NCBI GenBank assembly: GCA_000320545.1
Contig: ADNK01000782.1
Coordinates: 1-40,947 of the forward strand
Direction of reading: 5' to 3'
DNA: 40,947 nt
Source: Bigelowiella natans CCMP2755
Taxonomy: Eukaryota > Protista > Cercozoa
Every line of letters begins with the position of its first letter. Positions within the stretch are counted from its first letter, which is position 1. The position numbers and the translations under genes were made by a program. Positions 1 through 40,947 of the stretch are shown piece by piece. Below the pieces are notes generated by a model. That model had not been told where the DNA came from. It saw nothing but the letters and a program-made list of their open reading frames with translations, and searched no databases.

Positions 1-2088
1 TTGTGTGTAGTAAGCAACAACATTCAGGGGTCTTTCCTTCTCTCCCATTTGGGCATGTCTCCCCCCGCAAGGGGTCGGGACTCACGCTCTTTCTCTTCTC
101 TGTCCTATCTCCTGTCGCCACCACACGCCCGCGGTTCCTCCATTCTCCCCCTGTTTCAAGATCCCCCCAATTTCTGGGGGTGGGGGGGGGGGGGAGGGGG
201 AGGAACAACTTACCTGTCGCATGAGTGTGTAAGCACATTGTAACATGATTCGTTGTTTATTTCTCTACTATCAGGACGTGTGTATATTCGCTGGGCGGAA
301 CTTGTCTCAGGGGGAGAATGGACTTCTCGCAAGCCCGTAGTGATGATAGGAGATAGGAAAGAAAAGAGAGAGAGAGAGAGAGAAAGACAGGGGGATGGGG
401 GAGAAAAGCCGTTTAAGGAGAGAAGAATAGGCTCTCCACCTTGACATCACTTCACACGTATGATGCCAAACTAATGAATGAATAGCGAGAGAATACTGCT
501 ACCCTGGACAACGACGATAAACTCTGAAATCTGCAACAACTCAAACCATCTTTGATTGCTAAATATACGACGTGACATGACGCCTTTCCCGCTTCTGAAT
601 GATTAACACAGATATGCGAAAGTTGTCCTGGAAGAGCATCATCATTCAAAGCATACCATAAGTCTCGGTCAACCATTATCCTATTATTACCCCCTGCCCC
701 CCCCCCACTGATTTGTTGTGTCTCGACGGAATCGCTATCTGTGCAGGGAAAACCGAAGTGATGACTGACGAACCGAACCCTCAATGGCGCCGGTGAGAAG
801 AAGAAGAAGAAGAAGAAGGGACGATGATGATAATCATGGCTATGATGATAATCATGGCTACCATGACGATATTGTCAATGGTTATTGATAATGATGATGT
901 TGTTGACGATGCTGCTTGCTGCTGCTAAAGATAGAAGAGAGAGTGATGCGTTGTTGTATATCTGCTTCTTTGTCCTCTTGCAGCAAGACGGAGCCACCAG
1001 TCTACGGAGCCACATTCTTTGACCTTATGGTATCACTAAGACAACAATAACTGCAACAACAACAACAACAACAACAAACGTCGTATTATATGTACATATA
1101 TATGTGCAGAGGAGAAGAACGTTTACATCTCGCATTGATATTCAAGTACCCATTACGCCGCCCCCCGACCCCCACCCCTTCCCATAAAAATAGGTCTCAG
1201 GCTATGGGAAAGATTTTCCCGAGGTATGGAGAATTTTTATTCTCGAGCGGAGATAATGCATAGCATAGGATATGATAGGCCCCGTTAGCCAAATCCACAC
1301 AGTCACTATCTCAGTTAGATTTGCTCTCTGTGCTCATGTGTGTGTTGTGGTAACACGCAGATCTGTATTGATGTGCGGGACAAGCATAAGGATCGCTGCA
1401 TGGGTAGTAGCAGTAGTAGTAGTAGTAGTAGAAGTAGAAGAAGAAGAAGAAGAAGTCCTTGGTAGAACTGGTGTAGTCTGCAAATATTTGGGCTGTTGTA
1501 ACAGTGAGTGGTAAGCAAGTAAGTATCTACTTGCTGCAGAAGAAGAAGAAGAAGAAGAAGAAGAAGAAGAAGAAGAAGACGACGAGATCAGACGCGGAGA
1601 CATAATAATATGAACGACGTGCAAAGCAGCGGCCATAGTTTGGGGGAGGGAGGAAAAACCCCGTAGAACGATGCCTTTTTTGGTGATTATATTGTACTTA
1701 TTTGAAGTTGGAACCTTTCCATCATCATCATCATCATCATCCTCAATATCTTCTGATCTACGATGCGACGACAGGCTGTGTAAGGTTCAATCTGGCCCAC
1801 TTTACTAACCCCCGAAACAACGACCGTGACAAGATTTACAAGGTCGATTGCCGCTGGGTTCATATGCTTTAAGCAGAGAACGATAGAGTGAGGAGGGGGA
1901 AGAGATAGGGGGGGAGAAAGAAGCATCATTAAGCGAACATTTATCTCTGCATATCACATAACTTTTCTCTTTCTCCTTTCTTTTCTTTTCTCCTCCTCCT
2001 CCTCCCACAGGTTCAGTCGCTGCGGTGGCATTCCTTGAAGTAAGCGTTAATCACAATTATAAAACCCCCTGTGATCATGATGATGATC

Positions 2089-2124
<36 letters not shown>

Positions 2125-2269
2125 GTAATATCGTAGTATTTTCGCGGTGCTTGGCAAAATCCGTATAATCGCCATTACTCATCATCATCACCATCAAAAT
2201 GATTATTTTCTCCTCCTTTCGCACATCGTCGTCAACTAAAGGAAACGACAATGATGATGAGAAGAATGA

Positions 2270-2308
<39 letters not shown>

Positions 2309-2410
2309 CAACTATACACGATGATGGTGTGTATTAGGAGGGAAATCGAACCGTCCTCTAGATCTAAAATCTTTCAGATGCTGCCTCCTCCAGGTAACTC
2401 TTTTTGTCCT
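1..2410 (-). CDS. Possible multi-exon gene of unknown product running off the window start; structure unresolved
   Basis: Minus-strand exon-like segments with GT donors (e.g. an open frame ...SAQRIYTRPDSREINNESCYNVLTHSCDR ending at 214 before gtaagt; donor near 439; segment 2320-2410 GQKRVTWRRQHLKDFRSRGRFDFPP). No recognisable domain, and I could not build one consistent frame. Confidence 0.25.
31..431. repeat. Degenerate long inverted repeat (arms ~31-153 and ~308-431)
   Basis: 139-153 TCCATTCTCCCCCTG is the exact reverse complement of 308-322, and 103-113 of 348-358. Ungapped alignment of 87-153 with the reverse complement of 308-374 gives about 51/67 identities by hand. Weaker colinear match continues over 31-65 vs 397-431. 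Confidence 0.75.
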
Positions 2411-2475
2411 TCAATTTTGTAGTAATAAAAGATAGTAGTAGTAGTCTTCGTTGTGTCGTCATCGTCATCTTAATT

Positions 2476-2508
<33 letters not shown>

Positions 2509-2513
2509 TCATC

Positions 2514-3025
2514 ATGGCCTTCTCGAGAGAACTGGATGAGGAAATAGAAGGAATCTCAAATGAAGAAATTCTATTGTTGCTGTACCATCGATCCATAATC
2601 ACGACAAGCCAGGATTTTTGTATTCCTTCCTGGACACGCGACAACCAAACCTTGTCTTCCTGCCATATACGTTTATTGAAGAAGCAATGCTGTTTGTTGG
2701 CTGGCATCAGATTCGTCGTCGATGATTGCATCATCGTCTTCTTCTTCTTCTTCTTCTTCTCTCGGGGAGGTGAAAGTGAAGGTGGAAATGGTGTACGTGA
2801 CTACTTGCGGAGAAGCTGGCGACAGCAGCAGCAACGACCTTGAAGAGGAAGAAATTGATGATCAGGATGATGGTACAGCATTGATAGCGGCAGCAAAAGC
2901 AGGACAACATCAAGTAAATTTGTGATATAGTTGATTTCTTTTGTGCTGTAGTAAGTAGTCGAGAGACTATCATGAATTGCCTTCTACTCCATATTCACGC
3001 ACAAAAGTACGATTTCGATATATAT

Positions 3026-3108
<83 letters not shown>

Positions 3109-3498
3109 GAGCATTTTTGTGAAGTTTTCTCGGCGAATATCTATCCTGCTCCACGACCTGAAAGCGTCATCGTCAGCGCTATGTTATTTGTCATCTCATA
3201 TGTTGAAGTGTTGCTGATGGTAAGTGCACCCTTGATATGCCAGAAATTTGCTGAGGAATCACGGAAGATTCTAGGTCGTCGTCCCTTCTGAAAATCAACC
3301 CCCCGCAACAAAAGCAACAACACTCGAAATCACCCACGCAACCACGCACTTATACGAGTGAGCATGCTCCCTGTCTCGTCGAGTCCATCACTGGAATCAT
3401 CATCATCATCATCATCCTCATTATCTCATGAGCAGGAGCATCCTCATTTCCAGCAGCAGAGCATTTCACCCTGATGCTCACACACCCGTCGTTGTCGC

Positions 3499-3531
<33 letters not shown>

Positions 3532-4217
3532 CGTTGTCATCAAATCGTGGTCGGTCGTCGCTCAGGCTACGGTGAAGCACGCTTCGGTAGAGTTAAGCAT
3601 CGATTAGAATGCACGTCATCCGGAAGGGTGAGGAAGACGCATAGGCGAAGAGTCTCGAGAGGCGGTGTTCGTCGAGTGTCACTAGGTGGAGGATTAGGAG
3701 GAGGAGGAGGAGGAGGAGGAGGAGACGAAGAGAAAATCGGAAATGATGATGGGTACTATTACGTTCCTTACGTCGTTGCGTAGCGAATTCCTTGCTGTCT
3801 ATCTTCTTAGAGACACCAATCCACCAAATAATAATGTAAGGAATAACACACATTCATTCAGTACTCTGCCCCCCCCCCCCCCCCCTTTTGCTGTCGTCGC
3901 CCCAAATGGGACCTCCTCCTCCTCTCCCTCTCATCATCAGATGCTACTGCGAATACGGACGAGTGAGGGTAGGCGGTTGCACTGTCGAGGTCCTATTTGC
4001 ACCGTAAACGATGCTGCTGCTCTAAGAATGCTGATGCCCTTCTATCTCTTCTCTCGCTCACTTGTTGCACGGGTGATCGATCAGGTGACGGCGACAACTG
4101 GGGGGGAAAGCAATGGTGCCGGCAAAGCAAAGAGTAGCAGTAGTAGTCAGACGGGGGATGCGGCCGTAGAAATGGTACAGAGCGTGAGGAATGTTATGTT
4201 TACGAATGAATATGTAT

Positions 4218-4282
<65 letters not shown>

Positions 4283-4556
4283 CTAACGTTAGTACATATA
4301 TAGCAGCAGCAGAAACCACGAGCTGCGATGATAGTCGTTGGAACACTATATTCAATTAACTTATCGTAAACATCATGACCAACTCCTCCTCCTACTCCTA
4401 TCCCTCATCATCATCATCATCATCACCTCTTCAGGATTTGATAAACAAAGAGATTCAAGGAAGAATCAGTGGGCGATTGCGTCTTGTCAGATTTCCCCGC
4501 GAGGAGGCCAGATTTTGGGTAAGGATATTTTTCTGTAACAACATGCATGCATACTC

Positions 4557-4608
<52 letters not shown>

Positions 4609-5772
4609 TTTGATATATAAGCGGCGGTATATTTGGCATCTTCAACATGTGAATTAGATGCGACCAAGTGCCACTTGAAGTTGTTTTATCGACTCTTTTT
4701 TTTTCCCGGGGGCCCCCCCCCCCCCCCCCCCCGCCTCCTCCCCTCTTCTCAGCGGACTTCAATTCATGAACACGGTGAGCGAAGTCATCATACTTCAGAA
4801 TTAAATAGATCCGCGCTTTGCTACTGACACACCTTGTTATATATGAGCGTGTGTTTGTGTGTGTGTGTGTGTGTGTGCAGAAGATGCAACGATAACATCT
4901 TCATTCGACACCAGTCCTTAATCATCAAACGTGATTGCTATGATTATCACTGTTTCACACACTATTGCTACTATTGTGACTACCACAGCCCTCCTGGACG
5001 CCACCAAGGCGTCTAATGTCAGGATGATGCAAAGGTAATAAATACGACACCTAAGTGTGATATATTCTACGCAGCAGCAGCATTCTAAGGCAGGTAGGGC
5101 AAGTACTCGCCGAGGAAGGAACACGAAGAGGAGGAGAAAGATGAAGAAGAAAAAGAAATAGATATTCAAAAATGAATGAAAAGGAGAGAAGGGGAGAGAG
5201 GGAGAATGGATTGATGATAACTATCTTGGTCTCATTATATCAAATTACACACACCTCGCACGCTTGTATGTGCGCCGTCGTCATCCTTCGTTTTGAAGGT
5301 ATTTAAAGGTGCTAAAGGTGGATCCAGATACGCCGACGACTCGTTACAAGTACGCCTCTCCCCTCACGGTTGGTGTATTATTATTATACCTACACAGTAA
5401 ACAACATATGTAGAGTGATGTGATCATGGCGAGAGCCTGGGCTTAAGAAGAGCTTTTTCGAACAACTGCAAAAACATACACTTCCTGAACGCCGATTGCA
5501 CGCGAAATACTGATGTATGATGCATGCTGTCATTTACCGACAAGAAGCAATCGCCAGTGTATATTTGATCGCGTATTTTCAACACAGTGTGTGTTTGTGT
5601 GTGTGTCCAGATATCCGTATTAAGCGGCAACGTGGATGCGACACATCAGCTATTGAAGGCCAAGGCCAGCGTGAATATGGTGAGATAGATGCTGCACCAT
5701 ACTGCTACATCATCTACGTCTTCGCATTGCCTTCTCTTGACCCATTCCTTTCCTCTCTTTTCTCTCGCATCC

Positions 5773-5814
<42 letters not shown>

Positions 5815-6165
5815 GCTGATAGAAGTGGGCTGACGGTGTTGATGAAAGCTGCGAGGCAGAGATCGACAACTCCTTCATTGGTGGCAGCGAATATTACACG
5901 ATAAATATCTACGCTCCCCCCCCCCTCCCCCCCCACCTGAATCATCACATACTCCATAATGTCTTTTTCTCATCATCAGATAAAACTTCTACTGATGAAA
6001 AAAGCAGATCCGGAGTTGGAAGACGCGGTCGTATATTCCTCTTTCTCACCACGATTGAGCAGGATGAAAATAGATTATCATCATCATCATCATCGTTAGC
6101 ACCATTCTTACACGTTAGCAGTGAAGTATCAAGAAGACTCACAACTAAATGGATGTATCATCTGC

Positions 6166-6205
<40 letters not shown>

Positions 6206-6615
6206 CTCTCTCTCCATTGCTGGATCGATCAGCATGGACACACAGCCTGGGACCTTGCGTGTGAGGATTTGCAAAAATACCTGCCTAGAGGAGGAAGTGG
6301 TCCGACTTTACGAGGAAGGAGGCCGAGGGATAGGTCGACTAATGATGATGATGATGATGATGATGATAACTACAATGATAATGATGGTGGTGATGACTAT
6401 GATGACGAGAATAACAATGATGATAATCGGAACTTACCTTATCATTTACCCCCTTCTCTCCTTTTCAAACTTGCTCTGACCCATCATCCTCATCATCGTC
6501 TTTTTTGTCATTGTCGTTGTTATCAATATTCCGTCATATATTCCCATGTAGGATGGATCAGATTCATCTCGCCGCGAAATTCTTAGAGTTGGCGGTCGAC
6601 AAGCCTGAAGAATAA
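2514..6615 (+). CDS. Ankyrin-repeat protein (multi-exon; ends approximate)
   Basis: Spliced exons give ankyrin-like units [16 protein letters not shown] (~2865-2913), [59 protein letters not shown] (5355-5853) and [11 protein letters not shown] (~6226-6260). Several internal junctions are unresolved. Confidence 0.7.
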
Positions 6616-7313
6616 GGGTGAAACTTGCCATCTGTTCCTGATAATGGCCATACTTCATTGGGGCTTCAATGGCTTTATTACAATATTTTTTCGAAGTGGT
6701 CATCCTAATGTAGCTATAAAATGTAATTTATGCAATTTATTGTGTAGTTAATTTATAACTTTGCTAGCGCCGATTGTCAAGAGAATTATTTAGGCTAATC
6801 GATCTACACACGCTCAACTGCGCTCTACTACAAACTAGAGGCGAGCAAGTTATCTATTAATATATGTTCCGACACCATTGAAAAGATTTAAATTATTCAT
6901 TACATTCGTCTCACATATTCCTACACAAAGCGTGCTGTGTAGACATCTAGACGTACGCGCGACATGTCCAGACAATTTTCATATTTTATTCCATGAGCAA
7001 AGCCTCGAGTGCAGCACGCATAGCATTTTCGCCTATTGTTGCATGTGCGAGCTGTTTAATGTATACACGCCGTCGCTTTGCATAGCTACATTAGAATGAG
7101 CATTGAAAATTTGTACTTGTTTCATTACTTCCGTGTCATATATATTCGCAGCTATATGTATTTTTTTCATTACCGCTGTACGTTCGCATTGACAATAGAC
7201 AAATTGTCACGATATGCATGCTGCTAGCTACCAGCTGATGTATACATACACGATGATTCAAATGTTGACGACACATTGATCCGTTCCACTACGGAGAAAG
7301 GGAAACAATGAAA

Positions 7314-7351
<38 letters not shown>

Positions 7352-7474
7352 AGAAAAAAAAGGCTAAACTTGATTCCGCTAATATATTTCTTTGACGACG
7401 ACGATGATGACGACAACAGCCGCCATTTGATTACGCCGCTACGAATAAGCAAGCAGCGGTTGGGCGAGTCATTA

Positions 7475-8316
7475 TCAACCGAAGACGGATCTATCTCGAA
7501 CGAGATCTGTCGTTGCACGTGGAGCCGACTCCTGTCGCTTCAGGATTCCCCGGATGTCAGTCAATTCTGCGAGGAAAAAAAGCATGTTCTCACGTAATGA
7601 AATCATCCTCGGCATCATTCTCTGTTGTGACTTCGGTCAGAGCGGAATAAGGGACTGACAATTCTATATGAATAAACCTGAAGGCTACTACTATCTATCT
7701 CTTGTGTTTAGTTCGTCGTAATTATCTGCTATTTACCAAGATGGATCACACAGAGGGCTGAGCACATGGCCGCCCCAGCTCGCACAGGTACAGGAAGCTA
7801 ACAGTGATGACGATGATGATGATGATGATAATGATGACAGTCAGAAAGTAGGAGGGGGGAGAGTGGATAAAGCGGTAAAGGGAGGCAACGACAGTAGAGA
7901 TAGAACAATCGGATGAGGGGACGTATATCTACTAGCGACAACAACAAGGCTAAAAAGGCGAGGAAGGTGAAACAGCCTATGGATGGAATACATGACTGAC
8001 TGACTGACTGACTGACCCCTTTGAAGAACCCTAGTTTGGATCCAGCCGTTATTATATCCATCGTCACTTTAACGAACTTAACACGAGCGCGGTGGACCTA
8101 TTATGCGCGACGGCAAAGGGGAGGAAATGAATGAGCAGGATGGGAGGAAGGAGGAGAGTAGGTAGCGGTGCTTAGAGGGAGACATCAATATCGTTATCAT
8201 CATCGTTTTTCTTGTCAATCGTCGAGATGCAAGTAGTAGCAGCATCAGGTGCTCGAATCAGGCACAACAGCTGTTGCATGTATGCATGCACGTCCGTCTC
8301 TCTCTCGCTCTCTCTT

Positions 8317-8353
<37 letters not shown>

Positions 8354-9060
8354 TCTACATTATGACCTGTGCTTTGAGAATTTCGTGTTGCACTTCATCT
8401 AACGAGGCTTTTACCTCGTGCAGATTCTCCTCGCTCTGATGATGATTAATGATGGATGGCGATGATGACAATGATGATTACGGCGGTGGCAGAAAGCCAT
8501 AAATAGTAAATACACCATCTGTTATATAACAAAATGGCCGGCTAAGAGCAATCACTATGTGCGTAACCTCTCCTATGAGTAGAGAGAATCTTGCTCATAT
8601 ACTACTACTACCACTACTACTCCTACCTCCTCTTCAATGTTTTCTAACTTTGCCGGGATGGTGCTTATGCTCTTCGCGACGACATCTTTCTCGTCCTCCT
8701 CACTTCGGCCCTGTTGTGTCGGTAGCATTTATTCTTAAGAGAGATGAACGTAGTAGTAGTGGTAGTTGTAGTAGTAGTAGAGTTGTTATTGCTGGCTAAC
8801 TAACACACTGGTGGTGCAATCGATATGAACGATTCTCAACGACTACTGTTCGGACGCTATTTCTTAAGACTTGCCCTGTAGTAGCTACCTCTTCTTTCAA
8901 AGCGTCCTTGATTTTAGAAGATATGTCCTTCGCCTTTTTCTTCGCGTATCCGAGGAATAAGATGAAATATTCCTGCATATTGCATGCATTATCGTTTGGT
9001 GAATACATTGGTGGCTTATATATCGGCGCTGATATTGTCGATATCACAGCGCACAAGTAC

Positions 9061-9106
<46 letters not shown>

Positions 9107-10654
9107 CTCCCCCCCTCAATTTTCGTGAGCGAAACAGAGGACAGACAAATCGAAGGTAGGTTGAAAGACAGGTGTAGCTCTCAATTTTCATCAAGCAGAT
9201 AGCGACAACGACGAGATGAATCTTGTTATTGTTTCGCATCTTTCGCACATACATGCGTTATCTTCTCCGATGTCATAAACCAGTCCAAAACGCAGGCCAA
9301 GAAGTACAGCGTGTTATTCAGATTCCTTGTGGGTTCGGCGTAGGAGAAAGAACACACGCACGCACACACACACAAACACACACACACACACACACACCAT
9401 AACCGTCTTTCAAGTCGTGCAACTACTTTGTGTGCTAACTTTCTAAGGAGCTGCAGGAAGAGACGATATGATGGTGGTGGTGATGATGATGATGAAGAAG
9501 AAGAATCGAGCAGATCAATAATGACTTGCGGTGGCTCTTAGGTTTTATTACCTTAGTGCAAGGACAATGCCCTCTGGTGTCCTGGTTTGTTCCGAGGCCC
9601 AAACTAAGTTCTAATCAAACAGCAGCCATTCGTAGGTAGGTAGGTGGTGGGAGGAGCAGCAGCAAATGATGACAGGGAAAAAGAGAGTGCAATAGAGAGG
9701 AAGGAAGTCAGAATCAGCAATGGGGAGAGTGAAGCACATTCACGCGACATGCATATATCGAGGAACTAGTGTCGTTACGCTGTGGTAGCCTTTTAAATAT
9801 TTGTTACTCATCTCTAGACAATAACTCCGGTGAGTCATCACTCATCACCACCCACACAATGACTACTATACTAGGCCCGAAAGCAACACCTCGCATAGGT
9901 CGCTTGAAGCCTTGATGCACAACAGCAGCAACTTGAGCAAGCTACTTGCAGACATCTAGGGAAGAAGAACGCAGTGGGACATAAGGTTATTTTTCACTTT
10001 TAAGATAAAAAGCTTCGATCAGCGCATAGGGGGGGGGGGGGGGGGTATGATACCAGCTAGCTAATCCCAAATTAACGATTCATCTCTACAGTTGCTCTTA
10101 TCATCGTTATCATCGTACCTTGACGTTTAGCCAGTGATTTATGAGCGGAAGCCAGACGTATGTGAACCTGCCTAGACGCATCACCTGCAAGAAGGGGGAG
10201 GGGCAACACGAACAGCAAAATGAAAAGAGGAAAAACCTGTTTGATGAAACGAATCTGCTTTGTGCTATTACTACTACTACTACTACTACTACTACTACCA
10301 CTACTACTACCGATCTTCCTTTACTGAGCGTCGTTGAAACCTCCTCGATCAGTTTGATTCTCTCAGGTTTCATGTGAAACTGTAAAATAGCATCGAGTAA
10401 GTGCGTACATCGATAATAGTGGGCTGGTCCTCCCCTTCCACTCACCTAGTAATCTAACTGAGCGCATTGCATCTCACAATACGAGCAGACAAGCATGACA
10501 CGGGACCGAACAGCTGCATTATTACCGATTTGATTTTGAGCGTCCAGGCCACCATGCGGGAGAAGTACTGAGCGAGTTTGGTGCACTTGTCACGGCCCTC
10601 GATGCGGTTTAGCAGCATCACTAGGGTCTTCAAACTCTTAAGAAGGTCTGTCAT
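7475..10654 (-). CDS. PEX11: Peroxisomal biogenesis factor 11 family protein
   Basis: N-terminus MTDLLKSLKTLVMLLNRIEGRDKCTKLAQYFSR matches the PEX11 GRDK..+..QY..R motif. It continues with ...STTLSKGRSVMRLGRF (amphipathic-helix motif) and a C-terminal hydrophobic segment AGAAMCSALCVIHL. Last exon follows the acceptor tttttttcctcgcag and ends RSVFG-stop at 7475. Confidence 0.85.
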
Positions 10655-10849
10655 CCTGCTCTTTTGGTTATTGTATATTTGCGCCCCCCTCGTGTATCAA
10701 ACGAAGTCTAAGAAACCAAAATGTGTGTGATATGCATCGTATTTATTTGTTTGTAACACACGGCGGATGTGCAAGCGGCATTAAACGCGTGTGCCCAAGG
10801 CGGTGTATAAGCAAATCAAAGTGTGCGCTCTCAGATCGGGAGCCAATCT

Positions 10850-11847
10850 AGGTACCAGAGATGAATTAAAATTCAAGGTAGAGGAAGGGGTAGACATCGT
10901 GAAAGGTTGAAGAAAGCGCAGTTGCTTCTAACATCGACAAGGTAATGAGCTCATGCGCGCAGATGGACGATCTTGCTGTCACAATTTTGTACCGTCCACA
11001 TTATGTCAACAACGACGAAACAAAGAAGTAGAAGGTGGTAGGAAATGGAGAAACCTGCACGATATACGCGTTCTTCTCCTCCGTGTAGATGTTGTGCAGC
11101 GTGATGCTGGGCGGAGAGGGAGGAGGATGAGGAATCTGCAGTACTACTTTTTGCTGCTGCTGCTTCCGACTGGAAAAACACCTAAAAAACCCTTGTCGTA
11201 TGGCAAAAACCGCATTGTTCGGGACGCATTTTAGGGCGAAAAAGGCTCGTGGATGAGCGCAGCCGACAACCGAAACCACCTTTGTTTGTTGTCTTATTAT
11301 CTCAATAGGATGACGAGCGTTACGAAAATACACCTGTAATTTACGGGTGCGACATGGTACGATCTATGCCGCAGTAGGGAGACAGAGGAGGACGACTCCA
11401 CGTGCCGAACGGAAATCTGCTGGAGCACTCGAGTCCTGCCGGGGGGGGACACGCCCGTTGCACATGCGGACGTGGTGGACATCAGGTTGGGTGCTTGTCA
11501 CACCGCCCCACTGCAGTCGGGAAATACTTGCGATCATCTTCTCTTCTCGAGTACATAGCTGACACTCATACAACTTCGGGGTTCTGTGATGATCCTTCGC
11601 CCGCGCTTGTTGGGAGTGGCTGCTGGCCTTTTCATGCTGCTGCAAGTTACCGTGCTAATCACCCTGTCTCTGGTCAGTCATCGATACTGCTCAAATCATG
11701 CGATTGCATTCTCTTATTGTTCGCAATCATTGTAGAAGGACGGGGAGGAGCATAGCTCCACACAACAGTACAATCCAAAATTACAGGACCACCGCAACGG
11801 AAAGCAGCAGCTTCTTTCCCTACCGAGTCAACGATCTCACTCGAAGG
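10850..11847 (+). CDS. Unassigned exon-like segments (upstream exons of the PRP4-like gene or a separate small gene)
   Basis: AG/GT-bounded open segments such as 11378-11485 (ETEEDDSTCRTEICWSTRVLPGGDTPVAHADVVDIR) and 11736-11847 (KDGEEHSSTTVQSKITGPPQ...). No recognisable domain. Confidence 0.2.
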
Positions 11848-11900
11848 TAGTCCCACCACCACCTGCTATATTATCTTGGTAAAAAATACGTAGGGATCTA

Positions 11901-11942
<42 letters not shown>

Positions 11943-11995
11943 CTACTTGAATTCACCACCAGCGACGGCAAGCTCCTCCCACATCAGCATCATCT

Positions 11996-12606
11996 ATGGT
12001 AGAAGCCACAGCAGGAAAGCGTCAAAGGATAAATAGAAAGTATCCACCTTCAAGAAGGAGAGAGGATTCTCGAGATCGAACTCGTAGTAGGAGTAGTAGT
12101 AGGAGGAGGAGGGGGGCGATGAGAAGGAGGACATGGCGAGCTCAGAGGAGTAGAACCCGGAGGACAAAAGATGATAGGAGTGTAAGCGAAAAAAGAAGAA
12201 GGAGGAGGAGATGTGCTCCTCGTCGTCATGAACACCATAATTCATTGGCAGACCGCTCTGCTGTTGAATCAAATGCTCGTACTACTGCTGTTGAGGCAGC
12301 AAAATCTGCTCCACGAGGAGAGCGGCCCAAGAAGGCTAAGAACGAGCATAAACAGGACGCAGAGACGATAGCAAATACTGCCGCTAGACGACGAAATAAC
12401 TCTCCTAGCTCATGTTGTTGTGACGCCAGTGGCGATGAGGAAGAGGAGGAGGAGGAGGAATTTAATGTGAAGGATATGCTGCAACGGCATGCTACATCCA
12501 CAGACACGGCAGTCCTTAGGGGTAAGATGATCAGCTTGTGAAAAGAACATGAACTGGCAATGGTGGTGGGGCATTTGTGCGGGAAGAGGAGGGGAAAAGG
12601 AGAGAA

Positions 12607-12647
<41 letters not shown>

Positions 12648-13453
12648 ACAGTCATCGTGCAAGTTCCGAACTGAATGGTTATCGTTCCACCTTCGTGAGT
12701 ACTAAAGTTGATAGCAATATTAATCATCTGCTACTCAGAGAAAAGGCAGCAACGCTGGCAGAGATTCGACGAGGAATACCTAGCCAACAATCAGGAGGAG
12801 ATAAACAGACAAGAGCAAGAGCAAGCCACCTACAGTAAAAAACAAATAGTGGGATGATAATTTAAGAGAGGGGGGAAGGAAATGGAGGCGGAGAACACAG
12901 AGGGGGCAAGAGAGAGACAGAGGGGGGGGGGGGGGGGAGGGAGGAAACGAGAGATAAATAATATAGATGTACTTGTCATTGGAGGGAACAACAGATAAAT
13001 CATATATACTTACCATTTTTTCTCTTGTTACAAATATTGGCGACACCACAGTGAGTCGTCTCAAGGAGCTGCGTAAGGAAAAAAGCTTGGCAGAACGTCT
13101 CCAAGAGCGGTTGCAGCTTAAGTTGCAGGAGAGGCTGAAGGAAGGAGATATGTTTGACCCATCGGTGTTACAACAACAACAACAACAACAACAGCAACCT
13201 CTCGTCAACGAGACAGAGCAGCAAAACAATTTGGATGAAGTCCTCAAGGATGTGGATATGTTTGGTACCGAATTTGATAAGGTACAAGGAGGAAAAATGA
13301 AAAGAGAAGAAAGGAGCGTAGAAGTGATGATATGGTGGTGGTGGTGGTGGTGTTCTGTTAAATGATATTGACGGGACGCTGCGATCGATGCTCTATGGAT
13401 GAACTGCTTGATGCTGTGTGCTTACTTACTGCTGCTGACACCACCTTGCGAAC

Positions 13454-13484
<31 letters not shown>

Positions 13485-16400
13485 CTTCTTCTACTGCTAC
13501 TACTATTACTACTACTATTACTACTACTACTACTACCCCTCACTCGGTGGTTCTTGCTTCTCGTACTGGTAGGCGCTCGAAGATGGCGTTCGGGTTGGAA
13601 ACATACAGATGATGGAGAATAACGGAAAGCAACGAGCCAACTCTAAATACGATGACCAACAGGGGTAACCTAACACGCTCCTCCTCCACCTCCCCCCTTC
13701 ACCTCACAAGACTTCTCTAATACACTGCACAAGGTACTTCCTGGCAGAGGGAGAGGAAACCATTGGGGATAGATATCAACTGCTACATCGAGGAGGCAGG
13801 AAACGGCTGCTAGGGAAGGTACTTTTGTCCTTTTTGAGATTGCGAGCTATGATCACGATGATAGGTTATTAGGATATTAGTGTTGTCGTCGTTTTGAGTT
13901 AATTAACTACTAATTTATGCTGTTGCCAGGGATCATTCTCCACTGTTGTGAGAGCGAGGGATACGATGGTGAGTACTGATAGCTATCACTGTGTCAATTT
14001 TCCATGCTTTATCACTAGCGACGACAGCCTATGTTCTTCACCGCTCACTAATAAATGATGCAGGGGGATCGCGACGAAGTAGCAATAAAAGTTATTAGAA
14101 ACTATGGCGACATGTACCAGAGAGCTGTCAAGGAGGCCGATATCCTGACCAAAATACGTAAGACGATAGGAGAACTAGAAAGAAGAGAAGGATATGTACC
14201 CAAATTTTGCATGCTCTGTGGTAAAGTAGCATGTTACTGATTTCGATCACTTCTGGTCAACACTTCCTTTCGCCTTCACCTCCATCCCGTCAACACTTCG
14301 ATTCGTATAGACGATCAATGCTTTGGGCGCGTAATTGTTTTATGTAGGGGAGGGAGATCCGGAGAACAAGAACTGCATCGTCAGGTTCATTTCCAAGCTG
14401 GAGCACAAGTACTTTGCAATAGTAGTGCCGATCGTTGCGGAGCGATGTTGACCATCTCGCGTCCGTATCTTCACGTAGAAGCATTGTTCTGCTGCTCAAT
14501 AGCCGTTCGTTGTATATGTCGTTTTACGATAATCACCACCATCAACATCATCACCACCACGGCATTCCTCATCATCAGAACGCACCTCTGCTTGATCTTC
14601 GAGAGCATGGGCCAGAATCTCCGTGAGTACACGCGCAGGATGCAGTTTCAAACTGACCTTTTCACGGTAGTACATTGAGCGAATGTCAAGACCTCTGATA
14701 GCTGCCAGCATTGATTTGATCGTGATTTTTGCCTCATTGCTGCTGGCCAGATACGAAAGTTCTCGATGAATCTCCTCTTGGCTCTGAAGCAGCTCAAGGA
14801 AATGTTGTGACGACTAATACGACGATATGACCAGCCATAATGCACATGTTTGCCGTCCGTTTGGCTATTATCATCATCATCGAGGACGAGGAGGAGGCAT
14901 ACCTCTCGCCGAACCATCCCCCACCACTTTTGCATCAACACACACTGATATACTGATATCACAGTTTTTTGTTATTTTTACGAGCACAATTCTTATCATC
15001 ATGGTGCTACGATCATCATTATCATCGTCATCACCGTCATCATCGTTATCATCATCATCACCATGATTTGTGTGGGACCAGGGACTTAATCCATGCGGAT
15101 ATAAAGCCGGACAACATTCTCGTGAGCCATGACAAGGCGCAGATCAAGCTTGCTGATCTTGGAACGGCCTTTTATGAATATGAGATCGAGGTGAATGAGT
15201 GACGAATGGTGGATTAGTCAATGTAGAGGAAGGATGTTTTTTTGCAGTGTGATTGGGAGACGAAGAAAGAAGATAAATATATAATGCATAAGGAAAATAT
15301 GCTCGACATCTTCTCCAACATAAATACAAGCAAATACGAATCCAAGTCTCGATAAATTTCGTGAAATGTTTTTGCCCTTATCATGGTGAAATCCGGCGTT
15401 GTTGTTCATCAACAGCATTAAACTGAGGGCGTGTAGAAGAAATGAAGTAGTTACAACCGGAAGAAGAGACAAGTAAACGACGTCTTCCTCTCCTTCTCCT
15501 CCTACTCCCCCCCCCCCCCCCCCCCTTTGCAAACCTTAGGAAACCGACCTCTTAGGTTCCCGTTGGTACCGATCACCGGAGGTATGCTCCCACCATTTAT
15601 TCAATATATATTGCTTCAAGACACGAATATGGTTACACATCAGGTAATTCTTGGTCTTCAATACGACGCTTCTATAGATATGTGGGGCCTTGGATGCACC
15701 ATGTAATAATATCCTCACACTTTCATTACTACCCAAATCCAATTCAATTTCTCGCAGCAGTCTCACTCCTCGCCTCAACCCAAATCAACATCCACATTTT
15801 TGCACGATGCAATACAGATGCGAGCTGTTTAGTTGCCGGCCTTTGTTTCGTGGGAAGGACAACCACGAGATGCTGATGGAGTTCTGCAAATTAAGGTGGG
15901 TGGGAGAGGGGAGGCTCGGATAGGATATTCACTCGAATGAATATTTATTTATTGGTTAAATATTGAATTCTGTGTGCGTTTTATGGGTATGTTTGCATGC
16001 ATACGGCTTCTTCGTAGAGGCGGGATCCCTCCAAAGCTGCTGAAACAAGGCAAGTATTCTTCGCAGCATTTCGATGATGAAGGGCGCATAGCAGAGATGT
16101 CATACGACGAGAAGACTGGCAAGGCTAACCTTATCCGCTACATAAGGTGATGATCTGCAAGGGAGCAGTAAAATAAATGTATGGAATGTTGGTGGTTGTT
16201 GTCGTTGTTAGTTCTGATAGAGAGGAACTCCCTGCCTTAGCGTGCAATGTTTTCTTGCGAATATACGTCTCTGGGAAAACGGGTGATCATGATGATGTGG
16301 ACGATGACGATAATGGCAATGCAGGATACCGCGTCGCCCTGGAGAGCTATCTCGGGTCCTCCTAGAATCAAGATCGCTTTCATCCTCGAATATTCCAAAG

Positions 16401-16620
16401 ATGTTGGAGTCTTTCATAGGTAAGATTCGATGAAAAATTAGGAAAATAAGCGTACGAACGCCCTCTCACTTCGAATCATGTTCTTCATGCTTCAGTTCAT
16501 GATTACTCTGAGGTTTCGTTTTCAGATTTCGTCACGCGCATGTTGGAAGTTGATCCCTCGAGGCGAATAAAGCCTGCAGAAGCCCTCCGTCATCCATTCT
16601 TGGTTAACACGTGGCAGTAG
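11996..16620 (+). CDS. PRP4: PRP4/PRPF4B-like CMGC (DYRK-family) Ser/Thr kinase with Arg/Ser-rich N-terminus, ~16 exons
   Basis: RS-rich exon 1. Spliced kinase domain: YDDQQGYF, LGKGSFSTVVRARD, EVAIKVIRN, DPENKNCIVRF, HLCLIFESMGQNLRE, LIHADIKPDNILV, KLADLGTA, SRWYRSPEVILGLQYD, PLFRGKDNHEML, MLEVDPSRRIKPAEALRHPF, stop TAG at 16618-16620. All introns I traced are GT-AG and frame-consistent. Confidence 0.9.
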
Positions 16621-17138
16621 TTTACCAATCCAGGCGATTACAGAAGGCTTCGCCGAGTTTCATATTTATTTGTTGCACTACCTAGTCGATTTTGGAAAAT
16701 ATTTATAGCTGGTGCGCTCGCTAGCACAGATATGTCCACACTTCGATCGGTATATGTATATTTTATGGTGTTTGCTGTGCAGTCGCACTTGACTTGTGAG
16801 ACGGATGTAATGAAGTGATTAAATCTTTTCAATGGTCATGTGCTAATGTATATGCGCTTGCTGCTTGAGCATTTATGCCTTATATGTGGCATCATGAGTA
16901 TGAATGCAATGCGTGCAAATAATACGATCAACAAACAATCCGGTGCATGTACATATTACATACATCACTACTGCGCGTTATACTCTACATGCTAGCTGGC
17001 AGCAGGCGCATATCTCGCTCTACTAGCTCGCGCTTATTGTTTCCAATAATATATGTTTTTGTACGTGTATAGCTTAGTAGATTTGTAGCGATGTGAACTA
17101 GTTGTAAATGTATAAAACATGCCGCAATGACAACCCTG

Positions 17139-18086
17139 CTACGATCCTTCATCTTTTATCACTGCATATGGCTCTATTTTTTGGAAGTTTTGCTCTAATA
17201 TCGGAAGAATGCGAAGATGCTCCGGAAGTTCCCAGTCCTGAAAATATGTAAAGAAGAGTCATCTTCGTGTGAATTTCCGCACACGTATAAACATTTAAAT
17301 TACCTTGTATCTGCGATCCGAAAGGTATATTCTTCGGAGACGGCACGATGATATAATCTGTGGTCACAACAAATATTTAATTGCTGTGAAGGATCTCATG
17401 CGGAAAGCTGCTGACCTTTACTGATTCGCATGTCTTGAACTTACGACCGATGACACTCAATATATACTCCATGTCAATTTCAACCTGAGGGTATTTGTGA
17501 GTGCTGAATATCGCTAGATAATATGGCCAAAGTGGTTGTTGCAATCACCTTGTTCCAGCCTTTCACTAAAACCATTGGTATTGACACCGTCTTTCCCTAA
17601 TAAACAGATGTTATTGTTATTAGTGGAATATTCATATCATCATCATAACTGTTATTGTGTACTACCTGTAGTTTACAAATTGTGGAAGCAGTCGATGACG
17701 TAATAGTGTACAGGTTTCCGTCCATGGCCTTGCACTCCAGCTCAACGCCTTCAAGAGTTACGAATTCATTATTTCCCTGGATGTACTTCATCAAATTCCA
17801 TGGGCATGTGCACTAGAAAGTTTACATTTGTGTTTGTGTGTGTGTGTGTGTATGTCCGTGTACGTTCTAATATTTACAAACAATTTACCAGTATGCATGC
17901 CAATGTTCTTCAGCTGAAACGTTGCAATTGGGAACTTGGCTCCAATGCCTGTGTACCTATTGTGCGTGCAGAGCTATGTCACGACACTCTGCTTGAATAT
18001 TCATTCAAGTGGTGGAAACCTTTCTTCATCGGGAAATTGAACGTAGACATTGGCGTCCTTCACATTTGGAGCACTGGCAATCTGAG

Positions 18087-18124
<38 letters not shown>

Positions 18125-18726
18125 GGGGGGGCGGGGGGGGAGGGGAGAGAAGAAAGACAGAAAAAATTAACCTCACACAATCAATTGCCTCTTGTCGTAA
18201 ATAGTTGTCCTAATGTTAAATCTAAGACGCATAAAATTGCTAAGATCCGGGGGGGATTATTAATTTACCTCCACTACAGGTTCCTTGATGATTCGATCCT
18301 CAAGAAGATTTATCTATGACGAAGAGCAAAAGAAGTGTGTTGTGAATCACATCATCAGATCCGTATTTCACGAAACAAGCGGGAAGGTTGCACATGAATA
18401 TTGGGTCGTTCTTTGTAGCGATGATCTTCCTCCTCGGATGATGAGAAGAAACTGCAAAGGAAACGGCAGGAAAGAACAATACACAGTTTCATGCTCCTAC
18501 CTTGCCAATGCTCGGGTCTGGATCGGGTGTGCAGAACTTCCAGCCTTCGAAGCCAAAAGCACCCTCGTTGCCATAAGGGAGGACCTGGAGAATTCGGTTG
18601 AGAGTCGGTTGTTTCTCTGACGTCGCTGGGGGATCCGCCATTATTTCTGTCCAATTTTGAGATTTTAACCGCTTCGAATGAGAATAATAGCAGAAATGCC
18701 CTGGTATTTACGTACATTTTTTGCAT
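17139..18726 (-). CDS. CFAP20/BUG22 (DUF667)-domain protein, divergent paralogue
   Basis: Spliced translation includes INLLEDRIIKEPVVEIASAPNV, SIPMVLVKGWNKVEIDM and IISSCRLRRIYLSDRRYKDWELPEHL, matching the CFAP20 motifs P+.L..GWN.+..D+ and IHANCR+RR+YFSDR.Y...ELP. Start assigned to MQKMY at 18726 (tentative). Confidence 0.8.
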
Positions 18727-18922
18727 GACGTTACCCTCATGCGACAACAAATATTGGGCCAATATACTAGTATAAGCCACCGTAAACCAACAACGCCTAA
18801 GCCCTCAAAACCCTTCCGCATTCCCCCCCCAATTCCATCTCTATCGTTGAGCATCTTTATGCATCATCCACATTGAACATCCGGTAATATCTAGGAAAAA
18901 TCCAGGATAATATTGAGATGGA
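18727..18922. promoter_or_regulatory. Probable compact bidirectional promoter (~196 bp between start codons)
   Basis: Lies between the head-to-head starts of the CFAP20-like and JmjC genes. Inferred from geometry only. Confidence 0.4.
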
Positions 18923-21900
18923 ATGAGGTTGGTGCGATTGATGATGCGGTTGATTCGGTTGGGATTTGCCCTACTCGTATCTTTCTTCCTGCCGATGATG
19001 ATGTTTGCACCGTTATTACCACCTTTGTCGACGGCGACGACGACACTAGCACCGACGACAACATCATCGCACAGCAAGTCAGGATCGGCGCATTTCCCTG
19101 CAAACTCGGTGCAACCAGCTGGCGCAGGTTTGCAGTATTGGATCTGTCACAATGTTGGATCTGTCAACCCTTCGCTACTAAGTCTCCTCCTCCTCCTTCT
19201 TCTTCTTCTTCTTCTTCTTCTTGTTGTTGTAGGGGGGGGGACATGTCCTTATCCCAGACAGCATGTCCCTGCGAGTACGAAGGACAAAATTCGTAGAGGG
19301 GTGGAGCTTTTTAAGGAGAACAAGGTCTTACATATGTGGATATTGTATACTTGTACATCCCAAGCTCCTTGCAGGCGTGATAGCGCTCTGTTTTTTTTAA
19401 AATTGAAATCAGGACCTTGAAACCTCGTTGAAGTTGCTCAAGGAAGCAGAGCAAGAATGCTCCTTCGAAGTACCTCATGCAATGACAAATTTTTGGTCTT
19501 CTTTAATGGTGGCAGCACATAATCTCCGACTTTATGGTGGTGCTGCTTTCAGATATGCGACCCGCTTCTATACGTGAATCTCGCAAATGTGCATCAGAGA
19601 CTCGGGGATATGGATGCAGGTTATGTTGTCAATACATAAATACCTTTATATATATATTATTGAATTACATGCACAGTGTGGGCGTCGATAGCTACAATGG
19701 GTCATTCTGAGAGAAAATGCATTAAATCAATCAGCCGCAAAGCTCAGAGCACAGGTGCTAATCAAGATGCGGCAAGAGTTAGAAACATCGTTAACGTCGT
19801 CATCTGGAAGCAGCAGTACCTCGTGTTCTGCATCGGTGGAGGAGAGAAGAGAAGAGTTTCTAGTTTCAGGTAGATTATGATAGATGCAACAAGGCAGGGA
19901 CCTGCATAAAGGTGATTGTATTTTCCTCCAGCAACGAAGCTCTGCACGTCTTTGGCAGCGCATCATCGGAACATTCAAAAGGGTGCTATTAAATCATGAT
20001 AGTAATAATAACAGCAATAGGAAAGTGATGCCGGAGATCCGATTTCAGCTATTTTTTTACGGCAGTTATTGAGGAGATCCATAACGCTTATGAAGTCGTG
20101 GAAGATGTTACCGCCAAAAATGACGAAGAAGTTACTCCACAAGATCTTTTACTAGATCTTTGCACATGGGCCAACACCTTTAATGAGGTAGTAAAGCAGC
20201 AATTTACTGATAGGCCGCTAAGTATCGACAGCTCGCCATTACACATATGGTATACATAGGTGCCCCTGCTTGCAGCTGATGCACTCATGAAGGACGCACT
20301 CGGTGAGGAGATGATGATGATGATGATGATGCTGATGCTGATGACGATGATTATGCCTTTCATTCCAGCGATCAATTAGTATAAAGAGTCTTACACCACT
20401 CATTCGTGGCGTATTTTAGGAGAAAAGGCAACAGCAGAGAAGTTATTTCGGGTAGCTCGTTCGAAGTTATGCACAACAGATATCGATCTTTTTTGTTGTC
20501 TTCTTCTTTGTAGTGCAACCATTGAATTATTTAGTTTTATTCTCTTATTATTACTATTATTACTATTATTATTATTATATTCTCAGGTGCTACGAGACCG
20601 TTTGTGGGATTCGTACGAAGATGCTAATGTGAGTTGTCGTTTGTAGTATTACTCTAAGTTGGATGTTACTTTTAAGCATTCATATTTCTCTTTCTCTCTC
20701 TCTCTTTCCCTTTCTCTTTTTCTCAATCTTCAGCATGCTACATATGCATATGCATAATTCTTACTCAATTGCTCAGAAGAACGGCATGGGTGAAATCAAG
20801 TCTCCAGAAAGAGCAATCGGTGAATAAATAGTAGGAGTGAAAAGAAGAAATGTGGAGTCAATCGATCGATGGAGAGAATGTCATCGTAACATACATCTTG
20901 CACAATAATTTGCAATGACTTTCAGAATCATCGCACAGCTTTTCTTGCAGAGCTCAAAATTCGAAAAGATTCCGCATTATAATCTTTCTGTACTTGTGAT
21001 TGTCTCTTCTGGTTTCTTCTTCTTCTTCTTCTTATCAGGAAGCTTCTTGTCGCTAACACTCCCATACGCACGGCAAATTTGTAGAGGGGATGATACTCCT
21101 CCTCGACGCATAAAGAAAGACTACACACTGGAAGATTTGCGAACGAAGTATTATCCCTTTCCATACACCTGGGGTAATAACCAAACAATCGTCAGTTTCA
21201 AGATTTGAATGCTTCTCTTTCGAGGAGCAAAGCTACCTGGTCTCCTCCCCCAAATTGCTGTCGTGGTTTTTATCTGAACTTTTCCCCTGATCATAGGAGA
21301 GGAGGATGCAAGCGAGAAGGCCGCCATCTCGAAGATAGAACGTGGTGAGGCGGTCATTAATTGTCACCCATTCCCTACCCCTTATTTCCTCTGCCTTGGA
21401 TCTAAATTGATTTAACGATAAACAATTGTACCCATTGTCCTTCTACTCGTGATCATTCACACTTCCCACCACCAACCACGCCATTGGCAGAAGGCTGTAC
21501 TATTGATAGAAGAGTGAATCTTACTACCAAAGAGCTCCTCCGCCAGTACATTGATAAAGGTTCAGAGTAGACCCCTCTCTTGTAGCAGCAAGAATATTCC
21601 AAAATAATTATAGTAGTTGCAGGTTGTTGTTATGTAGGAGCACAGATGTGAACATGTAACTCGACGCATATGCACTTATTATTTGGCAGTTTGACACTAA
21701 ATACTTTTTTGAGCACTCACTCTTCTTTTTCTTAGAATGTTGTTTACCACCACTGCACTACCATCATCACAGTAATGGCAACTCAGAGGATATTAATTCA
21801 TCCAACGACGTTGCCCTACAACTACTACCACATCGTCTTAGTGTTCATCATCATCATCATCAGTATCATCATTATCATCATTATCAATTCTCATCAGGAA

Positions 21901-24014
21901 AGCCAGTCATAATCGGGGACTTACTTAAAGATTGGCCAGGTTATTTTAAATGCTGATCCGTATCTCCTATCAATATAACAACTCATCTGGTAATGTAAAC
22001 AACTTGCCCCTCCCCCCCCCACCCCGTTGGTTGATTGCTCCCTCCAGGACGTGTACAGTGCAGCAGGGCCAAGCTACTTGCTTCTCACGGCGATGATCAT
22101 GTAGCAGCACCCTCTTCCACTTAATCACATATCGATACTTACCTACTTATCTACCCGCACGTCACCTCCGTTTCTTCTTCTCATGCGCTCTCCTCCTCCT
22201 CCTCCTCCTCCTCCTCCTCCTCCTCCTCTTCTTTGTGAGCATTATTGGTCATAACCGGATGATACGACAAAAGGTGCGGGCAAAGATTTCACCAGATATA
22301 GTAGCTTATGGTAACCAAGATACGAGGGAAGGTCGTAGCTTCACACTATATTCCATGCCCCCCTCCCCCCTCCTCCTCCTTCCAAAGTTATATTAGTTGT
22401 TATACATGAATGGACCAGCACCTATAAGAGGGATAGGTTAATGGCGGAGTGCAATGTCTGATTGTTAGGATATTATCGTACCCACCCCCTTATCACCGTT
22501 GAGTCATACAACTACTGCTACTCTCATGATAGGTAGAGGCAAAGAGGATGAGGAGGAGGAGGAGAAGCTTGGAGAAGAGATGGACCTCCGTAGCTATATC
22601 TTCCTCATCGACGAATTGCAGATGGTAGCAGCATCGATTCCTTACCACGCGGTGCTCGGGGATGGCGGTGTTTCAGCCATTTCCCCTGTAGCTACTGGGA
22701 GGGAGGGGGGGAGGGAGGGAGAGGGAAAGAGCAAAGGAGAGAAAATTTTATAAATCAGTGCATGCGTCATGTATGCTGACTTTGGGGACAAATGCAGGCC
22801 AGAAATCATTCATCGTCAGAACGTGTGCCGCTCTATCTATTCACACGAGACTGGAAAAAATGGATGCTGGACTGGTAGTTTTAGTAGTAGTAGTAGTAGT
22901 AGTAGTAATAGTATTAAGTTGCTGCTATGCTGGTAGTGGTAGGTGGCAGGGCTATTGCGAGGAAGGGAAGATGGATGTGCCTTTTCCAATCCCAAATAAT
23001 CTCACGATGGTCCTGCTTTCTTTCTTTCTTTCTTTGTTTCTATACAACATGCTGTGTGTGTGTGCACAGCTTTCAGGATTTGGAGTTGTTCAACTCTTCC
23101 GTCTTCAATCGAAAGGAAGAGCGACAAAAGCTCTCATTCTTCTTCTTGGGTGCGACGGGCACTTGGACAGGCAATCTCGCTGTTTCTACTATTAACGATG
23201 ATGATGTTCCGTGCTGCTGTTGCTGATAAGAATGACGATGATGATGCAAGATACGCACATACTACATTCATGCATACTACACTGTTTTGGATTTGTCACA
23301 TCTTGTTGGCGACTGCAATCTCGCTCACTTACTTACGCGATGATGGATGAATGGAAGAATGAATGAATGGAGATTGCTAACAATGCTAGATTACCACTAC
23401 CACTCCAACGCCTACAATGTGGTCGCTTATGGAGCAAAGGTGGGTATTCACAACAGACAAAATTTGTTATTTGACAAGAGGAGGAGGGGGAGAGGGGGAG
23501 GAGGAAAATGTATTCACACTAGAATAGCGTTGCTGTTATCCCTGCAAACACCATTGATGTTCGAAAGGAGATACAAAAAAGCACCAATATTGTGATCCTG
23601 CAGCGCATCAGCCGTGACCATGTCGTAAGGCCACAGGCATCGCCGCTCTCTTTGCTTTCTAGATGTCCCCATTATCATTGCTATTATTATTCAGATTTCA
23701 CACATATCATCATCTCTCCTCCTCCTCCTCCTCCTCCTCCTCCTCCTCCTCCTTCTCCTCACCCTATGAGCAGGAGTGGCTACTGTTTCCTCCATCTCTA
23801 AATCTGGACACGAACATGCGTGCAGAATGGCACTCGCTGCCTAAGAATCGACGGGAATCCTATATGAAACACTACAACCCTCTTCGGTATTTATAGGGTG
23901 ATGATGATGATGATGATGATGATGCAATAGTTGCAGTAGTAACAGTAGTACTACCACAAATATGGCGAGGCAAGCACATCGCTGAAGCGAAATCATACGC
24001 TTTATGCAGTTGCA

Positions 24015-24050
<36 letters not shown>

Positions 24051-24572
24051 CCATATTTGTATGGTAAATACTTGTGTATTGATGTCAATTATATACAGGT
24101 GCGTGCAGTATGCTGGAGAGGTTATCTGGAGACACGTTTTATAACATGCTTCTCCTTACAGACAGACACCCTGCTAATCTGAAGACGACGACGAGTCGTG
24201 ATTGCTCGTCTTATTATTATTTTACCATGTCATTGGAGCAGGTGTTAGTTGTTCCCAGCTACTGGCCGCATGCTGTGCGAAACCATGGCGTTGTCTTAGG
24301 TGGTGAAGATGACGCACGCACTACTTTCATCATATTTATATAATAGTTAGTACGTCGATCCATGTTAGTTTTGATAGCCTCTGGTTAGCAAATACCCCAA
24401 GGTCTCGATTTTGCTGCTGCTAGGACTAAGATATCATATCTATGTGCCAGGTACTGCGTCGGAAGTCAGTGATACCCGAGGTCGGAAAGAGCGAACGATG
24501 AGTCAGAAGCGTTCAAAGAAGAAAGCAAAGCGAAAATCACGTCCAGCAAAGCGACGACAAAAGAAGAAATAG
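18923..24572 (+). CDS. Signal-peptide, TPR-like and JmjC (JMJD8-like/cupin) protein with basic C-terminal tail
   Basis: Hydrophobic N-terminus (IRLGFALLVSFFLPMMMFA). TPR-like helices (LYVNLANVHQRLGDMDA). JmjC motifs KPVIIGDLLKDWP, FFFLGATGTWTDYHYHSNAYNVVAYGAKEWLLFPP and VLVVPSYWPHAVRN. Last exon ends ...AKRRQKKK-TAG at 24570-24572. Confidence 0.85.
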
Positions 24573-25172
24573 TTGGTCTCTTGAGAGCTAGAGAGCTAGA
24601 GAGGGCGCTGCTGCACAATATGTAATAGCAGGCCTTGCATGTACGCTTCTGCAATACAACGCGTTAAATTTCATCATAAATTCTGTGCGTCAGCGTCTGC
24701 ATCTTAATGTGCTGTCTGTGCCATAATGCAATGAAGAATACGACGATAATGTCGCATATAGCTTGCAGAGGTGTGGCTTAATATACAAACGCTGCCGTGT
24801 ATAGAACATACTCCACATTTCATTTCCCCACACCGCTACATGAGGATGACCATTGAACAAATTCAATTTGATCGATTGCATCCGTCTTACAATGCCATGC
24901 GTGGACTGAGAAAATGAGGGCGCAATCGTTTTCTAAGAGCACGCATGTTCGACACGATTGAGAGCCGCATGTATACAGTACGCAGATAGTTTTGTAGCAT
25001 TAGATTGTGTTCTAAGATCCTAAATAATCATACGGTATGTGGTTTGTTATTTCTTAAATTAAATGATCGCGGCGTAACTTGGCAGTAAGTTGTAAAGAAT
25101 TATCATACATCACGCTGCATCGTTATCATTACTCGAAGAATAGGTTTAGTTGGTTTCCAGGGCGTCGTTCGA

Positions 25173-25801
25173 TCAGATACCCATGTTTGTCAGGTACTTT
25201 TCGAGCGACTTGACCGTTTTAGAATCGGCGTTCTGTATAGGGTTAAGGGTAGCAGCATTAGGAGTAGATATTGATTTGTAAGAAGCATACCAACACAGGG
25301 AAAATTTTCCAAAAGCGTTTGATTCTGTGGTCGCCATCGCGAACAAGAGAAGAATATACATCTAAGGATGATCCATATTTTGCTATCACATCCACTGCTG
25401 TGAGCAGCGAAGAAAGAAACGAGTTACCGACATGTATTACGACTTCTGCTACTACCAGCACTGAAATTACTACCTCAAGGTTGATTTTCAAGCGCTGTAC
25501 TACTCTTCCCCTTGACTTCTCCAGATTTTCTTTCTTAGGATCGTCGTACAAGCGGGTCCATAGTCCTCTGTTTGCAGTCATTGCAGTGGGCAGTTTTTCA
25601 ATTGCCATCAGCACCATCATTCGAGGAAGAAGAAGAAGAAGAAAAAGATGGAAAACACGATTGTAAAATAAAAGCATGCGGAATCTTCAAAAATCGATTT
25701 CAAGATGAAAAGAGCGGAAATACCGCCTCGCTACCATGACATCGTAGTTTTTCCTCAAAAATTGAAATTTGTGTATTATGGTAACATCAACATCATCATC
25801 C

Positions 25802-25834
<33 letters not shown>

Positions 25835-26754
25835 CCTGGATGTTGTGGCTCCTTGCGAGGGCTGTGATGCGTATACAAATAGGAGCGTGGCCTGCACCTG
25901 ATGATGTTCATCATCCAACCAATAACACATCAATATCGTCAGTTCGGAATATCTTCACCTCATACAAATCTACTGAACTGATAACTACTGCTTTTGCAAA
26001 TGCTTTAAGACTACCATTATTATTAAAATTATTATAATTCTCTTACCACAGTCACAGCGGCCAGGATCTCACTTCCGACAATAGCAGCGTTACGAAGACT
26101 TAGGAAGTACAAAGCTAGCAGGGATGCGACCTGATGTTGGATGGTGATAATGATAAGAATCACGACAACTTTGTAACAGGAATAGTATTTTGATTTGTCC
26201 TTATTAGTCATCATATAGTTGTTTTCTCTTCCCCCTTCTCCTTCTTCTCCCCCCCCCCCCCCTTTTCCTCCACTGGTTTTACCTTCGACATATTTTTGGT
26301 CACAGAAGATAGACGCTTTACCACCAAGCCTGACACCTATATAACAACCCAATATACCATTGATTATGACAGCGACCGCGACGTAATATAACAACTTGGA
26401 ACAAGCAAAAACCCCCACACTCGCAGCACCGTTGATAAGATCATTGACATCTCATCATCCATCTTGCTCTTTTCTTCGATGAGCATGAAGAAGAAGAAGA
26501 AGAAGAAGAAGAAGAAGAAGAAAGAAAGAAAAAGAAGATAAAATGAAGGAGAATTTGAAGAAAAGGCCTATATACGACGAATATCACACCCAGCTATCCG
26601 CCACAAGCACTAACAGAACGGCTATTGTCGAGCGATTCCATCCATGAAAGAACTGAGAATAGAGAAGACAGACAGATAGATAGGTAGGTAGGTAGGCGGA
26701 GAGATAATAGAGATGTTAAACAAAGAATTATGAAAATATGATGAAGAAATAAGA

Positions 26755-26802
<48 letters not shown>

Positions 26803-27117
26803 AATCTATCGTCAAAATCCTAGTGTTTCATCATGCAATACACAACACTGTTCTTCTCCTTCTCCTCCTCCTCCTCCTCCACCACCTCCACCTCCTCCTC
26901 CACTTCCTTCTTTCCGTTTTGTCTTACGTGGGCCATGCTGAAAGATGGGAGGAGGAGGAGGATGGCAAGGTTGGTCATTAGCTCGCCAGCTTTCATGTGA
27001 GCCTGGGCGATGTAGAATGGAACATTTCTGTTTGCCTTGTAGACCTAAGACACCACATCAATGGCGCGGAAGAAAAAGGCGTGAGGGAGCAGATGACACT
27101 GGGAGAGAGACGAAGGG

Positions 27118-27162
<45 letters not shown>

Positions 27163-27626
27163 AAGAGTAATACGTTACTGCTACCACTGTTACTAATAAA
27201 ACTGCAGCACAGCAATGAAAAAGGCGAGAGCACACACACACACACATACACACACACACACGCGCGCGCGCACAACCCTCTCTGCCAAGAGCGTGGCTAG
27301 GCAGTTGAAGGAGACCCATATCCCAATCGCTATCAACCCCGGTAAAGAACCGCTGGCAGCTGAGTGCACATATATAAACGGATGATATTTGGTGATATGC
27401 ATATCAGAGAGTATTGTATGTTGTGCACAGAATAACTACTGTCTATTTGTTGTTACCGGATGGGATCCCGGATTTGATTACCATGAAGCTGATAACGGTT
27501 GAAAACACCATACTAATAGCCTAATCGAGGAGACACAACAAAACCATCATCCTCCTCGTCCTCCTCCTCACCATTATCATCGCTGTAACTGTGTCAGTTG
27601 ACGATGGATTCTCGTAGATAGAAGGC

Positions 27627-27659
<33 letters not shown>

Positions 27660-28397
27660 TATATAAAACAACCACCTGCCACTGCAAGAAAGTATATTCT
27701 TTCTTGATAATGATGGTTGAGAGGACCGCTGAGAGTGGGAGCTTCAGCTGGCCTAAGATCTTCACGAACGGGGCGCTAAAATGCTCGAAAGCAGCTAACT
27801 GGCCTTCAAATCGTGAAAAACACGCAGCGTCGATACGCATCAGTACAGCGACAGAGCTTGTGTGCAACGAGATGTTAGATGTAATGATACAATGGCCTAC
27901 AAGCATCATGTATGCTTGCATTATCATCAGCAGCAACCCACCTCCCATGGAAAAGGCAAAGGAAGCGGCGATTGGAAATAAACTTATCCAAGACTTAACA
28001 TCGAATATCTGCCGGACCTGAGCGGCACACATTAGAGATGAGCTTCGACTACTTTAATCTATACCAGTTTTCATTGAAGGAATGCTAAAATCCTTTTCAT
28101 GGATGCAAATGATCTCGCCACAGCTGCTATGCTAGGTTGACACACGTCAAACACAAAACACACACGCACGCGCACAAGAGCACGTCTGGTACAGCTGTTC
28201 CATGCACTCACCCCTGCGGTATGGTTTCTCGCTACGGCGACACTAGTTCCCAGGGCGAAGGATATCATTGATTGCATCAGCAACACAGTCTGCTTTGTGT
28301 GCTGTGAGGATGATGGACGATGATTATGTGAATATTTATATGATACATTAAACAACAAGAAATCAAGCATGAATCTTCAGAGAAAGGAAGGGGGGAG

Positions 28398-28429
<32 letters not shown>

Positions 28430-29183
28430 GCATAAATTTTCTTGGTTGTATTGTTGATGGCAATACCTCTTTCGACGCTATTCCGTTAATATAATAGACT
28501 CCTATGTCTACACACACGTATACCTGTGAAATAGATCAGCAAGGTTTTTAGATGAGAGTAGCAATAAAAATGTTACTGATTCGTTAACAGGACTCGCTGC
28601 TGATAGAACGAACAACATGGCTTGCTATTTGCTGAAGAACTATTCAAAGCATTTGTGATAATATAATAACATTTTCGTTCATTAGATGATGCTTCATCAC
28701 TGTACTGAGAGCAGAAGCGCGCTGAACTTTGGAGAATCCGTAAATCTCCTCCATGCCATCTTCAGCCTCTGCGCCCGACTTAAAGACTCCCAATCAGGAT
28801 TAACGAAATCCGTAGTGCCAACGCTGCCAGTTTCTTTGCACAGGTATAAGAATCAGGCGCAACAATACATTCATACAAAAAGCAATATCAGGGGCAGAAA
28901 TAACGGGGTTGTACACATCATAAAAACTACCTTCTTCGGCGACAGCAACGACAGATTTAGATATTGGTAGCGAGCCTTCATTAAGGACCACGTTAGGTTC
29001 AGTCTCGCTGCTGTTCATTGTGGAGTTGTCGTTGCTGCTGCTGCTATCGTCCCCCGGAGTCATGCTGGCTGTTGACTTCGACGAAGACGAGAGGGATAGA
29101 TGCTGTTGAAGGATCGGTTGGGAGGAGAACGACCACGAAGGCTTAGAGAATATATTAGAGATAAGGGATGAGGATGGAGCCAT
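25173..29183 (-). CDS. Nucleotide-sugar transporter (SLC35A / CMP-sialic acid/UDP-galactose-like family)
   Basis: Exon ...FSAPFVKILGQLKLPLSAVLSTIIIKKEYTFLQWQ (27676-27800) matches the SLC35A Q+K+..TA+.S..++.+.....QW motif. Multiple transmembrane exons and a Ser-rich N-terminus. Stop at 25173. Confidence 0.8.
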
Positions 29184-30541
29184 GTCTTTGGTAAAGGAGG
29201 AGGAAGAGGAGGAATATAAATAGCGGCCTTTTATCATCTTGCGCTGTCTCAGCAGCGAAGAACTCGGATTGAGTGCGTTTGCAGTCCTCCAAAGATGCCT
29301 CTGTGGAGGGGGAGGGCTATGTGTGAACGAATGGTCGTCATATGAAGGGCTCGCTCGAAAATTCTTATATAAGGGAGCACGGATTTGCTTGAGTTGGGGT
29401 ATTATTCTTGAAACAGGCGTGGACAGGGAGTTCCCGAACCCTGAAACAATCGATTTGTATATAATTATGATTATCAGAGCCTTTTGTCGCAGTATTTCGC
29501 ACTACTAAAACTTATACACCTTTAAAAATGATTTACCTTTTGCATCGAAAGTTTGCAGGAGAATAGAGAATGCAATGGTGACAGAAGGCCATTGGTGCCT
29601 CGTCATCGGGAATCTATCAAAAGTAGGTGAAATTGCAGGCCAGACGAAAATCAACACGACAACGAGCAGAGTTAGTCTTGATATGACAATGTAGAATAAC
29701 AATAACAACATATTCTCAAGATATCTTGCATATAAAGGGGCGCTCATATAATAATGACGTCAAATCATCTCCCCCTCGGATGGATGTTCGATTGTGTGTT
29801 CGTTCGGCAACATCTACGGCACATTGTTGCCAACCTGCAGGAAACTATCTTCCCTGCCTTTCTCCCGTCGACCGAAATGTTTGACCCTGTTTACATTGTG
29901 ATCAAATCGTGACAAATCAACACGAGATACGTAAGCTTGAAAGATGAAGGTGTTGGCTGCGGATGAATGTCAACCAAGCAGAGATGGGGTACCCTACTCG
30001 AGTGCTCGGAGGCCCAGCGAAGCCAGTCAGACTGTAAAAAATGATGAGATAAACATGAAAAGCGTGAAACCCAAGCTAATTCTTACAATATGCCATAATA
30101 TTATCTTGTCTCAGGTCGTAATGCACGGGATTTGCTATGATTATCACCACAAAAATGCATTTGGTTCGGATAAATAAGATTTATCATCTGGGAATATCTC
30201 ACATTTTATTGTCGCGATGAATAAACGCCCAGAGATTCTTGCGGCGTTAAATTCGGTTCCGATTTGGAATGAAACACACGAAATCTTGGCCTTTCCGCAC
30301 GAGCACGCACTGCACAGTTCGTGTCATAGATGTCAGCCGGTCCAGCAAATCACGATTTTCCCTCAAAATACAAGCGAATTTTGGCCAAAGACAAGCGAAC
30401 TGAGGTGTCGTCGTAGTTAAAATTGAATAAAATTGGTGCACCGTGTCATGAGCATCACCATCACATCATCGTTCATCACAACACGGAACAAATTGAATTT
30501 GAATTTTGAACCTACAGCACGCAGAAACCAAATTGACGAGA

Positions 30542-32414
30542 ATGCTCAAACGTTGCGTTGGATTAACAGTTCTATTGATGGCTTCAGTCGTAGGGGGACA
30601 CACTCTTCGAACGAGGAAAGGCCAGAGTGATGTGCGGTCGCATCTCCAATTGGATCAGGTCCTGAATTGAAAAATTACTATGTCCAATCTCATTTGCGAC
30701 ATCATAATTCTTCTCAGGAATGGCTAATCGTGGGGGAGGGGAAGAACAAGACAGACTACACTAAGAAGACTTTCAGCGGAATCAATGTCTTCAAGCACAT
30801 CAGCGAGAAAATCTACAGGGACAAGACTGGAAAGGCAAGACAGTTTGCAGACAAGTTATATGAAAAGTTGATTAGCATGGAGGAATCTGATTTGGCGACG
30901 AGGGTCGATGAGGAAGAGCAATATGGGAATCTACCAAAGTAAATACCATATCGTTTGTTTCACCGTCATTCTATGTATCTGCCATGTCCTTGTCGTAGCA
31001 ATACTTACACCAAAAAGAATATATAACACTTCCTTTGACATCAATTTTGCAGCCTGTCATTGAATACAACATCTTAGTTAAGTGCAGACTCACATAATAT
31101 GATGATGATCACAATCTCTTTTTTAATAGAGACATGAAGGACTGGGTGAAAGGCTACGATAAATTAGTGATAGAGGATCTTAAAAAATGGCCAAGCCTCC
31201 ACAAAGCGAATCTGTTTCATTGGATTCGTCATTTCACATTTGGAGAGGATCAAGAGGGAGACAAATTCGCAGTAAACCCTCTTTTTGGTCGAGAGAAGCA
31301 CAATCGATACTACAAGAGTTTATGGGACTTGGCAAGAGCTCTATATGGTTGGGAGTCTTCTTTCCCCAATCTCTTGCAGGAGTATCAAATTGCATCTGAA
31401 CTTAGTGCCAACCATTGTGTTAACAAGCGCTACGATCAGATATTAAATAAGATACATGCTTTTCTGGAGAATCCGTACACTAGGGAGGAAAGCACCGCAA
31501 TTCCTAGCTATGGCAAATATCTCAAAGAAAAGATCGAAGAGGTCGTCGAGAAGGCAAAAATTGATTTCAGATCAAATGAGCGTACATGGGATGACGGCGT
31601 ATTATGGGCGAATTACTATACCCGGAACTTCGGAAATAAGAATGGTCCTTTTGGCCCTGTGCCATCTAATTTCATGCCTATCTTAGAGGATCCGAGCGTT
31701 ATCAATCTTCCCCATCGAGATGGAGACGACAATCTCAGCGAAGCTCAGCGTAGATTTTTTGTAAAGGTGTCCATTTTGCACGATATATCTATCTGGTTCA
31801 AGGAATGCCCCGGATTTACCAAGGAAACAAAACAGAAACTTTGGAGTCCCGTCCAATGGAGGAATTTTCCAGCAGCTATTGCGATGCAGGAAAACGGCTT
31901 CCCATTAGATCATGTGAATCACAAGCGTCCAGAAAAGGCATGGATTCCTGTTGATGCCGAAGCAAAAAGCTGGAGTAATGATACCAAATATTCGACTGAA
32001 GAGACAAACCCTGCATTTCTTTTCGCACGCAGGTACAAGATTCCAATGTGGGGGCGGCATTCTTATACAGTGAGTCACGAATTGAGGCTCCTCGATTTGA
32101 TTAATCAATACCAATCTGAAACTCGATTCGACGCTTTGGATTTCGCTGTTGTGATGTGGAGTCAAGCCGCTTGGTGGAGGCAATTTTATGATCACACAAA
32201 AAACCTTCCATACCACACCTTCCATGAAACACTCGATGGCCAGTGCGATTTTATAAATTCTAAAACACATAGTTTTGAATACAGCCTATGCTATATACCT
32301 CCAGTTGGGCTTTGCGAAAACTGTTTGGGGAATAGAAGTGACAATGGAGCTTATGAACCAAATAACCTTAAACAGCTATTCGTTTGGCAGAAAATCACTC
32401 AAAATTGCGATTAG
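30542..32414 (+). CDS. Secreted ~540-aa protein with a putative bacterial toxin/effector-like domain; exons 30542-30658, 30718-30938, 31130-32414
   Basis: Exon lengths 117+221+1285 nt = 541 codons including stop, with GT-AG introns and matching phases. N-terminus MLKRCVGLTVLLMASVVGG looks like a classical signal peptide. The gene model is well supported; the domain call is by motif recollection only. Confidence 0.8.
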
Positions 32415-32530
32415 ATCGATTACTCCATACAAGTCTAATCAAAGCCATACATATAAGTGTATACAATAGCGCGCGCGCGCGCACACACACACATGTATAT
32501 ATTGTATATATATATATATATATTTATATA

Positions 32531-32574
<44 letters not shown>

Positions 32575-33072
32575 ACAGATTATACATCATACATATTTAA
32601 ACCGTTTTGTTAGAAGGATTCGGGGCTCAAAATAACAACACTAAGCTTGCTAGCTTGAACAAGTATTTGCGATCACGGCTAGCTTTAACGATCAAATGCA
32701 TCATACATACTTATCAGATATGTCTATCACATAAAACCCAATTGTATCAGCTTGTCTGAGAGCTCTCTAGCTCTAGAGCTATATGATGAAGTATCATCAC
32801 TGACGACTTACATCATTACACCACCATAACAATCAATTACAACTGGTCTATATGTGCATGCGCAAGCTAGCAAGTAACTTCGCTTCATGGCATGGTTTGC
32901 GATTGATAGCTGTGTTTGTACTTACAGCGTGGCACATGTTCGTAGGCATTGCTAGATTGTGACAGCATGATCTAGTGATGTGCATCATCACAAAAGTGCT
33001 TCTTACAAGATGTTCGTCGTGTGTCGCGTGAGCTCTTCTGCAGCTCTAGAGCTTGCTTGTCGCCACAATCAA

Positions 33073-33101
33073 CACATGCGACATGCTACATGTCGCATGT
33101 G
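33073..33101. other. Perfect 13-bp hairpin with 3-nt loop in a convergent intergenic region
   Basis: CACATGCGACATG-cta-CATGTCGCATGTG. Confidence 0.7.
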
Positions 33102-33463
33102 GAACAATTGCATCCAATGTGCATGCACTAGTCTAGCTAGCTAGCAGTGTGAGATTCCACATTTCTTGATTGTGTGACCATGCTAGCATGATTTCGAAAA
33201 TTGCTAAATCTTGAATGGGCTAATTGTGCACATTTAATTTGGGTGGCATTCCGTGCATGAAATTTGTTGAATGACGTGTCTAGATGTGGTGAACAAAAAT
33301 TGAATGGTGCAATGAGTCAATGAGTGCATGCACGGATGTACATAGTCAGCAACACCATGATGATGTTGATGTGAAGTAGCACAAATTTTACATCACATGC
33401 GTCAACATGACATGCATTAACTATTGAATCAGATAGTCAGAAAGTCTTAGTGGGCAGATCCCA

Positions 33464-35148
33464 TCACTTGATCGGAGATTTAGCTTCTGCTAGAGTTTTT
33501 GTTAGCCAGGGATCCTTTAGGATGCCAGCGATATTGATTCTTTTACGGGGATTAACTTGTAGCATTCTTGACACTAATCTTTTGGCTCCTTTGCTTATAT
33601 CTGTCCAGTAAGGGTCTGAATAGAACAAATAAAACTGTAATCTTAGGTTGATCAATAACCGTGTGCTGCAAATGCTCACCATGAAATGAATATTCTCCAG
33701 CCTTTATCAATTCAAATAGCTGAGCATGTTTCTCATGAAAAAATGGGGGGTAACCGCAGAGCATACTGTACGTAATCTGTGATTCAGAAAGAAGCCTTAG
33801 ACAAAGATAAAATTATTTTTTATGTTTATTCTTAAATACCACTCCTAGGCTCCATATATCAATCCTTTCATCATAACTATACGATTCAGAGCAAATGAGT
33901 AATTATTCAAGGGTATTTGGGGGGAAACTATCGACCTTTTTTGCTCCAAAATCTCTGGGGCAACATAACCTGTTTTGTGATATTCTAATAAGATTGAATA
34001 CATATTTTTCAGACTTGGTCATAACACCTGGGGTCCCACATGGAGTAGTTACTTTATTCCCATCGTCATCACCTGAGATCACAAAGGAGACTTTTCGTAC
34101 TTCTACGTGAATAGTTGTAAAATAAGTACATGCGTGAGTTTAGATAGTGATACCTGCTGCAGATTTTATTTCAGTCCCGAATCTTGCATTCGTCCGGTCC
34201 TTTGCTAGTGAGAAGTTGCAAACCTTGGGACAAATAAAGATAAGAAAACAATCACAACAATTTCAAAATCTAACCTTCGGAGTTCCCGAGTCACAGTATT
34301 CTGCAAAAAGGATATTTTCCGGTTTTAAATCACGATGAATAATGCCTCGCTCATGCCTAAGTATTGACATCATTACTTGCTTAATGACAACGCCAAATAT
34401 ACTCTTTTACATGTGATTTAGTGCCAGGGCTAATGATCGAGTGATTTTTGCAGCTTCTACTTCGGATAGTTTATTCTAGAAACAAATCTCATGATAATGG
34501 GATTATTTTATCACGATGGGATACGAAGTTCGTCGATTAGACTACCTTTGCCACAATTCGATCAAAGAGATCTCCTCCATCGAGCAATTCCATGACGACA
34601 TATACCTAGACATAAGATTAAATTCTTTTGACAATTAGCCAAATCTTGCCTACTAATGGTGAAAACCCACCTTCTTTTGAGTGTCATAGACATCTAGCAC
34701 CTAGAGAAATAATAGAATAACGTTCAAAAACAAAATTTTCAGAGGAGATTATTTATTTATTAGCGTACCCCTGGAATATTTGGGTGTCTGAGCCTCATCT
34801 GGATGCGGACTTCTTCAACAATTTCAGCTAGTTGATCTCTATCAAAATCTTCATCAATGACATTATAAATAAATATGCGCAAACAATTTACCGAAGTCCG
34901 GTCTTTTTAATAACTCTCACTGCAACTTCTACACCATCTCTTTTCCGAATTGCTTTCTTAACCACCGCTATGCTTCCACGACCTATGATCTTTGATCTTT
35001 GTGAATGTTGGCTATAAATAAATTACATGATAAGAATTTAGTAACTTGCCTGCATGATATCATATTTTTTTTCTAAGTCTGCCGGTCTGACATTTTTTCC
35101 TGATTGCAAAATTTTGTAGAGTTTTTCTTTCGTCATTGCATTAGACAT
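33464..35148 (-). CDS. CaMK1-like kinase-fold protein, probable pseudokinase (~13 exons)
   Basis: Spliced: [133 protein letters not shown]. Confidence 0.9.
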
Positions 35149-35556
35149 CGTGATGATGATGACATGCAGAGTATGACATCGAGAAAATGCAAGACGATGG
35201 GCCACGAATATTGAATTCTTTTCCCTAGAAGGCTTGCCGGCGAAAATGCAAGACACACTGCACTACCTGTGAGGTTCCCCATGGCCTCCTTTGCGGTGTG
35301 TGTGTGTGTGTGCGTGCAGTGTGTTTGTTGCTCTCTGTTGGTACCAACAGTACCAACCTCTTCCCACAGGCAAAATGCCCTGAATTCATGCCTTGCGACA
35401 ACAATATCATCCCTTGTTCATCCTCCAACCCCCTGTCACCGGAACCCACCACCACACAGCTGTGCTCTCTTTCTCGTTCCGATTGTCAATTGTAGTCCTC
35501 CACAACACTTGCACACACACGGCGAGAATTCAATTACCGTTGTTGCATGCGTAACC

Positions 35557-36135
35557 ATGTTGGAGGATCTTTTCAGTTTCGCCAGGCGTTCTGCCAAGCT
35601 CATCGTGCACTTCTTCAAAGATGACAGCATCCTAGCCAAGCGCTTGCCTCACATCTACGGCCCCAATTCCGTTCTGACGTACTTGTACAAACTCTATGGC
35701 GCTTCTTTCATTGGCTTCCTTTTGTGTGGCCGATTCGACATATTGATTGTGAACGTTGGAGGTTTTGTTGTCAACGCAGTGGGCGTCGGCTCGATGCTTG
35801 GGGTGTATGGTGGACTTACGAAGCTTGCGTCGATTCCCCATTTCGTTGGGCTAGGATTTCCTGCATTGGTAGTATGGAGAAATTTCCAACTCATGTCAAG
35901 GATTGAATCTCCACTGGCCTGGATCTCATGTTTAGCTTCCCTTGCGTTCTACATTCCGGTGCTCGTGGGCGACATCGGTGAGCTGTATCAGGTGTTTGGA
36001 CAGGGGAAGTACTTCGTTCTGATGCCGGATGGTGTTGTGCATCCACTGAAGACGTGGGTAAAACCCGACGTGTCCATCAAGTTGGACATGGCCGCTATGT
36101 TCATGACTGCTATCCCAGCTGCAGATGACAAATGA
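35557..36135 (+). CDS. Intronless small multi-pass membrane protein, unknown function (192 aa)
   Basis: Uninterrupted frame from ATG 35557 with about four hydrophobic segments, including GLTKLASIPHF and VLVGDIGELYQVFGQG. The upstream part of the ORF-track entry (35269-35556) contains a GT microsatellite and is likely non-coding. Confidence 0.75.
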   Translation: MLEDLFSFARRSAKLIVHFFKDDSILAKRLPHIYGPNSVLTYLYKLYGASFIGFLLCGRFDILIVNVGGFVVNAVGVGSMLGVYGGLTKLASIPHFVGLGFPALVVWRNFQLMSRIESPLAWISCLASLAFYIPVLVGDIGELYQVFGQGKYFVLMPDGVVHPLKTWVKPDVSIKLDMAAMFMTAIPAADDK

Positions 36136-36607
36136 TCGCTGATCACCACAGCTGTGTACGCACGAATAGCATGTGTAGTCACATTCGCCAGAAGCAAATG
36201 AGGTGCAACAATGTACAGGCTCCGAAACATGTAGTCATCATAGCAACGCATAAGATTATTTATATAGCAGCAGTGCCCGTGTACATAGCTAATTTTTGTC
36301 GCATTTCATTGCCAGAGTTGCCCTTCGTATCAGTCTCTGCTAGATGTGCATGAGCGTACGGACATCAATCACATGCACAATGCATGTGCAATTGTGCGCA
36401 TGTCTGTGCACAATAAGATGTATGTTGTGTGCGTGTATTAGGTGCACAAAATGCTGCTACGTAAGCAAGAGGCTCATTATTGTCATTGATCTTTCTAGCT
36501 TTGCATCAGCATTGCTAGATTGAAACATGCGCTGGCTCCTGCGTCCGCTGTTTTTCGATTACAAGTATTGCTTAACTCGCACATTAGGCAGCGACTTTGC
36601 ATCGCCA

Positions 36608-38703
36608 TTAATCAGGATCTTCGGGGATTAAAGGTACAACATCATTGTCCTTGACATCTATAACGTAACCTGTGAAATACATCCTTCAATTAATAATGTG
36701 TTTTTAGCAATGGGAAGAGTTTTACCCTTTGCAGAAGTCTTCTCACCGATTCCTGTTCCAACAGATATTTCGAAATCGATTGGGAAGCAGCAGAGCAATG
36801 ATAATAGAAAAAGAAAAAGAGGGAGGGGGAGGAGGAGTCACGAAATTTGTAATAAAACCGCTAAGATAAAGAAGATGTGTAATACCGTGAGCTTTCATCA
36901 CATGCTTGATGCCCATCTCAACATTCCGAAATCGGAAGTGACACTAGAGTTTATATAACGACCCCAACCGTGATTACGATGACATAAAACCACGTGTTAG
37001 TAGTATATGTATCCATGAAAATACCTCAGAACATTTCAATTTTCGCATCTCATAGTGAGAGAGCTGATGGTTCTCGAGATTGGCAAGAGTCGTAAACCTG
37101 ACAATGGTTGTTCGATTTTAAGTGCTCCCACCGTTGGTCCCATCAAATATCCAGTAGGAATTTGGAAAGGATATGAGACAAAGATATAAAAGAGAATTAA
37201 GGAGGTAGAGGCGACATCATCATGAAACATTACGAATCTCCAATTTATGATCCAACAGTACTGGAAATAGCATTTAAGACTGAAATTCTCACCCTAAATT
37301 GCACACTTTACACCGAAACGGCTTCGTTCGAGTGTGAATGTGCTTATGAACCCGTAGATTTGTCAGTTGTGAAAATCTGAGAGAAAGACAGGCGAAGAAT
37401 GAAAACAGCGTTTTCACTGCAAAAAGGCTCTAGAGGTGTTGCTACCTTTTCGAACAGTTCTTGCAACGGAATGGTTTATACCCAGAATGTACCCTACATG
37501 AATTTATTAATGTAAGATAATAAGGAATGGGGGAAGAGGTTATGGATTCTCGCACTGCTCGGCACCTTTCATGGGAAAAAAGTTCTCCAGAGGATACAAA
37601 TGTAGCGTTGCACTTCTCGCATCTGAAACAAGAGATTGTTGCATGGCAGGTGGTTGGTGTCAATCACTTCACTATGTAGAAATATTGCGAGTGTAAAATA
37701 CGTTTTATGGATCAGTCAATTTAGGAGAAAACCGTTTGTTTTTCCTTCCTGTATGAGTGTCAACATGTCTCCGAAAGTTGGCCTTGTCTGAGAAAGCTGT
37801 GTGTGCGGGGCAATATCTCAACATACCTTTCATAACCCTTTTCAATGGATTATACAATTCGACTGTGTTATCTACCTTTCGAGCATATTGAGCAGTTGAA
37901 GGGGCGTTCTCCCGTGTGAATTCGAAAGTGAGTCTTTGTATCATGCAATATTTAAGGCTTCACAATCAACTGACAGTCGAAAAAGAGAATTGTAATCTGA
38001 CCAGAAGAGTTGAGCGGCGAGAGAAAGTTCGTCCACAAATCGAACAATTCTTGCTGGTACTATTACTTGGTGCCTAGAATCACAAAAATAACTTCAGACT
38101 TCGGACAATGCAAGCATCGTTTTAAACACCTTTCGTCTGCGGCTGCAATTGTGTTCGAGGAAATGTTGTCTTTGGATAAAGTGCCTTTCACACCGCTGAC
38201 ACTTTACGGAATGTTCCAAAGTTGTTACAAACAAAGAATTGTTGAATTAAAATAGTGCTACCATAAATGGTTTGTGCGGACTATGCAAAAGCGAGTGACG
38301 CCTGTAGTTTGAGATATCATTGAACCCTGGTAGCAATACAATATACACTGTTCAGGTTCTATTCATTCGACGGTGTTCGTCCTAGAAGGAAATATGCTAC
38401 CTTTGTAGCATATGGAGCAATTGTACACTTTTTGAATATTCTTCCGTGCATACTGAACCCGCACATGCTGGTATGTTTCACAACACTGTCAGCGAGTGTC
38501 TTCGCCGTAGGCATTTGGGTATTCGATTATGGCTGCATATTGTTATGATGAGGGTTTCGAACTACCTCGTCGCGAGAAGGCCTCATGATTATCCCCTCCG
38601 TCGCCACGTCGTAGTTGCTATTGATGGTCACCTGGGAGGAGTATGTTAGAACTGGGAACGAGAGCGCGCAATGTTTCTGACCCAGAAGAGCAGCCACATC
38701 CAT
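36608..38703 (-). CDS. C2H2 (Kruppel-type) zinc-finger protein; start not resolved
   Basis: Spliced fingers [111 protein letters not shown] with TGE+P-type linkers. Probable last exon ends PEDPD-TAA at 36608. Confidence 0.85.
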
Positions 38704-39291
38704 CCTGCAATGAGCCTGTTGCTCGAATACCCTTTTAGGTTCCTAATATACGCTCCACTGGGTGGAAACGGGGTCTCCGCACTTCATGCTGAGTCGTTGA
38801 TCATGGCCTACTCCTCGGGTCACGGGTCACGAGGCAAACAGAGACTGCGGTGACGGTGCGGAAAATATCCAACATTCCTGTCCTGCGACAAACCAATTTG
38901 TACTGTCGTAGTTATAAAACCTATGATGTTTTGCTGATTCTGGTTTTTCTTTTTATCTTGGAATTCGGATCACGCTTTGTTGGAGCATCATCCAGAGAGC
39001 AGGATTGACAGTGGTGAGTTCGAGTGGGAGGCCATCTGTTACCAGCCTGCGACAAGAATCATGGATGAACTTGTTTCATGACAGGCAAGCAGAGTGCGAC
39101 ATGCAGGGGAGGACGATGAGTCGGCACCTGCTCCGATGATTCTTGTACTCAAGCATTGGAAATGAAACACTTCATTCATTCATTCCTTCACGCACCATTC
39201 ATGTGGATGAGTTGGCATGTCTGACGATCCCTTCGATTCAAGCATTGGAACCTTCATTCACTTGTTCATTCGTTTGTTCACTCGTTCACTC

Positions 39292-39566
39292 TGTTGCGCG
39301 TAAGGTGTTCACAGGCCGAGGCGCTACGTGCACAAGTAGGCAGGGGGGGGGAAAGGCACGTTTGCTTCCTTTTGAAGAGTTGTGTTTATTTTTATTAAAG
39401 ATTATATTTTTATTAAATCGTGCACTGCGTAATCATTCGCGAAGCTTTCGCGAATGCCGCCGCACGTGGGGCAGCACACTTCCGGTGTGCTGCCATGAGT
39501 CCCGCCGGAACCCACGTGCCTATGCTGTATTAATATCTACGTTATCTATATTCTATATCCGCGACA
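39292..39566 (-). repeat. 3' LTR (275 bp) of a Ty3/gypsy-like element
   Basis: Plus-strand ends TGTTGCG...CGCGACA (TG..CA, imperfect terminal inverted repeat). AATAAA signals on the minus strand (~39385-39413). Purine tract AAAGGGG immediately upstream on the minus strand (39568-39574). 226 bp identical to 40722-40947. Confidence 0.9.
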
Positions 39567-39668
39567 ACCCCTTTGTTGTCGCACGTGACTTGTGCCCGCG
39601 TAGTGGTACGCGCTACACCTCCCCCAAGTCACGTTGCTCCTTCCTTCCTTCCTTATTCCCTTAGACCT

Positions 39669-40721
39669 TCATCGCTTTCGGAACTTCACCAACCACCAGG
39701 TAATAGATTCCTCTCTAACCTTATCTCCTTTGTCGCTTACCCAGAACTCACCTTCGTCCTTAGGTTCGTGTCCATACCAGCCCTCTGCATCAAGGTCCCC
39801 CAGGACCTTATACCAGTGCTCAAAGGGTAAGTCGGGAACAGCTAGGTAGAGTAGCTGATATTTTCCGTCCTTTATTTTCATAGCTACCCTCTCCATATTT
39901 CGTAATCCAGGGTAGCCTAGATAGACAATCTTCATGCGCCAATCGTCGTTCACCCTGACCTTATTGTTTCCATATTCCACATCGAACTTAGGTCGGGGTC
40001 CTAAACAAGGCATTGCTCGCTCCCACACAGTAGGGTTTACTTTAACATCCTCTAGGAGCTTCTCACCGATATCATAATTCTTTAGGTGACTGATGTGGCG
40101 CAAGGTGACCCTGTTCCCATCATAGATGTAGTACTGCTTCCTCCCCTTCCTCTCGGTAACCTTTGCAACGCCACCCCAGAAGGGGTCTTGTTTATTTCTC
40201 GATCTCAGATTTACCTTGGCCCTAACATACTGTCCTTCCTTTAGAACTCGGCCATCGTACGGGACCTTCTCGTCTTCGCTCTCGGTATCGTCGTCGTTGT
40301 CGTCGCCTTCTTCCCTCTCCTTATCCTTGATACCTCCCCCAGACGTGAAGGTGTCGTTTACTAACCCTTGTATCTTGTCTGGTGTGGTGCTATTTATCCT
40401 GCTTAGGTTGGCCAAGGTGCGGTGGAGTCGCTCTACCTTGGAGTTGGACTGGGCATAGTATACAGGTGAGGCATCAATATTAGGGTGTGGTAGCTGTAGA
40501 AGAGAGGTCTCATTATCCACATGTAACTTCTTTGGTATCTTGTTTATGCTAACTTCATCAGGGATAGCCTGGAGCTCAGACTCCCAGGTACGGTAGCAGT
40601 TAGTAAGCCTCTGCTTATATAAGCCTTTGTTCTTCTTAGCAACGTTGACCTTGATAATCTTTTTAACCCAGCACTTTCCAGTGGCCACATCAACGAAGGT
40701 AAGGTAGTGGAAGCCAAAGGT
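39669..40721 (-). pseudogene. 5'-truncated pol: integrase core, SH3-like region and DAM-methyltransferase-like C-terminal domain
   Basis: FHYLTFVDVATG, LHVDN (second catalytic D), YAQSNSKVERLHRTL (catalytic E), LKEGQYVRAK...KQDPFWGG...RHISHLK. The first 14 aa of the ORF-track entry come from the LTR, not pol. Confidence 0.85.
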
Positions 40722-40947
40722 TGTTGCGCGTAAGGTGTTCACAGGCCGAGGCGCTACGTGCACAAGTAGGCAGGGGGGGGGAAAGGCACGTTTGCTTCCT
40801 TTTGAAGAGTTGTGTTTATTTTTATTAAAGATTATATTTTTATTAAATCGTGCACTGCGTAATCATTCGCGAAGCTTTCGCGAATGCCGCCGCACGTGGG
40901 GCAGCACACTTCCGGTGTGCTGCCATGAGTCCCGCCGGAACCCACGT
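40722..40947 (-). repeat. Second LTR copy (truncated by window end)
   Basis: Base-for-base identical to 39292-39517 on visual comparison. Confidence 0.9.

Follow-up and report, generated by a model that had tools for sequence, protein, structure and literature searches.

Gene structure and transcription

The gene lies on the forward strand of a 40,947-nucleotide stretch of the Bigelowiella natans genome (contig ADNK01000782.1, here called the window) and corresponds to JGI Bigna1 protein 71183. Its three exons (Table 1) are spliced to a coding sequence of 1623 nt, or 540 codons, which starts with the ATG at 30542 and contains no internal stops. The open reading frame of exon 3, at 426 aa, is the longest of the 41-kb window, followed by frames of 364 and 288 aa. 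The GC content is 43.2% for the coding sequence versus 43.8% for the window.

Table 1. Features of the gene, in positions of the window.
Feature	Position	Strand	Basis or remark
Assembled mRNA span	30537..32456	+	Spliced transcript contigs, X1 record 2; X2 and X5 equivalent
Exon 1	30542..30658	+	Start codon, signal-peptide-like leader, then short basic stretch
Leader, signal-peptide-like	~codons 1-19, 30542-30598	+	Hydropathy, within exon 1
Intron 1	30659..30717	+	59 nt, GT..AG; joint 30654/30714, cut +4, three runs
Exon 2	30718..30938	+	221 nt; opens with a short L-I-V-G...D-Y-T motif
Intron 2	30939..31129	+	191 nt, GT..AG, phase 2; joint 30938/31130, three runs
Exon 3	31130..32414	+	1285 nt, 427 codons plus stop; stop 32412-32414
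MCF1-SHE (S-HxxxE) domain, clade NM1S-5, predicted bacterial origin	31200..32282	+	Family profile, E 4.5e-70
Invariant Ser codon	32061..32063	+	S311 of exon 3 = S424 of the 540-aa protein
H-x-x-x-E codons	32214..32228	+	H362...E366 of exon 3 = H475, E479 of the protein
C-terminal tail, five Cys	32244..32411	+	Absent from bacterial relatives, conserved in P0002; low model confidence

Assembled transcript contigs contain both splice junctions in three runs, X1 and X2 of study P1 and X5 of study P2. The contigs omit exactly positions 30659-30717 and 30939-31129, and record 2 of X1 aligns in the blocks 30537-30654, 30714-30938 and 31130-32456. Their first positions range from 30537 to 30565, and none connects to the additional upstream exon that the JGI model contains. 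The three-exon model with one 1285-bp exon, which the earlier note had drawn from the sequence, is confirmed by these contigs, as is transcription of the gene. A search for paralogues, which had also been proposed, was run on the B. natans genome with both the protein query and the family profile and found none. The gene is thus a single-copy, expressed nuclear gene.

Intron 1 is located at the border between the leader exon, which shows no homology to bacterial proteins, and the part of the protein that resembles them. The earlier note had taken the 5' position of the introns as a sign of a foreign ORF. Both introns are indeed in the 5' part, but the pattern alone does not identify a foreign ORF of recent arrival, since in Amorphochlora amoebiformis the gene of a relative is split into many small exons.

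Homology, conserved residues and fold of the domain

Sequence and fold searches were run exon by exon, and the exons were joined only for the reading frame, the cysteine count, hydropathy and strain differences. Each exon was searched against Pfam, NCBIfam and the PDB sequences, with zero matches. No Pfam hit to the three exons was obtained at E <= 1, the DUF4157/eCIS_core module included, and none to six segments of the domain at E <= 10; ten long ORFs of the window likewise had zero Pfam matches. An exhaustive HMMER search detected 86 relatives at E <= 1e-3 and 39 at E <= 1e-10, almost all of them bacterial and distributed over at least six phyla and 52 genome loci. The relatives align over ~330 residues with 20 to 31% identity (family alignment). 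The homology covers the full length of exon 3, with E values of 1e-22 to 1e-10 for 38 cluster representatives, in agreement with the earlier proposal of a bacterial toxin- or effector-like domain.

An association with DUF4157 and extracellular contractile injection systems (eCIS), which the earlier note had proposed, was borne out by the searches. An N-terminal eCIS_core (DUF4157) module is present in 21 of the 49 aligned relatives, and the homologue adjoins contractile-injection-system (CIS) genes at four bacterial loci (L002, L056/L057 and L058). The Dyella silvae homologue and P0033 are each located directly downstream of CIS tape-measure and AAA genes, and P0004 sits between gp25 and tape-measure genes. 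The domain also occurs within giant proteins that combine several toxins (Gln_amidase, DUF3626). In the alga, the gene is nuclear, carries introns and is not within or beside a CIS operon; its protein derives from an eCIS-associated toxin (EAT) but is not one. The L-I-V-G...D-Y-T motif with which exon 2 opens resembles one that precedes the domain in the bacterial proteins. When exon 2 was compared with a profile of the region upstream of the domain in bacteria, 12 of 2000 shuffles scored as high (p ~0.006), and the Amorphochlora protein reached 13.7 bits against the same profile. These scores are suggestive of a likeness between exon 2 and the bacterial linker.

One relative, P0013 (E 1.3e-17), is NEQ80442.1 from Moorena, which is listed as NM1S-5 with its domain at 297-579 (PMC13431035). 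Relatives from Chitinophaga polysaccharea (569 aa), Pseudoalteromonas ostreae (874 aa) and Saccharothrix obliqua (725 aa) match the NM1S-5 list in organism and length, and those from Pseudoxanthomonas broegbernensis and Pseudonocardia xinjiangensis match in organism only. Many NM1S-5 entries have the architecture 'Metallopeptidase/MPTase-PVC + NM1S-5' (Black et al., Mol Cell 2026, PMC13431035), and all entries in the published table are bacterial (PMC13431035). Judged from its sequence, the algal protein is a new eukaryotic member of the known MCF1-SHE family, clade NM1S-5.

All 12 family-invariant residues are kept in B. natans (K212, D218, E291, R300, P305, S311, W349, H355, H362, E366, D369 and Y384, numbered within exon 3). 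All 62 aligned sequences have S311, H362 and E366, and H365 is nearly invariant. The H-x-x-x-E motif defines the S-HxxxE family (PMC11251166), and S311 corresponds by motif and spacing to S261 of LnaB and S527 of SidL (PMC11251166, PMC12092593). The motifs singled out in the earlier note proved to be the invariant Ser and HxxxE of the family, and its four motif blocks are all found in the exon 3 translation and coincide with conserved blocks of the family alignment. The Ser-His spacing is 43 to 44 in bacterial relatives versus 51 in B. natans, where 7 to 8 extra residues are inserted between the two. The bacterial C-terminal helix region is replaced by the Cys-rich tail in the algal protein.

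The AlphaFold model of the domain was compared with 48,161 chains, for which background Z scores were at most 3.8. Only Mcf1 (Z 9.1, and 10.3 in a second look), LnaB (Z 8.1) and SidL (Z 4.8) rose above this background. An independent, high-confidence AlphaFold model of the Dyella domain (pLDDT 88.9) retrieved the same three at Z 9.3, 8.0 and 4.7, with the next chain at 3.2. Foldseek, the route that had been suggested for the structural comparison, gave no significant E value against the PDB for either model, but LnaB and Mcf entries recurred with the highest TM scores. The shape search of the ESM Atlas matched only unrelated families at TM 0.2 to 0.3, and the family profile against PDB sequences gave a chance hit only, LnaB and Mcf1 being undetected by HMMER. 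According to the models, the predicted fold is the one common to Mcf1, LnaB and SidL; the agreement of the triads is one of alignment ranges and spacing. The weak tail of both structure lists is rich in PAP2 phosphatases, and G6PC1, LpxE, PgpB, PhoN, 7f17 and a vanadium haloperoxidase homologue recurred in both searches at Z 2.1 to 3.6, which is the background range. Black et al. link the PAP2 superfamily to MCF1-SHE (PMC13431035).

Two other readings of the motifs were rejected. H-T-F-H-E is not a zinc-metalloprotease site, as the fold is helical and S-HxxxE-like and the conserved pattern is HxxxE. An Arg-Ser-Glu ADP-ribosyltransferase was dismissed because the helical fold matches S-HxxxE enzymes and the HxxxE pattern is conserved.

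Origin, selection and destination

The only eukaryotic relatives found were P0002 (JGI sample, 70% identical) and one A. amoebiformis protein, and two word-indexed searches added no eukaryotic sequence to P0002 and P0018. In Amorphochlora, the protein starts with a signal-peptide-like segment and keeps the S...HxxxE triad, and its gene is located next to tubulin genes on a 484-kb contig. In an unrooted tree, the three chlorarachniophyte-type sequences fall inside one bacterial clade with 100/100 support and on very long branches, the stem branch measuring ~3.4 changes per site. The best tree does not group the three, but their monophyly was not rejected (AU p 0.32), and therefore one or two transfers are both possible. 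Horizontal transfer from bacteria into the alga, for which the earlier note had named the gene a candidate, is supported by the wide bacterial spread of the family, its restriction among eukaryotes to chlorarachniophyte-type sequences, with no broad eukaryotic family found, and the nesting of these sequences in one bacterial clade.

That bacteria acquired an old eukaryotic family instead, or that the scaffold is bacterial contamination, is very improbable and conflicts with the evidence obtained here. The tree has no root and its eukaryotic branches are long enough for misplacement, which leaves some room for the former; yet three chlorarachniophyte-type sequences stand against relatives in at least six bacterial phyla and 52 loci, and the 100/100 nesting argues in the same direction. 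Contamination is opposed by the two spliceosomal introns confirmed by cDNA contigs, by the host-like GC content and by the position of the Amorphochlora copy beside tubulin genes. It is also improbable, though less so, that an old transfer left behind a gene under little constraint, transcribed but with no enzymatic role, or reused as a non-catalytic binding protein. The very long stem branch and the 20 to 31% identity to bacterial relatives would fit such a leftover, and so would the differences between two B. natans strains or alleles, since 15 of the 20 changed codons are nonsynonymous, indicating weak constraint on short timescales. None of these changes, however, affects an invariant residue, and all 12 of those residues are kept. 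Over 250 codons, dN/dS against P0002 is ~0.30, a value that points to purifying selection over the longer comparison. The frame is open across 540 codons, and the triad is retained in Amorphochlora as well.

The N terminus of the protein has K3 and R4, then a hydrophobic stretch of ~15 residues and V-G-G before H20, with hydropathy above 1.3 in windows starting at residues 1 to 10. By this composition it is signal-peptide-like. The earlier note had called the protein secreted with a signal peptide; the leader was recovered, but secretion itself is not established because proteins bound for the plastid or the periplastid compartment of B. natans also start with a signal peptide. The protein would enter the ER and work in an oxidising, non-cytosolic compartment, for which the outside of the cell, the endomembrane or food-vacuole system and the plastid complex are candidates.

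A protein of the same origin and enzyme type may instead be directed by a bipartite leader to the four-membrane plastid or the periplastidial compartment, and its target there would be a protein or metabolite of the organelle. In B. natans, import into either place requires a signal peptide and, after it, a sequence like a transit peptide (PMC3542566). The residues R, R, K and R within 15 positions past the hydrophobic core of the B. natans leader would suit such import, as would the long Ala/Ser/Lys/Arg-rich stretch past the hydrophobic start of the Amorphochlora relative. The basic stretch of B. natans, however, is short and includes acidic residues, and the Cys-rich tail, kept in the close relative, fits a secretory or extracellular fate. 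An organellar destination is accordingly rather unlikely, although it deserves more weight than a leftover gene.

Proposed function and comparison with known systems

The explanation that we consider probable is the capture of an eCIS-payload S-HxxxE enzyme domain behind an algal leader. About 460 of the 540 codons would descend from a bacterial toxin gene whose product was a payload of eCIS and comprised an eCIS_core/DUF4157 loading module (PVC-type metallopeptidase-like), a linker and a helical enzymatic domain of ~300 residues. The alga would have kept the enzymatic domain with every invariant residue, the Ser...His-x-x-x-Glu triad included, lost the loading module, and acquired two additions, a Cys-rich C-terminal tail and a signal-peptide-like leader encoded by a first exon of its own.

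No biochemical activity is reported for any NM1S-5 member, and LegK4 and Lpg0209 are MCF1-SHE proteins without adenylylation (PMC13431035). By analogy with LnaB and SidL/Ceg14, we infer a nucleotide-using transferase or an ATP-splitting activity: the enzyme may take AMP or a phosphoryl group from ATP or a similar nucleotide and attach it to a protein or metabolite, or it may split ATP into AMP and pyrophosphate. If the enzyme depends on a cofactor of the cytosol such as actin, as only some MCF1-SHE members do, its exclusion from the algal cytosol would also shield the alga. The route by which a secreted S-HxxxE enzyme, lacking an injection device, would reach an intracellular target is a point against the probable explanation.

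A more specific version is offered tentatively. Chlorarachniophytes may have captured the enzyme from bacteria that attack protists or are eaten by them, and re-routed it into their secretory pathway as an active, cofactor-independent enzyme of the extracellular space or food vacuole, which would act as a weapon against prey or competitors or as a nucleotide-processing ecto-enzyme. The ecological role put forward in the earlier note (predation, defence or competition) is likewise one that we infer.

It was only in 2024-2026 that the S-HxxxE (MCF1-SHE) enzymes came to be seen as a large class of bacterial toxins, whose AMP-transfer chemistry is unusual. If the proposed activity is true, the gene would encode the first eukaryote-encoded NM1S-5 adenylyl- or phosphoryl-transferase and would bear on the question of Fu et al. 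2024, whether S-HxxxE chemistry is used by eukaryotic cells themselves. A eukaryote that retains an NM1S-5 domain under selection, with the injection-loading module stripped and a eukaryotic leader in front, would be a natural experiment on the function of the domain without an injector, and a soluble, signal-peptide-bearing version may be easier to express. The gene would also provide a dated example of toxin capture in Rhizaria, where to our knowledge few such transfers have been described. It would connect the payloads of eCIS with targets in protists, in line with the view that many eCIS in the environment act against microbial eukaryotes.

Of the solved enzymes, the best structural match is the N-terminal effector domain of Photorhabdus Mcf1 (PDB 8p50/8p51/8p52), a classical MCF1-SHE domain (Z 9.1 to 10.3). 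The match covers 230 to 258 residues, model positions 48-427 on Mcf1 411-881, at 11 to 13% identity, and was undetected by sequence search. The Mcf1 effector domain is toxic in yeast by a non-ADP-ribosylating mechanism (PMC10716152); it differs from the algal domain in being part of a 2,929-residue self-translocating toxin, from which it is freed by autoproteolysis. LnaB of Legionella pneumophila (Lpg2527, PDB 8k6e), an actin-activated phosphoryl-AMPylase (PMC11251166), matches over ~190 residues (Z 8.0 to 8.1, rmsd 4.1 to 4.2). It shares with the algal domain the S...HxxxE triad, a beta-hairpin that precedes the Ser and a Tyr immediately N-terminal to the catalytic His, and its Ser-His spacing of 44 (261 to 305) is that of the bacterial relatives. 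Unlike it, LnaB belongs to clade NM1S-2, is Dot/Icm-delivered and actin-dependent, and shows no HMMER similarity. Actin also activates SidL/Ceg14 (Lpg0437), which cleaves ATP into AMP and PPi and uses 3-phosphoglycerate as a substrate for adenylylation (PMC12092593, PMC13431035). It ranked third in both structure searches, and its triad (S527, H571 and E575) is spaced as in the bacterial relatives, but the structural match is weak (Z 4.7 to 4.8) and SidL is set apart by a metaeffector partner, a lid loop and an additional helical domain at its N terminus.

The bacterial NM1S-5 proteins (from Streptomyces, Dyella/Xanthomonas relatives, cyanobacteria, Bacteroidota and myxobacteria) share whole-domain homology with the algal protein, with E values down to 1e-22, as well as the invariant residues, the Ser...HxxxE triad and a predicted helical fold with one beta-hairpin. 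The algal protein differs from them in the absence of the DUF4157 loading module and of an injection-system context, and in its signal-peptide-like leader, two spliceosomal introns, several insertions and Cys-rich tail. A comparable history is that of the tick Dae amidases, domesticated bacterial toxins derived from type VI effectors. In both cases a eukaryote apparently took over a bacterial effector domain, interbacterial or anti-eukaryotic in function, and provided it with a secretion signal or a leader resembling one, whereas the enzyme class, the delivery system of the donor (eCIS here) and the recipient lineage (a rhizarian alga here) are different.

Gene structure, transcription and leader

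The three-exon model proposed in the earlier note was correct. The joined exons form an open frame of 1623 nt (540 codons) with no internal stops, and both GT..AG introns were precisely absent from transcript contigs assembled from two studies, one with runs X1 and X2 and the other with run X5, confirming transcription and both junctions, a check that the note had called for.

Exons of the Bigelowiella natans gene, in window positions
Feature	Position	Strand	Evidence
Exon 1	30542-30658	+	reading frame and spliced transcript contigs
Exon 2	30718-30938	+	reading frame and spliced transcript contigs
Exon 3	31130-32414	+	reading frame and spliced transcript contigs

JGI Bigna1 protein 71183 was 100% identical to the exon 3 translation. 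This model is 605 aa long, its start lying 65 residues further upstream, within an ORF at 29944. The 5' starts of the transcript contigs lay at 30537-30565 and transcript depth was zero over 29897-30478 in these data, which suggests that the extra 65 N-terminal residues are a prediction artefact. An exon of the neighbouring gene (29835-29886) terminated a separate transcript contig. The true mRNA 3' end was not visible, since the transcript contigs stop at the edge of a compound microsatellite made up of CG, CA and TA repeats followed by a long GA run at 32457-32581, about 40 nt past the stop codon. The longest ORF of the 41-kb window has 426 aa; a 364-aa ORF at 39669-40763 (minus strand), translated as one ORF, had no Pfam match at E≤0.001.

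By hydropathy, residues 1-19 form a signal-peptide-like leader: two basic residues precede a hydrophobic core about 15 residues long, and small residues close the stretch.

Bacterial relatives and origin of the gene

Sequence searches were run exon by exon, the exons being joined solely for frame and codon bookkeeping; no exon matched Pfam, NCBIfam or PDB. Exhaustive searching of 1.8 billion cluster representatives with HMMER recovered 86 proteins at E≤1e-3 (39 at E≤1e-10). The relatives are mostly 470-800 residues long, and the match, a domain of about 300-350 residues, falls in their second half; lengths of 2,000-7,000 residues occur in a few giants. The alignment of 62 domain segments was colinear with nearly the whole of exon 3, and 12 residues were invariant (exon 3 numbering: K212, D218, E291, R300, P305, S311, W349, H355, H362, E366, D369 and Y384). 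The four motif blocks listed in the earlier note coincided exactly with conserved blocks of this alignment.

An N-terminal eCIS_core domain (Pfam PF13699, formerly DUF4157) was present in 21 of the 49 aligned relatives, and named relatives from Symploca, Moorena, Streptomyces, Actinosynnema and Saccharothrix are "DUF4157 domain-containing proteins". DUF4157 marks toxins associated with extracellular contractile injection systems (eCIS) and usually lies N-terminal to the toxin domain; in about a thousand predicted toxins no annotated domain follows it (Geller et al. 2021, PMC8213781; Danov et al. 2024, PMC11297309). The giant relatives additionally bear Gln_amidase and DUF3626 domains. Two metagenome proteins, P0021 (2815 aa) and P0037 (3946 aa), combine this domain, assigned below to clade NM1S-5, with a papain-fold glutamine deamidase domain and DUF3626, a polymorphic-toxin architecture.

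A scan of one genome per species gave 52 loci in Pseudomonadota, Actinomycetota, Bacteroidota, Cyanobacteriota, Acidobacteriota and Myxococcota. In Dyella silvae, three genes precede the homologue: one for a contractile-injection tape measure, one for an AAA ATPase and one other. The gene order around relative P0033 was similar on two metagenome contigs, the gene of relative P0004 was flanked by a gp25 baseplate gene and a tape-measure gene, and an AAA gene of the Dyella-locus type lay within a few kilobases in eight further loci. On the two P0033 contigs, a Jacalin-lectin-domain gene comes after the eCIS_core and NM1S-5 gene (L056, 9871-10662; L057, 3509-4300); at the P0004 locus, the NM1S-5 gene has no eCIS_core, and a Gp49/HTH pair resembling a toxin-antitoxin module comes next.

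The NM1S-5 entries in the published table are all bacterial (PMC13431035). The only eukaryotic relatives in our searches were P0002, a 252-residue fragment on a 1-kb contig of a JGI sample, which shares 70% identity with the B. natans protein and whose 3' flank is also similar, and P0018, a hypothetical protein of the chlorarachniophyte Amorphochlora amoebiformis, encoded on a 484-kb contig adjoining tubulin genes. In the maximum-likelihood tree, both eukaryotic lineages (branch length about 3.4 changes per site for both) were nested in a clade holding Pseudomonadota, Bacteroidota and Cyanobacteriota sequences, split from a mainly actinobacterial clade with 100/100 support. The eukaryotic lineages were not grouped in the best tree; their grouping was not rejected (AU p 0.32). 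The GC content of the CDS was that of its surroundings, and the gene was single-copy in the 91-Mb B. natans assembly (search with protein and profile). Given this nesting, the host-like GC, the single copy and the otherwise bacterial entries, transfer from bacteria into chlorarachniophytes is well supported.

Intron 1 divides the leader exon from the remainder of the gene. The short motif opening exon 2 likewise lies upstream of the domain in bacterial proteins; this match is only suggestive in B. natans and is clearer in Amorphochlora. If it is real, intron 2 would lie inside bacterial-derived sequence and would be a gain that postdates the transfer. In Amorphochlora, the gene model spans 19 kb with at least 15 small exons, the domain itself being split many times. 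The absence of introns from the B. natans domain therefore does not by itself point to a recent arrival; the ancestral state or 3'-biased intron loss would explain it equally well. The Amorphochlora model (locus L055, 6001-25209) has a fourfold 7-residue repeat after its leader, and about ten copies of an exon-like segment (residues 278-299) lie between 16.9 and 18.4 kb. In the annotated Amorphochlora protein, the domain's K...LHD block could not be recognised, so the gene model may be wrongly predicted in its middle part.

Enzyme family and predicted activity

Exon 3 was modelled with AlphaFold from the alignment (pTM 0.81), and the model was screened against 48,161 PDB representatives. The background was Z≤3.8, and just three chains exceeded it: the Photorhabdus toxin Mcf1 (Z 9.1, 258 residues) and the Legionella proteins LnaB (Z 8.1, 191 residues, rmsd 4.1) and SidL (Z 4.8). 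In a second look, Mcf1 scored Z 10.3 and 9.8, and residues 48-427 of the model aligned with 411-881 of Mcf1, its N-terminal effector domain (PMC10716152). The Dyella domain, for which an independent model of better quality was built (pLDDT 88.9, pTM 0.90), returned the same proteins in the same order (Z 9.3, 8.0 and 4.7; next 3.2). Foldseek and ESM Atlas searches gave no significant matches.

[quoted passage not shown] 2024 (PMC11251166). ATP-dependent AMP transfer by LnaB needs S261, H305 and E309 (PMC11251166), and the essential residues of SidL/Ceg14 are S527, H571 and E575 (PMC12092593); the invariant S311 and H362-x-x-x-E366 of the aligned family match this pattern. The fold has been named MCF1-SHE, with a classical clade and five new clades, and distantly linked to PAP2 phosphatases (Black et al. 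2026, PMC13431035). PAP2 enzymes were plentiful in the weak tails of both structure searches, below the three proteins and within the background range, which would agree with that link. Our search match NEQ80442.1 is entered as NM1S-5 in the supplementary table of PMC13431035. Entries from Chitinophaga polysaccharea, Pseudoalteromonas ostreae and Saccharothrix obliqua agree with our matches in organism and length, and further ones by organism only. The usual NM1S-5 architecture there is "Metallopeptidase/MPTase-PVC + NM1S-5".

Every family-invariant residue is retained in the B. natans protein, and dN/dS against P0002 was about 0.30 over 250 codons. Run X5, a public run with the same species label, contained a transcript variant (window 30565-32434) with 24 single-base differences (about 1.5%), representing a divergent strain or allele; 15 of its 20 changed codons alter the amino acid and the invariant residues are untouched. 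The protein is fast-evolving but under selection. A five-Cys tail, conserved in P0002, takes the place of the bacterial C-terminal extension and would fit an oxidising compartment.

By analogy with its structural relatives, the protein is most likely a leader-bearing enzyme, held apart from the alga's own cytosol, that would draw on ATP or a related nucleotide to transfer AMP or a phosphoryl group, or would split ATP. To our knowledge, the substrate is known for no NM1S-5 member. Adenylylation is absent in some MCF1-SHE proteins (PMC13431035), and several require actin. The leader may direct secretion; a signal peptide followed by a basic stretch also serves as an entry route to the plastid complex in B. 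natans (PMC3542566), and the leader may direct such entry instead.

The top-ranked literature for the term pairs searched made no mention of Bigelowiella together with DUF4157, eCIS, LnaB or Mcf. The reading of the gene as a bacterial effector-like domain behind a secretion leader was supported in its main points, and the underlying observation was confirmed. The Ser-His spacing is 43-44 residues in the bacterial relatives, as in LnaB and SidL, whereas the B. natans protein has an extra 7-8 residues inserted between Ser and His. Rather than a new kind of system, the protein represents a new eukaryotic member of a toxin-enzyme clade that is known and was recently defined.
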